Below are positions 1-64,000 of a DNA stretch of 64,000 nucleotides, piece after piece. The stretch covers positions 618,729-682,728 of the forward strand of contig CAVVDA010000005.1 of NCBI GenBank assembly GCA_963746875.1. The letters are read 5' to 3'. Origin of the DNA: Thermoanaerobaculia bacterium (lineage in GTDB: Bacteria > Acidobacteriota > Thermoanaerobaculia > UBA5066). The stretch's first letter is position 1, and every line of letters starts with the position of its first letter. Below the pieces are notes generated by a model. That model saw only the letters and a program-made list of their open reading frames with translations, did not search any database and was not told where the DNA came from. The translations under genes and the position numbers were made by a program.

Positions 1-1
1 C

Positions 2-2200
2 GTGACGATCGCGGGCCTGCCGCAGCGGATCGTCTCCTGGAGCCCCGACATCATCACACTCAACGTCACCAACACCGCACCGGTCATCGGGCAGCTCGTC
101 GTGAAGCGCGGCGACAACGGAAAATCCTCCGTCTCGGGCGTCAGCGTGACCGTCGGCGGCCCGGCACCCAAGGTGGTTGCGCCGGGAAGCACGATCCAGT
201 CGGTCATCGACTCCCCGGCCACCGCGGCGGGCGACCTCGTCATGGTTCCCTGCGGCCGGTACCCCGAGCTCCTCATCATGACGAAGCCCGTCAGGCTGCA
301 GGGGCAGGGCCCGGGCTGCACGACGATCGACGCCACCCGGAGCCCGAACGACAAGGTCCACAACTGGAACCTCAGGATGCAGGCCTTCATGGCCGACCCG
401 GCGAACGCCCGGTACGTGCTCCCCGGCCAGCCGACCGGCACGGGAGTTCCCGAGCCAACCCTGTTCGCAACGGAGCAGGGACCGGGGCTCATCGTCCTCG
501 GGCCGAGCGGCAACTTCAGCTCGAGCGACCCGATCGGGAGGAACGTCTACAGGCTCCTGAGCGGCTACCCGAACGCCCGCGTCGACGGCTTCACGTTCAC
601 GGGCGCCGACAACGCCGGGGCGATCTTCATAAACGGTTTCGCTCACCGCCTCCAGATCACGAACAACCACATTGTCGGGAACGCGGGCAATTTCGGCGGT
701 GGAATCCGCTCCGGATTCCCGACGCTCACCCAGACCGTCGGCACGGCGGACGCTTACGTCAACAGCTTCAACGACAACATGCTGATCGCCTACAACCAGA
801 TCACCGAGAACGGGGGCCTCGGCGGCGCGGGCGGAGGGATCTCGCTCTGCACCGGCTCGACCTCCTACAGCGTGACGAAGAACTGGATCTGCGGAAACTA
901 CACGAATGGCTCGGGCGGCGGCATCGGCCACCTCGGCTTCAGCAACAACGGGGTCATCGACCACAACACGATCATCTTCAACCAGACGTTCGACCAGTCC
1001 ACGACCCCGGGCGGCGGCGGCATCTTCGTCGGCGGCGAGGCCGCCATCGCGAACGCGGCCGGAATCACGATCAGCCCCGGGGCGGGGAACGTAACGATCA
1101 ACGCGAACCTGATCCAGGGGAACCTCGCGGGGGCTGGAGACGGCGGCGGAATCCGCGGCCAGTTCGTCAGCGGCGAGGACGTGTCGAGCTCCGGAGCCAA
1201 CTCGACGAACGGCTGGTCCCGGCTCGGAATCTACAACAACATCATCGCGAACAACGGAGCCGGCCTGGCGGGAGGCGGCATCTCTCTGCAGGACGTCGTG
1301 TTCCCGGACATTCTGGGCAACACGATCGCCGACAACGACTCGCTGGCCACGGCGGGCAGCGCCTTCCCGGCGGGGAGCCCAAATCAGTCGGACCCGCTGC
1401 CGGGCGGCGTCGCCTCGTACCGGCACACGGCCAACCTCATCGCGGTCTTTGCTTCCAAGGGCGCCGTCCTTCGCAGCCGGTACGGCATCTTCTCGAACCC
1501 GGGGCCGCTGCTCGCCCCGCCCCCGGTGCAGGGCAGAGCCCAGCCGACCTGGTTCGCGGACAACGTCATCTACGGGAACCGGTCGTTCTACGCCGTGATC
1601 GACCCCAACGCCCCCACGACCACGGCCAATTTCCTGCTCACGCCGGCGCCCGACGCCTTCGCGGGTCACCCCACGTGGTCCAAGGATCTCGCGGTGATCG
1701 GCACGGGCCCGACGGACTGCGGCGGCGCCGCATGCTTCCTCCACCCGGTCTACAGCCTGCTGACGAGCCTCACGGGCCCGTGGGCCCATTACGGCACGGG
1801 AGCGGACCACAACCGAACGGCCGCGAGCCAGACGGGTCTTTTCGCCTCCTGGTACCTCAACGGGTCGAGGAGCCCCCTCGCGCCGTACGACTTCACGACC
1901 GACATCCAGATGGCGCCGGCCTTCGACGAGGGAGGCAACTTCATCGACGTGAGGTTCGGGCCTCTGACGATCGACCCGACGTCCGGGCTGACCTTCACCC
2001 CCGGTCAGGGCTTCGCGAACTACTCGATTCTCGTAGGGACGCAGGCCGGGAACACCGGGTTCAACTTCAGCAATTCCTACGTCAACGCCGGCAACCCCAA
2101 CCCCTGGAACACCTGGCTCACGACCGACTTCTTCGGCAACGCGCGTCCTCATGCCGGTGCCGGAAACGTCCCGGATATCGGTTCGGTGGAGGTCCAGTGA
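2..2200 (+). CDS. Large secreted protein, 5'-truncated by the window: Ig/IPT-like segment, right-handed beta-helix repeats, choice-of-anchor-Q-like C-terminus
   Basis: Open from base 2. Gly/Asn-rich repeats (GGGIRSG, GGGISLC, GGGIFVG, GGGISLQ) typical of parallel beta-helix proteins. Ends TDFFGNARP...PDIGSVEVQ. The stop abuts the next gene (TGATG at 2198-2202). Confidence 0.72.
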   Translation: MTIAGLPQRIVSWSPDIITLNVTNTAPVIGQLVVKRGDNGKSSVSGVSVTVGGPAPKVVAPGSTIQSVIDSPATAAGDLVMVPCGRYPELLIMTKPVRLQGQGPGCTTIDATRSPNDKVHNWNLRMQAFMADPANARYVLPGQPTGTGVPEPTLFATEQGPGLIVLGPSGNFSSSDPIGRNVYRLLSGYPNARVDGFTFTGADNAGAIFINGFAHRLQITNNHIVGNAGNFGGGIRSGFPTLTQTVGTADAYVNSFNDNMLIAYNQITENGGLGGAGGGISLCTGSTSYSVTKNWICGNYTNGSGGGIGHLGFSNNGVIDHNTIIFNQTFDQSTTPGGGGIFVGGEAAIANAAGITISPGAGNVTINANLIQGNLAGAGDGGGIRGQFVSGEDVSSSGANSTNGWSRLGIYNNIIANNGAGLAGGGISLQDVVFPDILGNTIADNDSLATAGSAFPAGSPNQSDPLPGGVASYRHTANLIAVFASKGAVLRSRYGIFSNPGPLLAPPPVQGRAQPTWFADNVIYGNRSFYAVIDPNAPTTTANFLLTPAPDAFAGHPTWSKDLAVIGTGPTDCGGAACFLHPVYSLLTSLTGPWAHYGTGADHNRTAASQTGLFASWYLNGSRSPLAPYDFTTDIQMAPAFDEGGNFIDVRFGPLTIDPTSGLTFTPGQGFANYSILVGTQAGNTGFNFSNSYVNAGNPNPWNTWLTTDFFGNARPHAGAGNVPDIGSVEVQ

Positions 2201-2229
2201 TGCGAGAGCGCTCAGAAAGGAACGCCGCG

Positions 2230-3627
2230 ATGAAACTCCACAAATCGCCCTGGATCGCTCTTCTCGCTGGCTTCCTCTTGGGTCTTTCGATCGCGCGGCA
2301 CGCCGGGGCTGACGTCCACGTGCAATGCCGCGGCGACGTGGACGGAGACGGGATCCCGGACCAGTTCTTCAAGGTCTTCGCCGGACAAAGGACGGGCTGG
2401 GTCAACAACGCGGCCGGGACGGCGCGCTGCACCCCGACGAGCACGACCGGAGCTCCGTGCGTCCGCGTCACCGCGACCACGCCCGGGCGCCTCGTCAACA
2501 GCGCCTGGCGGAGCAACGTCAAGTGCATGCACATCACGTGCGGGGACGGCTACCAGACGATGGGCAACGGAACGCCCATCTACACGTTCGGCTTCCGCAA
2601 CGCGACGGGGCTCCCGCCGGCGAACGCCCTCGTCAACGCGTTCCTCGGGGCGGAGTGGCCCGCCCCGACCATCGCGATCGACGAGGGAGACGAGTTCTAC
2701 CTGACGTTGACGAACGTCAACCTCGCCGTCCGTCCGGACCTCTTCGATCCGCACTCGGTCCACTTTCACGGGTTTCCAAACGCCTCGTCCGTATTCGACG
2801 GAATGCCCGAGGGCTCCATCTCGGTCCTGGGTGGCAGCAGCCTGACCTACTACTACAAGATCGTCATCCCGGGCACCTACATGTACCACTGCCACGTCGA
2901 GGCGGCAGAGCACATGCAGATGGGAATGCTCGGCAATCTCTATGTCCGTCCGAAGCAGGACAAGGCCGCGGCGGGAACCGTTTTCGGAAGCCACATTCAT
3001 CAGAACGGCGACCTCTATGCGTACAACGACGGCGACGCTTCGACCTTCTGCAACAAGGAGATCCCGATCCAGGTCGGCTCGTTCGACCCGGTCTTCCACT
3101 TCGAGGATCAGTCCATCCAGCCGCCCGAGTTCTCGATCGAGGATCCGAAGTACGCCCAGCTGAACGGACGCGGGTACCCGGACACCGTTCACGCCGGTCC
3201 CCTCCCCTGGACGCCCCCGCAGGACAACTACGGGGGGCCGTTCCCGGTGCCCGACGACTACGTTCCGAAGACGTCTCAGAACATCGACACGGTGATCACG
3301 GCGACAGCGGGACAGAAGGTGCTTCTCCGGTTCTCGAGCCTGGATACCACGCGATTCTGGACGGTGACCGGGCTCGGCCTCCCGATGAAGGTGGTCGGCC
3401 TCGACGGGCGGCTGCTTCGGAGCACGCCCTACGGCGGCGGAGCGGGTCAGAACCTCGCCTACGACACGTCGTCCATCACGCTCGGGGGCGGCATGGCCGC
3501 GGACGTGCTGATCGACACGACGGGAGTCGCCCCCGGGACTTATTTCATCTACACGACGAACCTCAATTACCTCGCCAACGACGCGGAAGACTACGGCGGG
3601 ATGATGACCGAGTTCGTGGTGCAGTGA
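2230..3627 (+). CDS. Two-domain cupredoxin/multicopper oxidase subunit A (type-1 Cu site plus half of the trinuclear ligands)
   Basis: Sec-type signal MKLHKSPWIALLAGFLLGLSIARHAGA (alternative ATG at 2200). Domain 1 has PHSVHFHG and YMYHCHVEAAEHMQMGM. Domain 2 lacks His ligands (YFIYTTNLNYLANDAEDYGGM). Confidence 0.85.
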   Translation: MKLHKSPWIALLAGFLLGLSIARHAGADVHVQCRGDVDGDGIPDQFFKVFAGQRTGWVNNAAGTARCTPTSTTGAPCVRVTATTPGRLVNSAWRSNVKCMHITCGDGYQTMGNGTPIYTFGFRNATGLPPANALVNAFLGAEWPAPTIAIDEGDEFYLTLTNVNLAVRPDLFDPHSVHFHGFPNASSVFDGMPEGSISVLGGSSLTYYYKIVIPGTYMYHCHVEAAEHMQMGMLGNLYVRPKQDKAAAGTVFGSHIHQNGDLYAYNDGDASTFCNKEIPIQVGSFDPVFHFEDQSIQPPEFSIEDPKYAQLNGRGYPDTVHAGPLPWTPPQDNYGGPFPVPDDYVPKTSQNIDTVITATAGQKVLLRFSSLDTTRFWTVTGLGLPMKVVGLDGRLLRSTPYGGGAGQNLAYDTSSITLGGGMAADVLIDTTGVAPGTYFIYTTNLNYLANDAEDYGGMMTEFVVQ

Positions 3628-3638
3628 GGAGGCACGAG

Positions 3639-4983
3639 ATGAATCGACTTCAGCGCCTTTGCCTCCCGACGCTCGTCACGCTCTTCGTGTTGCTGCAGGC
3701 CCTTCCCGCTGCCGCCGTGATAGACGGAGTGACGGGAACTTCCTTTCACTTCACGGCGCGGGCCGGCCGGATCACGACCCCCGACGGCTCGAGCCTCCTC
3801 GTCTGGGGGTACGGCTGCACAGGAGTGCGGAACACAAGTCCAGTACCCGGGTGCGACCCTGATCCTGAACCAGGGCCAGACGGTGACGATCACCCTCACG
3901 AACGAGCTGACGACGCCCGATCCGGCGGCGCCCACGACGGGCACAGTCCCCGGGCCCAACGTCTCCCTCGTCTTCCCGGGCCAGGACAACGTCACGGCGA
4001 CGGGCGGCGTCGCGGGGAACGTGACCCAGGAAGCCCTGCCGGGCGGAGCGTCGGCCGTCACGTACACGTTCACCGCCAATCACCCGGGCACGTACCAATA
4101 CCACAGCGGGACGCGGGAGGACCTCGAGATCGAGATGGGGCTCGTGGGCGCCATCATCGTCCGGCCGACCGGCTTCGCCAACCGGGCCTACGCCCATCCG
4201 GCGACGGCGTTCGACCGGGAGTACCTCTTCCTCATCACGGAGATGGATCCGAACATCCACAACAACATCGACCTCGGCCGGATCGCCCTCGTCGACAACA
4301 CGGCCTTCGTCTCCACGTACTGGTTCTTCAACGGCCGGAACGCCCCCGACACGCTGGCCGAGCCCTACGTGCCGTGGATGCCGGCACAGCCGTACAACTG
4401 CGCGCCGCGGGTCCACCCGGGCGAGAAGATGCTGATCCGGACGGTGAGCGTCGGGCGGGAAATGCACCCCTTCCATCACCACGGGAACCACGCCCGCATC
4501 ATCGCGAAGGAGGGCCGCCTGCTCGAGAGCGCGCCCGGCGCCGGTCCGGATCTCTCTTATCTCGTCTACTCGATTCCGTCCATCCCGGGTGAGACGACGG
4601 ATGCGATCTGGGATTGGACGGGAGAGGGTCTCGGGTGGGACGCCTACGGACACACCACGAGCAGCGCGGCCACCCTCCAACCGGGAGAGTGCGTCTTCAA
4701 CGGCGCCGTCGATCTTGCCAATCCCCTTTGCGACCACGGCAAGGCGCTCCCGGTGACACTGCCTGACAATCTGGCCCTGATGCTCGGGGAGTTCTGGAGC
4801 GGCAGTCCCTATCTGGGGCAGCTCGGTTCCCTCCCGCCGGGCCAGGGACGCAACAATACGACCGGCGGGTACTTCTTCATGTGGCACTCGCACACGGAGA
4901 AGGAGATCGTGAACAACAACATTTTCCCGGGCGGAATGCTGACGATGTGCGTCGTCGAAGCTCCCGGCGTCGTCATCGAGTAA
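3639..4983 (+). CDS. Two-domain cupredoxin/multicopper oxidase subunit B (other half of the trinuclear ligands, no type-1 site); one frameshift near 3815-3838
   Basis: Signal MNRLQRLCLPTLVTLFVLLQALPAAA joins the frame VQYPGATLILNQGQTVTITLTNEL. Domain 1 is degenerate (NVSLVFPG, YQYHSGTREDLEIEMGL). Domain 2 has MHPFHHHGNH and FMWHSHTEKEIVNN. Confidence 0.8.
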
Positions 4984-4999
4984 GCGGAGGAGGTCGACG

Positions 5000-6976
5000 A
5001 TGAAAGTCAGAATCGCGCAAAGCGGGCCCCGCGGACTCCTCGGCCTCGCGGCGGCCGCTCTCCTCCTGGCCGTCGAGCCCGCCACGAGCGTCACGGTCAA
5101 CCTGACGGCCGGGCCGGTGACCGTGACGGTCGCCGGAAACCCGGTCCAGATGTGGGGATTCGGCCTGGACGCCAATCCCCCAACCGTCCCCGGACCTCCG
5201 ATCGTGGTGCCGCCCGGCGACACGTCGCTCACCATCAACCTGACGAACAACCTGCCCGAAGGGGTGTCGATCGTCATCCCGGGCCAGAACGCCACGATGA
5301 CACCGGTCTTCTTCTTCGACGCGGGCCTGCCAACCAACGGAATCGACCCCGCGACGCCTCCCCGCCGGCGCGTCAAGGCGTTCACGGCTGAAGCAGGCCC
5401 GACGGGCGGGACGCACACGTACACCTGGACAGGGCTCAGGCCCGGAACGTTCCTTTACGAGAGCGGCTCGCACCCCGGCGTCCAGGTCCAGATGGGTCTC
5501 CACGGCTCCGTGGCCGTCCAGCCGGCCGCCGGTCAGGTCTACCCTGGCGTGCCGTACGGCAAGGAGGTCGTCCTCGTCCTGAGCGAAGTCGATCCCGTGC
5601 TCGCGAACGCCGTGGCGAGCGGCCGCTACGGCCAGCCCGTGCCGGACCCGCTTCCGCCCGGGCTGACCGCGGCCGACTACCCGTCCAGCCCCATCAACTA
5701 CCGCCCGAGATATTTCCTCGTGAACGGCGCTCCGTATGCGCCCGGAAGCACAATTTCCACCGGCACGGGAGGCCTGCCTCTCCTCTCCAACGACGCCATT
5801 CTCGTCCGCTTCCTCAACGCCGGGCTCAGGACGCACTCGATGGCGCTCTTCGCCCCCACGCCGGCGGCCGGCGGGGTGCCGGCGACGTATTTCTCGATCC
5901 TCTCGGAGGACGGAAACCAGTACCAGCACCCCCGCCAGGCGTACTCGGTCTTCCTGCCCGCCAGCAAGACGGCCGACGCGATCGTCTCGCCCCCGGCGGC
6001 GGGAAGCTACGCTCTCCAGGACCGTACGCTCCACCTCACCAACGGCAACGCCGTGGGGGATGCCGGCCTGCAGGCAGTACTCTCGATCGGTGCAGGCACG
6101 GCGGCGCCCGTCGCGAACGACGACGCCTTCCGGACGGCCGTGAACACGCCCCTGTCGGTACCGGCTCCGGGCGTTCTTTCGAACGACACCGGCACGGGCC
6201 TGACGGTGAACTCCACGACGCCGGCCTCCCACGGCACAGCGGCCGTCAACGCGGACGGGTCATTCACGTACACGCCGACATCGGGCTTCTCGGGGATCGA
6301 CTCGTTCACGTATACGGCCTCCAACGGGACGACGAGCAACGTCGCGACGGTCACGCTCACCGTGAGCCTGCCGCCGGTCGCCGCGCCGAACACCTACAGC
6401 GTCGCCGGCGTGTTGAACGTGGCGGCCCCGGGGGTGCTCGGCAACGACACGAGCCCGGACCTGCTGCCCCTGAACGCTCTCCTCGTGACGGGCCCGACGA
6501 AGCTCGGAACCGGTTCCTTCACACTGAATCCGGACGGCTCCTTCTCGTATACAACGAGCAACACCACCGTGACGACCGACTCGTTCACGTACAGGGCTTG
6601 CGACGGGACGCTCTGCAGCACTCCCGCGACCGGCGCGACCGTGACCCTCAACCTGACCGGGCACCCGGCCCCGATCGCCAACGACGATACGTTCAGCGTG
6701 ACGATGAACTCCGTCAACAACTCTCTCGACGTTCTCGCGAACGACTTCGCGTTCGCTCCGGCGACGATCGTCCGGACGAACGTTCCCCCGAACAACCAGT
6801 CTCCGAGAATCATGAGCGCGCCGAGCCGGGGCGGCACCGTGCTGGTCCTTGCCAATGGCAATATCCGTTACACTCCGGCGCACGGCTTCACAGGCACGGA
6901 CGTCTTCACGTACAGGTTCCGGGACAGCATGAACGCGAACTCGAACACCGCCACGGTCAGGGTGAACGTCCAGTAA
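5000..6976 (+). CDS. Two-domain pseudo-cupredoxin subunit C with three C-terminal Ig-like (Big_9/cadherin-like) repeats
   Basis: Signal peptide. MCO-like scaffold (MWGFG...VPGPPIVV, LYESGSHPGVQVQMGLHG, YFLVNG) without HxH/HCH motifs. Repeats PVANDD.../GVLxND/GSFxYTP. Confidence 0.8.
   Translation: MKVRIAQSGPRGLLGLAAAALLLAVEPATSVTVNLTAGPVTVTVAGNPVQMWGFGLDANPPTVPGPPIVVPPGDTSLTINLTNNLPEGVSIVIPGQNATMTPVFFFDAGLPTNGIDPATPPRRRVKAFTAEAGPTGGTHTYTWTGLRPGTFLYESGSHPGVQVQMGLHGSVAVQPAAGQVYPGVPYGKEVVLVLSEVDPVLANAVASGRYGQPVPDPLPPGLTAADYPSSPINYRPRYFLVNGAPYAPGSTISTGTGGLPLLSNDAILVRFLNAGLRTHSMALFAPTPAAGGVPATYFSILSEDGNQYQHPRQAYSVFLPASKTADAIVSPPAAGSYALQDRTLHLTNGNAVGDAGLQAVLSIGAGTAAPVANDDAFRTAVNTPLSVPAPGVLSNDTGTGLTVNSTTPASHGTAAVNADGSFTYTPTSGFSGIDSFTYTASNGTTSNVATVTLTVSLPPVAAPNTYSVAGVLNVAAPGVLGNDTSPDLLPLNALLVTGPTKLGTGSFTLNPDGSFSYTTSNTTVTTDSFTYRACDGTLCSTPATGATVTLNLTGHPAPIANDDTFSVTMNSVNNSLDVLANDFAFAPATIVRTNVPPNNQSPRIMSAPSRGGTVLVLANGNIRYTPAHGFTGTDVFTYRFRDSMNANSNTATVRVNVQ
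6668..6976 (+). repeat. C-terminal Ig-like module, copy 1 (copy 2 at 9102-9410)
   Basis: 102-aa ungapped alignment with the protease C-terminus; 73/102 identical by manual count. Confidence 0.9.
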
Positions 6977-6989
6977 TGGAGAGACCGGG

Positions 6990-7451
6990 GTGACAAAAGC
7001 AATCCGACGGGGGGTGCCGCTCCTTCTCGGGGCGGCGCTCCTCGCCTCTTCCATGGGGGTCGCCGCCGCCGGGACGGAAACGGCGGCGACGCCCCGTGCG
7101 TCCGCCGCCGCATGCGACGATCTGAGGGACGTCTGGGGTGTCGAGATCGTCCGGCTCAACCTGACGGCGTACGGCCACATGGTCGACTTTCGTTTCCGTG
7201 TGCTCGATCCCGTCAAGGCGAAGCCGCTTCTCGAGCGGAGGGTCGACGCCCACCTCGTCGACCTGGCCACCGGGAAGGCGCTCGCCGTCCCCGACGCCCC
7301 GAAGACCGGGCGCCTGAGGAGCAAGGGAGTCCCGGAAGCCGGCCGGATCTATTTCGTCCTGTTCCAGAATCAGGGAGGTCTTCTCGAGAGGGGGGACAGG
7401 GTCTCCGTCGTCATCGGAGATTTCCGCGCCGAAGGCCTGACCGTCGAGTGA
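6990..7451 (+). CDS. Secreted hypothetical protein in the MCO operon
   Basis: GTG start with GGAGA upstream, signal peptide, compact domain (GHMVDFRFRVLDP, YFVLFQNQGG). Overlaps the next gene (GTGA at 7448-7451). Confidence 0.7.
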   Translation: MTKAIRRGVPLLLGAALLASSMGVAAAGTETAATPRASAAACDDLRDVWGVEIVRLNLTAYGHMVDFRFRVLDPVKAKPLLERRVDAHLVDLATGKALAVPDAPKTGRLRSKGVPEAGRIYFVLFQNQGGLLERGDRVSVVIGDFRAEGLTVE

Positions 7452-9410
7452 ACGCGGCGGGTCGATGCCGCACCCTCCTCGCGAGGGCGCTGGTCTTCCT
7501 GGTGCCCTTCGCGCCGGCCTCTGCCGGGGGCGTCGTCGATCCCGCCTTGCTGGCCGCGACGAGCCGAATGACACCGGGGCAGGAGGTCGCGGTCATCGTT
7601 TACCTCGCCGACCGCGTCTCCCTGTCCGCGTTCGCTCCCGGGGGAGCCGGCGAGAGAAACGCGTCGCCGGCGCTCGTCACGGCCCTGAAGAACAAAGCGC
7701 AGTCCACGCAGGGCCCCGTCTTCGCGAGCGCCGTGACCGCCGACGGCCGCGGTCTGGTCTCTCTCTGGGCAATCAACGCAATCGCCCTCAAGCTTCCCAA
7801 CGAGCACGTCCCGTCTCTGGCGCAGATCCCGGGCGTGGAAAGCGTCCGGCTGGACGCGGTGATTCAGGCGCCCGCGCCCTCCCCGGCCGCTTCACCCGGC
7901 AGCTCCCGAGTGGAACATCTCCATGCTGGGCGCGCCGGATCTCTGGGCGGCCGGGAGCACGGGGAGCGGCGTCGTCGTCGCGAGCCTCGATACCGGCGTC
8001 GACGCCCAGCACCCCGACCTTTCCACGCGGTGGCGGGGCGGCGCGAACAGCTGGTTCGACCCGAACGGAGAGCACGCCACCCCCGACGACGTGAGCGGCC
8101 ACGGGACGCAGGCGATGGGGCTCATCGTCGGCGGAGACGCCGGCGGATCCTCCATCGGGATGGCCCCCGGGGCGACGTGGATCGCCGCCAAGATCTTCAA
8201 CGACGCGGGCCAGGCGACCCTGAGCGGGATACACCAGGCGTTCCAGTGGGCGCTGGATCCGGACGGAAGCCCGGAGACGGTGGATTCCCCGCACGTCGTG
8301 AACAACTCGTGGGGCTTCCAGCCGACCGTCGGCACCTGCTGGACCGAGTTCGCGCACGACATTGCGATTCTCCGGGCGGCCGGCATCGCGGTCGTCTTCT
8401 CGGCCGGCAACGACGGTGGGGCCGCCAGCACCAGCGAGAGCCCCGCGAACAACGTGGGGTCGGTCTCCGTCGGCGCGGTCGACAGCTCGCGGAGCGTGGC
8501 CTCCTTCAGCAGCAGGGGCCCTTCGGCCTGCAACGGAAGCGTTTTCCCCAAATTGGCGGCCCCCGGCGTCTCGGTGAGGACCGCGGACCTGAGCTTCGGC
8601 GGGGCGGTCCCAAATCCCTATGCCGTGGTCAGCGGCACATCCTTCTCGGCCCCCCACGTCGCGGGCTCGATGGCGCTCCTCTGGAGCGCTCATCCGTCGA
8701 CGAACCTCGCCGCGATGGAGGCGATCCTCGAGTCGACCGCGGCCGACCTCGGGATCGCGGGACCGGACAACGACGCCGGCTACGGCCTCCCCGACCTCGT
8801 CGCCGCGAGCTTCGCGCTCCAGCCTCCAGTCGCCGCGAACGACGCTTACAGCGTGGAGCCCGGGGCCTCCCTCGACGTCCCGGCGCCCGGGGTCCTCGGA
8901 AACGACACGAGCCCCCAGGGACGGCCCCTGACGGCAATTCTCGGGAGATTCCCGGCGTCGGGAAGGCTGACGCTCCGTAGCAACGGGTCGTTTCTTTTCC
9001 TGGCGCCGCGCACCACCGGGACGATCACGTTCCTTTACTCAGCGAACGACGGGATTCTCCGGAGCACACCGGCGACGGTGACGATCAACGTCATTCACTC
9101 GGCACCGGTCGCAAACGACGACACGTTCACCGTCGCGGTGAACTCCCCGGGGACGCCCCTCGACGTCCTGGCCAACGACACGGTCACGGCCCCGGCGACG
9201 ATCGTGAAGACCAACTTTCCGCCCAACAACCCCTCTCCGAGGATCCTCAGTGCTCCGTCCATGGGCGGCACGGTGCTCGTCCTGGCCAACGGCATGGTCC
9301 GATACCGGCCGGCACCGGGCTTCCAGGGCACCGAGACCTTCAGGTACCGCTTCCGGGACAGCCTGAATGCCATGTCGAACTCTGCGACGGTCCATGTGAC
9401 CGTCCAGTAG
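7448..9410 (+). CDS. S8 subtilisin-like serine protease with prodomain and two Ig-like repeats; one frameshift near 7895-7915
   Basis: Catalytic motifs LDTGVD, GHGTQAMG and GTSFSAPHVAG, plus oxyanion FSAGND. Signal and prodomain are in the upstream frame. Confidence 0.9.
9102..9410 (+). repeat. C-terminal Ig-like module, copy 2 (copy 1 at 6668-6976)
   Basis: APVANDDTF...PPNNPSPRILSAPS.GGTVLVLANG...YRFRDS.NA.SN.ATV.V.VQ is shared with subunit C. Confidence 0.9.
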
Positions 9411-9468
9411 CGTTGCCAATCAGTCGCTACGAGCCTTCGCGCCCTGAGCTGCTGGTACCCTACGGCCC

Positions 9469-11841
9469 ATGCGTTCTCGAAGCGGTCGGGACGCCCAGAG
9501 CGCCGGCCGCTCCTCGCGCGACTCCTCGGAGGTGATTGAGAAGGTCGAGGCCCGCGGGACCGCGGCCCGGTGGCTTCCGGCCGCGGTGTTCGCCGGTGCC
9601 GCCCTGCTGCACTTTGCCGTGTGGGCCGCGATCCCGTTCCAACCCTTCACGATCTACACGCTCGCGGCATCGCTCCGGGCCGCGGGCCGGCTCGAGCCCT
9701 TCCGGGTCCCGGATTTTTCCCCGTTCTACTTCCACTTGCATCTGCTGCTCGCACGTACGGGTCTGTCGTACGCACCGACTCTGCACGCGATCGAGATCCT
9801 CGCCACGTCCCTGACCGCGGCGCTCTTCGCGCGTCTCTGCCTGGAGTTCTTCCCGGTTCGCGTCGCCCTGGCAGGGGGCCTTCTCTTCGTCCTCAGCCCT
9901 GCTCCGCTGCTTCTGTCCCAACTCCTCCTGCCCGAGGTCTGGCGCCTCCTCTTCGATGTTTCGGCTCTTCTCGCGTTCGTCCTGTTCCGCCGGACTCGCC
10001 GGCTTCGGCACGTCATCGCCGCCGCCCTGCTCCTCGGGCTCTCCGCCTCGACGCGTCCCACGGCGCTCGTCCTCGCGGTCGGGCTGGCGGCCGCGCTTCT
10101 GGTCACCGATGGCCTCGAGGGTCTGAGGCCGGCGGCGGTCCTCGTCGCCGGGCCGTTGCTCTTCCTTTCGCTCGTCGCTCTTCGCAACGGGGCGCTGACC
10201 GGCAGTGTGGATTTAACCGTCATGGATCCCGGAGCGGTCTTCTATCTCGGCAACAACCCGTCCAGCCGCGGAACGGTCGCCGATTCCCCGCTCCTGAAGC
10301 AAATGGAGGCGGATGTCGGGGGTCAGCCGGACTACGTGCACGTCCTCTACAAGAGGTTTCCGGCGGTGGCCCTCGGGCGCTCCGTTTCCGCGAGCGAGGC
10401 GAGCGGGTACTGGTCGCGGAAGGCCTTCGCCTTTCTTCGCCGCCACCCGGGCGAGGCTCTCCGGCTCGCCGGGGAGAAGCTCGCCCTCGTTTGCCGCGCC
10501 TGGGAGCCGCCGGACTCCATTCCCGCGTTCGAGCTCGAGCGGAATCTCCGGGCCGCACACGTCCCGCTCCTTCCTTTCTCGCTGCTCGTTTCGCTCGGTG
10601 TCGTCGGTGTGTGGACCCTGCGCCGCCGGGTTGCGGACGTCCTGCCGCTCCTCGCTTGCGGCGCCGCCTGTGCGGCGAGCGTTCTCCTCTTCTACGTCAA
10701 CACCCGGATGCGGGCGCCTCTGCTGCCGTTCGCCGCTTTCTTCGCCTGCGCGGCGCTCGACGCGCTCCGCCGCGGCTTCGCCACCCGCGCGTGGCGCGCG
10801 GTCGCGGCCGGAACTCTCGCGGTCGTGGCTTTCTTCGCTCTCCTTCAGGTTCCGACGGATACGGAGGCGACCCTGCGTCACGGCTTTTTCGCCCAGTACT
10901 CCGCCTCGCTCCTGCGCGCCGAGGCCGCGAATCTGAGGAACCGGGGATCCAGAGAGAGGGCAGCCGCCGTCGTGGCCCGCTCCGTCGCGACCGCTCCGTT
11001 CTCCGCGGAGGAGATGACGCTCGCGAACCTGCCCTATCCCCCCGGAGGGCCGATCGCGGCGTCGCTCGAAGCCGCGCGGGCCGAGGTCGCCGCCGGCACG
11101 GCGACGCGGGACCGCCTCTTCGACCTCGGGATTCTCCTCTACGAAGCTCGCGACCTCGAGGCGGCGCGAAAAGTGTTCGTCGCCCTGGAGACTTCGGGCG
11201 GGCGCTTCGACCGCGGAGGCCGGTGCGCGCCGGCGCCTGCCTTCTACCTCGCGAGGATCGTGGAGCTCGACGGGGGAGAACGGCGGGAGGCGGAGCGTCT
11301 GTTCCGTTCGGCTCTCCGGACGGCCCCGGGGGACGCCGCGACGCTCGCACACCTGAGCGTCCTCTGCGAGGAGTCCCGCCGCCCGGCAGAGGCGGCGGCC
11401 CTTCGTGAGGAGCTCTTCGCCGAGAGGCCCGACGTCGACGCGGCTTTTACGCTCGGGCGGGCCTGCCTCGAGCGCGGCGATGCCAGGGAGGCCGCGCTCT
11501 GGCACGGCCGCGTCGCGCGGTGGCTCCCGGACTTCCGCCGCGCGCGTCTCTATGCCGCGGCCGCGTTTTCCGGCGCCGGCGACGTCGCGAGCGCGGTCTC
11601 GCACGCGGAAGAGGCCTTTTCGCTCCGGGAGGACCCCATCGGACTGGAAGCGTTCATCCTCCCTGCTTACGAGCAGGCGGCGCGGAACGAACCTGGCTCG
11701 GCCGCCGCGCGCTTTCGTCTCGGCCGGGCGCTGCGCCGTTACGGACGCTTCATGGAAGCTCGCGAACGATACCGCGAAGCCCTGCTCCTGGATCCGGCCT
11801 TCCAGCCGGCGCGCCGCGAGCTCTCGATCCTCGATCGCTGA
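9469..11841 (+). CDS. Polytopic GT-C (PMT/ArnT-like) glycosyltransferase with C-terminal TPR repeats
   Basis: Many hydrophobic helices, motifs LLPE, STRPT, GAVFYLGNNP and RMRAPLLP. TPR-like tail (ARFRLGRALRRYGRFMEARERYREALLLDP). Start position uncertain. Confidence 0.75.
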   Translation: MRSRSGRDAQSAGRSSRDSSEVIEKVEARGTAARWLPAAVFAGAALLHFAVWAAIPFQPFTIYTLAASLRAAGRLEPFRVPDFSPFYFHLHLLLARTGLSYAPTLHAIEILATSLTAALFARLCLEFFPVRVALAGGLLFVLSPAPLLLSQLLLPEVWRLLFDVSALLAFVLFRRTRRLRHVIAAALLLGLSASTRPTALVLAVGLAAALLVTDGLEGLRPAAVLVAGPLLFLSLVALRNGALTGSVDLTVMDPGAVFYLGNNPSSRGTVADSPLLKQMEADVGGQPDYVHVLYKRFPAVALGRSVSASEASGYWSRKAFAFLRRHPGEALRLAGEKLALVCRAWEPPDSIPAFELERNLRAAHVPLLPFSLLVSLGVVGVWTLRRRVADVLPLLACGAACAASVLLFYVNTRMRAPLLPFAAFFACAALDALRRGFATRAWRAVAAGTLAVVAFFALLQVPTDTEATLRHGFFAQYSASLLRAEAANLRNRGSRERAAAVVARSVATAPFSAEEMTLANLPYPPGGPIAASLEAARAEVAAGTATRDRLFDLGILLYEARDLEAARKVFVALETSGGRFDRGGRCAPAPAFYLARIVELDGGERREAERLFRSALRTAPGDAATLAHLSVLCEESRRPAEAAALREELFAERPDVDAAFTLGRACLERGDAREAALWHGRVARWLPDFRRARLYAAAAFSGAGDVASAVSHAEEAFSLREDPIGLEAFILPAYEQAARNEPGSAAARFRLGRALRRYGRFMEARERYREALLLDPAFQPARRELSILDR

Positions 11842-11896
11842 GGACGCGGAATCCGCTCGAGAAATTGATAGGCGCCGTTCGGCCGGGCCGGTTTGG

Positions 11897-12677
11897 TCAG
11901 AACTTGTAGACGAAGGCCGCGATGAGCGCCGTGTCGGTTTTCTTGAGCGTGTCCGGATTGGGCCTGTTCTTGACGTCGACGAGGTACATGATTTTCAGCT
12001 CGGACCTCTTCGAGAGGGAGGCCGCGACACCCATCTCGAAGTGATAGAAGGCGTCCGAGACGCGCGCTCGTCTTCCAGAGGCCGCTCGCCTTCTCGGTGA
12101 ACGTCGCGAGCGGGGAGATCCTCCAGAGGAAGCTCTGGCCAACCGCGAACGCCCCGCTGTTGCTCGGGTCGTATCCGCTGTCCTTCTCGAACGCGCCGCC
12201 GATCGAGACGTCGACGCCCAGCTCGAGGTTCTTCTGCTTTATGAAGTAATAGCCGCCGCCGGCCATCGGGGTGAAGAGGTACACGATGTTCTTGAACTTG
12301 TCGCGCTGATAGCCGACCTGCGCGAAGGCGTAGATCCGGTCGGTCAGGGCGTACTCGTAGCGCAGGGACCCGGCGGCCTTGTCGGTCGTGGCGTCGCCGT
12401 TCGTGGTCGAGCGCAGGTAGAAGGCATCGGCCTTGAACACGCCGTGCGTCTTCGGGTCGTAGACGAGGTTGAAGGCGACGTTGAAGGCGCTCGTGTCCGT
12501 GTTGCCGCTCGTCATCGAGAGTCCCGCGCTCAGCGAGCCCGTCAGCGGCGGGGGAGGCGGCTCGGGGCAGGGGCACGGGCAGACGCACGGCGGCGGCGCG
12601 ACGGCCTGCTGTGCGAGGGCGGGCGCGGCCACGAGAAGGGCGAGGAGCGTGGGGTGGAGGAGCTTCTTGGAGTTCAT
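11897..12677 (-). CDS. DUF481/YdiY-family outer-membrane beta-barrel; frameshift near 12065
   Basis: Signal peptide, GSLSAGLSMTSGNTDT, YQRDKFKN. Ends in the aromatic beta-signal ...ALIAAFVYKF after the frame change. Confidence 0.8.
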
Positions 12678-12738
12678 CGGCCTCGAACCTCCGTGGAAAG
12701 AATAAAAAAAATAAATCTGTTCTTGTTGGGAATCGTGA

Positions 12739-13140
12739 CTATTTCTTGAGAAGGTCTCGAATCTCGGTGAGGAGCTCCTGATCTTTCGTGGGTCCGGCCG
12801 GGGCGGGGGCGGGAGCTTTGAAGCGGTTCGCCTGCTTCACGACGAGGAAGATCACGAAACCCACGATCAAAAAGTCGAGGATGGCGTTGAAAAAGATGCC
12901 GTAATTGAGGGTCGGGAGACCGGCCGCCTTCGCCGCCGCGAGTGTCTCGGCCGGTTTTCCGGAGAGGTTGATGAAGAGGTTGGAGAAATCGACCTTTCCC
13001 AGCATCAGCCCGACGGGCGGCATGAGAACGTCGCTCGTGAACGACGCCACGATCTTTCCGAACGCGGCCCCGATGATGACCCCGACGGCGAGATCGAGAA
13101 CGTTGCCCTTGCTGATGAATTCCTTGAATTCCTTGATCAT
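12739..13140 (-). CDS. mscL: Large-conductance mechanosensitive channel
   Basis: [31 protein letters not shown]...[11 protein letters not shown]; AGGAG RBS. Confidence 0.97.
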
Positions 13141-13196
13141 GAGTGCTCCTGTCATGGGATCGCAAACTTCCCGAGATCAGTCGCAAAATATACGAG

Positions 13197-13601
13197 ATGG
13201 GCGTGAACGCAAGCGCGGTGCCCGACAAACGCTCTTATACGCTCGTCTACGACGGAGACTGCCGATTCTGTGTCCGGTCCGTGGACCTCGTCGCCTCGTG
13301 GGACCGGGAAGGCGAGGTCGAGCTCGTCCCTCTCCAGCGCGGCGGTCTCGACGAGCGCTTCCCCTGGATCCCGAAAGGCGCGTACCGCGAGGCCATGCAG
13401 CTCATCGGTCCCGGCAACGAGACCTGGAGCGGCGCCGCCGCGGCCGAGCGCCTCGCGAAGATCCTCCCGGGGGGGCGCCCGCTGGGATGCCTTTTCGCGC
13501 TGCCCTTCGCGCGGCCGGTCGCCGACCGCGTCTACCGCCTCGTGGCGCGCAACCGCTTCCGGCTCGGCTGCGGAGCGCACTGCACGCGGCCGGGCCGATG
13601 A
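13197..13601 (+). CDS. DCC1-like thiol-disulfide oxidoreductase (DUF393)
   Basis: LVYDGDCRFC (DxxCxxC) and YRLVARNRFRL motifs. Confidence 0.88.
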   Translation: MGVNASAVPDKRSYTLVYDGDCRFCVRSVDLVASWDREGEVELVPLQRGGLDERFPWIPKGAYREAMQLIGPGNETWSGAAAAERLAKILPGGRPLGCLFALPFARPVADRVYRLVARNRFRLGCGAHCTRPGR

Positions 13602-13604
13602 CCG

Positions 13605-14327
13605 TCATTCCGGGAGGATGACCTCCGTCCGGCGGTTCAGGGCGCGCCCCTCGGCCGTGGCGTTCGAGGCGACCTCGAACTGCTTGCCGAAGCCCTGTGT
13701 CTTGAGGCGGGCGGCGTCCACGTTGTGACTCACGAGGAAGGTCCGCACGCTCTCGGCGCGCTGGAGCGAGAGCCTGTCGTTCAAGGCGTCGCTGCCGGTC
13801 GCGTCGGTGTAGCCGCAGACGTAGACGGCGGCCTTTGGAAAGTACTGATTCAGGATCTCGGCCTGCCTCACGAGCACGGGGAGCGCGTCCGGCTTGAGGT
13901 CGGCCTTGGACGAATCGAAACAGACCTTCTCGGCGTACTCGAAGATGAGGATGCGCGTCAGGCCGAGCTTCTTCGCGATGGGCGAGATGCCTCCCTTGCC
14001 CAGGCGGAAGATGACCTGGGCCTGATCGGGCGAGAGGGTGCGGATGCGCTTTTCGATGACTTCGAGATCGGCGCTCGTCGCGGTGATCGAAGAGACGTCC
14101 TCGAAGGTACTCACTCTGAGGGATTGTGGCGTCTCCCCGACGACGTTTCCCTTGTAGGAGACGGTGGCTTTCTCGGGCTCGGAAAGGACGTCGACCGCCA
14201 TCTTCATCTCGACCTTCGGTTCGACCTTTGGTTCGACCTTCGGTTCGACGGTGTGCGCGCAGCCCGCGAGGAGCGCGGCGAAGGCGATCGGGAGCGCGAG
14301 GCGATCAGCCGCTCCGATCACGCTCAT
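13605..14327 (-). CDS. OmpA-family lipoprotein, paralog 2
   Basis: Lipobox LAGC, OmpA C-domain (GYTDATGS...NDRLSLQRAESV...GRALNRR). ATGA overlap with paralog 1. Confidence 0.88.
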   Translation of the reverse strand: MSVIGAADRLALPIAFAALLAGCAHTVEPKVEPKVEPKVEMKMAVDVLSEPEKATVSYKGNVVGETPQSLRVSTFEDVSSITATSADLEVIEKRIRTLSPDQAQVIFRLGKGGISPIAKKLGLTRILIFEYAEKVCFDSSKADLKPDALPVLVRQAEILNQYFPKAAVYVCGYTDATGSDALNDRLSLQRAESVRTFLVSHNVDAARLKTQGFGKQFEVASNATAEGRALNRRTEVILPE

Positions 14328-15001
14328 TCCGGGAGAATGACCTCCGTCCGGCGATTCAGGGCGCGCCCCTCGGCCGTGGCGTTCGACGAGACCTCGAACT
14401 GCTTGCCGAAGCCCTGCGTCTTGATGCGCGGGGCGTCCACCTTCTGGTTCACGAGGAAATTCCGCACGGCTTCGGCGCGCTGGAGCGAGAGCTTGTCGTT
14501 GAAGGCGTCGCTGCCGGTCGAGTCCGTGTAGCCGCAGACGTAGACGGCGGCCTTGGGGAAGTACTGATTCAGGATCTCCGCCTGCCTCGCGAGCACGGGG
14601 AGCGCGTCCGGCTTGAGGTCGGACTTGGCCGAATCGAAGCAGACCTTCTCGGCGTACTCGAACACGAGAATGCGCGTCAGCCCGAGCTTCTTCGCGATGG
14701 GGGAGATGCCCCCCTTTCCAAGGCGGAAGATGACCTGGGCCTGATCGGGCGAGACGATGCGGATGCGCTTTTCGACGACTTCGAGATCGGCGCTCGTCGC
14801 GGTGATCGACGAGATGTCCTCGAAGGTTTTCACGCTGAGCGATTTCGGCGTCTCCCCGATGACCTTCCCTTTGTACGAGACCGTGGCTTTCTCGGGCTCG
14901 GAAAGGACGTCGACCGCCATCTTCATCTCGACGCCGTGCGTGCAGCCCGCGAGCAGGGCGGCGAAGGCGATCGGGAGCGCGAGTTGAACGGGTCTCTTCA
15001 T
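14324..15001 (-). CDS. OmpA-family lipoprotein, paralog 1
   Basis: Lipobox LAGC, GYTDSTGS...LSLQRAEAV...GRALNRRTEV. Confidence 0.9.
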   Translation of the reverse strand: MKRPVQLALPIAFAALLAGCTHGVEMKMAVDVLSEPEKATVSYKGKVIGETPKSLSVKTFEDISSITATSADLEVVEKRIRIVSPDQAQVIFRLGKGGISPIAKKLGLTRILVFEYAEKVCFDSAKSDLKPDALPVLARQAEILNQYFPKAAVYVCGYTDSTGSDAFNDKLSLQRAEAVRNFLVNQKVDAPRIKTQGFGKQFEVSSNATAEGRALNRRTEVILPE

Positions 15002-15047
15002 GAGCGGCCTCCCTCGAGGGGCGCATTATCCGACGGTTCGGGGACGG

Positions 15048-16712
15048 TCAAAAGTGAATCGAGAGGCCGAACCGGCCTTCGACGGGCCGGCCCTGCTCGT
15101 CCCGCGCGGGGCGGAACCGGTACCTCGAGAGGGCCTCGAGAGCGAGCGCGTCGCACGCCGGGGAGACAGGCGAGATGACGTGGCGGCTCTTCAGGCCGCC
15201 GTCCTCTCCTATGACGACCGAAACCCCGACGACCTGGCCGCCGCACTCGCGCTCCTGCGCGGGGGACAGCGCGATCCTGATCTCTTCCTCGACGTCCGGT
15301 TTCGTCACCGCGCGGCGGGGGACGGGTACGGGCGGAGCGGTGCGGACGGGGCCGGAAGCGCGTGCGCGGGTGGGGACCTCGCGGGCGACACGGGCGGGCG
15401 TCGGAGCGGCCGTCGCCTCCGCTGCCGGAAGGGGCGTGGGCACGGTCAGCAACGCCGCCGGCGTCGGCTCCTCGACGCGAGTGGGAACGGCGGTCGGGGC
15501 GGGCGGCGGAGCCGCCGGTGTCATCGCCGGACGCGGCTCGGGAACGACGTCCGGGCCCCGTCCGCGCGTCAGGAAGTAACCGCCCGCCGCGAGGCCGAGG
15601 AGCACCAGGATGCCGGCCGCCGCAGCCGGCCGGAGCCGTGCCGGGCGCCGGATCGGGGCGAGAGCCTCGGGCGCGAGGGACGCCGGGGCAGGAGATACCG
15701 GGACGGCGGTCCGCGGGGTCGGAGCCCGCTCGACCGCAGGCTCGCGCCGCGTCTCCGGAGCGGGCCGCTTGAGCGGCGGCGCGGGTACGGGCGCGACGGC
15801 CGGGACCGCGGGGAGCGCGGCCGTGGGCCGCTCGCTGGAGGAGAGGCGCGAGCGCGTCGTGTACGGGTGGACTTCGGCGAGAAAAGCCTCGAGGTCCTCC
15901 CGCATCTCGGCGGCCGTCGCGTAGCGCTCCTCCCGGTCGCGCGCCAGGGAGCGGTGAACGATGCGTTCGAGCTCGGGGTGGACGCCCTCGCGCCGGCCGG
16001 AGAGCGGCGGCGCGTCCTCGGTCAGGCGCCGCGCGAGAGCCGACATGTTCTCCGTGCGGTACGGGGTGATCCCCGCGAGCATCTGGTACAGCGTGACGCC
16101 GAGCGAGTAGACGTCGGTGCGCCCGTCGAGCGGCTGGCCCCGGAGCTGTTCGGGCGAGAGATAGGCCGGCGACCCGAGAATGAACCCCGTCTGCGTCTTC
16201 ACGAGGTTGTCGCCCGTCTTCGCGATGCCGAAGTCCATGAGGAACGGCCGCCCGCTCTTGTCGAGGAGGACGTTGTCGGGCTTGATGTCGCGGTGGATGA
16301 TCCCGCGCGCGTGGCTGTAGTCGAGCGCGTCGAGAAGGGGAACGACGATCCGCGCGGCGGTCTCCTCGTCGAGGGCGCCGCGCCTCTCGAGCTCGCCCGT
16401 GAGCGTCGGCCCCTCCACGAACTGCATCGAGTACCAGAGCGTGCCCTCGACGTGCCCGAAATCGTAGATCTTCACGATGCTCGGGTGCTCGAGCGAGGCC
16501 GCGACGCGCGCCTCCTGGCGGAAGCGCCGCGCGAACTCGGAGCCCTCGACGTGCGTTTCGAGCAGCACTTTCAGGGCCTCGAGTCGCTGCAGGCTCGCGC
16601 TCCTGACCTGATACACGGACGCGAACCCGCCGCGTCCCAGGAAACCGAGGAACTCGTAGCGGCCGGCGAGGAGCTTCTCGACCGCCCGGCCGCGTTCGTC
16701 GACGGGCTGCAC
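15048..16712 (-). CDS. Hanks-type Ser/Thr kinase with a TM helix, Pro-rich linker and TonB C-terminal-like domain
   Basis: GRGGFASVY, ALK, HRDIKPDN, DFGIAK, GSPAYLSPE; TM GILVLLGLAAGGYFL; C-terminus VGVSVVIGEDG...ALEALSRYRFRPA. Confidence 0.92.
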   Translation of the reverse strand: MQPVDERGRAVEKLLAGRYEFLGFLGRGGFASVYQVRSASLQRLEALKVLLETHVEGSEFARRFRQEARVAASLEHPSIVKIYDFGHVEGTLWYSMQFVEGPTLTGELERRGALDEETAARIVVPLLDALDYSHARGIIHRDIKPDNVLLDKSGRPFLMDFGIAKTGDNLVKTQTGFILGSPAYLSPEQLRGQPLDGRTDVYSLGVTLYQMLAGITPYRTENMSALARRLTEDAPPLSGRREGVHPELERIVHRSLARDREERYATAAEMREDLEAFLAEVHPYTTRSRLSSSERPTAALPAVPAVAPVPAPPLKRPAPETRREPAVERAPTPRTAVPVSPAPASLAPEALAPIRRPARLRPAAAAGILVLLGLAAGGYFLTRGRGPDVVPEPRPAMTPAAPPPAPTAVPTRVEEPTPAALLTVPTPLPAAEATAAPTPARVAREVPTRARASGPVRTAPPVPVPRRAVTKPDVEEEIRIALSPAQERECGGQVVGVSVVIGEDGGLKSRHVISPVSPACDALALEALSRYRFRPARDEQGRPVEGRFGLSIHF

Positions 16713-16773
16713 ACCGCATGGTAACGCCTGGAACGCGGCGTCGTCAGGCCGCGGACGGCGGCCCGGAAAGGTC

Positions 16774-17053
16774 TCAGGCGGGCCGGGGCTTGCGCGGGCG
16801 GGAGAAGCCGACGACGCCGGCGAGCGGGGTGTCCGCGTTGCGCCGGCGGCCGAAGAACGACGTCGACTCGCGCCGGATGAGGATCGTCACGACGACCGCC
16901 AGGATCCAGGGCACGAGCATGAAGAGGCCGACGAGCGGCCAGATGTTCGGGATCCTTCGGCGAACCCGAGGCCGCGCACGACGGGCACGCCGTCGCCGCG
17001 CGCGCGAGGAGCGCCCCGGCGGCAAGGAGAGCGGTGCGGGCGGCCGTCCTCAT
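16774..17053 (-). CDS. Small membrane protein at the end of the oxidase operon (CPxC motif); frameshifted
   Basis: MRTAARTALLAAGALLARAATACPSCA joins IPNIWPLVGLFMLVPWILAVVVTILIRR in another frame. Confidence 0.5.
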
Positions 17054-17060
17054 GCGCGGC

Positions 17061-17418
17061 TCAGTGGTGAACCCATGGCACGGGCACGCCCCGCAGGAGA
17101 TTGAACGCGTCGAGCAGGAGGAAGACCGCATAGAAGCCGGCGAGGGGAAGGGGCAGGAACGCGAGCCACAGGAGCGAGCGCTTTTCGTACTTCAGGTGCA
17201 TGTAGTACAGGCCCACGAAAGAGGCCTTCGACAGCGCGAGCGCGATCATGACGGCCGAGATGATCCGCTTGTCGATCTTCATGTAGGAGACGCGCGACCT
17301 CGACGATCGTGAGGACGAGGAGCACCCAGAAGATGCGGAAATAGTCGCGCCGGTGATCGGGGCCCGGCTGGGCGCCGACGTCCGCCGCGTGGGGAGCCGA
17401 GGTTGCGTGCTCGCTCAT
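17061..17418 (-). CDS. Heme-copper oxidase subunit IV family protein; frameshift near 17290
   Basis: YFRIFWVLLVLTIVEV plus ALSKASFVGLYYMHLKYE. Confidence 0.85.
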
Positions 17419-17429
17419 GTCGTGCTCTC

Positions 17430-18044
17430 TCAGGGAATGAGGTAGACGAGGGTGAAGACGAGGATCCAGATGAGGTCGACGAAGTGCCAGAAGAGGCCCG
17501 TGATCTCGACGAAATTCGCGCCGTTCTCGAGGTGCTTCCCGCGCGAAACGCCGAATGCCGTGATGAGCAGGTAGCACACGCCCGTGAAGACGTGCCCGCC
17601 GTGGAAGCTCGTGATGACGTAGAACGTCGCGGGAAAGTTGCCGGAGGGAAGCGTGAAGCCCTCGTGGATGAGATGCCGGTACTCGTAGACCTGTCCGCAC
17701 AGGAAGAAGACGCCGCCGGACGCCGTCGCGAGGAGCCAGCGCACAGCCCCCTTCACGTTCCCGTGCTTGGCCGCGTCGAGCGCGAGCACCATCGTGAGGC
17801 TGCTCACGATGAGGACGAAGGTCATGACCGCCGTGAAGGGGATCCCGAGGACGCTCGTGGGGGTGGGCCACTGCGGGTTGCCGGCGCGGATGATCCCGTA
17901 GGCGAGGAGGAGCCCGCCGAACGTCATCGCGTCCGTGACGAGGAAGATCCACATGCCGACCTTGCCCGTCGTCGCCGGGCCGAACGTGGGAGTCGTCAGC
18001 GGAGCCGGGGCGGGAGCGTACGAGGCCTCGGGGCGAGAGCTCAT
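17430..18044 (-). CDS. Cytochrome c oxidase subunit III family (copy 2)
   Basis: GMWIFLVTDAMTF, TSFHGGHV, FWHFVDLIW. Confidence 0.92.
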   Translation of the reverse strand: MSSRPEASYAPAPAPLTTPTFGPATTGKVGMWIFLVTDAMTFGGLLLAYGIIRAGNPQWPTPTSVLGIPFTAVMTFVLIVSSLTMVLALDAAKHGNVKGAVRWLLATASGGVFFLCGQVYEYRHLIHEGFTLPSGNFPATFYVITSFHGGHVFTGVCYLLITAFGVSRGKHLENGANFVEITGLFWHFVDLIWILVFTLVYLIP

Positions 18045-18761
18045 TCAGAGTCCTTCCATGTTCACGAGGAGTCCGGTGTCGCGCATCATGAGGTCGATCT
18101 CGCCGGGGGACGGCGCGCCGAGGCGGCGCATGCGGCCGCGCGCGTCGAGGAGGAGGAGACGGCCCGCGAGCGTGCCGCCTTCGGGCGCACGAAGCGCCCT
18201 CAACGTGGCGGCCTCGAGGGGCTTGACGTCGCCTCCCGCGAGAGTCCAGCGCCATGCGCCCGCCCCGGCGCCCTTCGCGAGCGCGGCGAGGGTCGGGCCG
18301 GCCGGGGAAGGCCGCGTCGTGTCGACGAAGCTGACGAGACGAACCGCTTCACCCGTGTTGCGCACGCGCCGCTGGAGCTTCGCGAGCGGCGAGCCGCCTT
18401 CCGCGAGCGCGGCGGCCGTCGTGAACTCGACGACGACGAGGTGCCCGCGGAGGTCGGTCTCGCGAACGGGGTTGCCGGCCTGGTCCACGAGCGCGAATGC
18501 CGGGAACGAGCCGAGCACGGGCGGCGCGGGCGGCAGCGCCCGGCGCACCGAGCGCACGAGAGGCAGCGCGAACGCGGCCGCGACGAACACCACCCAGAAC
18601 AACTTGCTGCCCGTCACGCGCGCCGCGGCGCGCTGGAGAATGGAAGAGGAAGAGGAAGAAATAGAGGAAGAGTTCTTAGAAGGGGAAGAGGGGAGACGCG
18701 CGGCTCCGCCGGACAGCGACGATGCTGCGGAAACGGCACGGGTGAAAAGAGGTTCGGTCAT
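18045..18761 (-). CDS. SCO1/SenC-like thioredoxin-fold protein lacking CxxxC
   Basis: TM anchor, then FALVDQAGNPVRETDLRGHLVVVEF and LLLLDARGRMR. No Cys in the ORF. The true start may be downstream (GTG at 18617). Confidence 0.7.
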   Translation of the reverse strand: MTEPLFTRAVSAASSLSGGAARLPSSPSKNSSSISSSSSSILQRAAARVTGSKLFWVVFVAAAFALPLVRSVRRALPPAPPVLGSFPAFALVDQAGNPVRETDLRGHLVVVEFTTAAALAEGGSPLAKLQRRVRNTGEAVRLVSFVDTTRPSPAGPTLAALAKGAGAGAWRWTLAGGDVKPLEAATLRALRAPEGGTLAGRLLLLDARGRMRRLGAPSPGEIDLMMRDTGLLVNMEGL

Positions 18762-18807
18762 CCTGCTCGAATTACCTTCTAAGAATCTTCTCTTTTGTTT
18801 CTTTCCT

Positions 18808-18936
18808 ATATGCGGCGGCTGCTGATGCAGCCGCCGATATTTGAAAATCTTCTTCCCGAATGGCCGATGTCAAGGGCGCGCTTCGCGCGCCGCTCTGCGG
18901 TCGCGGACCCTTGACATCGGCCGTTCGGGAAATATC
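18808..18936. repeat. Intergenic double inverted-repeat element
   Basis: 10-bp perfect hairpin CGGCGGCTGC-TGAT-GCAGCCGCCG (18813-18836). 24-bp arms 18853-18876 and 18908-18931 with one mismatch. Confidence 0.85.
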
Positions 18937-18966
18937 TTTTCTTAGCAAAATCTTCTTTCTTCCTCT

Positions 18967-19917
18967 TCAGTTCGTGGTCTCGTGCGAAGCGACCGCGACT
19001 TCGGCGATGAGCTTTTCCCGCCGCGCGTCGGCCTCGGGCGTGCCCTTGATGTCGATCAGGGACCTCACGTAGTACGCCATCGCCCAGAGATCGTCGTCCG
19101 GCAGCGCGCCCTTCCACGTGGGCATGGCCGTGCCGCCGATGCCCGAGGCGATCGTGCGGTAGATGTCCTCGAGCGTCTCGCCGGAGCGGACGTGGTCGCG
19201 CGTGAAGTCCGGCGGCATGAGCTTGTACCCGTAGTCGCTCTCCTTCAGCTCGGCGTGATACGCGTCCGGGCGGAGGGTCGCCTCGCGCTTGGACAGCTCC
19301 ATGCTCGCGGCGTTGATCGTCTCTTTCGTCTCGTACGCCGGGTGGCACGAGAGGCATTGCGCCATCCCGTGGTAGACCTTCATCCCGCGCGTGACGGCCT
19401 CGTCCCGCCGCTCTTTCCCCCAGGGATCGGGGCCCGGCACGATCGGCTCGCCGGGCGTTTTCTCGGCCCACTTCGGCGAGAGCGTCTTGATGTACTGGAT
19501 GATGTCCATGAGCTCGCGCTCGGGGACGTCGTTCCACGGGAGCATCGCGCTGCCGTGCAGCCCCTTCTGAATGATGCGCATGAAGTCTTCGTCGTTCGGA
19601 AGCTGGCCGCTCGCCACCGCTCCGAACTTGAACTGGCCCTGCGTGAAGTTGCGCGGCGGCGGGCGAAGGCCGATCGCAGCGGGCCCTTTCCCGTCGCCCT
19701 TCACGCCGTGGCAGGCGGAGCAGTACGTCAGGAAGAGATGCTCGCCGCTGTTCAGGCGGCGCGCCGAGACCTTCTTCCCGCCGAGGGTCATCGACTTCTT
19801 GAAGGTCTTGCCCGGTCCCGAGCAGCCGGTGCCGCACCGCGAGCGCAGCACAGCGCGCCGAGCAACGCTGCCGCGACGTCCGCGCCGCGTCGCCGATCCG
19901 CTTCGTCCGACCTTCAT
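18967..19917 (-). CDS. Diheme c-type cytochrome (probable lipoprotein)
   Basis: Two CxxCH motifs (CSACH, CLSCH), each followed by a distal Met motif (SAMLPW, TAMPTW). Confidence 0.9.
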   Translation of the reverse strand: MKVGRSGSATRRGRRGSVARRAVLRSRCGTGCSGPGKTFKKSMTLGGKKVSARRLNSGEHLFLTYCSACHGVKGDGKGPAAIGLRPPPRNFTQGQFKFGAVASGQLPNDEDFMRIIQKGLHGSAMLPWNDVPERELMDIIQYIKTLSPKWAEKTPGEPIVPGPDPWGKERRDEAVTRGMKVYHGMAQCLSCHPAYETKETINAASMELSKREATLRPDAYHAELKESDYGYKLMPPDFTRDHVRSGETLEDIYRTIASGIGGTAMPTWKGALPDDDLWAMAYYVRSLIDIKGTPEADARREKLIAEVAVASHETTN

Positions 19918-19945
19918 AGAAATCTTCTCTTCTCTTTCTTCTTTC

Positions 19946-20541
19946 CTAGAGCAGATAGACCGCGACGAACATGACGACCCAGACGGCGTCGACGAAGTGC
20001 CAGAACATGGCCGACAGGCGGACGCGTGCTCGACCGGCCCGAGACGAGGCGCCCGGAGAGCGCGCCCGGCAGGAGGACGGCGAGGGCCACGAGACCCGCG
20101 AGGACGTGGACCGCGTGGAAGACGGTCAGGGAGTAGAAGATCGACCCGTACGTCCCCGTGTCGATCCGGAATCCGGAGCGCCAGAGCGGGACCCACACGG
20201 CGAGCTGCAGCGCGAGGAACAGGCTCCCGAGCGCGAGCGTCCCGAGGAGCGCGCGCCGGAGCATGCCCCGCTTCTCCTCCGCTTCCGGGCGGACGCCGCA
20301 GGTGGAGGACGGCGCTCGAGGCGAGGAGCACGATCGTGTTCAGGAAGGGCAGCAGCCTCGGGAGCGGCTGGAGGCCGTCCGGCGGCCAGGCCGGCGCCCT
20401 CAGGCGCAGGACCGCGTACGCGAAGAAGAGCGCGACGAAGAGCATCGTCCACGAGGCGAGCGCCATCACCATCCCGACGAACGAGGTCCGCCGGGACTCT
20501 TCGGGCACCGGAAAGCGGGTGACGGCCACCGCGGTGCTCAT
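19946..20541 (-). CDS. Cytochrome c oxidase subunit III family (copy 1); frameshifted
   Basis: GMVMALASWTMLF, LPFLNTIVLLASS, TVFHAVHV, MFWHFVDAVW pieced across frames. Confidence 0.85.
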
Positions 20542-22343
20542 CAGCTGCCGACGGCACCCAGAGCGACGGGCTCGTCGCCGATCGGCTCGTCCTGCGCGAG
20601 CCAGTCCTTGCCGTCCACCGCCGGGTTGTTGAACTCGTGCGGGCCGTGGAGAACGATGGGGATCTCGTCGTAGTTGTGGTGCGGGGGCGGCGAGGGAATC
20701 GTCCACTCGAGCGTGCCGACCTCCCACGGGTTCTCCGTCGCCTTCTTCCCGGAGATCAGGGCTCGAGAGGAAGTTGCCGACGAAGAGGAACTGCGAGGCG
20801 CCGAGGAGGAGCGCCGCGCGCGTCATCCACACGTTCACCGGGTGGAGGTGCTTGAGGAACTCGTACGCCTCGTAGTTGTAGAGGCGGCGCTGCATGCCGC
20901 CGTAGCCCACGATGAGCATCCCGCAGAAGATGACGTTGATCGGGATGATCGTGAGCCAGAAGTGCCACTTGCCGAGCGTGTCGTTCATCATCTTCCCGAA
21001 CATCTTCGGGAACCAGAAGTAGATCGCCGCGAAGCGCGCCGAGCAGGACGGAAGCCGCCATCGTGAGGTGGAAGTGGCCGATCACGAAGTACGAGTCGTG
21101 CAGGTAGATGTCCGACGAGATCGCGCCGAGGTGGAGGCCCGTGAGGCCGCCGAGGCCGAACACGAAGACGACGCCGAGCGCGAAGAGCATCGGCGTCGCG
21201 AAGCGGATCGAGCCCCGCCACATCGTCCCGAGCCAGTTCAGGAAGAACACGGCCGACGGGATCGAGATGAGCATCGTGAGCGTCATGAAGCCCTGCGAGA
21301 GGAGCGGGCTCATGCCGACGACGAACATGTGGTGCCCGTAGACGACCATCGAGAGGAGCGTGATGACGCTCATCGAGAGCGCCGTCGCCTTGTAGCCGAA
21401 CGCGGGCTTGCGCGAGAAGAACGACAGGAGGTCCGACACGATGCCCCACGCGGGCAGGATGAGGATGTAGACCTCGGGGTGGCCGAAGATCCAGAAGAGG
21501 TGCTGGTAGAGGATCGGGTCGCCGCCGCCCTTCGTGATCGCGGCGCCCGCGAGGAAGAAGTGGCTCCCGAAGACGCGGTCGAGGAAGAGGAGGAGGACGC
21601 CCGCCGCGAGGACCGGCACGAAGAGGGCGTTCAGGATGGCCGTGAGCCAGATGCCCCACACCGAGAGCGGCATCTGGAAGTAGCCCATGCCGGGCGCCCG
21701 CAGGCGGACGACCGTCGTGATGTAGTTGACGGCCGCCCATGATCGACGCGCTTCCCGGTGAAGAAGATCGCCGACGATCCAGAGCGTCTGGCCGTGGCCG
21801 GGGGAGCCCACGAGCGTCGAGAGCGTCGGGTACGACTGCCAGCCTCCCGCCGCGGCGCCCATCGGCACGAAGAACGAGACGATCATGCAGGAGCCCGCGA
21901 CGACGTTCGTCCAGAACGACAGCAGGTTCAGCGTGGGGAACGCCATGTCGCGCGCGCCGATCATGAGCGGGATCAGGAGGTTCCCGAACGCGCCGATGAG
22001 GATCGGCGTGATCGCGAAGAAGATCATGAGCGTCCCGTGCATCGTGAAGAACGACGCGTAGGACTGCGGGGGCATGACGCCGCCGCTCTGGGGCCACAGG
22101 AGCTGGCCGAGCACGGGGAACGGCGTGCCGGGATAGGCGATCTGCCAGCGGATCATCATCGCCATGGCCCCGCCCACGACGAGGAAGAAGAGGCCGTACC
22201 AGAGGAACTGCTTCGCGATGACCTTGTGGTCCGTCGAGAAGACGTACCTCCTGACGAACGACGTCGGCTCCGGGTGGATGTGCTGTTCCGCGTGGAATTC
22301 GGGGCCGACGTGAAGGTGCCGGACGGCGGCCGGTTTGCTCATC
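20541..22343 (-). CDS. ctaD: Cytochrome c oxidase subunit I (A1-type motif); several frameshifts
   Basis: STDHKVI, TMHGTLMIF, FPTLN, FGHPEVY, GHHMF, HFH ligands. Confidence 0.95.
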
Positions 22344-22359
22344 GCTGCATCGCCCATCT

Positions 22360-23113
22360 CTACTGCACCCACTCCCAGCCCCACAGTTGTTCCTTGTCGG
22401 CCGGGTCGAAACGGCGCTTCGCGTCGCCCACGGCTTCCTTCATCCAGCGCTCGAAGTCGGCCTCGGGCTCGACGAAGAGATCGCCCTTCATCTTGTAGTG
22501 GGCCCACCCGCACATCTGCGAGCACGCGATCTCGAAGTTGCCCGGCTTGAGCGCCTGGAACCAGCGTGCGCGTCACGTAGCCCGGGTTCGCGTCGTGCTT
22601 CAGGCGGAAGTTCGGGATGTAGAAGCTGTGGATGACGTCCTTCGCCTTGAGGTTCAGCATCACGGGACGCCCGACGGGCACCCGCATCTCGTTGAGCGTG
22701 ACGACGTCGTCCGGCGTGTTGAAGACTCCGTCGGGCCCGGCATAGCGGATGTTCCACGCCCACTGCTGGGGCATGACCTCGATCCTGAGAGTGTCGGGCG
22801 AGGTCGGCCAGTTGTACGTGTACTCCTTCACGTCGATCTGCGACACCCTCACGAGGTTCATGTCGATCGTCACGAAGACGAGGGCGGCCAGGATGCCGGT
22901 GACGGCGAAGCTCTTCCGGTCCGTGCCGTGGGTGTACAGCGCCTTGACGCCCGGCCGCGCGCGGTACTTCCACGACGAGTACACGAGCGCGAACGCGACG
23001 AGCGCGAACGCGATCACGCACAGGAGCGTCGTGTACCAGAAGAGGGCTTCCGCCCGCCACCCGTCCCGCGAGACGTCGACGGTCGTCAGCCACGCAAAAG
23101 GCCAGTGGTGCAT
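22360..23113 (-). CDS. ctaC: Cytochrome c oxidase subunit II; frameshift near 22565
   Basis: QQWAW, DVIHSF, CuA motif CSQMCGWAHYKM. Confidence 0.95.
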
Positions 23114-23132
23114 TTCGTCCCCTCGCTGGGCG

Positions 23133-23161
23133 GTTATAAGGGGAACAGAGTCTCAGTTCAA
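23133..23161 (-). promoter_or_regulatory. Sigma70-type promoter of the oxidase operon
   Basis: TTGAAC-17 nt-TATAAC on the minus strand, 20 nt upstream of the subunit II ATG, with a GAGGGG RBS. Confidence 0.7.
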
Positions 23162-23206
23162 GTCGGCCTGCGACTCGTTCTAGAATCCGGACACGAGGAG
23201 GCGACG

Positions 23207-23451
23207 ATGGCCGACGAAGAGCGCGCACGGGGGCCACGAAACCCCACAAGGGCCACAAGGCGGTGCTGATCTTCCTCTTCGCGCTCCTGGCCTACTCGGT
23301 GCTGCCCGTCTTCGGCGTCGGCTTCTACCGGAACGGCTCGGGCCAGCTCTTCTTCGAGCTCTGGTACCTCATCGGCTTCATGATCATCGCGTTCTTCCTG
23401 ATGCACGAGCTCATCACGCCGCTGCCGCCGAAGGACACGGAACGGGGATAG
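23207..23451 (+). CDS. Small two-TM hypothetical protein; probable frameshift near 23255
   Basis: GAGGAGG RBS and ATG at 23207; hydrophobic VLIFLFALLAYSVLPVFG and LWYLIGFMIIAFFLMH. Confidence 0.55.
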
Positions 23452-23455
23452 CGGC

Positions 23456-26400
23456 TCAGTCGAACCGGACGCTGACGAGCTTCGAGACTCCCGGCTCTTC
23501 CTGCGTGACGCCGTAGAGCGCCTGCGCGGTCTCCATCGTCCTCTTGTTGTGCGTGATGAGGACGAACTGCGTCTCCTCGGACAGCTCGACGAGGAGCGAC
23601 GTGAAGCGGTCGATGTTCGCCTCGTCGAGCGAGGCGTCGACCTCGTCGAGGATGCAGAACGGCGACGGCTTGTACTTGAAGATCGCGACGAGGAGCGCGA
23701 CGGCCGTGAGCGCTTTCTCGCCGCCCGAGAGGAGGCCGATCGTCTGGTTCCGCTTGCCGGGCGGCTGCGCCATGATCTCGAGCCCCGAGTCCAGGGGGTC
23801 CCCCTCGTCGAGGAGGTGCATCGAGGCGGTCCCGCCGTGGAACAGGCGCTGGAAGACCTGGCCGAAGTTGAAGTTGACGGCCGCGAAGGCCTCCTGGAAG
23901 CGCTCCGACGAGGTCGTGTTGATCGTCCTGATGGTCTCGAGGATCTGCGCGAGCGACGCGTCGAGGTCGGCCTTCTGGGCCGAGAGCTCTGGAGCCGCTT
24001 GCTCTCGACCTCGTACTCCTCGAGCGCCGCATGGTTGACGGGGCCGAGCCGTTCGAGCGCGAGCGAACGGGACACGACGTCCTCGGAGAGCGCGGCCTCG
24101 AGCGCGTCGGCGGCGAGGACCGCCTCCTCCTCGCTCCTCTCGAAGGCCGGCAGCTCGCCCGGGAGGCAGCCGAACTCGGTCCGGCACTGCTCGAGGAGGT
24201 GATCCTGGTCGGCCTTGTGGCGCTCGAGGGCGAGCTCGGCCTCGAAGCGCGCTCGCCGCACGGCGTCGAGGGCCTCGCGTTGGGCGGCGGCGCGCGCCTC
24301 GGCGTCCGCGCGCGCCTCGCGCCGTGACGTCGCCGCTTCGTCGCTCCCGGCGCGGAGGCCGGTCGGCCTCGGCGGCGGCGATCGCGGCCGCCCCCTGCGC
24401 CGCCCGCGCGGCTTCGCCGGCCGCGAGGGCCTGCGCGCGCCGGAGTCCGATCTCGACGAGCGCGTCGGCAAGCTCGGCGACACGGCGCGCCGCGTCGCGG
24501 GCGCGCTCCTCGGCCGCCGCCGAGGCGTCGGCGAGGGAGCGGGAGCGCTCGGCGAGGACGTCGCGCCCGTTGCGCGCGGCGGCATCGGCCTCGGCCGCCG
24601 CGAGGCGCGTGGACGCGCGCGGCGTCGAGCGCCGTCTCCAGCTCCGAGAGCGTGCGTTCCACGGTCGCCATCTCGGATTGCCGCTGCGCCGCGAGGCGCG
24701 CCGCCTCCGTCCGGCTCTCGCCGGCTTTCGCGAGGTCCTGTCGGAGCGCGTCGCCCTCCTCGGCGAGGACGCGCAGCTCCTTCACGGCGCGCTCTTCCTC
24801 CGTGCGCGCGGCGGCGCTCTTCGCCTCGGCCTCGGAATGCGCGCGCTCGGCGGCACTCCTGGCGGCGAGGGCGGCGTCGAGCGTCGCGGCGAACGTTCCG
24901 ACCTGCTCGCGCGAGGGAGCCGATCTCGGCGTCCGCGGCCGCCAGCTTCGCCACGACGCCTTTCCGCTCCACGGCGAGGTTCACGAGGTCGCGCCGGACC
25001 GTGAAGAGGCCCTCTCCCGGCACGTCGGTGCCGGCGGCCTCGACCACCGCGCCCCGCACGACGACGCCGTCCTTCGTCACGAGCGTGCGCTCGGGATGCA
25101 GCGCCGCGAGCGCGAGCGCGTCGTCCACGTTCGCGACGACGACGGCGTCGGGCAGAGCGGACAGCCGGCGCTCCCGCGGACTTCGCGGCGAGGAGCTCGC
25201 GCGCGATGCCGAGGACGCGCGGGTCCTTCGGCTTCAGCGGAAACGGCGTCTCCGGGAGCGGGTGGACGAAACGCGCCGCGCCGAGCTTCTTCTCGCGCAC
25301 GGCGCGCGAGCGCGGCGTCGAGCGCGGAGCGCGTTTCGAGGACGGGCGCCTCGAGCGCGGATCCGAGAGCGGCGTCCAGGGCCTTCTCGAAGCCGGCCGC
25401 CGCGTCGAAGTGGTCGGCGAGGACCCCCTTCGGCGCGACGTTCGCGGCCTCGAGCGCGCGGCGCGCGGACTCGCCTCCGGCTTCACGCGCGGCGAGCGTC
25501 GTTTCGAGCGCGGCGGCGCGAACGTCCACGGCGTGGAGCGCCGCGACGTGGGCCTCACGCACGGCCTTGAGAGTCGCGAGGCGGTCCTCGGCGGCCCTGC
25601 GGCCGTGGCTGGCTTCGTCGAGATGCCGCCGCGCCGCTTCGAGGGCGGAGACCGCCGCGGCGAGGAGCGCGCCGGCGCCGGCGGAGACCGTCCTGCGCTC
25701 GTCCACGAGCGATGCAGCCCGCGCCCGGCGCTCCTCGAGCTTCGCGAGCGCGAAGCCGAGGCGGTCGACGAGCAGGGCGGTCGTCGCGCTCGCGGTTCGT
25801 GGCCTCGGCGGAGCGGGCCCCCGCGGAGAGAAGGTCGCGCCGCGAGCCCTCGCGCCGCGCCGTCACGTCGGCCTCGCGGGCCGAGACCTCGTGCGAGCGC
25901 GTGCGCCGCGGCGACGGCGGCGGCCGCCGGCCTCGGCGAGCGCCGCCTCCGCCTCTTCCCGGGCCTTCATCGTGCGGCCGGCCTCCTCGACGAACCGGCC
26001 GTGGTCGGATTCCGATTCCCGGCGCTGCGCCTCGAGCAGCTCCTGGCGCGCGGCGGCTTCCTCGGCCTCGCGCGCGGCCGCCGCGACGGCGGCCTCGGCG
26101 GCGAGGAGCGTCTCTCTCGCTCGCGCGAGTGCGTCGCCCGCCTCGCGGACCGAGCGCTCGTCCTCGTCCGCGACGCGGCGCGCCTCCGTGACCTCCGCTT
26201 CGAGCCGGGCGAGATCCGCGAGCGACGCGCCCTCGGCGTCCGTCGCTGTCTCGAGGGCCGCCTGGCCCGCGGCGAAGCCCGTCTGAAGGCGGTCGGCGCG
26301 CAGCCGCGCGAGCTTCTTCTTCTGCCCCGAGAGGAGGTCGGCCTGCTCTTTCCAGCGCGCGGCGCGCGAGGCCTGCCGCTTCAGCGACGTGCACGTCCGC

Positions 26401-27002
26401 TCGATCTCCGAGACGATGTCCGTGAGGCGCAGGAGGTTTCCGCGCGTCTCCTCGAGCTTCACCTCGGCCTGACGCTTGCGGATCTTGTACTTCGAGACGC
26501 CGGCGGCCTCCTCGATGAGCCGGCGGCGGTCCTGCGGCTTCGTCGAGAGGATGAGGTCGATCTTCTGCTGCTCGATGATCGAGTACGCGCGCACGCCGAG
26601 TCCGGTGCCGAGCAGGATCTCCTGCACGTCCTTGAGGCGCGACCTCTTTCCGTTGAGGATGTAGTCGCTCTCGCCGTCGCGCGTGACGCGTCGCGTGATG
26701 ACGACCTCGCCGCCCGTCTCGGCCCACTGGTCGCCGCCGCGCGACTCGAGCGTGAGCGCGACCTCCGCCATCCCGAGCGGCCGCCGGCGCGCGGCCCCGT
26801 TGAAGATGACGTCCTCCATCGTCGTGCCGCGCAGGCTCTTCGCCGACTGCTCGCCGAGCACCCACTGCACGGCGTCGCAGATGTTGGACTTGCCGGAGCC
26901 GTTCGGGCCGACGATCGCCGTGATGCGCGACGGCAGGGTGACGGAGGTCTTGTCCACGAAGGACTTGAAGCCCTGGATCTCGAGTCTCTTCAGTCGGAAC
27001 AT
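23456..27002 (-). CDS. smc: Chromosome segregation protein SMC; multiple frameshifts
   Basis: Walker A GPNGSGKSN, coiled coils, hinge, LSGGEK and ILDEVDASLD. Confidence 0.95.
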
Positions 27003-27047
27003 CAGCGCCTTTTCACGGGAGGACGGGTCCGGAGTACCGACCTACCA

Positions 27048-28035
27048 CTACATTTTGAGGTGTCGCCGGCCCGGGGACTCAACCGGCTGGGGTTTCGGGG
27101 CCGATCGGGGTGCCGCGTCGAGAGCTTTCAGAAGGCCCGATCGCGAGCCCACGCCGAGCTTCGAAAAGACGTGCTTGAGGTGGTCCTTGACGGTCCACTC
27201 CGTGATGAAGAGGCGGCGCGCGATCTCCGCGTTGCGAAGCCCTTCGAGCACCGCGCCCACGACATCGGCCTCGCGGCCGGACACGCCGCGCGTCGCGAGT
27301 CTCTCGCGCACGTCTTCGAGGGAGAGCGCCGACTGGACCTTCAGCGTGAGAACGGCGACGTCGTCCTCCTCTTCGTCGGCGAACCGCGCGACCGAGGCTT
27401 CGAGGGCCCGGCCGTCGGCGAGGACGGCGCACCACTTTTCGCCGGCGGCGGCTGCCGCCCCGAGGCGCGCGATCCAGGTCGCGAGCGAGATCTCGCGGCC
27501 GTCTCTCGGGACGACGAGAAGCGGGCTCGCGGGCCGAGAGGAGCGCCGCGGCGGCGCGATTCGCGTAGAGCACGGAGCCCGACGGCCGGACGAGAAGGAT
27601 CGGCGTGGACGCCGCTTCGGCCGCGCTCTCCAGCCGGCGACGGGCCGCGGCGTGGATCTCGGCGGCCGCCGCGCTCTCGAGGAGCTGGGCGAGAAGCGGC
27701 CGGAAGACCTCGAATCGAAGGATCTCCGGCTCCGTCCACGGCCTTCGCGGGCCGCGCAGCAGGGTGAGCGCACCGCTGAGGAGGCCCGTCAGGTGGAACT
27801 CCACGGCCAGGGATTCCGCCGGCGTCGAATGCCGCGGGGCCGGGCGCAAGCTGCCCGCCGTGAACACGCGACTGCGCAAGGCCCGCCAGCGGAAGCGCTG
27901 CCCGGAGGGCTCGAAGAGATACTCCATCTCGACCGAATCCGGATCGAGGACCGAGCGCACGGTGGCGACGATTCGCGTCAGCGCCGTGGCGCGGCGCCCG
28001 CGGAAGGGCGGCCCGTCGAGCGGGGAAACCGGCAT
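27048..28035 (-). CDS. LuxR-family HTH regulator with GAF/PAS-like input; frameshift near 27530
   Basis: READVVGAVLEGLRNAEIARRLFITEWTVKDHLKHVFSKLGV; PAS-like ILLVRPSGSVLYAN; AGGAGG RBS. Confidence 0.85.
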
Positions 28036-28190
28036 GCGTCGCGCTCAACCTCCTCCTTTGATTCTAAGCGCCCCACGGCCGGGCGCCGCCCGTCGTTCAA
28101 TTTGTGTTGACGAGGCGCGGACACCCCCCGAGCCGTGATAGGCTGGTGTCTGTACAGGAAACTGTCTCCCCGCGGCGGAGGATCCGTTCC

Positions 28191-30104
28191 ATGTTGAGCT
28201 TTGAAGTCCGCAAAACGGGCGGCGAATCGGAAGTTCGCAAGGTCCATCGGGATGTCATCCACATTGGCGCTTCGACGGGCAATGATCTCGTTGTGCGCGC
28301 CCGCGGCGTACTCGGCCGGCACGCCCGGATCTCCGTGGCCGGAGAGGAGCTTCGCCTCGAGGTGCTCGGGAGCGCTCCCGGCTCCGACGTGACCCTGAAC
28401 GGCTCGATCGTCAAGACGGCCGCCCTCGCCGCGGGGGACCGGATCGCCATCGGCGAGGCCACGATCACGCTCCTGAACGGCCCGGCTCCGAATCCGAACC
28501 GGATCGCGGCGCCTCCGCCTCGCGGACGCGACGCTCTTTCGCTCGCGACGGCGGCGCTTTCGCCTCTCGCCCCGGCCCCCGCTCCTGCTCCGGCGAACGC
28601 TCCGGCCGCGGTCGCGGCGCGGCCGGCCCGGTCCGGCCGGGCGTCTCGCCGCGGCCCCGGTCGAGGCGCCGCCGCGGGCGGAGGAGCGGTCCACGCGAGA
28701 TCCCTGGCCGGGATTCTTCAAGCGCCTCCACCGGCCGGTCCCCTTCGAAGAGCTGCTTCAGGAGGTCACGGCCTACATCGCGTCGGCGACGCCTCTGCAC
28801 AGCCTCGCGTTCGTGTCGCTGCTTCCTCCGAACGAAGGCGAGGCGATCGCGGCGCTCTGGAAGGGAACGCTTCCGCGCCTCTCGGCCCAGAGCCTCGCGG
28901 AGGCGCGCGAGAAAGCCGCGCCCTGGGAGGTCTCCGAATCGGGCGCCGGCTGCGCGCGTTCCCCGTTCCGCGGCCCGCGGGCGAGAGCGTCGGTCTTCTC
29001 CTCGTTCCCGCCGAGACCGTCTCCGATCCGGCGCTCCTCGATTTCGTCGCGCACGCGGCGGCCGCGGTCGGCTTCGTGCACGGCGAGCGGAGCGAGGCGG
29101 CCTTCGGCGAGCGCGGCGCCTCGCTGGCGCCCGCTCCCTTCGCGGTCCCCCTGGAGGATCCGCTCGCGCTCCTCGTCGGCGGGTCGCTGGCGCTGTCGAA
29201 TCTCAAGGCGTCGCTGTCGCGCGTCGCGGCGGCGCGCGCGCCGATTCTCCTCGTGGGGGACGTCGGCAGCGGAAAGACGCTCGTGGCCGAGACGCTGCAC
29301 GCTCTCTCGCCGCGGCGCTCACGCCCGCTCGTGCGCGTCTCGGCGACGGCCGCGAGCCCCCAGGCGCTCGAGGAGGATCTGCTCGGGGCCCCCGCCGCGG
29401 GCGACCGCCGGCGCCGGGTGGGCCGGCTCTTCGAGGCGGACGGAGGCACTCTCCTCGTCGAGGAAGTGGGCGACCTGCCCGCTCCGACGCAGGCGCTGCT
29501 CTTCCGCCTGCTCGAGGCCCGCGAGGTGACGGCGCCGGGCGGGCGGACCGTGCCGGTCGACGTGCGCGTCATCGGCACGACCTCGCGGCCCCTCACGCGC
29601 GCCGTCGAGGACGGCGCCTTCCGCGACGACCTCTACTTCCGTCTCTCGGCGCTCACGCTGCGGCTGCCGCCGCTCAAGGATCGGAAGGAAGACATCCCGG
29701 CTCTCCTCGACGCGCTCGCGGCGCGACACGGCGGCCCGGCGGCGGAGCACTTCGACGTCGAGGCGATGAACGCTCTCCTCAACTATCAGTATCCCGGCAA
29801 CGTGCGCGAGCTCGAGAACGAGGTGCGGCGTCTCGCCGCCCAGATCGGGCCCGGCGCCATCACGCTGGCCGACCTCGACCAGAAGTTCTCGGGCGAGCAC
29901 GTCGAGCTCGCGCTCAAGGAAAGCGACGACCTCAAGGAGATCGTCGAGAAAGTGGAGCGCCAGGTCATCGAGCGCGTCATGCGCAAGGTGCGCGGAAACC
30001 AGTCGCTCGGCGCGCGGCTCCTGAACATCTCGCGGGGCAGCCTCATCGCGAAGATGAAGGAGTACGACATAAAGGACTTCCGCTACCTGAAGCGGGGGGA
30101 CTAG
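28191..30104 (+). CDS. FHA domain plus AAA+ (sigma54-activator-like) plus Fis-HTH regulator; frameshifts near 28640 and 28990
   Basis: FHA (IHIGASTGNDL...GVLGRHA...LNG), GDVGSGKT, FRDDLYFRL, YPGNVRELEN, C-terminal HTH. Confidence 0.85.
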   Translation: MLSFEVRKTGGESEVRKVHRDVIHIGASTGNDLVVRARGVLGRHARISVAGEELRLEVLGSAPGSDVTLNGSIVKTAALAAGDRIAIGEATITLLNGPAPNPNRIAAPPPRGRDALSLATAALSPLAPAPAPAPANAPAAVAARPARSGRASRRGPGRGAAAGGGAVHARSLAGILQAPPPAGPLRRAASGGHGLHRVGDASAQPRVRVAASSERRRGDRGALEGNASAPLGPEPRGGARESRALGGLRIGRRLRAFPVPRPAGESVGLLLVPAETVSDPALLDFVAHAAAAVGFVHGERSEAAFGERGASLAPAPFAVPLEDPLALLVGGSLALSNLKASLSRVAAARAPILLVGDVGSGKTLVAETLHALSPRRSRPLVRVSATAASPQALEEDLLGAPAAGDRRRRVGRLFEADGGTLLVEEVGDLPAPTQALLFRLLEAREVTAPGGRTVPVDVRVIGTTSRPLTRAVEDGAFRDDLYFRLSALTLRLPPLKDRKEDIPALLDALAARHGGPAAEHFDVEAMNALLNYQYPGNVRELENEVRRLAAQIGPGAITLADLDQKFSGEHVELALKESDDLKEIVEKVERQVIERVMRKVRGNQSLGARLLNISRGSLIAKMKEYDIKDFRYLKRGD

Positions 30105-30196
30105 CCGCGCTTCGACGCGGTTGTGAACGTTGACTTCCGTGCGGGGCGCGGTAGGCTCACCCCGTCAAGACGAACGAACGAGTGACTGGAGACCTT

Positions 30197-33100
30197 ATGG
30201 CCCGCACCTATCGGCCCGCCGGCTTCGTGGCCTTCGTGCTCCTGGCCGCCTCGCTGCCGCTTCCGGCGGCGGCCGCAACGTCCCAGGTTTCACATCCCGT
30301 CGCAGGCAAGGCGGTCTCTCCGGTCCTGTCCCCTCCGCTCCGCGAGATTCCTCCGATCCAGGTGACACGCGACCCCGGCAAGCCCCGGAACCGCCGGCAG
30401 CTTCCCTACAGGGGAGCCAGGCCCGGCGCCGCTCCGGCTCGGCAGCAGGACGGTGCGGTCCAGTCGGCCCCGGGAGTGAGCCAGCCGAACGCAACGGGCA
30501 TCAATTTCGACGGCCTGGGTGCAAACGGCTTCGCCCCGCCCGATTCCGACGGCAAGGTCGGCCCGAGCCATTTCATCGAGTGGATCAACACCAACTTCGC
30601 GATCTACGACAAGGCCGGCACGCTTCTCTACGGGCCGGCCGCCGGCAACACTCTCTTTACGAGCCTCGGCGGAGCGTGCGCGGCCTTCAACGAGGGCGAT
30701 CCCGTCGTCCAGTACGACCCGCTGGCCGACCGGTGGGTCCTCACCCAGTTCGTCGTCGGCTCGCCGGCTCCGGCCTTCTCCCATCAGTGCGTGGCCGTGT
30801 CGAAGACCGGGGATCCGCTCGGGGCTTACTACCTCTACGACTTTCCGACCGACACGATCAACTTCGTCGACTACCCGAAGTGGACGACCTGGTCCGACGC
30901 CTACTACATGACGGCCCACCTGTTCAACGCGGCCGGCACGGCGTTCCTCGGGGCGATGCTCTACTCGTTCGACCGCTCGAGCATGCTGGCGGGGCTCCCG
31001 GCCGCGTTCCAGTCCGTGAACCTCGAACCGATCGGGGGCATTTTCGGCCAGCTCGTGGCCGATCTCGACGGCCTCACCCCGCCACCGCCCGGCTCGCCCG
31101 CCTACCTCTTCGCCCCCGCGTCGCCGGAATGGGACGGGTCGGCCGCGCCGGGCCTTCACTTCTGGACCGCGGCGTCCACCTGGGGCGGCTCGCCGACCCT
31201 GACCGTGACCTCGGAGCCCGACATCGCCACCGCTTCGTATAACACCAATCTCTGCGGGTTCAGCCCAACGGGATGCATTCCCCAGCTCGGAACGACCCAG
31301 CTCCTCGATGCTCTGACCGGGCAGCTCATGTTTCGGGCCACCTACCGCAGAGTCGGCGCCAACGAGTCGATTCTCGTGTCCCATACCGTAAACGCGCTCG
31401 TCCCCCCCGCGAACCAGGCGGCCGTCCGGTGGTACGAGATCCGGACGCCGGGGACGCCGACAGTCTTTCAGCAGGGGACGTACGCTCCCACCACGGCGAA
31501 TCGCTGGGTCTCGAGCATCGCCATGGACGAGAGCGGGAACGTCGCGGCCGGCTACAGCATCTCCGACGCCACGATGTTTCCCTCGATCAACATAACCGGC
31601 CGCCTGGCCTCCGACCCCCCGGGCACTCTGGGCAGCGAGCTCAGCATGTTCGCAGGCCTCGGAGCGCAGACCGGCGGCCTCAACCGCTGGGGCGACTACA
31701 CCCTGATGTCCGTGGATCCCCGCGAAGGCTGTTCGTTCTGGTACGTCAACCAGTATCAGCCGGCGACCGGCTCCTTCAACTGGAAGACGCGAATCGGGTC
31801 GTTCCGCTTCCCGACCTGTGTGGCGCCCCTGCGCGGGACCATCACCGGCCGCGTAACGGACGCGTTGGGAAACCCGATCGCCGACGCGGTGGTCCAGGTC
31901 GACGCCGGGTTCTCGGGAGCCACCGACGCGACCGGCCGCTACTTCATCGTCCTTCCGCCCGGCGCCTATGTCGTGACGGCCACGGATCCGCTCGCGGGCT
32001 GCACCCCGTCGGCTTCCTCCCCGGCCACGGTCACGGACGGCGCGACGACCACGCTGAACTTCACCCTGACGGGAACCGCCAGCCTCGCGCTCAAGAGCAC
32101 TACCATCGACGACAGCTCGGGGAACAACAACGGCGTCATCAACCGGAACGAGTGCTTCAAGCTGAACGTCGATCTCGCAAACGGCGGGTGCTCCGGCGCG
32201 AGCGGGATCTCGGCCTCCATCACTACGTCGACGCCGGGCGTGGAGATCCTCGGCGGCACATCCGACTACCCGAACATCGCCCGCGCTACCGACGCGTTCG
32301 GTCTGACGCCGTTCTCCCTCGCCACGACGGCGGCCTTCGTCTGCGGCACGGACATCGCCGTCACCGTGACGGTCACCTCGTCCGTCGGCACCCAGGTCTC
32401 GGCGCTGACCCTCCCGACCTGCGCGGCGGCACCGCTCGTCATCAACAGCAGCGTGACCACCTCGAGCCCCGTCGAGAGTGGCCGGCTCGGGCGAGACGGC
32501 ATTCCCGCGACGTGCCTCGGCAAGACCTGCCCCGGCGATTTCGCGGCTGGGGCCAGCCGAAACTACGATTTACAGACGATTCCGAACGCAGCCTCGACGA
32601 GCCGCTGCATCACGATCACGGCGACGACGTCCGGCTGCGACCTGGCTGGAGCCCAGATCACGCCAGCGGCCTACAGTCCGACCTTCAACCCGGCCAGCCT
32701 CTGCGCGAATTACATCGGGGACGGCGGCTTCAGCCCGACACCGGGGCCCGTGCCTTTCAGCGTCCAGCTTCCGGCAGGCCAGCCCCTCGTCCTCGTGATG
32801 CAGGCCGCCAACGGCGCCCCGACCTTCACCGGCTGCGGCTCGTACACCCTCGTCGTCTCCGGCCTCGTCGACAACTCGGACGGCGGGCGGCCCGTGGCGA
32901 CGGCTTCGGGCGGCGGCGTGATCTGTCTCGGCGGATCGGTCGGACTGACGGGCTCGGGCGGCACGTCCTGCGTGTGGACGCCGGCGGCCGGCCTCGACAA
33001 CCCGAACAGCTGCACGCCCGTCGCGTCCCCGACGGTGACGACCGCCTACACGGTCGCCGTCGCGAACGCGGGCGGATGCGTCAGCTCTCCGAGCTCTCCG

Positions 33101-33769
33101 GTCACGGTCACGGTCGACCCGGTCCCGGCCGCCCCCGTCATCACGGCACCCGCGACGGTGGGCGCGGGATCGCCGGACCGGACGGCGAGCGTCCCGAACA
33201 ACATGGGAAGCACGTACGCCTGGACGATCACGAACGGCACGATCACCGCGGGCCAGGGGACCAGCCAGATCACGTTCACGGCGGGCGTCGCCGGTACGCT
33301 GACTCTCGGCGTGACCGAGACGAACGCCGCGGGGTGCGCGTCGGCTCCGGGGAGCGCCACCGTGAGTGTCCTCGCCTCCGGGAGCGCGATGCTCCTTTTC
33401 CCGCTCACTCCCTGCCGGCTGGTCGACACGCGCAACGCGGCCGGTCCGCTCGGAGCTCCGTCGCTCGAGCCGTCGGGCTCGCCGGACCGCTCGTTCGCGA
33501 TCACGGGCGTCTGCGGGATCCCATCGGACGCGCAGGCTGTCTCCGTCAACGTGACGGTCACGAACGTGCAGGCGAGCGGAGCACTCCTCCTCTATCGCGG
33601 CGACGGATCGCCGACGACGGCGTCGACGATCAGCATCCGGCCGGGCATCACGCGCGCGAACAACTCGCAGACGCAGCTCGCGCTCGACGGGTCCGGGACG
33701 TTCAGGGTCCAGAACAGCTCGGCCGGCACGCTGGACTTCATCGTGGACGTGAACGGCTACTACCGCTGA
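30197..33769 (+). CDS. Large secreted multidomain protein (unknown N-domain, carboxypeptidase-regulatory-like and Ig-like domains, C-terminal PCRLVDTR domain)
   Basis: Intact 1190-aa ORF with signal peptide, PPDSDGKVGP, RWGDY, GTITGRVTDALGNPI, C-terminus PLTPCRLVDTR...IVDVNGYYR. Confidence 0.8.
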   Translation: MARTYRPAGFVAFVLLAASLPLPAAAATSQVSHPVAGKAVSPVLSPPLREIPPIQVTRDPGKPRNRRQLPYRGARPGAAPARQQDGAVQSAPGVSQPNATGINFDGLGANGFAPPDSDGKVGPSHFIEWINTNFAIYDKAGTLLYGPAAGNTLFTSLGGACAAFNEGDPVVQYDPLADRWVLTQFVVGSPAPAFSHQCVAVSKTGDPLGAYYLYDFPTDTINFVDYPKWTTWSDAYYMTAHLFNAAGTAFLGAMLYSFDRSSMLAGLPAAFQSVNLEPIGGIFGQLVADLDGLTPPPPGSPAYLFAPASPEWDGSAAPGLHFWTAASTWGGSPTLTVTSEPDIATASYNTNLCGFSPTGCIPQLGTTQLLDALTGQLMFRATYRRVGANESILVSHTVNALVPPANQAAVRWYEIRTPGTPTVFQQGTYAPTTANRWVSSIAMDESGNVAAGYSISDATMFPSINITGRLASDPPGTLGSELSMFAGLGAQTGGLNRWGDYTLMSVDPREGCSFWYVNQYQPATGSFNWKTRIGSFRFPTCVAPLRGTITGRVTDALGNPIADAVVQVDAGFSGATDATGRYFIVLPPGAYVVTATDPLAGCTPSASSPATVTDGATTTLNFTLTGTASLALKSTTIDDSSGNNNGVINRNECFKLNVDLANGGCSGASGISASITTSTPGVEILGGTSDYPNIARATDAFGLTPFSLATTAAFVCGTDIAVTVTVTSSVGTQVSALTLPTCAAAPLVINSSVTTSSPVESGRLGRDGIPATCLGKTCPGDFAAGASRNYDLQTIPNAASTSRCITITATTSGCDLAGAQITPAAYSPTFNPASLCANYIGDGGFSPTPGPVPFSVQLPAGQPLVLVMQAANGAPTFTGCGSYTLVVSGLVDNSDGGRPVATASGGGVICLGGSVGLTGSGGTSCVWTPAAGLDNPNSCTPVASPTVTTAYTVAVANAGGCVSSPSSPVTVTVDPVPAAPVITAPATVGAGSPDRTASVPNNMGSTYAWTITNGTITAGQGTSQITFTAGVAGTLTLGVTETNAAGCASAPGSATVSVLASGSAMLLFPLTPCRLVDTRNAAGPLGAPSLEPSGSPDRSFAITGVCGIPSDAQAVSVNVTVTNVQASGALLLYRGDGSPTTASTISIRPGITRANNSQTQLALDGSGTFRVQNSSAGTLDFIVDVNGYYR

Positions 33770-33777
33770 AGCGCGGG

Positions 33778-33803
33778 GCGGCCCGGCCGGGCGGCCGGGC
33801 CGC
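33778..33803 (+). terminator. GC-rich hairpin after the secreted-protein gene
   Basis: GCGGCCCGGCC-GGGC-GGCCGGGCCGC; no U-tract. Confidence 0.4.
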
Positions 33804-33816
33804 TAGACTGACGGGC

Positions 33817-35201
33817 GTGTCCGATCTCGACGCCCGGGCCTTCCGGCGCTCCCTGACCCTCGTCCTCGCGGTTCTCGGCTTCCTGACGGCGGGGGCCGTG
33901 GTGCTCTTCGGGCACCTCCTCTTCAAGTCGCTTTCGAAGGACGTCGTCAACGACGCGATTCTCCACACGAGGCTCGACGCGGAGCGGCTCGCGCGCGGCA
34001 TCGCCGAGCGCTCGTCGGGCGACCCCTTCGTCCTGAAGCTCAAGCAGACGGAGATCGACCGGCTCGTCACGACGGGGCTCTCGGAGCGCCAGATCCTCAC
34101 GGAGGTCGAGGTCCTCGACAGCGCGAAGAAGGAAGTCCTCTACGCGTATCGCGGCACGCTCACCGTGCCCGACCGCAAGGGCCAGGCGGGCGCCGAGGGG
34201 CCGAGGGTTCTCGACGTGAAGCCGGCGGAGCCCGGCACGACCGCGCGCAGCTACAGCTTCGAGGCGCCCGAGCCGGATCCCTACGACATGGAGGTGCCCG
34301 TCGGCGACTTCGCCGTGCTGCGCTTCGGCGTCTCGCGGCGCGTGCTGGCAGAGCGTGTCGAGAAGCTCCGCCGCGAGCTGTACCTCAAGACGGCCGCGGC
34401 GGCCGTCGTGTCGTTCCTCGGGATTCTCGCGGCGTCCGCGGCGGTGATCCTCCTCTATCGCCGCACGCGGCGCGTCGAGGAGGCGCGCCTCGAGGCCGAG
34501 CGGCGCGCCGAGCTCGGCGAGGTGGCGGCGGGCCTCGCGCACGAGATCCGGAATCCCCTGAACGCGATGGGCCTCAACCTCGAGCTTCTCGAGGAGAAGC
34601 TCGTGCATCCGGCCGCGGCCCGGGGCGCCGGCGCAATCGCGGCGTCGGCCGCGGAGCTCGCCCAGGCCGCGCGCGTCGAGACGAGCCGGCTCGCGCGGCT
34701 GCTCACGGACTTTCTCTCGTACGCGCGCCCGTCGCCGCTGAGCCCCGTTCCCGCCGACCTGAACGAGGCCGCGCGCGAGGCGGTCGCGTTCCTGCAACCG
34801 GAAGCCGTCTCGTCGCCACATCCGGCTGACGTTCTCGCCCCGGGCAGGGGGCGCTCCCGCGCTCCTCGACCCCGCGCGCGTGCGCCAGGTGGTCCTGAAC
34901 CTCGTCGGCAACGCGCTCGATGCCGTGGAGGCGGAGGGGGCCGCGGCGCGCGAGGTGGAGGTGCGCGTCGAGGATGCCGGAACGCTTCTGGCGCCTCACG
35001 ATCGCCGACCGCGGGCCGGGCGTGCCGGCCGCGAAGACGGCCGACCTCTTCAAGCTCTTCGTGTCCACGAAGCCCGCGGGCACCGGCCTCGGCCTCCCGA
35101 TCGCCGAGCGAATCGTGCGCGCGCACGGCGGAACGCTGACGCTTTCCTCGTCGCCCGGCGAGCCGACGCGGGCGGTGGCGACGTTCCCGAAGGGGCGCTG
35201 A
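33817..35201 (+). CDS. Membrane sensor histidine kinase; frameshifts near 34810-34990
   Basis: Two TM helices, H-box AHEIRNPLNAM, N-box QVVLNLVGNAL, DRGPG and GTGLGL. Confidence 0.9.
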
Positions 35202-35204
35202 GGC

Positions 35205-35672
35205 TCAGCCCGGCGGGAGGATCTTGGCCGGGTCTTCTCCCGCCTCGCCGCGCTGAAAGGCGAGCACGCGCTCGACGAGCGTCTTCACCGGCAAAGGGAG
35301 CGTCAGCAGCAGCTCGCCCTCGGGACTCAGGATCACCTGCTCCGTCGTTCCGGTCGCGAGCAGGGTGCGCTCGGGCAGGCGGCGGATCTCGTACGCCATC
35401 TCGAGCTTCGCCGTCTCGGACGGCGCGAGGACGGCCGAGACCTCCAGCCGGTCGTCCAGCTTCGCGGACCGCTTGAGGTTCAGCTCGACCTTCGTGATCG
35501 GCACCTTGTAGCCGCGGGCGAGCGCGTCGGCGGGCGTGAGCCCGAACGCCGCGCAGAGCGCGTTCCGCGCCACTTCGAAATACTGCACGTAGTGGCCGTG
35601 CCAGACGACGCCGTACGAGTCCACCTCGGGAAAGCGGACCTCGAACGAGGTCGTGAACGCGCGCGTCGTCAT
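35205..35672 (-). CDS. Hotdog-fold acyl-CoA/ACP thioesterase (4HBT/YbgC family)
   Basis: VRFPEVDSYGVVWHGHYVQYFEVAR; ATGA overlap with the upstream KS-like gene. Confidence 0.9.
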   Translation of the reverse strand: MTTRAFTTSFEVRFPEVDSYGVVWHGHYVQYFEVARNALCAAFGLTPADALARGYKVPITKVELNLKRSAKLDDRLEVSAVLAPSETAKLEMAYEIRRLPERTLLATGTTEQVILSPEGELLLTLPLPVKTLVERVLAFQRGEAGEDPAKILPPG

Positions 35673-36774
35673 GGCGCCGTGAGGACCGCCACCAGGACGT
35701 TGCCGCCCGCGCCGAACGCGTCGATCAGGATCGCGCCGGTTCCGGGATCGGCGCGCAGCTCGGCCGCCGCGAGGGCGACCTGGATCGCGCCGATGGCGGG
35801 ATTCTCGCCGAGGGAGTCCTTGACGGCCACGGCCCGCGGGCGCTTCGTGCCGAAGACGTCCGCGAGCGCGGCGACCTCGGCGTCGTCCGTGAACGGCGAT
35901 CCGTTCCGCGAGAGATGGACGAGCCCGATGCCGGAAGGAGCCAGGCCCGCCTCGGTCGAGGGCGTCCCGCATGGCGGCGGCGAGAACCGCCGGCTCGGCG
36001 CGCCGCTTCTGGGGCGAGACGGCAGATCCGCGCGACGCGAGGCCGGCGACCCGCGCGTCGATTCGGGCGCCGCGCGAGAGCGGCCGCCGCTTCGTCCTCG
36101 ACGAGGACCACGGCCGCGCCCTCTCCGAGAACGAACCCGGGGCGCCGTTCCGTGCGCGTGGCGCGCACATGCTCGTACGCGCGGTGGTAGACGAGGTTCC
36201 ATTCGTCGGCCGCGCCCACGAGGAGGGCGTCGGCACGTCCGTCCGCAAGGAGCATCCGGGCATAGAAGAGCGCGTTCAGCGTGGCCGGATCCTTCTGGGT
36301 GATCGTGACGTTCGGGCCCTTGATGCCGACCTCGATCGCGGCCTGCGAGGCCGGCGCGTTCGCCACCGTGTTCGGAAAGAGGAACGGAGACGCCGCGTCG
36401 GGCGATTCGACCGCCATCTGCCGTTCGAACTCGGTGAGCGGACCGACGCCGGCCGAGCCGGTGCCGAGGAGGATGCCGGTTCGCTCCTCGCGTCCCGCGA
36501 CCGCATAGCCCGCGTCGGCCAGCACCTGCTTCACCGCGACGACGGCGTACTGGCTGCCGCGATCGAGGCGGCGGGCCTTGCTCTTCGGCAGCTCCGGCTC
36601 CGTCGTGAAGGCGCCGATGCGCGCGGCGGGGGAACGGTCGGCGGCGGGCGGCCCGCCGTCGTCCTCGACGGGCGCCACGGCGGAGCGCCCGGCGGCGAGC
36701 GCGGCGCGCGTTTCGGCGAGCGTCCGGCCGAGCGCGGTCACCGCGGACTCCCCGGTGATGACGGGCGCGCGCAT
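35669..36774 (-). CDS. Catalytically inactive beta-ketoacyl synthase (chain-length-factor-like); frameshifted
   Basis: KS fold (PFLFPNTVANAPA, GEGAAVVLVE). The Cys position reads Asp in GPNVTITQKDPATLNAL, and the His sites are replaced (LSRNGS, LGEN). Confidence 0.82.
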
Positions 36775-36887
36775 CGAGGGGATCGTACACGGGCGGGCGG
36801 GCTTCGTTTCGATGTTGACACAGCGTCTCTGCCGCGACATGGTGCCCCGATCTGAAGCGTCCCGCGAAAGCGGAAAAGGAGATTTCC

Positions 36888-37322
36888 ATGAAGCGTGTGT
36901 TCGGTTGTCTGTCGCTCGTCGCCTGTCTTCTCGTCGTGACCGGATGGACTTTCCCGGCCATCGCCCAGGAGTCCCCCCGGGCGCTCGTCGCGACCTACCA
37001 GGTATCAGCCGGCAAGCACCTCGATTTCCTGAAGTGGATGGCGAAGGTGGAAGCGGTCGTGAAGGAGGCCGGAGGGCCGGCCGCCCAGTGGTACATGCAC
37101 GAGAACGGCGCGAGCTGGGACTTCGTCTCGATCACTCCCCAGCTCGACGCGGCGAAGCAGGCGGAGGTCGACAGGAAGGTCGAGACGCTCTCGAAGCAGA
37201 AGGGGATCGCGACGGGGCTCAAAGCCTCGTTCGAGTTCCGGCAATACATCGGAACGCATTCGGACACGTTCGCGCACGGTCCGATGACGGCGTCCGAGCT
37301 CGTGAAGGCCGCCGAGAAGTAA
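36888..37322 (+). CDS. Secreted hypothetical protein lying between the two KS genes
   Basis: AGGAGA RBS, signal peptide MKRVFGCLSLVACLLVVTGWTFPAIA, intact ORF. Confidence 0.75.
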   Translation: MKRVFGCLSLVACLLVVTGWTFPAIAQESPRALVATYQVSAGKHLDFLKWMAKVEAVVKEAGGPAAQWYMHENGASWDFVSITPQLDAAKQAEVDRKVETLSKQKGIATGLKASFEFRQYIGTHSDTFAHGPMTASELVKAAEK

Positions 37323-37325
37323 GAC

Positions 37326-38551
37326 CTAGACCCGTCCCGCGAACTGCCCGAACGCGACGACGGTCGAGTTCCCGCCGAACGCGAACGAGTTCGAGAGAGC
37401 GACCCGGACGCGGGCCTCCCGGGCCACGTTCGGGACGATGTCGAGATCGCACTCGGGATCCGGCACCTCCCAGTGGATCGTGGGCGGTACGAGGCCGGTC
37501 TCGATCGTCCGCACGGTCGCGACCGCCTCGATGGCGCCCGCCGAGCAGAGGCAGTGGCCGAGCATCGACTTGATCGACGAGACGGGGATCTCCCGCGCGC
37601 GCGTCCCGAGAGCCCGCTTGATCGCCGCCGTCTCGGCCGAGTCGTTCTGCGGCGTGGCCGTTCCGTGGGCGTTCACGTAGTCCACGTCTCTCGGGGTTCA
37701 GAGACGAGGCCAGGAGGCACGCGGTCATCGTGCGTGCGCCCGCCTCGCCGGTCGGCTCGGGCTGCGTCATGTGGTGCGCGTCGGAGGTCACGCCGTAGCC
37801 GAGGAAGCGGGCCCGGATGCGCGCTCCGCGGCGCCGCGCGTGACCTTCGTCCTCGAAGACGAGAAGGCCCGCGGCCTCCCCGATCGAGAGGCCCTTGCGG
37901 CGCAGATCGAACGGGCGGCAGGGATCGGGGTCGACCGAGCGCAGCGCGTTGAAGCCGCCGTGCGTGAGCCGCGCGAACGTGTCGGCTCCGCCCGTCACGA
38001 CGACGTCGCAGAAGCCGTGGCGGATGAGATCGGCGGCGTAACCGAGCGACGTGCCCGAGGACGAGCACGCGGTCGTGATCGTCGAGCGCGGGCCCGAGGA
38101 AGCCCCATCGCTCGGCGATGCGGTCGGTCGTCTGGTCGGGCGGATGGTTGAGGACCTTCGTCGGACGCGCGCGGCGCGGCCCCTTCGCGAGCAGGTCGCG
38201 GAAGTAGTTCTCGCTGTCGAGGAGGCCCGACACGCCTCCACCGAGGACGACGCCGACGCGCGAAGGATCCTCGCGATCGAGGTCGAGGCCGGCGTCGGCG
38301 AGGGCTTCGGCCGCCGCCGTGAGACCGACGACGTCGGTGCGCGAGAGGCGGCGTCTCAGGGCGGGATCGAAGCCCGAGGGCAGCTCCTTGATCTCGGCCG
38401 CGAGCTTGGTGCGGAAGCCCGACGCGTCGAAAAGCGTGATGGGACCGATGCCGCACCGCCCGGCGACGAGCCCTTCCCAGGTCGACGCGAGGTCGTTCCC
38501 GAGGGAGGTCACGGCCCCGAGGCCCGTCACGACGACGCAGCGTCCGTTCAT
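37326..38551 (-). CDS. Active beta-ketoacyl-ACP synthase (FabF-like / type II PKS KS); frameshifted
   Basis: TITTACSSS (Cys), NAHGTAT (His), SMLGHCL (His), SNSFAFGG. Confidence 0.92.
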
Positions 38552-38602
38552 CCGCCGGATCTTACTGAGTCGCGGAGGGCTCTGAATTGTTAGCGATCGC
38601 GC

Positions 38603-40418
38603 ATGAGATGCTCGACCGCCGTGCGCTCTTCCCTGACCGTACTCTGCCTCGCCCTTTCAGCCGCCGCCAGACGGGCCGCCGACCGCCGGCCGAGGCGGAG
38701 GCGTTCCTGACGACCGCCGAGCAGCGCCTGCTGCAGCTCTCCGTGGAGGCGGGGCGCGCCGACTGGGTGAAGCTCAACTTCATCACCGAGGACACCGAGC
38801 TCCTCGCGGCGAAGGCCGACGAGCGCGCGATCAACGCGGCCGTCGAGCTGGCGAAGCAGTCCGTGCGGTTCGACAAGGTCGCGCTGCCGCGAGACGCTCG
38901 CCCGCAAGATGAGGCTCCTGAAGAACGGCCTCACGCTCGCGACGCCCGCGGACCCGAAGGAGAGCGAGCAGCTGACGCGCATCGTCTCGTCGATGGAAGG
39001 CACTGTACGGCAAGGGAAAGTACTGCCGGACGGGGGCGGACGGGAAAGAGGAGTGCCGCGACCTCGGCGAGCTCTCGAAGGTCCTCGCGAACGAGTCGCG
39101 ACTACGACGAGCTCCTCGACGCCTGGACGGGATGGCATGCCATCTCGCGTCCCATGCGAAAGGACTTCGTCACGTACGTCGCGCTCGCGAACAAGGGCGC
39201 CCGGGAGCTGGGCTTCGCCGACACCGGCGCGATGTGGCGCTCGAAGTACGACATGCCGCCGGACGCCTTCGCGGCGGAGCTGGACCGCCTCTGGGAGCAG
39301 GTGAAGCCGCTCTACGTCTCGCTCCACGCCTACGTGCGCTCGAAGCTGCGCGAGAAGTACGGCGACCGCGTCCCTGCGAGCGGGCCGATCCCCGCGCATC
39401 TCCTCGGCAACATGTGGGCGCAGGAATGGGGGAACATCTACCCGCTCGTCGCGCCGGCCGGCGCGGATCCCGGATACGACCTGACGCAGATCCTCGAAGA
39501 GCCGCAAGACGAACGACCAGCAGATGGTGAAGTACGGCGAGGGCTTCTTCACGTCTCTCGGCTTCGCGCCGCTGCCGGAGACGTTCTGGAAGCGGTCGCT
39601 CTTCGTGAAGCCCCGGGACCGCGAGGTCGTCTGCCACGCGAGCGCCTGGGACGTGGACGCTCGAGAACGACCTGCGCATCAAGATGTGCATCGAGGCCAC
39701 GGCCGAGGACTTCAGCACGATCCATCACGAGCTGGGCCACAACTTCTACCAGCGCGCCTACAACGAGCAGCCGTACTTCTTCCGCGACAGCGCCAACGAC
39801 GGCTTCCACGAGGCCGTCGGCGACACGATCGCGCTCTCCGTCACGCCGGAGTACCTCGTGAAGCTCGGCCTCCTGGACAAGGCGCCGGACACGTCGAAGG
39901 ACATCGGTCTGCTGCTCGACAGGGCGCTCGAGAAGATCGCATTCCTGCCGTTCGGGCTCGTGATCGACCAGTGGCGCTGGAAGGTCTTCTCGGGCCAGAT
40001 CCCGCCGGAGAAATACAACGAGACGTGGTGGGAGCTGCGGAGGAAGTATCAGGGCATCGCGCCGCCGGTGGCGCGGAACGAGGGGGATTTCGATCCCGGC
40101 GCGAAGTTCCACGTGGCCGGCAACGTCCCCTACATGCGCTACTTCCTGGCGGACATCCTCCAGTTCCAGTTTCACCGCGCGCTGGCGGGGATCGCCGGGT
40201 GCAAGGGCCCGCTCAACCGCTGTTCGATCTACGCGAACAAGGAGGCCGGAGGCCGCCTGAACGCGATGCTGTCGATGGGCGCGAGCCGCCCCTGGCCCGA
40301 AGCCCTCGCCGCCCTGACCGGGGAAAAGCAGATGGACGCCGGCGCGATCCGCGACTACTTCGCCCCGCTCCAGAAGTGGCTGGACGAGCAGAACAAGGGA
40401 AAGCCGGTCGGCTGGTAG
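38603..40418 (+). CDS. M2-family (ACE-like) peptidyl-dipeptidase; frameshifted
   Basis: [26 protein letters not shown] (HExxH), FHEAVGD, PYMRYF. Confidence 0.95.
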
Positions 40419-40422
40419 GGAG

Positions 40423-40851
40423 ATGACGGACCGCGTCGACTGGCACCGCTACTTCATGAACATCGCCGGAGAGGTGGCGAGCCGGGCCACGTGCCCGCGC
40501 AAGCACGTCGGCGCGGTGATCGTGCGCGACAAGCGGCTCCTTTCGACGGGCTACAACGGCTCGCTTCGCGGCCTTCCGCACTGCGACGAGGCGGGCTGCC
40601 TCATGGAGGACGGGCACTGCATCGCGACCGTCCACGCCGAGGCGAATGCGATTCTCCAGGCCGCGATGAACGGCGTCCGCATCGAAGGGGGCGAGATCTA
40701 CACCACGGCCTCGCCCTGCTGGAACTGCTTCAAGCTCGTCGCGAACGCGGGGCTCATCGCCGTCTACTTCGGCGAGTTCTACCGCGAGCCGCGCATCCAC
40801 GAGTACGCCGACCGCGTCGGCATCCGCCTCGTCGACCTTTCGGCGCGCTAG
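40423..40851 (+). CDS. dCMP deaminase / ComEB family
   Basis: GYNGS, HAEANA, SPCWNC zinc motifs. Confidence 0.92.
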
Positions 40852-41537
40852 TCGAAGGCCTTCGGGCGCTTCGTGCGGGGCGCCACGTAGTCGTCGATGA
40901 GCTGGCTCGCGCTCTGCGGGAGCCGGAAGAAGCGGGCGCCGAAGCCGGAGCTCGGGCCATCGGTGCGCCGGACGACGATGACTTCGCCCGTCACGGTCTT
41001 GCCGGATCGGTCGTGGGGAAGCTTGAAGCTGATCTCGAGGCGCGCGCCGACGGGCTGAGGCTCGCTCGTCGCCGTGAAGAATCCCGACGAGGAGATGTCG
41101 GTGAGACGTCCCTCGGTCGGGGCTCCGTCGCGCCAGATCGCGACGGGCGCCTCGACCTTCACTCGCGGCGCCGCGCGCTCGAGAAGGGCGAGGAGCCGCC
41201 GGACCTCGGCGAGCACTTCCTCGGGCGCGGCATCTCCGGGGAAGACGTGGCCGGCCCCCGCCTGGCGGGCGGCTTCGGCGCGGTCCGGCGGTGCCAGGAC
41301 GAGCAGCGGGACATCGCGCGCGGCAGGGTCGGCGCGCACCGCCCGGACGGTCTCGAGCGCGCTTTCGGGATCCTGCTCGAGGTCCACGATGACGAGGGAA
41401 GGGCGGTGGGCCGCGACGGCGCGCACGGTCTCCTCCGCCGTGGCGACGTCCAGGAGCCTCCAGTCGCTCCGTCGGAGCCAGGACGGCCCCTCGGGCAGGC
41501 GCCTCCTCGCGCCTTCGAGAAGAAGAATCGTCGGCAT
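40848..41537 (-). CDS. Receiver-like domain plus PilZ domain protein
   Basis: ERAAPRV (RxxxR) and DISSSG (DxSxxG) PilZ motifs; degenerate REC domain at the N-terminus. Confidence 0.8.
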   Translation of the reverse strand: MPTILLLEGARRRLPEGPSWLRRSDWRLLDVATAEETVRAVAAHRPSLVIVDLEQDPESALETVRAVRADPAARDVPLLVLAPPDRAEAARQAGAGHVFPGDAAPEEVLAEVRRLLALLERAAPRVKVEAPVAIWRDGAPTEGRLTDISSSGFFTATSEPQPVGARLEISFKLPHDRSGKTVTGEVIVVRRTDGPSSGFGARFFRLPQSASQLIDDYVAPRTKRPKAFD

Positions 41538-41580
41538 GGGCGAATTTCGAGACCGAGTCTCGCCGCGAGTGTACCCGTTT

Positions 41581-43463
41581 TCACCAGGTCAGATTGAAGC
41601 CCGCCGGCGAACGTGCGGCGCGGCAGGGGGACGCGACGCGACCTCCTCGTAGCGGACGTTGCCGAGGTTCTCCCCGTCCACGAAGAACTCGAGGATGCGG
41701 CCCTGGAAGGCCTGCCACGAGAGGCGCGCGGACAGAAGCCAGACGCCGTCGGTGAAGCTCGGCCGGGAAAGGTACGAGAGGCGCGAGGCGAGCGAAAGCT
41801 CGAGCGGCAGGGCGATGCCCGCGAGGAGGTCCCACTTCGCGTGCAGCGGATCGAGCACGTACTTTCCCTGCGTCGCCCCGTCGGCCGCCGCCGACAGGCT
41901 CGCGAGATCGGCGAACGTGTACGCGGCCTGAACACGAAGCTGCGTCAGAAACGCGGGCCGCCCCCGAGTCCAGTCGGCCGAGGCCTCGACGCCGTCCGAC
42001 ACGGCCTCCCGCACGTTCCGCGCGTTCCAGGGCTCGTCCGGAGACGAGCGGACGAAGTCGATCAGGTCGGTCGCATGACGGTGGAAGTACGCGGCGTCGA
42101 GCGTGGCCGCTCCGACCGCGAGGGCGGCCCCCGCCTCGACTTGCCACGCCTTCTCGGGCCTCAGGTTCGGGTTGCCGACGTTCTGCGGGTCGACGTAATA
42201 GAGCTCCGTGAAGGACGGAACGCGGAAGCTCGAACCGAACGAGGCGCGAAGCGTGAGGGATTTCGCGGCGTCCCAGGCGACGCCCGGCGTACGGCGACAG
42301 GCGAGAGCCGTAGCCTTCGTACGTATCGGCGCGCAGCCCCGCGTGCAGGCCGGCCGTCGAGGGCGCGGCCGGGTCCCAGGCGCGCGCGAGCTCGGCGAAG
42401 AGCGCGCCGTGGTCGCGGCCATGGCTGCCGAGGTTCGTGGACGAGATCGTCTCGCGCCCGGCCTCGGCGCCGAACGCGAACGTGCCTCCGAGAAGGGCGT
42501 GTCGCGCGGCCGTGCGCAGGACGGACGCGACCGTGTCGTGGAGGTTCTCGTAGAACGCCGGGTCGCTCCGCTCGAGGACGAAGTCGTCGTGGTGCGCGCG
42601 CACGAACGCCGAGGGCGTCAGCGTCCAGCCGCCGAGGGCGAGAGTCGAGGAGAGCGCGGCCGTGCGCGTGCGCGTCGACTCCTGCTGGTTCGGATAGGCC
42701 GTTCCGTAGTACGCGTAGGCGCCGAAGTCCCGGCTCGCATAGCCGAGGCCGAGCGCCACGGGCCCCACGCCCGTGTCCCAGCGGCCGGAGACGCGCAGCA
42801 GGTCGGACGCGGACTCGGTGTCGTCGCGGAAGCCGGAGTTCTCGGTCCGGTGCCAGTCGACCGCCGCCGAGATGGACTCGCCGATGCGCATCGCGACGCG
42901 GGAGCCGCCGGCGTCGAGAGAGTGGCTGCCGTGGGAGTAGCGGCGTCTCGATCTGCATGTTCGACCGCCCGAGATCCGCCCCGCGCGTCACGATGTTCAC
43001 GACGCCGCCGACCGCGTTCGAGCCCCACAGCGCCGAGCCGCCTCCCGCGAGGACCTCGATCCGCTCGACCGCGTAGAGAGGCACGTCGAAATCCGCGGAG
43101 AGGTGGCCGCTCTGCGGATCGGTCATGGGCTGGCCGTCCACGAGGAGCAGCGTCCCGTTGAAGTCCGAGCCGCGAATCCCGACGTCGGCCTGCGTGCCGT
43201 TCAGGCCGCGCCTGCGCACGTCGGCCCCGAGGATCGTCTGAAGCACGTCGGGAAGGGATCGGACTCCCGGCATCGCGGCGATCTCCTCCCGCGTCACGAT
43301 CCGGACGGTGGCGGACGCGGGCGCGACGTCGAGGCGCGTCGCGACGACCGCCACCTCCTGCTTGACGCGCGGAGGGGCGGCCTCCTCCGGCGGCACGTCC
43401 TGCCCGGAAAGCAGCCTCGAAAAGAGCGCCGCACCGAGCGTCGACGCCGGCGAGGATTCTCAT
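41581..43463 (-). CDS. TonB-dependent outer-membrane receptor; frameshifted
   Basis: Plug (VAVVATR, IRGSDF, ERIEVLAGGGSALWGSNAVGGVVNIVTR), FRVPSFTELYY, GNPNLRPEK, C-terminus FNLTW. Confidence 0.9.
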
Positions 43464-43507
43464 GGGCGGGAGGATAGCGGATGGGTCCGGGGTTAAAGTC
43501 GCGGGGG

Positions 43508-44663
43508 ATGGACACGCTCACCCACGGCCTCGCCGGCGCCCTCCTCGCCCGCGCCTTGCCGTCCACGGGGGACGAGACTCTCGACCGCACGCTCGCGCGG
43601 CGCGAGGCCTGGGTCGGCTTCGCGGCGGCGATGTTCCCGGACGCGGACGTCTTCGTGTCGCCGTTCTCCGCCGAGTTCTACATCACGCAGCACCGCGCGT
43701 TCACCCACTCGTTCGTGACGCTGCCGGCGTGGGTCATCGTCCTGACGCCTGGTCGCCTCGATCCGCCTTTCGCCGGCGCTCGGCCCGCCCGGCGCGGCCG
43801 GCCGGCGCACCGCGATGCGGCGCCTGGGCTTCGTCGTCGCGCTCGCCCTCGCCTCGCACATTCTTCTCGACTGGATCACGTCGTGGGGCACGATGTTCCT
43901 GTCGCCGCTCTCGTGGGCGCGCTTCGCGCTCGACTGGACCTTCATCCTCGACGCGGCCCTGTCCGGGCTCCTGGTTCTCGGCCTCGTCGGGGTCCGCGCC
44001 GTCTCGAGGCGGTCGTTCCCGCGATCGAGAGTCGCGGCGCGCGCCGGCCTCCTCGCGGCGACCGCGTACGTCGGACTCTGCGGCGTCCGCCACGGGGAGG
44101 CCGTCGCGTCTCGGCCGGACCCTCGCGCCCCTGCTCCCAGGATCGCGCCGCGATTCCCCAGCCGGGATCGCCGGACCGCTGGCTCCTGCTTTCGGACGAC
44201 GGGTCCGCCGTGACCGCGACGTTCGTGGATCTCGGCAAGCGGGGCCGGGAGATCGCGCGGCCGCCGGAAGCGGACGAGCTCGCGCGCACGGGATTCCGCG
44301 GCGGCGCCCTGAACCTCCTGCGCCATCTCGACGGCGTCTACCGTTCGCGCGACGACCTCGCGCCGCGGGTCATCGACAAGGCGAACGGTCCCTTCGCGCG
44401 AGCGCACTCTCGAAAGCGGCATCGCCGGCGTGTTCGGCCGCTTCGCGCGATTCCCCGCCGCGCGCGAGGAGCGGCAGGGCGACTCCGTGGAGGTCCTCCT
44501 TCGGGACGTGCGCTTCGGCTACCTCTCGAAGGAGGTGGACCCGTTCACGTACATCGTCCGGTATTCGCTCCAGGGCCGGATCCTCTTCTCGGGCTTCCCG
44601 TCGTCACGCTGGAACCGCGAGGCCGCGCCGCGCGCGATCGGCGCCGCGCACGCCGCGAACTGA
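43508..44663 (+). CDS. Membrane metal-dependent hydrolase (YdjM family); frameshifted
   Basis: MDTLTH, FPDAD, HRAFTHS, SHILLDWITSWGT. Confidence 0.85.
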
Positions 44664-44673
44664 GAGGCCGGTC

Positions 44674-45447
44674 CTGGCGCGCACGCCGGTCCTCTTCGTC
44701 GGCCACGGCTCGCCGATGAACGCGATCGAGGACAACGAGTGGAGCCGCGGCTTCTCGGCCCTCGCGTCCCTCGTGCCATCGCCCGTCGCGATCCTCGCGG
44801 TGTCGGCGCACTGGGAGTCGGACGGCACGTTCACGACGCTCGACGACCCGCCGGCCACGATTCACGACTTCGGCGGCTTTCCGCCCGAGCTCTACGCGAT
44901 GCGGTATCCGGCGCCCGGCGACCCCGCCCTCGCCGCGCGCGCGGCCGCCCTGACGGGCGGCGCCGCGGCGGACGGCCGCGGCCTCGACCACGGGGCGTGG
45001 TCCGTCCTCCACCGGATGTATCCGGCGGCGAACGTGCCGGTCGTGCAGCTCTCGCTGGACGTCCGCGCGACCGCCGGCGAGCATCTCGCGCTCGGGCGCG
45101 CGCTCGCGCCGCTGCGCGACGAGGGCGTTCTCCTCCTCGCGAGCGGCAACCTGACGCACGACCTGAGGGACGCGTTCGGCCGGCTGCGCCGGGGCGACTC
45201 GACGACGCCGGACTGGGCCGCGCGCTTCGACGCGGGCGTCGCGCGCGCGCTCGAGGCGCGCGACGAGACGTGGCTCGTCCGCGCCCTCGATACGCCGAAG
45301 ACGGCCGCCGCGCGCACCCGACGGCGGAGCACTGGCTCCCGATCCTCTACGCGGCCGGCGCCTCGGACGCGCGCGACGCCGTGCAGCTTCCCGATCACGG
45401 GCTTCGACCTCGGGTCGCTCTCGATGCGGGCGGTCCTCTTCGGGTGA
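44674..45447 (+). CDS. DODA-type extradiol ring-cleavage dioxygenase (YgiD-like); start unclear, one frameshift
   Basis: FVGHGSPMN, SAHW, HDFGGFP, GLDHGAW, SGNLTH, HPTAEHWLP. Confidence 0.9.
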   Translation: MARTPVLFVGHGSPMNAIEDNEWSRGFSALASLVPSPVAILAVSAHWESDGTFTTLDDPPATIHDFGGFPPELYAMRYPAPGDPALAARAAALTGGAAADGRGLDHGAWSVLHRMYPAANVPVVQLSLDVRATAGEHLALGRALAPLRDEGVLLLASGNLTHDLRDAFGRLRRGDSTTPDWAARFDAGVARALEARDETWLVRALDTPKTAAARTRRRSTGSRSSTRPAPRTRATPCSFPITGFDLGSLSMRAVLFG

Positions 45448-45451
45448 GGGA

Positions 45452-45561
45452 TCACCAGAGAGTCTTCACGACGCCCGACTCTTCGATTCTCGAGTCCTTC
45501 GTCAGGAGCGGCAGGCCGAGGAAGAGCCTTGAGTGTACGTGACGACGGCGGTGTTACGCAC
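45452..45561 (-). pseudogene. Probable internally deleted PIN-domain (VapC-like) toxin remnant
   Basis: GTG start VRNTAVVTYT resembles the PIN N-terminal strand. It joins out of frame to LFLGLPLLTKDSRIEESGVVKTLW*, which resembles a VapC C-terminus. Only 110 nt long. Confidence 0.45.
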
Positions 45562-45757
45562 GGGAGGGTGCTCGGGCGGCGCTCTTCAGTCGCTTGCGCG
45601 TCCGCGGGGCGCCCAGGAGATCGGCACTCTCTCTTAGGGAATCGGCGAAGAGCTCGCGCAGCGTCCTGCTCGCCGCCACGAGATTCTCCTTCGATTCGTC
45701 GATTCGAATGTGGCCTACGACCGATCGCACACGAGACGGTGACCTGCCATTACTCAT
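45554..45757 (-). CDS. Small protein, possible antitoxin or antitoxin remnant
   Basis: 67-aa ORF whose stop overlaps the start of the VapC-like remnant by 8 nt; no family motif recognised with confidence. Confidence 0.35.
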   Translation of the reverse strand: MSNGRSPSRVRSVVGHIRIDESKENLVAASRTLRELFADSLRESADLLGAPRTRKRLKSAARAPSRA

Positions 45758-45766
45758 TCGATGACT

Positions 45767-46111
45767 TTACGACAATCCTTCCAAGCCGAAATGCTCCTTT
45801 ACGGCGCGCGAGCGAAAAGCGAGGAGCGAGAGCGCGGTCGCGAGGGCGACGGCCACGAGAATCAACGTCATGCGGAGGTACGGCGCGCCCGCCGCGCGGC
45901 GCTCCTCGGCGAGGAGCGCGAGCGTGCGCAGCCATTCGAGGGTCCCGAGGACGAGAGCACCCTGGACGATCCGTGCCGCCCACGGACGGCGCACGAACAG
46001 GATCGCGACGACGGCCAGGGCCGCAGCGACGAGGGCGAGGTGGCCGGCTCGCAGGAAGTGCGCGCCCAGGACCAGAAGGGCGAGGGCCGCAGGGAGGAGG
46101 CGCAGGGCCAT
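45767..46111 (-). CDS. Small membrane protein (about 4 TM)
   Basis: Hydrophobic 114-aa ORF (LVLGAHFLRAG, GTLEWLRT). Confidence 0.65.
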   Translation of the reverse strand: MALRLLPAALALLVLGAHFLRAGHLALVAAALAVVAILFVRRPWAARIVQGALVLGTLEWLRTLALLAEERRAAGAPYLRMTLILVAVALATALSLLAFRSRAVKEHFGLEGLS

Positions 46112-46118
46112 CCCGCGC

Positions 46119-46718
46119 CTAGGCCGCCCCGTGGACCGCGATCTCGACCTTCGGCGGGTGTGCGAGCGCGCGGGCCTCGACGTCGAGAAGCTCCTCGAGC
46201 CGTCTCTTTGCCGCTTCTTCGCCCGCGTGGGCGATCGCGAGGTCGAGATAGATGGGCCCGTGCCGGGCCTCGGCCTCGGCGAGCTCTCTGTAGAGCCTCG
46301 CGAGGCGCGTGTCTCCGAGGTGGCCGGAGAGGCGCTCGAACCTCTCGTGGCTGCGCGCCTCGATGATCGCCGCCACGAGAAGGAGGTCGAGGCCCCTCTC
46401 GGGCTCGCGCTCCTTTCGGCACGCGGCGCGGAGCTCGGCCACGTAGAAATTGCGTCGCGTCGTGAGCATCGGCGCGCCGAGGCGGCGCGCCTCGCGCGAG
46501 ACCTTGCGGAAGTGACGCAGCTCCTCGGCCGCGAGCGCGGAGAGGCGGTCGACGAGCGCCGGGCTCCGCGGGTACGTGCCGACGAGCGAGAGCGCCTGCA
46601 CCGACGCCTGCAGCTCGCAGACGGCGTGATCGGCGACGAAAGCGGGCAGATTCTCCGGCGCCGTGACGCGCGCCGCCCACGACTCGGGAGTTCTCGACCT
46701 CAGGCGGATCGCGCTCAC
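46119..46718 (-). CDS. miaE: tRNA ms2i6A37 hydroxylase MiaE-like (ferritin-like di-iron)
   Basis: DHAVCE, EELRHF, LVAAIIEARSHERF, EARH. Confidence 0.85.
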   Translation of the reverse strand: MSAIRLRSRTPESWAARVTAPENLPAFVADHAVCELQASVQALSLVGTYPRSPALVDRLSALAAEELRHFRKVSREARRLGAPMLTTRRNFYVAELRAACRKEREPERGLDLLLVAAIIEARSHERFERLSGHLGDTRLARLYRELAEAEARHGPIYLDLAIAHAGEEAAKRRLEELLDVEARALAHPPKVEIAVHGAA

Positions 46719-47762
46719 AGGACGGGCGCGGGGGCGGATCCCGTCCCGGGGCCGGGCGACACGGCCGCGGGCGCCGGCGAGGAGGCTTTCGCTTCGCTCG
46801 AGCGCCTGAGATAGGACGAAGCCGCGCCGAGGTGCCCGGCGCGCGTCAGGATCCGGAGGAGGACGACGAGCTGCTGGCCGGCGAAGATCAGGACGAAATC
46901 GCCGAGCTCGCTTGCCGTCCCAGACGGGACCGAGGAACAGCCACGCGAGGAGCGGCAGGAGGCCGAGGGCGCCGAAGAGGACTTCGAGCGCCAGCGTGCG
47001 GACGGGCCTTCCGAGGACGAACCCGAGGCCGCGCATCAGCGCGTTGATCGGATTCCCGGTCCCCTGGCCCAGGGCCGCGCGCGCGTAGAGGACGACGAGC
47101 CGGATGTAACCCGCCACGAGGAGGAAGAGTCCGAGCCGGAGAAGGAGAAGCCCGACGGCCTCCCACTCGTACCGCAGCTCGTCGGGCTCGTAGAGCGTGC
47201 CCGTGGCCGCGTAGAGGAAGCGGTACGCGGCCAGGATCCCCGCGAGCGAAAGCGCTCCGAGGAGGAGAGACGGGACCGCGAAACGCGCGGCGTCCGCTCC
47301 GAACGCGGCGAAGCTCGCGCGCTCGCGCTCGGCGCCGAAGCGTCCGGCGAAGCCGCCGGAGAAGAGGGCCGCGAGAAGGGCCGCGAGCGCCCCGAAGCCC
47401 GCGGCCGAGCCCGAGAGGCCGGACGTGCGGAAGAAGCCCGAGAGGGGCGCCGGCTGCTGCGAGGCCCTTCGCTCCTGACGCTCGCCCGTCACGGCCTCGT
47501 CCCATTTCGAGAGGTCGCCGAATACGTCGGGGCGCGTGCGCGTGAACGACGTGAAGAACGTGTGGAGGTCCGCGTTGCCCGCCGCGAGCCGCTCGGCCCA
47601 CGGGCTCTTGTCGAGCGTCTGCCGGAGCGCGGACGCCAGCGGATGCGTGAAGGCGAACGCGAGCGCCGCGTTCAGGACGAGGAAGAGCAGGAGCGCCTTC
47701 CACGTCTCGAGGGCCGAGACGAGACCGCGCGTCGCGAGGACGAGGACGGAATCGCGCCTCAT
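46715..47762 (-). CDS. Polytopic membrane protein coupled to the M1 peptidase; frameshift near 46900
   Basis: ATGA overlap upstream and GTGA overlap downstream; several hydrophobic helices. Confidence 0.65.
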
Positions 47763-49780
47763 GCGGCCCCCGCGAAGCCCAGCAGCGAGAAGAGCTCGAG
47801 GACGTTCTGCGCCCAGAAGCGCAGGCGGGCCGTCCAGCGGCGCGAGGCGGCGGGCGCCTCCTCCGTGAGGCGTCCGTTGTTGAGCGGGTTCGCAGTCGAG
47901 GAGGCACTTGCGGTCCGGGTCGACCTCCACCGAGACGAGCTTCGGGCCCGTGGCGCGGTAGCGGATCCAGCGCTCGTCGCCGATCCACGGGCGGCGGATC
48001 CGCGTGCCGTCGGCGAAGCGCAGCTCGACCTCGACCGGCCACGACGCCTCGCCGAGCCGTTGGACCACGGCGATCGACTCCCAGCCGCCCGCGCTCGTCC
48101 TTCGGAATCACGAGCGTGCGCGCGTCGCCTTCACCCGTGTATCCGGTCAGCGGCCGCGCGCGGCGCGTGGACGCCGACGTCACGGCGTAGTCCACGGGGC
48201 CCGCCGCGCTCCAGACCCCCGCGATCGCGCGGGCCGCCGCCTCGCCCGCGACCTCGCGGACCACCGCCACGAAGTCCGCCGACGTCGGGTGCTTGAAGGC
48301 CCAGCGCGTCGCGTACGTCTTCATGACCTTCGCCCACGTCTTCTCGCCGAACGTGCGCTCGGCGGAGGCGAGGAGGAGGGCCGTGCGGTTGTAGGCGTTC
48401 GCGCGCACGGCGTTGCCGTCGAGCTGGCGGAAGGACGGCACGTCCGTCGCGTCCGACCGCGAGGACTGCACCCAGCGGTGATAGCGCTCGTGTATCGCGA
48501 GCGGCGTGGGAACGGAGGGAAACACGACGGGAAGCCCGAAGAACCGCACGACGAGCGACGGGTCGCCGAACGCGGCCTTCTGCTGCGCGGAGCGTCGCGT
48601 ACGTGTTGAAGCCCTCGTCGAGATGCGCTTCCTCGAACTCGTTCGAGGCGAGCATCCCGTAGAACACCTGGTGGCCGAACTCGTGAATCGTGACGCCTTC
48701 GGGGGAATGCGCGGCCGCGGGCGCGAGCCAGCGCGCGCCGCCCACGAAGAGCGTCGGGTACTCCATGCCCTCCGTATGGCTGCCCCACGGCGGGTCCACG
48801 ACGGTGATCAGGGGATAGGGATACGGGAGGTACCGCGTGCCGTAGTCCGCGAGGGCGGCCTTGACGGCCTTGAGATACCGGTCCCGCACGCGGCGGTGGT
48901 CGGGCTGCAGGAGGAGGACGATGTCGACGTTCGGAAGGCCGGGCGCGCTGAACGTGTCGCGCACGACCTCGAAGCGCGGGCAGGCCGTGAAGGCGAAGTC
49001 GTGCACGTCCTCCGCCATGAAGCGCACGCGCACGAGGTCGCCCGGAATCTCGGTCTCTTCCTTGAGGACGCCCGTCGCGCCGACGCGGCCCTTGACGGCC
49101 TTCGGCAGGGTGAGCGTCACGTCGTAGTCGCCGAAGTCCGCGAAGAACTCGGTCGCGGCGTGGAACTGGTGCGCGTTCCATCCGGCGTCGGTCGCGACGC
49201 CCAGCTTCGGGAACCACTGGGCGCCGAGAAGGTAGTCGTCCTTCCAGCCCGTGCGCGCCACGGCGCGCGGAAACCTGCCCTCCCAGTCCACGCGAAAGAC
49301 GAGCGTCTCGCCGGGCGCGACCGGCCGCGGCAGCGCGACCGAGACGAGCGTCCGGTCGTCGGGATTGCCGTCGTCGGGCGAGAGATACTGCAGCGACGGC
49401 GTCAGATCGGTGCCGTCCTCGAGGGCGATGCGGTGGATCTCGGAAAAGCCCCACCGGCTCGCCTCCTTCGCGCGCACCCCCCGGTCGCCCCTTCCGCCGC
49501 CGCGCGCCTGCTCGGTGAGCCACGTGGAGCGGTCGTTCTTCCAGGCGTTCAGGTAGAGGTGGAGCCTGAGATCCTCGAACGAGAACCGCGTGCGGTTCGT
49601 GAAGCGCACCGTTTCCCGGCCCGTGATGCCGTGCTCGGCATTCACCTGCGCCTCGATCGTGTAGGACGCGACCGGAGGGACGCGCGGCCCCGCGTCGGCG
49701 CGGGCCGGAACGAGCGCGGCGGCGACCATGGCGAAGAGAGCGGAAGCGGGAGAGAGCGTCCGCGGGCGCAGGGTCGTCAC
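47759..49780 (-). CDS. Secreted M1-family metallo-aminopeptidase; frameshifted
   Basis: EGMEYPT, HEFGH...DEGFNTY (HExxH-18-E), ILRYATRWAFKHP-like motif. Confidence 0.92.
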
Positions 49781-49843
49781 GAGCGCGGATGCTAGCAGGG
49801 GAGGCGGGTTCTCCCGGGGCGGCGCGCCGGCTTCGCATCCTAG

Positions 49844-53451
<3,608 letters not shown>

Positions 53452-53507
53452 GCGCGCCTCACGTGCTCCTGACCGCGGAGTTATCCTTCGCGGGACAGGA
53501 GGACCCG

Positions 53508-53724
53508 ATGGACATTCCGATGAAGGTCTACGTGACCTGCCCGATGGCGGAGCTCAAACAGGTGCCCGGGATGCTCATCTCCGTCTCGCCGCACGGCTTC
53601 TACGAGATCAACCTGAACTACGGCTCGAACACGCACCTCATCCTGGTGCCCGATCGAGGGGACCGCGCTGACCGCGCAGGAGCCCGTCCTGAGCCCGGCG
53701 CCGAGCTTCGAGGTCGAGCGCTAG
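53508..53724 (+). CDS. Small hypothetical protein; one frameshift near 53650
   Basis: AGGAGG RBS; MDIPMKVYVTCPMAELKQVPGMLISVSPHGFYEI...; reconstructed end ...PSFEVER*. Confidence 0.55.
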
Positions 53725-53758
53725 GACGAGCTGCTCGGCTTCCGCGCAGGTTCGCCGG

Positions 53759-54567
53759 GTGAAGGGGACGCTCGCCGCCGCGCTTCTCGTCGTCGTCGGT
53801 CTGTTCCTTCTCCTGCGCGTCCTCGCCCGCTCGATCACCTTTCCACGCCCGCGCGTCCGGATGCCGGAAGAGAGCGAGCTCGCGAGGCACGTTCCGAACG
53901 CCCGCCTCGTGGCGTACGCGACCGCCGGGGGGATTCCTTCGAAAGGGATCCTCGTCAGGGCCGGTCCCGGCGCCGAGGCCGCGGGTTCTCTACTTTCACG
54001 GAAACGCGGAATCCGCCGATGCAGAACCTGCCGCTCGCGGAGGAGCTCGCGCGTCAGCGGCATCGACACGTTCCTGGCGGAGTACCGCGGCTATTCGGGG
54101 CTGCCCGGCCGGCCGACGGAGGCCGGGCTGTACCAGGATGCCGAGGCCGCGCTCAGACGCGTTCGGCGAGGGGCGCTGACTGCCCGGTCTCGTCTTCGTG
54201 GGCCGGTCGCTCGGCTCGGGCGTCGCCGTCGAGATCGCGTCCCGCCGGCCGCCGCGCCTCCTGATCCTCGTCTCGCCGTACACGTCGCTCGTGGACATGG
54301 GCCGTTCCCTCGTCGGTCCGCTGGCTCCGGTTCTCGTCCCCGACCGGTTCGACAACCTCTCGAAGATCGCGGCCTTGACGTGCCCGATCGTCATCGTTCA
54401 CGGAACGCGCGACGAGGTCGTGCCGTTCGAGATGGGCCGGCGCCTCGCCGCGGCCGGACGGAACGTGCGGTTCATCCCGCTCGAAGGGCGCACGCACAAC
54501 GATCTGCCGGAGCTCCCGCGCCTGCTCGTGACGAGATCCGCCGCGCGCCGTTCGGATCCCGGGCTGA
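53759..54567 (+). CDS. Alpha/beta hydrolase (ABHD17-like); frameshifted, end approximate
   Basis: [17 protein letters not shown] nucleophile elbow, [12 protein letters not shown]. Confidence 0.85.
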
Positions 54568-54577
54568 GCGCGGCGCG

Positions 54578-56837
54578 CTACTCGGCTTCGGCCGGGACGG
54601 GTTCTTCGGACTTCTCGAACGCCTCGGCGCCGCGCCGCTCGAACGCCTCGACCGCCTTGAGCACGCGGCGCCGCGCGTCCTCGACGAAGAGCGGTCTGCG
54701 AGTCGACGGGCGTCTCGCCCGCGGCGGGCTTGAGGCGCTCGTAGGTCCCGTCCTCGTTCAGGCGCCGCGCGCGCACGTTGTCCTTCAGCATCGTGTCGAG
54801 AGCGTCGACGACCTGCTGCGCGAGCGCGGGCTCCTCGACGGGGAAAGCCGTCTCGACCCGGCGGAAGAAGTTGCGCGGCATCCAGTCGGCCGAGGAGAGC
54901 CAGACCTCGCGGTCGCCGCCGTTCTCGAAGACGAACGCGCGGCTGTGCTCGAGGAAGCGGCCCACGATGGAGCGCACGCGGATCGTCTCCGAGACGCCCG
55001 GAACGCCGGGCTTCAGGCAGCAGATGCCGCGGACGAGGAGGTCGATCGCTCACGCCGGCCTGCGAGGCCTCGTAGAGCGCCGCGATGACCTGCGGATCGA
55101 CGAGCGCGTTCATCTTCGCCTTGATGCCCGACGGGCGGCCCGGCGCGGGCGTGCGCCGTCTCGCGTCGCGATCCACTCGAGGACGGCGCGGTGCATGTCC
55201 TTCGGCGCCGTCACGAGGCGCGCGTAGCTCGTCTTGCCCGCGAAGCCCGTCAGCGCGTTGAAGAGGCGCGTCGCGTCCTCGCCGAACTCCGGGCGGCAGG
55301 TCATGAGGCCGAAGTCCGTGTAGATCCGCGCCGTCGACGCGTTGTAGTTGCCGGTGCCGAGGTGCACGTAGCGGCGGATCTCGTCCTTCTCGCGCCGGAC
55401 GACGAGCGCGATCTTGCAGTGCGTCTTCAGGCCGACGACGCCGTAGACGACGTGGACGCCCGCCTGCTCGAGCGACTTCGCCCACGTCGATGTTGTTCTC
55501 CTCGTCGAAGCGCGCCTTCAGCTCCACGAGGACCGCGACCTGCTTGCCGTTCTCGGCCGCGCGGATGAGCGCGGGGAGGATCGGCCGAGTCCGCGTTCGT
55601 GCGGTAGAGGGTCATCTTGATCGCGACCGTCTTCGAGTCGTCGGAGGCGCGCTCGATCATCTCGACGACGGGCGAGAACGAGTCGTACGGGTGGTGGAGG
55701 AGGATGTCGCCCGCGCGGATCGCGGCGAAGACCGACGTGTCGGGCTGGTTGAAGACGGCCGGCACGGCGGGCGAGAAGGGCGGGTCCTTCAGCTCGCGCC
55801 GGTCGAGCCGCGTGAGCGACATGAGGTCGCCCGCGCCGAGCGGCCCGTCCACCTCGTAGACCTCGTTCTCGGTGATCTCGAGCTGCTTCTGAGAGGAGCT
55901 TCCGCACGCGCTTGGGCGTCTTCGGGGCGACCTCGAGGCGCACGACCGCGCCGAAGCGGCGGCGCCGCACCTCCTGCTCGATCGTCGCGAGGAGGTCGGA
56001 GGCCTCGTCCTCCTGGATCTCGATGTCGGCGTCGCGCGTCACGCGAAAGAGGTGCGAGGAGACGATCTCGAGGCCGGGAAAGAGCTCGCCGAGGTTCGCC
56101 TGGATGAGCGACTCGAGGAGGAGGAACTCGGCCTTCTCGGGCTTGACCTTCTTCTTGCCCTCGACGAGCTCGCGAAGCGGCGAGGAGGCGCGGCATGGCC
56201 TGCGGCACCTTGACGCGCGCGAACTTCGTCTCGCCCGTCTCGGGGTTCTTCACCTCGACCGCGAGGTTCAGGGAGAGGTTCGAGAGGAACGGGAACGGGT
56301 GGCCCGGGATCGACGGCGAGCGGCGTGAGGACCGGGCAGGACGTTGCGCCGGAAGTGCGCGCTCGCACGCCTCGCGCTGCGCGTCGTTGAGGTCGTCCCA
56401 CGTGAGGATCGAGATGCCCGCCGCGGCGAGCTTCGGGAGGAGGTCGTCCACGAGGCACGAGATCTGCCGCGCTTCCATCTCCTGGACCGCGGCCGCACGC
56501 GCGCGAGGGCCTCGGCGCGGCGGCAGGCCGTCGTCCGTGGGCTCGACGATCTCCGAGGAGAGCTGGTCGAGGAGGCCCGAGACGCGGATCATGAAGAACT
56601 CGTCGAGGTTCGTCTCGCTGATCGCGAGGAACTTCAGGCGCTCGAGGAGCGGCCAGCGCTCGTCGTAGGCCTCCTCGAGCACGCGCTCGTTGAAGGCGAG
56701 CCAGGAGAGCTCCCGATTCAGGAGCGGGAAGCGCGGGCGAGGGCGCGGCGGCCGGCGCGACCCGGCGCGACCGGCTCGTCCTGCACGAGCCTCAGCGGGC
56801 GCCTTTTCCTGGGTCTCAGTTCGTCGCGGCGAAACAT
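54578..56837 (-). CDS. ppk1: Polyphosphate kinase 1; multiple frameshifts
   Basis: [58 protein letters not shown]. Confidence 0.96.
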
Positions 56838-56925
56838 GGGTATTCCGGGGGGCGCCGAGGATACCGCGCTCCGAGGCTCGGGTGCGAAGGACCGGCCCTT
56901 TGCTCCGTATGTCATTGATATAGAA

Positions 56926-58225
56926 CTAGTTATTAGACTTTAGTCGGCGCGGCTGGTGCTCGGGGCGCAGGAGGTCGAGGACCGTCTTGACCGGCGCGAA
57001 CGTCTCCTTCGGAACCTCGACGAAGACCGTCTCCCAGAGCGCCATCGCGCCGTTCCACAGCCCCGGCCGCTCGAGCGCGAAGAGCGTCCGCCCCTCGTGG
57101 GTCTTCTTCGCGACGAAGACGGCGCGCTCGTCCACGAAGCGCGGAGAGGTCGAAGGGCCGGCCCGACGCGTCCCGCAGGGAGCACGCGAGGTCCACGGGG
57201 TTGAAGTGCGTCGCCGCGCTTCCAGATCGCCGCCTGCGCGGGATCCGCGAGATCCACCTGCGCCGACTCGACGATCTGCCGCGACTCTCCGCCGGGCCCC
57301 GCCGACCCAGAACGGGCCGCCGCCGGGCTCGCCCTCGTTGCGCACGACGCCGCAGACGCGGATCGGCCGGTCCCGCGGGCTCGTACGCTCGATCCGCACG
57401 AGAAGGCCGCTGAGGAGCCGCTTCCAGAGGAGCGTCGGCGCGCGGAGGCGTCGGGCACGACGTTGTCGATGTTCTTCACGAGGACGACGTCGCCGCCCGA
57501 CTCCGGCGAGGTTCTTCAGGAGCGCGCCGTGCCCTCCCGGGCCGGAAGAGGAGGCGCCCCTCCGAATCCCGGAAGAGACGGCCCGCCTCGTCGATCGCGA
57601 CGGTGTCGGTGGAGGGCGACTGCTCGGAGAACCGGACCTCGAAACGCGCGCCCGTCTCCCGTTCGAGGCGCGGCCGCGACCTCCTCGAGGACGTCCTCGA
57701 AGGCCGTGCGATGCTCGGGCGACACGGTGACGTGGACGCGGCAGAGGCCCGCGGCGTCCCGCACGGTCGCCGCGGCTTCGTCGAGATGCTCCTCGAACGC
57801 GGTTCGCGCGCCGTCGGGATACCGGTGGAACGGGAGGAGGCCTTTCGGCAGCGCGAGCGAGCGCCTCGAGGTCGCCGGCGTCGAACGCGAAGGACGTTCG
57901 CGCTCTCGCGGAAGCGGCGCACCTCCGGATGCTCGGGACTCGCGGGACGAGGAACTCGAACATGCGGCTCGCGGCGCCGGAAGCGGGCACGAACTTCGAA
58001 AGCCGGCCCGCGCGCGCGGCCTCGTCGGCGAGGGCGAGGAGCGCCGCGTGGTCGCTCTCCGTCGATCCGCACGACGCCGTCGCCGACCGTGCAGGGACGC
58101 AGCGAGCATCGCGGCGGGCGGAGGGTCCCGAAGGAGCGCCGCCTGCCGTTCCACCTCTTCCACGGTCAGGCCCTGCGCCTCGATCCGGGCGCGGTCCTCG
58201 GAGGAGAAGATTGTCCGTCTTCCAT
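56926..58225 (-). CDS. DUF4301 family protein; frameshifted
   Basis: PASGAASRMF, PGGHGALLKNL, KNIDNV, GEPGGGPF, LERPGLWNGAM, PVKTVLDLLR. Confidence 0.88.
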
Positions 58226-58260
58226 ATGCGCGCGACTCCGGGCGCGCTCGCCGATCGCGA

Positions 58261-59166
58261 TCAGCCCTGCGCGGCCTTCCACGCGGCGTAGTACGTCTCG
58301 ACCTCGTCCTCGAAGCCGCCGTGCGCGGGCTGCCAGCCGAGGCGGGCGACCGCCTTCCGCGACTCGACGTGCTGGTCGAGCGCGAGGGCGTCCGCGAAGT
58401 CGCCCATCGTTCTTGCGCGCGTCCTCGAGCGGGATCCACCGGATTTCGCCCTTGAAGCCGGCGGCGCGCGCGGCCGCGGTCACGAGGCGGCGGACGCGGC
58501 GCGCGGGAGCGGTCCGTCACGTTGAAGATCTCCCCGCGAGAGCCCGCTCTCGACCGCGCGGACGTACGCGTCGGCGCAGTCGTCCGCGTGCACGGTCGCC
58601 CAGCGGTTGTGGCCGTCGCCCACGACCTCGAGCGCTGCCGGCCGCGGCCCCGCGAACCACATCGCCGGTCATGCTGCCGCCGTAGCCGTACACGCAGCCG
58701 GGGCGCATGACGATCCCCTTGACGCCCGCCGCCGTGAGGACGCGCTTCTCGGTCTCGACGCGCGAAAGGCTCATCGGGAGCGGCGCGAGAGGCGTCGTCT
58801 CGTCGGCGACGCCGTTCGCCCGTCGAGCCGTAGACCCAGACGCCGCTCGTGTAGACGACGCGTCTTCGGAGCGGCGCCCCGATCCGCGAGCGCAAGGAGC
58901 GGCCGCGACGGCGGCGCGGTCGATGGCCCACGAGTCGCCCTTGTAGTCGAACGCCGCGTGGACGAGGACGGCGGCGTCCTCGGCGCCCTTCCACGAGCCG
59001 GGATCCTGCAGGGACCCGATGACGGGCCGGATCTCGTGCCGGTCGAGGCGCGTGGCGCCCTCGTCGCGAGCGCGTCAGGCCCCAGAACGTGATGTCCGGC
59101 GCGCCGAAAGGCGATCGCGACGTGAAATCCGACGTGGCCGGTGGCTCCGGTGACGAAGATCTTCAT
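58261..59166 (-). CDS. NAD-dependent epimerase/dehydratase (atypical SDR); frameshifted
   Basis: MKIFVTGATGHVG, YTSGVWVYG, RPGCVYG, TVHADD. Confidence 0.88.
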
Positions 59167-59199
59167 GGCGGCGGATTATCCTTCAGACGGGGAGACCCC

Positions 59200-59600
59200 G
59201 TGGACGGCACGAACGGGGACGAGTCGCCCGAAAAGCTCGCGGAGATCGCGAGAGGCATCGGCGATCCCGAGGCGCGGCGGCACATCTTCCTGTGCTGCGA
59301 CCAGACGAAGCCGAAGTGCTCCGAGCGGGATCGCTCGATCGCCGCGTGGGACTACCTGAAGACGCGCCTGAAGGAGCTCGGCCTCTCGACGAGCGGCCGC
59401 GTGCAGCGGAACAAGGCGAACTGCCTGCGCGATCTGCGCCGGCGGCCCCATCGCCGTCGTCTATCCCGAGGGCGTCTGGTACCGCGCGTGCGACCCGCCC
59501 GTCCTCGAGCGGATCATCCAGGAGCATCTCGTCGGCGGGCGGCCCGTCGAGGAGTACGCGTTCGTCACGCGCGGCCTTCCCGGGGACGACGGGACCGTGA
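59200..59600 (+). CDS. Thioredoxin-like [2Fe-2S] ferredoxin; frameshifted, end uncertain
   Basis: [19 protein letters not shown], (I)[25 protein letters not shown]. Confidence 0.85.
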
Positions 59601-60160
59601 GCCCTCCCGACGCCAGTCTTGCCCGGCGGCGATCTGTCTTCAAGCCTCTGAGCGCCATTCTGGTGCTGGTGTGGGCCTGGCGGTCACATACGCCATGGCG
59701 TGAGATCGGCTACGTGCGACCCAAGAGCTGGCTTGGCAGTCTGGCCGTCGGCATCGTCTTCGGCTGCGCGTTCAAACTCCTTATGAAGGCGATCGTGATG
59801 CCGCTGCTCGGCGCCCCTGCAATCAATCCCGCCTACCATTACCTGGCAGGAAACCGCGGCTGCACTCCCCGGAATGGTGTTCACGATGATTGTCGGCGCG
59901 GGCTTCGCAGAAGAGACCTTGTTCCGAGGTTACCTATTCGAACGCCTCGGCAAGCTTTTCGGGACTGGGGCCGGCGCAAAAGTATCCATCGTCCTGCTCA
60001 CCTCCGCGTTGTTTGCCCTGGGCCATTACTCCAACCTGGGGCTTCCTGGCGTCGAACAGGCGATGATCACGGCCTCGTCTTCGGGCACGATCTTCGCAAT
60101 CACGGGCCGGATCTGGATGGTGATGTGCGCGCATGCGTCGTTTTTCGCGCCGTCGCGTGA
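59597..60160 (+). pseudogene. CPBP (CAAX protease/Abi) family fragment, apparently truncated at both ends
   Basis: [17 protein letters not shown] and AHA motifs. No convincing start or RBS, and the codon style is visibly more AT-rich than the flanks. Confidence 0.65.
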
Positions 60161-60161
60161 C

Positions 60162-60704
60162 TCATTTCGCCGGGACGAACTTCATGGCAGTCCCGTTCAT
60201 GCAGTAGCGCAGGCCCGTGGGCTTCGGGCCGTCGTCGAAGACGTGGCCGAGGTGCGCGTCGCAGCGGCGGCACATGCACCTCGGTGCGCACGGAGAAGAA
60301 GCTCCGGTCCTCCGCCGTCTTCACGGAGTTCGGCGCGATCGGCTGCCAGAAGCTCGGCCAGCCGGTGCCCGAGTCGAACTTCGTGTCGGAGGAGAAGAGG
60401 GGCAGGTCGCAGCACACGCACGGTGTACGTGCCCTTCGCGTGGTTGTCCCAGTTCGGGCCCGTGAACGCGCGCTCGGTGCCCTTCTTCCGCGTGACGTGG
60501 AACTGCTCGGGCGTGAGGAGCTTCTTCCACTCGGCTTCGGTCTTGACGACCCGGTCGGGAGGCCGGCGGCGGTCGGGCGGCATCGGCGGATCCTTTCTGG
60601 GCGGGGCTCTTCTCGGGACCGGCCGAGCCGATCGCGGCGAGCACGCCGGCGCCCGCGAGGACGGGGAGGGTCAGGGCGAGGAAGTCACGTCGTCTCATGG
60701 TCAC
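60162..60704 (-). CDS. msrB: Tat-exported peptide-methionine (R)-S-oxide reductase; frameshifted
   Basis: RRRDFL signal, [41 protein letters not shown]. Confidence 0.95.
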
Positions 60705-60736
60705 CTGACACCTACGAAATGCGTTTCGGGGCCGGA

Positions 60737-62171
60737 TTATTCCCTCGCGACCTCGCGCGCGGCCTCCCGGAGGTCCTCGAGGGCCATGCCGGATGCGGTC
60801 CGCGATGCGTCCGGAAGCTCAGGATGCACATGCGGAGCGCGAAGACGTCGCCGAGGAGAGTGCCCGTCAGGAGCACCCTCTGCCGGGCGTTCACGCGCGC
60901 CATCAGCTCGCGGTTCAGCGCGGTTCGCCTCCTCCACGGACGCGCCGGGAGGCGCGAGGCGGAACGCGAAGAGGGAGAGCTCCGGCTCGGCGACGATCGT
61001 CATGCCCGGGATCGCGCGCACGGCGTCGGCGGCCTCCCGCGCGAGGTCGAGCTTCTCGTCGAGCGCCTTCGCGGAACGCCGCGAGGCCGCAGAGCTTGAC
61101 GGCGAGCCAGACCTCGAGCCCCCGGAAGTTGCGCGAGAGCTCCGGGGAGATCTCGCAGAAGTCCACGGAGTCCGGGTCGTCCTGCATGCCGGGCATGTAG
61201 TGCGCCGGACGCTGTGCGACCGGCGGAGCGTCCCGGGGTCCTTCACGAGGAGGCAGCCCGTGCCGTACGGCATGAAGAGGCCCTTGTGCGGGTCGAGGAC
61301 GATCGAGTCGGCGCGCTGCGAGGCCCGTCGATGACCGCGCGGCCGCGCGCCGTGAGCGCGAAGAACCCGCCGTAGGCCGCGTCCGTGTGCAGCCAGAGGC
61401 CCTCCCGCCCGGCGAAATCGGCGAGCGCGTCGAGGTCGTCGACGGCGCCGGTGTTCGTCGTGCCCGCGCTCGCGGCGACGAGGAACGGCGTGAAGCCGGC
61501 GGCGCGGTCGTCGGCGACCCGCTTCGCGAGGGCGTCGAGCCGGATGCGGAACGCGGCGTCGGACGGGATCTCGCGCACGTTCGCGGCGGGGAAGCCCGCG
61601 AGGAGCGCCGCCTTGCGGATGCAGTGGTGGCCCTGGTCGGACACGTAGAGCGTGCCCTTGAGGAAATCCTCGGGCAGCTTCTCGTGCCGGGCCGCGACGA
61701 TCGCGGAGAAGTTCGCGAGAGATCCGCCCGTCGTCAGGAATCCGCCGGCGCTCTCCGGGTAGCCGACGGCGCGCGCGAACCAGCGGATCACGTTCGTCTC
61801 GAGCTGGACGAGCGCCGGGCGCCGGCGCGAAGACGCCCACGTAGCGGTTCACGGCGGCCGAGATCAGGTCCGCGACGGCCGCGTACGGCTGCCCGCCTCC
61901 GGGGATGTACGCGAGGAAGCCCGGCCCGGCGTTGTTGAAGCTCGCGGGGATCGCCTTCTCGAACAGGAGGTCGAGGAGCGGTCCCGCCGGCTTGCCCTCC
62001 TCGGGCGCCTCCCGTTCGATCAGCGTGCGCGCGAGCGCCGCGGCCCCGGCGGACCCGTCGGCGGGCTGGTCGGCGAGCGAGCCGATGTGCGCGACGACGC
62101 GCCGGACGGCCTCGTCGAGGAGGCGGCGCAGCTCCTCGTCCGAGGGCTCGAGAGGGAGGCCCCGTGCTCAC
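60737..62171 (-). CDS. Group II PLP-dependent amino-acid decarboxylase; frameshifted
   Basis: [42 protein letters not shown]. Confidence 0.9.
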
Positions 62172-63495
62172 GATCCGAGGCTCTCGCGAAGGGCGTCGGC
62201 GAGGTCCGTCGCGACCGAGTCGACGAGGGCGGCGTCCGCGCCCTCGACCATGACGCGGGCGAGCGCCTCGGTGCCGGAGTACCGGAGGAGGAGCCGTCCG
62301 TTGCCGGCGAGGCGCTCCTCGGCGACGCGGCGCCGCGCCGCGAATCCGGGGATCGCGTCGAACGGCATCTTCTCGCGGACCCTCACGTTCTTGAGGACCT
62401 GCGGCGTGTGAACGAAGCGCGGCTGCGCCGAGAGCGGCCGGCCCGACGCCGCGACGAGCGCCGCGATGTGAAGGCCGGTGAGCGTGCCGTCGCCCGTCGT
62501 CGTGAGGTCCGCGCGGATGAGATGGCCGGACGGCTCGCCTCCGAGGAGCGCGCCCGACTTCTCCATCTCCTCGACGACGTAGCGGTCGCCGACGGCCGCG
62601 CGGATGAGGCGGACGCCCGCGCTCCTGAGGGCCTGCTCGAGCCCCCAGTTCGACATGACCGTCCCCACGACGGCCTCGGGCTTCCGGCCCTCGCGCTCCA
62701 GCTCGAGCGTCCAGAGGTAGAGCACGTCGTCGCCGTCGAGGAGCGTTCCCGTGTCGTCGGCGACGATGATCCGGTCCGCGTCGCCGTCGAGCGCGATGCC
62801 GAGGCGACGCCCCGGTCTCGACGACGGCGCGCGCCATGCCCTCGGGATGCAGGGCGCCGCAGCCCTCGTTGATGTTCCGGCCGTCCGGCGCGACGTTTCG
62901 CGCGACGACGTCGGCTCCCGCGGCGCGCGAACGCGGCGCGGCGCGACCTCGAACGCCGCGCCGTGCGCGGCGTCGATCACGACCTTCAGGCCGTCGAGCC
63001 GGTGGGGAAGCGTCCCGACGAGGTGCTCGACGTAGGCGCGCGCCGAGGCCGGGCTCGACGACGGCGGCGACGCGGCGCGGCGGGCGCGGCCTCGTCGATG
63101 TGGCGCTCGATCGTCGAGCTCGACCTCGTCGGGGAGCTTGCGCCCCTCGCCGGAGAAGATCTTGATTCCGTTGTCCTTCCACGGATTGTGCGAGGCCGAG
63201 ACGACGACGCCGGCGTCGGCGCCCGAGCTCGCGTCGTCGAGCCACGCGACGGCGGGCGTCGGGACGACGCCGGCGAAGCGCACGGTCGCCGCCGGCCGCG
63301 ACGAGCCCGCCCGCGAGAGCGCCGCCACGATCGCCGCGGAGGACTCGCGCGTGTCGCAGCCGACGACGACGGAGGGCCGCGGCCGGCGCGAGCGAGGTCG
63401 CGAGAGCCGCGCCGACCTGCGAGACCGTGTCCGCGTCGAGCGGCGGGCACGCCCGCCTCGCCGCGGATGCCGTCCGTGCCGAAGAGAGTGCGCAT
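62168..63495 (-). CDS. glmM: Phosphoglucosamine mutase; frameshifted
   Basis: [33 protein letters not shown]. Confidence 0.95.
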
Positions 63496-63508
63496 TCGCC
63501 GTGCGATG

Positions 63509-64000
63509 TTACGTGAGCGCCGGGCCGGCGCCGCTCGCGCCGAGCGCCGCGAGGAACCGGATCGTCTCGTCGACGTCGTGGACGCGGACGAGGACGGGGC
63601 GGGCTCCGCGCGGCGGCCGCCGCGAGCGCGACCGCGGCGAGGGACTCGGGCAGCCGGTCGTTCGCGGGCGCGCCCGCGACCGTCCCGAGGAACGCCTTGC
63701 GCGACGCGCCGACGACGAGCGGGACGCCGGGCGGCGCGAGGCGATCGAGCGCGCCGAGGAGCGCGAAGTTCTGCTCGGGCGTCTTGCCGAATCCGAAACC
63801 GGGGTCGAGAAAGATTTTCTGCTCGGAAATTCCGGAGGAGATCGCGCGGGCGCGGGCCGCGCTCAGGTCCGCGGCCACCTCGGCGATGACGTCGGTGAAA
63901 GAAGATTCTTCGAAGGTGGATGAGGGGTTCCGCGGCAGTGATTGAGGATGACGGCGGCGCGCGCCGGGCGAGCGTCGAGAGCAGCATTCGTCCGGAGCGT
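63509..64000 (-). CDS. folP: Dihydropteroate synthase, 3' part (runs off the window); frameshifted
   Basis: [21 protein letters not shown]. Confidence 0.92.

What the first reader, a model, noticed from the sequence alone, without database searches (positions are those of the whole stretch)
2..9410. Six-gene operon of secreted proteins, possibly a surface-assembled copper-oxidase, protease and beta-helix apparatus
SEEN: six co-oriented genes with overlaps or short spacers (about 30 nt or less). The five complete ones have Sec-type rather than Tat signals. They are a beta-helix protein, three cupredoxins, a small accessory protein and a subtilase. KNOWN: many bacterial MCOs are Tat-exported, large surface MCOs act in Mn(II)/Fe(II) oxidation, and beta-helices often bind polysaccharides. 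INFERENCE: an extracellular machine that is loaded with Cu after export and possibly matured by the co-encoded subtilase. It may act on metals or polymers. The 5' part of ORF1 lies upstream of the window and may hold more cupredoxin domains.
Basis: partly seen in the sequence, partly recalled or inferred. Interest (0 to 1): 0.62.

Follow-up and report, generated by a model that had tools for sequence, protein, structure and literature searches.

The report
Conserved multi-subunit secreted copper oxidase cassette
These six genes are one copy of a gene cassette found in hundreds of bacterial species; it most likely builds a secreted copper oxidase from three related subunits that share a single active site, joined to a giant beta-helix protein, a small unknown protein and a protease, and its substrate has never been tested.

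Summary
The six co-oriented genes are real, with spacers of 16 nt or less. They are G (giant beta-helix protein, 1830 aa, starting 3.3 kb upstream of the window), three two-domain multicopper-oxidase (MCO) paralogs A, B and C, a 153-aa protein S, and an S8 subtilase P. B and P each carry a frameshift here. This is probably assembly error: the genome's rpoC fragment has two frameshifts in 1.5 kb, and 82%-identical relatives have intact genes.

The order G-A-B-C-S-P recurs in 50 of 80 fetched loci from many phyla, and most of the rest are cut by contig ends. The copper ligands are split. A keeps the T1 site plus four cluster histidines (85/85). B keeps the other four (78/78). C has none. One hetero-oligomeric oxidase with one active site is therefore the best reading. 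G is fused to A or C in some genomes.

SCO1 and a MofC-like cytochrome c recur nearby and lie upstream here. Type II secretion genes recur in a few loci.

G's upstream part holds no cupredoxin domains. A variant (A-B-[C fused to G]-S-x-SCO1-MofC) is on the Cupriavidus metallidurans CH34 chromid. It matches the published description of Sideroxydans Slit_1812-1818, which is induced on magnetite.

This scan found the MCO trio earlier on other genomes. The function is untested.

The parts
2..2200 (+). G: C-terminal 732 aa of the 1830-aa giant secreted protein. The full gene is L003:2708-8200, which is window -3292..2200.
   Evidence: The ORF and its signal peptide MSTKRFSWLLPVLSVFALLAAPRLFAAA are. 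The AlphaFold model of these 732 aa has pLDDT 83 and pTM 0.90 and is a right-handed beta-helix. Foldseek gives only generic beta-helix matches, none at E<=0.001. The N-terminal part matches SdrD_B at E 3.5e-9 and has no cupredoxin domain. G is conserved over its whole length in 67 orthologs.
2200..3627 (+). A: two-domain MCO subunit that carries the T1 copper site and half of the trinuclear-cluster ligands in domain 1. The alternative start at 2230 matches relatives.
   Evidence: Pfam matches Cu-oxidase_3, Cu-oxidase_2 and Cu-oxidase. The best PDB hit is the type-C two-domain MCO 3g5w. Both ligand motifs are present in 85/85 orthologs, and domain 2 has no HxH.
2752..2772 (+). A motif HSVHFHG: a T1 histidine plus an HxH pair of the trinuclear cluster.
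2887..2928 (+). A motif HCHVEAAEHMQMGM: T1 Cys, His and axial Met, plus the flanking cluster histidines.
   Evidence: The spacing is the same as in 3g5w.
3639..4983 (+). B: two-domain MCO-like subunit that carries the other four cluster histidines in domain 2. It is read in two frames in this assembly.
   Evidence: The ortholog in L005 is an intact 451-aa gene.
3816..3826 (+). Frameshift site in B: one extra base relative to L005 and L006 (TGCAC[A]GGAGTGC).
4465..4485 (+). B motif HPFHHHG in domain 2.
   Evidence: (78/78 orthologs).
4882..4893 (+). B motif WHSH in domain 2: an HxH pair with no T1 cysteine, as in domain 2 of 3g5w (HDH).
   Evidence: (75/78 orthologs).
5000..6976 (+). C: ligand-free two-cupredoxin subunit followed by three Big_9/cadherin-like domains.
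   Evidence: Pfam results are. The window copy has no HxH. No ortholog of 74 has HCH, and only 8 of 74 have any HxH.
6668..6973 (+). C-terminal ~100-aa Big_9 module of C. It is 71% identical to the C-terminal module of P.
   Evidence: The same sharing is seen in about 13 of 47 loci.
6990..7451 (+). S: small secreted protein. The fold is an N-terminal helix followed by an Ig-like beta-sandwich.
   Evidence: No Pfam or NCBIfam family matches. The model has pLDDT 86 overall and about 97 in the fold. Foldseek finds no match at E<=0.001. No His, Cys or Met is conserved. There are 2252 representative clusters in 1.84 billion proteins. A lipobox-like motif matched a loose pattern in 24 of 68 orthologs.
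7448..9410 (+). P: S8 subtilase with a propeptide-like N-terminal region, an intact catalytic triad and two Big_9 domains. It is read in two frames in this assembly.
   Evidence: Peptidase_S8 matches at E 6.6e-50. The triad motifs are DTGVD at 7989-8003, HGTQ at 8100-8111 and GTSFSAP at 8634-8654. The L005 ortholog is intact at 626 aa. P is present in 49 of 54 loci. A MopE metal-binding motif occurs in 23 of 51 P orthologs, but not in this one.
7864..7905 (+). Interval that contains the frame change in P. It is a variable linker between the propeptide and the catalytic domain.
9102..9407 (+). C-terminal Big_9 module of P, shared with C.

Best explanation
The six genes encode one Sec-exported copper-oxidase apparatus that works outside the cytoplasm.

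Subunits A, B and C are diverged copies of a type-C two-domain multicopper oxidase. I infer that they assemble as a mixed ring, as the homotrimeric relatives do.
- Only A keeps the blue (T1) copper site and four of the eight histidines of the oxygen-reducing trinuclear cluster. These lie in its domain 1.
- Only B keeps the other four, in its domain 2.
- C has none and is structural.

Inferred mechanism: electrons enter at the T1 copper of A, pass through the Cys-His bridge to a single trinuclear cluster at the A-B interface, and reduce O2 to water.

The giant protein G (adhesin-like domains plus a beta-helix) is a physical partner. It probably acts as the docking or surface-binding platform. 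S is a small beta-sandwich assembly or anchoring factor. P is an accessory protease or tether. An SCO1 chaperone supplies copper after export, and a MofC-like cytochrome c with a periplasmic-binding domain is a redox partner.

The most likely job is oxidation of reduced metal outside the cell, such as Fe(II) or Mn(II), including mineral-bound forms. The substrate is the weakest step.

Shown: gene content, co-conservation, the ligand split, the fusions and the recurring neighbours. Inferred: the ring assembly, the location and the substrate.
For: - Ligand complementarity is kept across phyla. A has HxxHxHG and HCHx5Hx4M in 85/85 orthologs. B has HxxHxHG in 78/78 and WHSH in 75/78. C has no HCH in 74.
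- The closest solved structure is the type-C two-domain MCO 3g5w, with the same motif spacing in domain 1 and HxH pairs in domain 2.
- A, B and C each form one clade (support 1.0, 0.97, 0.996), so the triplication predates the spread of the cassette.
- Relatives of A occur in 540 species genomes. The order GABCSP is found in 50 of the 80 fetched loci, and most of the rest are cut by contig ends.
- Fusions without an internal signal peptide occur: G-Big_9-A in L047, L087 and L061, and C-G in L058. On the Cupriavidus metallidurans CH34 chromid, C and G lie in one 2698-aa ORF.
- Recurrent neighbours are SCO1 (28 loci), a cytochrome c/periplasmic-binding protein (27 loci), a NarL-type two-component system (29 loci) and T2SS E/F/G genes (6-8 loci). 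The first two lie upstream in this genome.
- 23 of 51 P orthologs carry a MopE metal-binding motif.
- Signal peptides are Sec-type.
- Literature: three tandem MCO genes with a mofC-like gene and a copper-chaperone gene were noted in Sideroxydans ES-1 and predicted to be extracellular (PMC5566968). Slit_1812-1818 proteins were more abundant on magnetite than on Fe(II)-citrate (10.1101/2024.09.20.614158).
Against: - There is no biochemical or structural evidence for an A-B-C complex. Multimer modelling was not available.
- The substrate is unknown.
- Many carriers are strict anaerobes (Desulfatiglans, Desulfosarcina, Thermodesulfovibrio), which sits oddly with an O2-dependent metal oxidase.
- I matched the Sideroxydans cluster by its published description and through the homologous CH34, Paraburkholderia and Ralstonia clusters. 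I did not compare the Slit sequences directly.
- T2SS genes adjoin the cassette in only about 10% of loci, so an extracellular rather than periplasmic location is open.
- In this assembly B and P are frameshifted.
Confidence: 0.6

Rival explanations
1. The cassette is an oxygen-scavenging or terminal oxidase. The MofC-like cytochrome c feeds cellular electrons to the T1 copper of A, and the complex reduces O2 in the periplasm or at the surface. This would protect microaerophiles and anaerobes, rather than oxidise an external metal.
For: A cytochrome c/periplasmic-binding gene recurs in 27 loci and is present here. Many carriers are sulfate reducers, Geobacter or Thermodesulfovibrio. A GAF/PAS sensor kinase with a NarL-type regulator recurs in 29 loci.
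Against: This reading gives no obvious role to a conserved 1800-aa adhesin-like/beta-helix partner or to the Big_9 tails. T2SS genes in some loci point outward. The Sideroxydans cluster responded to a solid Fe(II) mineral.
Confidence: 0.15
2. The cassette is a copper-detoxification system: a cuprous oxidase like CueO or PcoA that converts Cu(I) to Cu(II) outside the cytoplasm.
For: In this genome the cassette lies a few kb downstream of ORFs that by eye look like RND-type and P-type ATPase copper-efflux genes. These were not confirmed by HMM. The cassette is present on the chromid of the metal-resistant Cupriavidus metallidurans CH34. MopE metal-binding motifs occur on 23 of 51 P proteins.
Against: Copper-efflux genes are not among the recurrent neighbours in the 84 loci compared. 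The subunits are two-domain rather than three-domain, are exported by Sec rather than Tat, and have no methionine-rich insert (Met 1.2-2.7%). No CopB/PcoB partner was seen.
Confidence: 0.1
3. The cassette is a surface-matrix system. The beta-helix of G acts on or binds a polysaccharide, and the oxidase cross-links G, the matrix or phenolic compounds, as laccases do in spore coats and cuticles. P trims the products.
For: The weak fold matches of the beta-helix are mostly to pectin methylesterases, polysaccharide lyases, an alginate epimerase and an adhesin. G has SdrD_B adhesin-type domains. C and P carry Big_9/cadherin-like tails. A collagen-like gene lies directly upstream here.
Against: No fold match reaches E<=0.001 and no catalytic motif of a known lyase or esterase was identified. 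The collagen-like gene was not among the neighbour families that recur across loci. The recurrent SCO1 and cytochrome c partners fit metal or electron-transfer chemistry better.
Confidence: 0.1
4. In this particular organism the cassette is decaying. The frameshifts in B and P are real and the operon no longer works.
For: Both genes are split over two frames in the only sequence available.
Against: The essential rpoC fragment in the same assembly has two frameshifts in 1.5 kb. rpoB is missing, and estimated completeness is 53.8% for 6 contigs. This is typical of indel-rich long-read assemblies. Outside the shift points both reading frames remain protein-like and about 80% identical to intact orthologs.
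Confidence: 0.05

Closest known systems
Type-C two-domain multicopper oxidases (Nitrosomonas europaea blue copper oxidase, PDB 3g5w)
   Same: A, B and C have the same two-cupredoxin fold. Domain 1 of A has the same T1 and HxH/HCH motifs with the same spacing. Domain 2 of B has the two HxH pairs, as domain 2 of 3g5w does.
   Different: In 3g5w one polypeptide carries all eight cluster histidines, and from general knowledge it forms a homotrimer with three active sites. Here the ligands are divided between A and B, and C has none. At most one active site is possible per A-B-C set.
Sideroxydans lithotrophicus ES-1 cluster Slit_1812-1818 (three tandem MCO genes with a mofC-like cytochrome and SCO1)
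   Same: The published description matches. Two MCO-like proteins have canonical motifs and one lacks them. The one without motifs is large and has adhesin-like and polysaccharide-lyase-like domains. Small hypothetical proteins, SCO1 and a cytochrome are present. The homologous CH34 cluster has exactly this layout, and its A, B, C, G, S and MofC-like genes match the cassette's reference proteins, including the window's own A, B, C, G and S.
   Different: In that variant C and G are fused, the order is A-B-CG-S, and no subtilase was found in the region searched. Here G is a separate first gene and P closes the operon. I did not compare the Slit sequences directly.
OmpB (Geobacter) and MofA (Leptothrix) extracellular multicopper protein clusters
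   Same: They share the accessory genes: a MofC-like cytochrome c with a periplasmic-binding domain, and SCO1. They are also linked to type II secretion and to metal redox outside the cell.
   Different: OmpB and MofA are single large MCO polypeptides. According to PMC5566968 the three tandem MCOs are not homologous to them.
Ceruloplasmin-type six-domain MCOs and the Bacillus Mnx complex (MnxG plus small MnxE/MnxF subunits)
   Same: Both have six cupredoxin domains with a single trinuclear cluster (from general knowledge). Mnx is an MCO that needs small accessory subunits. These are functional analogies only.
   Different: Here the six domains would lie on three polypeptides. S shows no similarity to any family I could test, and no comparison with MnxE or MnxF was run.

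Membership tests
Type-C two-domain MCO (3g5w-like) | Two cupredoxin domains | tested here: met
   A and B match Cu-oxidase_3 and Cu-oxidase_2, A also matches Cu-oxidase, and C matches Cu-oxidase_3 weakly. PDB hits are 3g5w, 3gdc and 2zwn.
Type-C two-domain MCO (3g5w-like) | T1 copper ligands (His, Cys, His, Met) in domain 1 | tested here: met
   Met in A only: HSVHFHG and HCHx5Hx4M, in 85/85 orthologs. Absent from B and C.
Type-C two-domain MCO (3g5w-like) | All eight trinuclear-cluster histidines on one polypeptide (four in domain 1, four in domain 2) | tested here: not met
   A has only the domain-1 set, B has only the domain-2 set, and C has none.
Type-C two-domain MCO (3g5w-like) | Trimeric ring assembly | not testable with these tools
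   No multimer prediction or biochemistry was available.
Slit_1812-1818-type three-MCO cluster | Three tandem MCO-like genes, two with copper motifs and one without | tested here: met
.
Slit_1812-1818-type three-MCO cluster | A mofC-like cytochrome c/periplasmic-binding gene and an SCO1 gene in the cluster | tested here: met
   Upstream in the same orientation: an SCO1 domain in the ORF at window -7789..-6356, and a CQTCH cytochrome with a weak Peripla_BP_6 match (E 0.008) ending at -4767. These genes recur in 27-28 loci.
Slit_1812-1818-type three-MCO cluster | Large adhesin-like and lyase-like domains attached to the ligand-free subunit | tested here: not met
   Here G is a separate gene upstream of A. 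The C-G fusion is seen in CH34 and L058.
Slit_1812-1818-type three-MCO cluster | Sequence homology to the Slit proteins themselves | not tested
Homology was shown to the CH34 cluster, which has the same layout. The paper names Paraburkholderia and Ralstonia clusters, and my plasmid search found one match per record in those genera.
CueO/PcoA/CopA copper-resistance MCO | Three-domain MCO, Tat signal and a methionine-rich region | tested here: not met
   The subunits have two domains. There is no twin-arginine consensus. Met content is 1.2-2.7% with no Met-rich insert.
Subtilase S8 (P) | Asp-His-Ser catalytic triad within a Peptidase_S8 domain | tested here: met
   Peptidase_S8 matches at E 6.6e-50. 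DTGVD, HGTQ and GTSFSAP are present, and the corresponding columns are invariant or nearly invariant in the alignment of 51 P proteins.
PCu(A)C copper chaperone (one UniRef name given to an S homolog) | Conserved His/Met copper ligands and a match to the family model | tested here: not met
   No Pfam or NCBIfam hit. The invariant residues are R, G, R, F and N, with no conserved His, Met or Cys. Foldseek finds no match at E<=0.001.

The most novel reading that the evidence does not exclude
The cassette encodes a natural 'split ceruloplasmin'. This would be an obligate heterotrimer of three two-domain multicopper-oxidase paralogs with one active site, mounted on a giant beta-helix/adhesin protein. 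It would let diverse bacteria exchange electrons with solid-phase Fe or Mn minerals outside the cell. It would also be a living intermediate between trimeric two-domain oxidases and six-domain oxidases.
Probability: 0.3. Interest if true: 0.8.

Novelty: new variant of a known kind. Interest (0 to 1): 0.6.

Why it matters
Multicopper oxidases are usually described as single polypeptides or homotrimers. A widely conserved system in which the active site can only form between two different subunits would be a new assembly mode. It would also be a testable intermediate in the proposed evolution of six-domain oxidases.

The cassette occurs in iron and sulfur oxidisers, sulfate reducers, metal-resistant Cupriavidus and many uncultured groundwater and sediment bacteria. 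A related cluster responds to magnetite. It may therefore be an unrecognised route of extracellular metal or oxygen redox chemistry.

Cultured carriers such as Cupriavidus metallidurans CH34, Sideroxydans ES-1 and Amphritea pacifica make it experimentally tractable.

Tried and rejected
- **Frameshifts as recoding or pseudogenes.** Rejected in favour of assembly error, because rpoC is frameshifted twice in 1.5 kb and relatives are intact.
- **More cupredoxin domains in the upstream part of G.** None found.
- **S as a copper chaperone or a known fold.** It has no family, no conserved metal ligands and only generic Ig-like matches.
- **The beta-helix of G as NosD or a defined lyase.** A profile search against PDB sequences found nothing at E<=1. 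Foldseek gave only generic matches.
- **Apparent G-A fusions in L051 and L067.** The joined ORF still contains a hydrophobic, signal-peptide-like segment before A, so I did not count them as clean fusions.
- **Promoter and terminator scan.** Uninformative: no promoter-like sites and no convincing terminator.
- **The shared C/P tail as a general feature.** It is present in only about 13 of 47 loci.
- **Literature searches for a described heteromeric two-domain MCO.** Nothing found.
- **Looking for Sideroxydans among homologs of S.** It was not in the top 120.

Full report
**Observation**

Window 2-9410 holds six co-oriented + strand genes, called G, A, B, C, S and P here. Boundaries and spacers are as follows:
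- The G stop at 2198-2200 overlaps an ATG of A by one base. Relatives use the ATG at 2230.
- A stops at 3627 and B starts at 3639.
- B stops at 4983 and C starts at 5000.
- C stops at 6976 and S starts at 6990.
- The S stop overlaps the GTG start of P at 7448.
- P stops at 9410.

A and B match Cu-oxidase_3 and Cu-oxidase_2, and A also matches Cu-oxidase. C has a weak Cu-oxidase_3 match and three Big_9/cadherin-like domains. S matches no family. P matches Peptidase_S8 (E 6.6e-50) and has two Big_9 domains. NCBIfam adds nothing specific.

B begins in one frame (signal peptide and first ~60 residues) and continues in another. P changes frame between its propeptide-like region and its catalytic domain.

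Two independently assembled relatives about 82% identical (L005, L006) have intact genes of 451 aa and 626 aa. A DNA alignment shows one extra base in the window at about 3821. In P, the shift falls in a length-variable linker.

The window lies in a 4.1-Mb, 6-contig genome scored 53.8% complete with 0.02% contamination. rpoB is not found. The rpoC fragment at a contig end is read in three pieces with two frame changes in 1.5 kb. I therefore treat both frameshifts as probable assembly indels.

**The upstream part of ORF1**

I retrieved the contig. G is 1830 aa with a Sec signal peptide and starts at window -3292. Its N-terminal 1100 aa match only SdrD_B, with weak SpaA and CarboxypepD_reg hits, and contain no cupredoxin domain.

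An AlphaFold model of the 732 aa inside the window, built on 67 orthologs, is a confident right-handed beta-helix (pLDDT 83, pTM 0.90). Foldseek finds only generic beta-helix relatives: pectin methylesterases, polysaccharide lyases, AlgE4, RbtA and PfbA. None reaches E<=0.001. A profile search of PDB sequences finds nothing.

G is conserved along its whole length, unlike a typical fast-evolving repeat adhesin.

**Co-conservation**

A has more than 4500 homologs at E<=1e-5. The same six genes in the same order occur in Desulfatiglans anilini, a Methylocaldum-like contig and a further metagenomic contig.

A scan of one genome per species found relatives of A in 540 species. In the 80 loci fetched:
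- 50 have the order G-A-B-C-S-P.
- Most of the rest are cut by contig ends.
- One is rearranged (A-B-C-G-S).
- P is present in 49 of the 54 loci with at least 3.5 kb after S.

Carriers include Desulfobacterota, Myxococcota, Gammaproteobacteria (Thiobacillus, Thiohalomonas, Methylocaldum, Amphritea pacifica), Nitrospirota, Acidobacteriota, Bdellovibrionota and Planctomycetota. Co-transcription remains untested.

**The three 'cupredoxins' are complementary subunits**

The best solved relative of A is the type-C two-domain MCO of Nitrosomonas europaea (3g5w). Its domain 1 carries HxxHxHG and HCHx5H..M, and its domain 2 carries two HxH pairs.
- In A, domain 1 has both motifs (HSVHFHG and HCHVEAAEHMQMGM). 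Domain 2 has none.
- In B, domain 1 has lost them. Domain 2 keeps HPFHHHG and WHSH.
- C has none.

This pattern holds across the fetched orthologs. A has both motifs in 85/85. B has HxxHxHG in 78/78 and WHSH in 75/78. C has no HCH in 74. A, B and C each form a single well-supported clade, so the triplication is old.

In this enzyme class the trinuclear cluster sits between domain 1 of one subunit and domain 2 of the next (general knowledge of two-domain MCOs). The simplest reading is therefore a mixed A-B-C ring with one T1 site and one trinuclear cluster at the A-B interface. This is inference, because no multimer model or biochemistry was possible.

**G belongs to the complex**

Fusions without an internal signal peptide join G to A through Big_9 domains in L047, L087 and L061. 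They join C to G in L058. On the Cupriavidus metallidurans CH34 chromid, C and G lie in one 2698-aa ORF.

**S and P**

S is modelled with high confidence as an N-terminal helix plus an Ig-like sandwich. It has no structural match at E<=0.001 and no conserved His, Cys or Met. It is always a stand-alone protein of roughly 115-260 aa. There are 2252 representative clusters in 1.84 billion proteins, all annotated as hypothetical. A lipobox-like motif matched a loose pattern in 24 of 68 orthologs.

P has an intact Asp-His-Ser triad. Its tail varies among 51 orthologs: 23 carry a MopE-type metal-binding motif and 11 carry Big_9 domains.

In the window the last ~100 aa of C and of P are 71% identical, closer to each other than to the tails of any other locus. 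This sharing occurs in only about 13 of 47 loci.

**Neighbours**

I clustered the flanking ORFs of 84 loci. Recurrent neighbours are:
- a NarL-type response regulator and a GAF/PAS histidine kinase (29 loci each);
- SCO1/SenC (28 loci);
- a cytochrome c fused to a periplasmic-binding domain (27 loci);
- T2SS E, F and G genes (6-8 loci);
- an FG-GAP protein (7 loci).

In this genome, three co-oriented genes lie directly upstream of G. The first is an ORF with ECF-sigma and SCO1 domains (window -7789..-6356). The second is a CQTCH cytochrome with a weak periplasmic-binding-domain match, ending at -4767. The third is a collagen-like gene (ATG about -4604, ending -3375).

Signal peptides across orthologs are Sec-type. 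Together with SCO1, this supports copper loading after export.

**Literature**

PMC5566968 noted three tandem MCO genes with a mofC-like gene and a copper-chaperone gene in Sideroxydans lithotrophicus ES-1. It predicted the MCOs to be extracellular and not homologous to OmpB or MofA. It also described MofC-like proteins as a cytochrome c domain plus a periplasmic-binding domain.

Preprint 10.1101/2024.09.20.614158 reports that Slit_1812-1818 proteins were more abundant on magnetite than on Fe(II)-citrate. The cluster comprises a cytochrome, SCO1, two small proteins and three cupredoxin proteins. Two of the three have MCO motifs. The third is larger, with adhesin-like and lyase-like domains. 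Similar clusters were reported in Paraburkholderia, Ralstonia, Anaeromyxobacter and Steroidobacteraceae.

My plasmid search found exactly one homologous place in each of 12 Paraburkholderia, Ralstonia and Cupriavidus replicons. The CH34 locus reads A, B, C-G fusion, S, two ORFs, then a MofC-like gene, and no subtilase was found in the region searched. So the published cluster is very probably a variant of this family, although I could not align the Slit sequences. No paper I could search describes the split ligands or a heteromeric two-domain MCO.

**Earlier notes of this scan**

Other windows of this scan reached the same reading of the MCO trio on six other genomes. Two first-reader notes cover this same stretch. 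My analysis agrees with them. It adds the whole-cassette synteny counts, the S and G models, the neighbour census, the CH34 variant and the two papers.

**Verdict**

Two parts are not supported: the guess of extra cupredoxin domains in G, and an obligatory role for the subtilase.

The most likely mechanism is a hetero-oligomeric oxidase with a single active site, docked on G. The substrate (metal or mineral, cytochrome-fed O2 reduction, or copper) remains open.

Noticed in passing
L002:12211-13644 (window -7789..-6356): One stop-free frame contains ECF sigma-factor regions 2 and 4, a Cys-rich stretch, a hydrophobic segment and an SCO1 domain with a CxxxC motif. It is either a sigma/anti-sigma-SCO1 fusion, or two genes merged by an assembly indel.
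   Followed up: partly
L003:1396-2628 (window -4604..-3375): A secreted protein with a collagen-like GPT/GAT triplet run lies between the MofC-like cytochrome gene and G. It was not among the neighbour families that recur across loci.
   Followed up: partly
window 9469-11841 (+) and 11739-12677 (-): A 790-aa membrane protein with a weak PMT_2 glycosyltransferase match and C-terminal TPR repeats follows P in the same orientation. Its 3' end overlaps a convergent DUF481 outer-membrane protein gene. Neither was seen downstream of P in other loci.
   Followed up: partly
G000:C6:768900-770447: The rpoC fragment at a contig end is read in three pieces with two frame changes. rpoB is not detected in the assembly. 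Gene calls throughout this genome should be expected to contain indel artefacts.
   Followed up: yes
L002:1-11200 (window about -20000..-8800): By eye, ORFs resembling an RND-type heavy-metal efflux pump and a P-type ATPase with an N-terminal metal-binding motif lie upstream of the cassette. They were not checked with HMMs.
   Followed up: no
L051:4892-11269 and L067:4778-11074: In two Desulfatibacillum MAGs the G frame runs without a stop into A. It passes through a glycine run and a hydrophobic, signal-peptide-like segment. It is unclear whether this is a real fusion or a lost stop codon.
   Followed up: partly
L009:16597-18036: In Desulfatiglans anilini a MauG/di-haem cytochrome c peroxidase gene directly follows a P protein that carries a MopE metal-binding motif. 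From general knowledge, this recalls the MopE/CorA-CorB pairing of methanotrophs.
   Followed up: no

What the first reader, a model, noticed from the sequence alone, without database searches (positions are those of the whole stretch)
2230..6976. Copper ligands of one laccase split across paralogs: candidate heterotrimeric two-domain multicopper oxidase with a single active site
SEEN: three adjacent secreted two-cupredoxin-domain genes. A (2230-3627) has only domain-1 ligands, HSVHFH and HCHVEAAEHMQMGM, and a His-less domain 2. B (3639-4983) has only domain-2 ligands, HPFHHH and WHSH (Ser in place of the T1 Cys), and a degenerate domain 1. C (5000-6976) has neither set but carries Ig repeats. 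KNOWN: in type-C two-domain MCOs the T1 site is in domain 1. The trinuclear cluster forms between chains, from 4 His of domain 1 and 4 His of the neighbouring domain 2, in a homotrimer. Six-domain MCOs such as ceruloplasmin keep a single cluster in a pseudo-trimer. INFERENCE: no subunit is a complete oxidase, but A domain 1 plus B domain 2 supply exactly 8 cluster His and one T1 site. C would close the ring and tether it. That would be a split, ceruloplasmin-like heteromer that annotation pipelines would call three separate MCOs.
Basis: partly seen in the sequence, partly recalled or inferred. Interest (0 to 1): 0.85.

Follow-up and report, generated by a model that had tools for sequence, protein, structure and literature searches.

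The report
Three-gene split multicopper oxidase complex
Three neighbouring, related genes each encode a two-domain copper-oxidase-like protein; the copper ligands needed for one working oxidase are divided between two of them and the third has none, so the enzyme can probably only work as a mixed three-protein ring, an arrangement kept in hundreds of bacterial species that I did not find described.

Summary
A (2230-3627) carries a complete type-1 copper site plus four cluster histidines in domain 1. B carries only the four partner histidines, in domain 2. C (5000-6976) has neither set and ends in three Ig-like repeats.

B is not one open frame here: a single extra base near 3815-3835 splits it. 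The peptidase gene is split too. Because gyrA, rpoC and an RND pump gene are also split, assembly indel errors are the likely cause.

Across about 160 related loci from at least eight phyla:
- The gene order giant protein-A-B-C-small protein-S8 peptidase is nearly invariant.
- The 4+4 histidine split is kept in every sequence.

AlphaFold2 on natural stop-codon read-through fusions of a homologous locus gave one confident compact assembly (pTM 0.85 for A-B-C, 0.86 for A-B). Structure searches fit A domain 1 lying against B domain 2 like laccase domains 1 and 3. They do not fit a ring in gene order.

Best reading: an obligate heteromeric, ceruloplasmin-like oxidase with a single active site. I found no description of it in the searchable literature. 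It is a new variant of a known kind. The substrate is unknown.

The parts
1..2200 (+). C-terminal 732 aa of the giant secreted protein G (about 1830 aa; it starts 3292 nt upstream of the window). It has SdrD_B/CarboxypepD_reg-like Ig folds and a weak beta-helix match.
   Evidence: One-frame tblastn match to the 1839-aa G of L090 at 79% identity. Pfam results. A G homolog lies upstream of A in 124/126 loci. True G-A fusions occur in L043, L073 and L144.
2230..3627 (+). Subunit A: a two-cupredoxin protein. Domain 1 carries the T1 site and 4 cluster His. Domain 2 has no ligands.
   Evidence: Pfam Cu-oxidase_3 at 47.7 bits. Best PDB sequence match is 3G5W domain 1. More than 4598 homologs.
2752..2772 (+). 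A motif HSVHFHG: H175 (T1 ligand), H178 and H180 (cluster ligands).
   Evidence: Aligns to HTIHWHG of 3G5W. Invariant in 76/76 homologs.
2887..2928 (+). A motif HCHVEAAEHMQMGM: H220 and H222 (cluster), C221, H228 and M233 (T1).
   Evidence: Aligns to YHCHVNVNEHVTMRGM of 3G5W. Invariant in 76/76 homologs.
3639..4983 (+). Subunit B: domain 1 has no ligands and domain 2 carries 4 cluster His. In this assembly one extra base near 3815-3835 splits it over two frames.
   Evidence: The homologs are intact proteins of 430-470 aa.
4465..4485 (+). B motif HPFHHHG. The 2nd and 4th His are the HxH pair for the cluster.
   Evidence: The B-family profile aligns it to VHAIHTHG of 3G5W domain 2. Invariant in 78/78 homologs.
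4879..4905 (+). B motif MWHSHTEKE: the second HxH pair for the cluster. The Ser and both Glu are invariant.
   Evidence: Aligns to MIHDH of 3G5W domain 2. Invariant in 73/73 homologs.
5000..6976 (+). Subunit C: a ligand-free two-cupredoxin part (to about 6100) followed by three Big_9 Ig-like repeats (about 6104-6976).
   Evidence: Pfam. The T1 loop is degenerate: PGTFLYESGSHPGVQVQMGLHG against A's PGTYMYHCHVEAAEHMQMGMLG. C follows B in 118/119 loci. It is the fastest-evolving of the three.
6990..7451 (+). Small conserved protein S (153 aa, signal peptide or lipoprotein-like, no known family).
   Evidence: No Pfam or NCBIfam match. Present in 87/91 loci with enough flank.
7560..9410 (+). S8 subtilase P with a propeptide and two C-terminal Big_9 repeats. 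It is split over two frames near 7865-7905 in this assembly.
   Evidence: Pfam. tblastn places L089 P residues 4-102 in frame 2 and residues 127-625 in frame 3. Present in 81/91 loci. Its last 202 aa are 61% identical to the end of C.

Best explanation
A, B and C are paralogous subunits of one secreted heteromeric multicopper oxidase. It is built like a homotrimeric two-domain MCO or the six-domain ring of ceruloplasmin, but with only one active site.

Proposed mechanism (inferred from standard MCO chemistry):
- A one-electron donor reduces the single type-1 copper in A domain 1 (H175, C221, H228, M233).
- The electron passes through the His220-Cys221-His222 bridge to a trinuclear copper cluster. 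That cluster is held by four His of A domain 1 (H178, H180, H220, H222) and four His of B domain 2 (two HxH pairs).
- O2 is reduced to water at that cluster.
- C, which has no ligands, fills the third position of the ring. Through its Ig-like repeats it probably links the enzyme to other parts of the system.

The likely accessory parts are the giant protein G (fused to A in some species), the small protein S, the S8 peptidase and, in about 40% of loci, a SCO1/SenC copper chaperone with a monoheme cytochrome c. I take these to be scaffold, maturation and copper-loading or electron-donor components.

Shown: the ligand split, its invariance, the synteny, and the predicted compact A-B-C assembly.
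Inferred: the composite cluster, the ring order B-A-C, and the roles of C, G, S and P.
Unknown: the substrate. My guess is a reduced metal ion or the co-clustered cytochrome c.

The frameshifts in B and P in this window are most likely assembly errors.
For: 1. Neither A nor B has 8 cluster His alone. Together they have exactly 8 plus one T1 site.
2. These columns are invariant in 76 A and 73-78 B homologs from Pseudomonadota, Desulfobacterota, Myxococcota, Bdellovibrionota, Nitrospirota, Acidobacteriota, Krumholzibacteriia and Hydrogenedentes. C never has them.
3. The motifs align to the ligand motifs of domain 1 and domain 2 of the type-C 2dMCO 3G5W.
4. Gene order G-A-B-C-S-P: B follows A in 141/142 loci, C follows in 118/119, and G is upstream in 124/126.
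5. AlphaFold2 on the natural A-stop-B-stop-C read-through of L048 used 80 rows, including 11 A-B-C, 23 A-B and 26 B-C natural read-throughs. It gave pTM 0.85 and pLDDT 84.6, with only the two linkers and one B loop disordered. A-B alone gave pTM 0.86 and pLDDT 87.3.
6. Foldseek: the best hits of the A-B-C model are six-domain MCOs (factor V/VIII, ceruloplasmin, MnxG) at E 1e-46 to 1e-39. TM is only 0.20-0.24 over the full length, so the ring is not in gene order.
7. Foldseek: the three-domain laccase 2XU9/6W2K fits with TMt 0.68-0.70 over 809-812 columns, nearly the whole 831-aa A-B model. That span requires A-D1 and B-D2 to sit like laccase D1 and D3, the cluster interface.
8. The conservation gradient A-D1 (0.71) > B (about 0.60) > C (0.46-0.49) fits catalytic versus structural roles.
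9. True G-A fusions without a signal peptide exist in L043, L073 and L144.
10. Assembly errors: gyrA, rpoC and an RND pump gene are also split between frames. Completeness is 54% although the genome size is normal for the genus.
Against: - There are no experimental data and no multimer tool. The interface is inferred from alignment span and TM scores only.
- AlphaFold2 has seen trimeric and six-domain MCOs, and may pack any three two-cupredoxin paralogs into a ring.
- The covalent linkers are artificial.
- The models are of a homolog (L048; its A is about 55% identical to the window's A over residues 96-465), not of the window's own proteins.
- Stoichiometry (1:1:1) is assumed.
A dead copy in this strain therefore cannot be excluded.
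- The cluster is absent from 18 same-genus genomes, so it is dispensable for the lineage.
Confidence: 0.75

Rival explanations
1. A-B heterodimer or another A/B oligomer is the enzyme. C is not part of the catalytic ring. It is a separate surface or adhesin-like protein that merely shares ancestry and an operon.
For: C evolves fastest and has only 8-13% highly conserved columns. The A-B model is as confident without C (pTM 0.86), and one B loop is better ordered without C. L057 lacks C next to B.
Against: C follows B in 118/119 loci and keeps two cupredoxin domains. The A-B-C model keeps pTM at 0.85 with C at pLDDT above 90 over most of its length, which needs a confident placement of C. A four-domain open arc is unknown among MCOs (my own knowledge).
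Confidence: 0.12
2. A and B work apart. A would be a blue-copper electron carrier and B a copper-binding or storage protein, with no shared trinuclear cluster.
For: No direct evidence for contact. Each protein has its own signal peptide.
Against: Four cluster-type His are invariant in each protein although useless alone. These include the His-Cys-His bridge of A, whose flanking His have no role in a plain cupredoxin. The two genes are strictly adjacent in 141/142 loci. Models pack them together.
Confidence: 0.06
3. In this particular genome the cluster is a decaying, non-functional copy. The frameshifts in B and in the peptidase would be real mutations in a recently acquired accessory island.
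For: Two of the six genes are split. The cluster is absent from 18 congeners and 12 same-order genomes, so it is dispensable.
Against: Essential genes gyrA and rpoC, and an RND pump gene, are also split. Completeness is 54% at a genome size normal for the genus. Apart from one base each, the split genes are about 80% identical to intact relatives with no stops. A related long-contig assembly (L091) shows different indels in the same genes.
Confidence: 0.1
4. The composite site does chemistry other than O2 reduction coupled to substrate oxidation, for example nitrite-reductase-like or hydroxylamine/NO chemistry as in some archaeal two-domain MCO/NirK relatives.
For: Copper nitrite reductases are among the best sequence matches of A and B domain 1. 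Many hosts are denitrifiers or sulfur oxidisers.
Against: NirK has a His-Cys pair and 3 His at a mononuclear T2 site (my own knowledge). Here the full HCH plus 8 His pattern of a trinuclear cluster is invariant, and the best fold matches are oxidases.
Confidence: 0.05

Closest known systems
Type-C two-domain multicopper oxidases (Nitrosomonas europaea blue copper oxidase, PDB 3G5W; metagenomic mgLAC, 2ZWN)
   Same: Two cupredoxin domains per chain, with T1 copper in domain 1. The trinuclear cluster forms between domain 1 of one chain and domain 2 of the next. These are the best sequence matches for A domain 1 and B domain 2, and the ligand motifs align.
   Different: The known enzymes are homotrimers in which every chain carries both ligand sets, giving three active sites. 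Here the sets lie on different paralogs and a third paralog has none, so at most one site forms. Identity is low (E 1e-13 to 1e-16). A has a conserved N-terminal extension with a Cys pair, and B has an insertion of about 90 aa in domain 2.
Six-domain multicopper oxidases (ceruloplasmin; MnxG of the Bacillus Mnx complex, 9BXA; factor V/VIII fold)
   Same: Six cupredoxin domains and a single trinuclear cluster at one of the three equivalent interfaces. These are the top Foldseek hits for the A-B-C model.
   Different: Those are single chains and keep several T1 sites. Here there are three separate chains and one T1 site. The inferred spatial order (B-A-C) differs from gene order, so the global TM is only 0.2.
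Three-domain laccases (e.g. Thermus thermophilus laccase, 2XU9)
   Same: One T1 site and one cluster between a T1-bearing domain and a T1-free domain. B's HxHG and WHSH motifs resemble the domain-1 motifs of these enzymes. 2XU9 fits the A-B model at TMt 0.68-0.70.
   Different: Those are single polypeptides with three domains.
Iodide oxidase IoxA/IoxC of Iodidimonas
   Same: A bacterial MCO that purifies with a second protein from the same cluster and has SCO1/SenC genes beside it (PMC9415286).
   Different: IoxA alone carries all four copper-binding regions, so the ligands are not split.

Membership tests
Multicopper oxidase superfamily | Cupredoxin-type Cu-oxidase domains | tested here: met
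   Pfam Cu-oxidase_3/2 hits above the gathering score for A (47.7 bits), B (39.7 bits) and C (24.6 bits against a cut-off of 21). The models are all-beta two-domain folds.
Multicopper oxidase superfamily | One T1 site (His, Cys, His, plus or minus Met) linked by His-Cys-His to the cluster | tested here: met
   Present in A domain 1 only: H175, C221, H228, M233 and H220-C221-H222. Invariant in 76/76 homologs.
Multicopper oxidase superfamily | Eight His in four HxH motifs for the trinuclear cluster within the functional unit | tested here: inconclusive
   Not met by any single chain. Met exactly by A-D1 (2 HxH) plus B-D2 (2 HxH). Whether they converge in space could not be inspected.
Type-C two-domain MCO (homotrimer) | T1 copper in domain 1 of a two-domain chain | tested here: met
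   True for A.
Type-C two-domain MCO (homotrimer) | Each chain carries both the domain-1 and the domain-2 cluster ligands, so a homotrimer is active | tested here: not met
   A lacks the domain-2 set, B lacks the domain-1 set and the T1 site, and C lacks all. This holds in all homologs examined.
Six-domain MCO (ceruloplasmin type) | Six cupredoxin domains in one polypeptide | tested here: not met
   Three separate genes, each with its own signal peptide and stop codon. No A-B or B-C fusion was seen in about 160 loci.
Six-domain MCO (ceruloplasmin type) | A single trinuclear cluster at one of three pseudo-equivalent interfaces | tested here: inconclusive
   Predicted from the ligand distribution and the models. 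No metal data.
Copper nitrite reductase (NirK) | Mononuclear T2 site with 3 His, and a His-Cys (not His-Cys-His) link | tested here: not met
   HCH and 8 His are conserved.

The most novel reading that the evidence does not exclude
This is an obligate heterotrimeric multicopper oxidase. Gene triplication followed by complementary ligand loss has reduced three active sites to one. It would be a living intermediate between homotrimeric two-domain oxidases and single-site six-domain oxidases such as ceruloplasmin. It belongs to a conserved, horizontally spread six-to-eight-gene secreted apparatus (giant scaffold, peptidase, small protein, SCO1/cytochrome c) present in at least 442 bacterial species, and its substrate and physiological role are entirely unknown.
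Probability: 0.6. Interest if true: 0.85.

Novelty: new variant of a known kind. Interest (0 to 1): 0.75.

Why it matters
- Evolution: all characterised two-domain MCOs are homotrimers. The step from these (three clusters) to six-domain, single-cluster enzymes has so far only been inferred. A heteromer with subfunctionalised paralogs would make that step observable and testable.
- Annotation: pipelines call A, B and C three independent 'multicopper oxidase domain-containing proteins'. Expressing any one of them alone would give inactive protein.
- Ecology: the system is widespread in sediment, groundwater, sulfur-oxidising, sulfate-reducing and metal-cycling bacteria, including strict anaerobes. 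An extracellular O2-reducing or metal-oxidising enzyme of unknown substrate there is relevant.
- Enzyme design: an asymmetric ring with one active site and two 'silent' interfaces is a natural template.

Tried and rejected
- First paired alignment (A3): MAFFT stacked unpaired B and C rows onto A. I discarded it and rebuilt it with natural read-through rows only plus A rows (A4, A6), checking the register.
- Iodide oxidase IoxA/IoxC as a precedent: rejected, because IoxA holds all four motifs.
- The alpha-alpha-alpha' 'heterotrimer' of Nmar_1354 is one gene product with or without an extra domain, not a ligand split.
- Gene-order ring A-B-C (ceruloplasmin-like in sequence order): rejected by TM 0.20-0.28 despite full-length alignment.
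- Programmed frameshift in B: rejected. Close relatives read straight through, and I saw no slippery site by eye in the sequence around the extra base.
- Cus-type RND pump, ECF sigma factor, PMT_2/TPR protein and DUF481 as parts of the system: none is conserved near the cluster in other loci.
- Literature searches for a heteromeric or split MCO found nothing. Only open-access papers and bioRxiv were searchable.
Full report
**1. What is in the window**

The region holds six same-strand genes.
- G is a giant secreted protein of about 1830 aa. It starts 3292 nt upstream of the window and ends at 2200. It matches the 1839-aa G of L090 in a single frame at 79% identity.
- A spans 2230-3627 (465 aa).
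- B spans 3639-4983.
- C spans 5000-6976 (658 aa).
- S is a 153-aa protein with no known family (6990-7451).
- P is an S8 subtilase with two Big_9 repeats (about 7560-9410).

A, B and C all score above Pfam's thresholds for multicopper-oxidase cupredoxin domains, and C adds three Big_9 repeats. All three start with Sec-type signal peptides, judged by eye.

**2. The ligand pattern**

A domain 1 has HSVHFHG (residues 175-181) and HCHVEAAEHMQMGM (220-233). These align residue for residue with HTIHWHG and YHCHVNVNEHVTMRGM of domain 1 of the type-C two-domain oxidase 3G5W, which is A's best PDB match at E 1.8e-13. That gives a complete T1 site (H175, C221, H228, M233) plus four cluster His (H178, H180, H220, H222). 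A domain 2 has no HxH pair.

B domain 1 has lost the ligands (YQYHSGT). B domain 2 has HPFHHHG and MWHSH. A profile of 25 B homologs aligns these to VHAIHTHG and MIHDH of 3G5W domain 2.

C's equivalent of the T1 loop reads PGTFLYESGSHPGVQVQMGLHG, and C has neither set.

**3.

3639-4983 is 1345 nt. The first 71 residues or so of B lie in one frame and the rest in another. Alignment with the closest relatives shows one extra base in the window within GGCTGCACAGGAGTGCGG. Those relatives are L089/L090, which are 82% identical and have an intact 451-aa B, and L091.

The peptidase P is split as well: residues 4-102 are in one frame and 127-625 in another.

- gyrA is split between two frames.
- rpoC is split.
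- A CusA-like RND pump gene 10 kb upstream is split at profile positions 624/645.
- secA is intact.
- The genome has 4.1 Mb in 6 contigs, normal for its genus, but scores only 54% complete.

This is the signature of an indel-prone long-read assembly. The frameshifts are most likely artefacts (my estimate is about 0.85-0.9), but this is not proven.

**4. Comparative evidence**

A's family is large: more than 4598 proteins at E ≤ 0.001 among the 8000 candidates scored, with the top 120 at least 48% identical. A scan of one genome per species found relatives in 442 stretches. I analysed the 80 best of these plus 80 metagenome loci. ORFs were classified with HMMs built from four seed loci.

Synteny counts:

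| Relation | Loci |
|---|---|
| B directly follows A | 141/142 |
| C follows B | 118/119 |
| S present | 87/91 |
| P present | 81/91 |
| G upstream of A | 124/126 |

The one 'missing B' (L079) does have B.

Hosts span Pseudomonadota, Desulfobacterota, Myxococcota, Bdellovibrionota, Nitrospirota, Acidobacteriota, Krumholzibacteriia and Hydrogenedentes. They include the isolates Desulfatiglans anilini, Desulfosarcina cetonica and Amphritea pacifica.

Ligand columns:
- The eight A ligand positions are invariant in 76/76 homologs.
- The B positions HxxHxH are invariant in 78/78 and HSH in 73/73 homologs.
- B domain 1 and all of C lack them throughout.

Mean pairwise identity falls from A-D1 (0.71) through B (about 0.60) to C (0.46-0.49). 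This fits catalytic, co-catalytic and structural roles.

**5. Structure prediction**

No multimer tool was available, so I used a natural workaround. In about a third of loci A and B (and in about a ninth A, B and C) share a reading frame. Reading the stop codons as Gly then gives locus-encoded 'fusions' in which the next signal peptide acts as the linker.

I aligned 11 A-B-C, 23 A-B and 26 B-C read-throughs plus 20 A rows and checked the register. AlphaFold2 results for L048:

| Model | Length | pTM | Mean pLDDT | Disordered (pLDDT < 50) |
|---|---|---|---|---|
| A-B-C | 1186 aa | 0.85 | 84.6 | the two linkers and one B loop |
| A-B | 831 aa | 0.86 | 87.3 | the linker and a short A loop (314-318) |

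A pTM this high for separate proteins joined by disordered linkers means their mutual placement is confidently predicted.

Foldseek results:
- The A-B-C model hits the six-domain MCO fold first (factor V/VIII, ceruloplasmin, MnxG) at E 1e-46 to 1e-39 over about 1300 columns. TM is only 0.20-0.24.
- A-B against ceruloplasmin gives TMq 0.25-0.28. A ring in gene order (A2|B1, B2|C1, C2|A1) would superpose well, so that order is rejected.
- The 439-aa three-domain laccase 2XU9/6W2K fits at TMt 0.68-0.70 with alignments of 809-812 columns in both models.

In the 831-aa A-B model such a span can only run from A domain 1 to B domain 2. A TMt near 0.7 needs the laccase's D1 and D3 (the cluster interface) to land on those two domains at once.

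I therefore infer the ring order B→A→C, with A-D1 against B-D2. This remains an inference. AlphaFold2 may also be biased by known MCO rings.

**6. The wider system**

- In L043, L073 and L144 A is fused, without a signal peptide, to the C-terminus of a G-like protein. This argues that the oxidase is attached to the giant protein.
- The last 202 aa of C and P (two Big_9 repeats) are 61% identical. This suggests a common docking partner.
- A SCO1/SenC gene followed by a monoheme cytochrome c gene lies directly before G or after P in 21 and 19 of the 52 long loci, respectively. In this genome the pair lies just upstream of G. These are candidates for copper loading and electron donation.
- The Cus-like pump, ECF sigma factor, PMT_2/TPR protein and DUF481 near the window's cluster are not conserved elsewhere.
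- None of 18 same-genus and 12 same-order genomes has B. No GC anomaly or tRNA flanks the cluster. It is therefore a patchy accessory cluster, probably spread horizontally.

**7. Comparison with what is known, and novelty**

It works like a two-domain MCO trimer or ceruloplasmin. It fails the defining feature of type-C 2dMCOs, that both ligand sets lie in each chain. It also fails the defining feature of six-domain MCOs, a single chain.

Literature searches found no heteromeric or split-ligand MCO.
- Iox differs because IoxA is complete.
- Mnx has a complete six-domain MnxG.
- Nmar_1354 'heterotrimers' are one gene product.

Four earlier follow-ups in this scan reached the same reading on homologous clusters in other genomes. 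These are not independent evidence. Here I re-derived the claims and added the read-through models, the ring-order inference, the G-A fusions, the SCO1/cytochrome c link and the frameshift assessment.

**8. Verdict**

- The substrate is unknown.
- It is a new variant of a known kind, and interest is high.

Noticed in passing
window 3805-3845 and 7865-7905; G000:C1:439613-441815; G000:C6:768993-770410; L174:5939-8853: B, the S8 peptidase, gyrA, rpoC and a CusA-like RND pump gene are each split between two reading frames. The genome scores 54% complete at a size normal for its genus. The assembly looks indel-prone, so gene calls from it need care.
   Followed up: partly
window 6368-6973 vs 8802-9407: The C-terminal pair of Big_9 repeats of subunit C and of the peptidase are 61% identical over 202 aa. 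That is far more than either is to other repeats. It suggests a shared docking module or recent gene conversion.
   Followed up: partly
L043:3458-11098, L073:1302-8543, L144:1-5382: In some Gammaproteobacteria subunit A is fused in frame, without its signal peptide, to the C-terminus of the giant upstream protein. This is a natural 'Rosetta stone' linking the oxidase to that scaffold.
   Followed up: partly
L174:10860-12965 (just upstream of G in G000); e.g. L005:15230-17224: A SCO1/SenC gene followed by a gene for a monoheme cytochrome c (one CxxCH) fused to a domain of about 430 aa flanks the cluster in about 40% of long loci. It lies either before G or after the peptidase.
   Followed up: partly
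window 6990-7451: A small secreted or lipoprotein-like protein of 145-200 aa with no family assignment is conserved right after C in 87/91 loci. It has a conserved WGI...G.M.DFR.RV.D..KA.PL core. Its function is unknown.
   Followed up: no
window 2320-2532 (A residues 31-101): A has a conserved N-terminal extension: VQCPGD.(N/D)GD, and further on KCMH. Cys98 is invariant (76/76), and Cys32 is present in all 72 sequences that cover that column; His100 is nearly invariant (73/76) (numbering; Cys99, Cys33 and His101 in the window protein). The window and its closest relatives carry an extra insertion of about 50 aa between the two Cys. This could be a disulfide or an additional metal or calcium site.
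   Followed up: no
window about 4690-4745; L048 model residues 705-794: B domain 2 has an insertion of about 90 aa, with a Cys pair and an acidic GDGFDD-like stretch in many homologs, followed by an invariant DHGKP. Part of it (residues 767-792) is poorly predicted in the A-B-C model (pLDDT < 50) but confident (83-91) in the A-B model.
   Followed up: no
G001-G030: None of 18 same-genus and 12 same-order genomes carries the cluster, although it is found in at least eight phyla. This is a patchy distribution typical of horizontal spread.
   Followed up: partly
L091:4304-7081: A related ENA contig has A and B broken by different indels (A as 362 + 111 aa; a 2-nt insertion in B). This is another error-prone assembly of the same cluster.
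   Followed up: no
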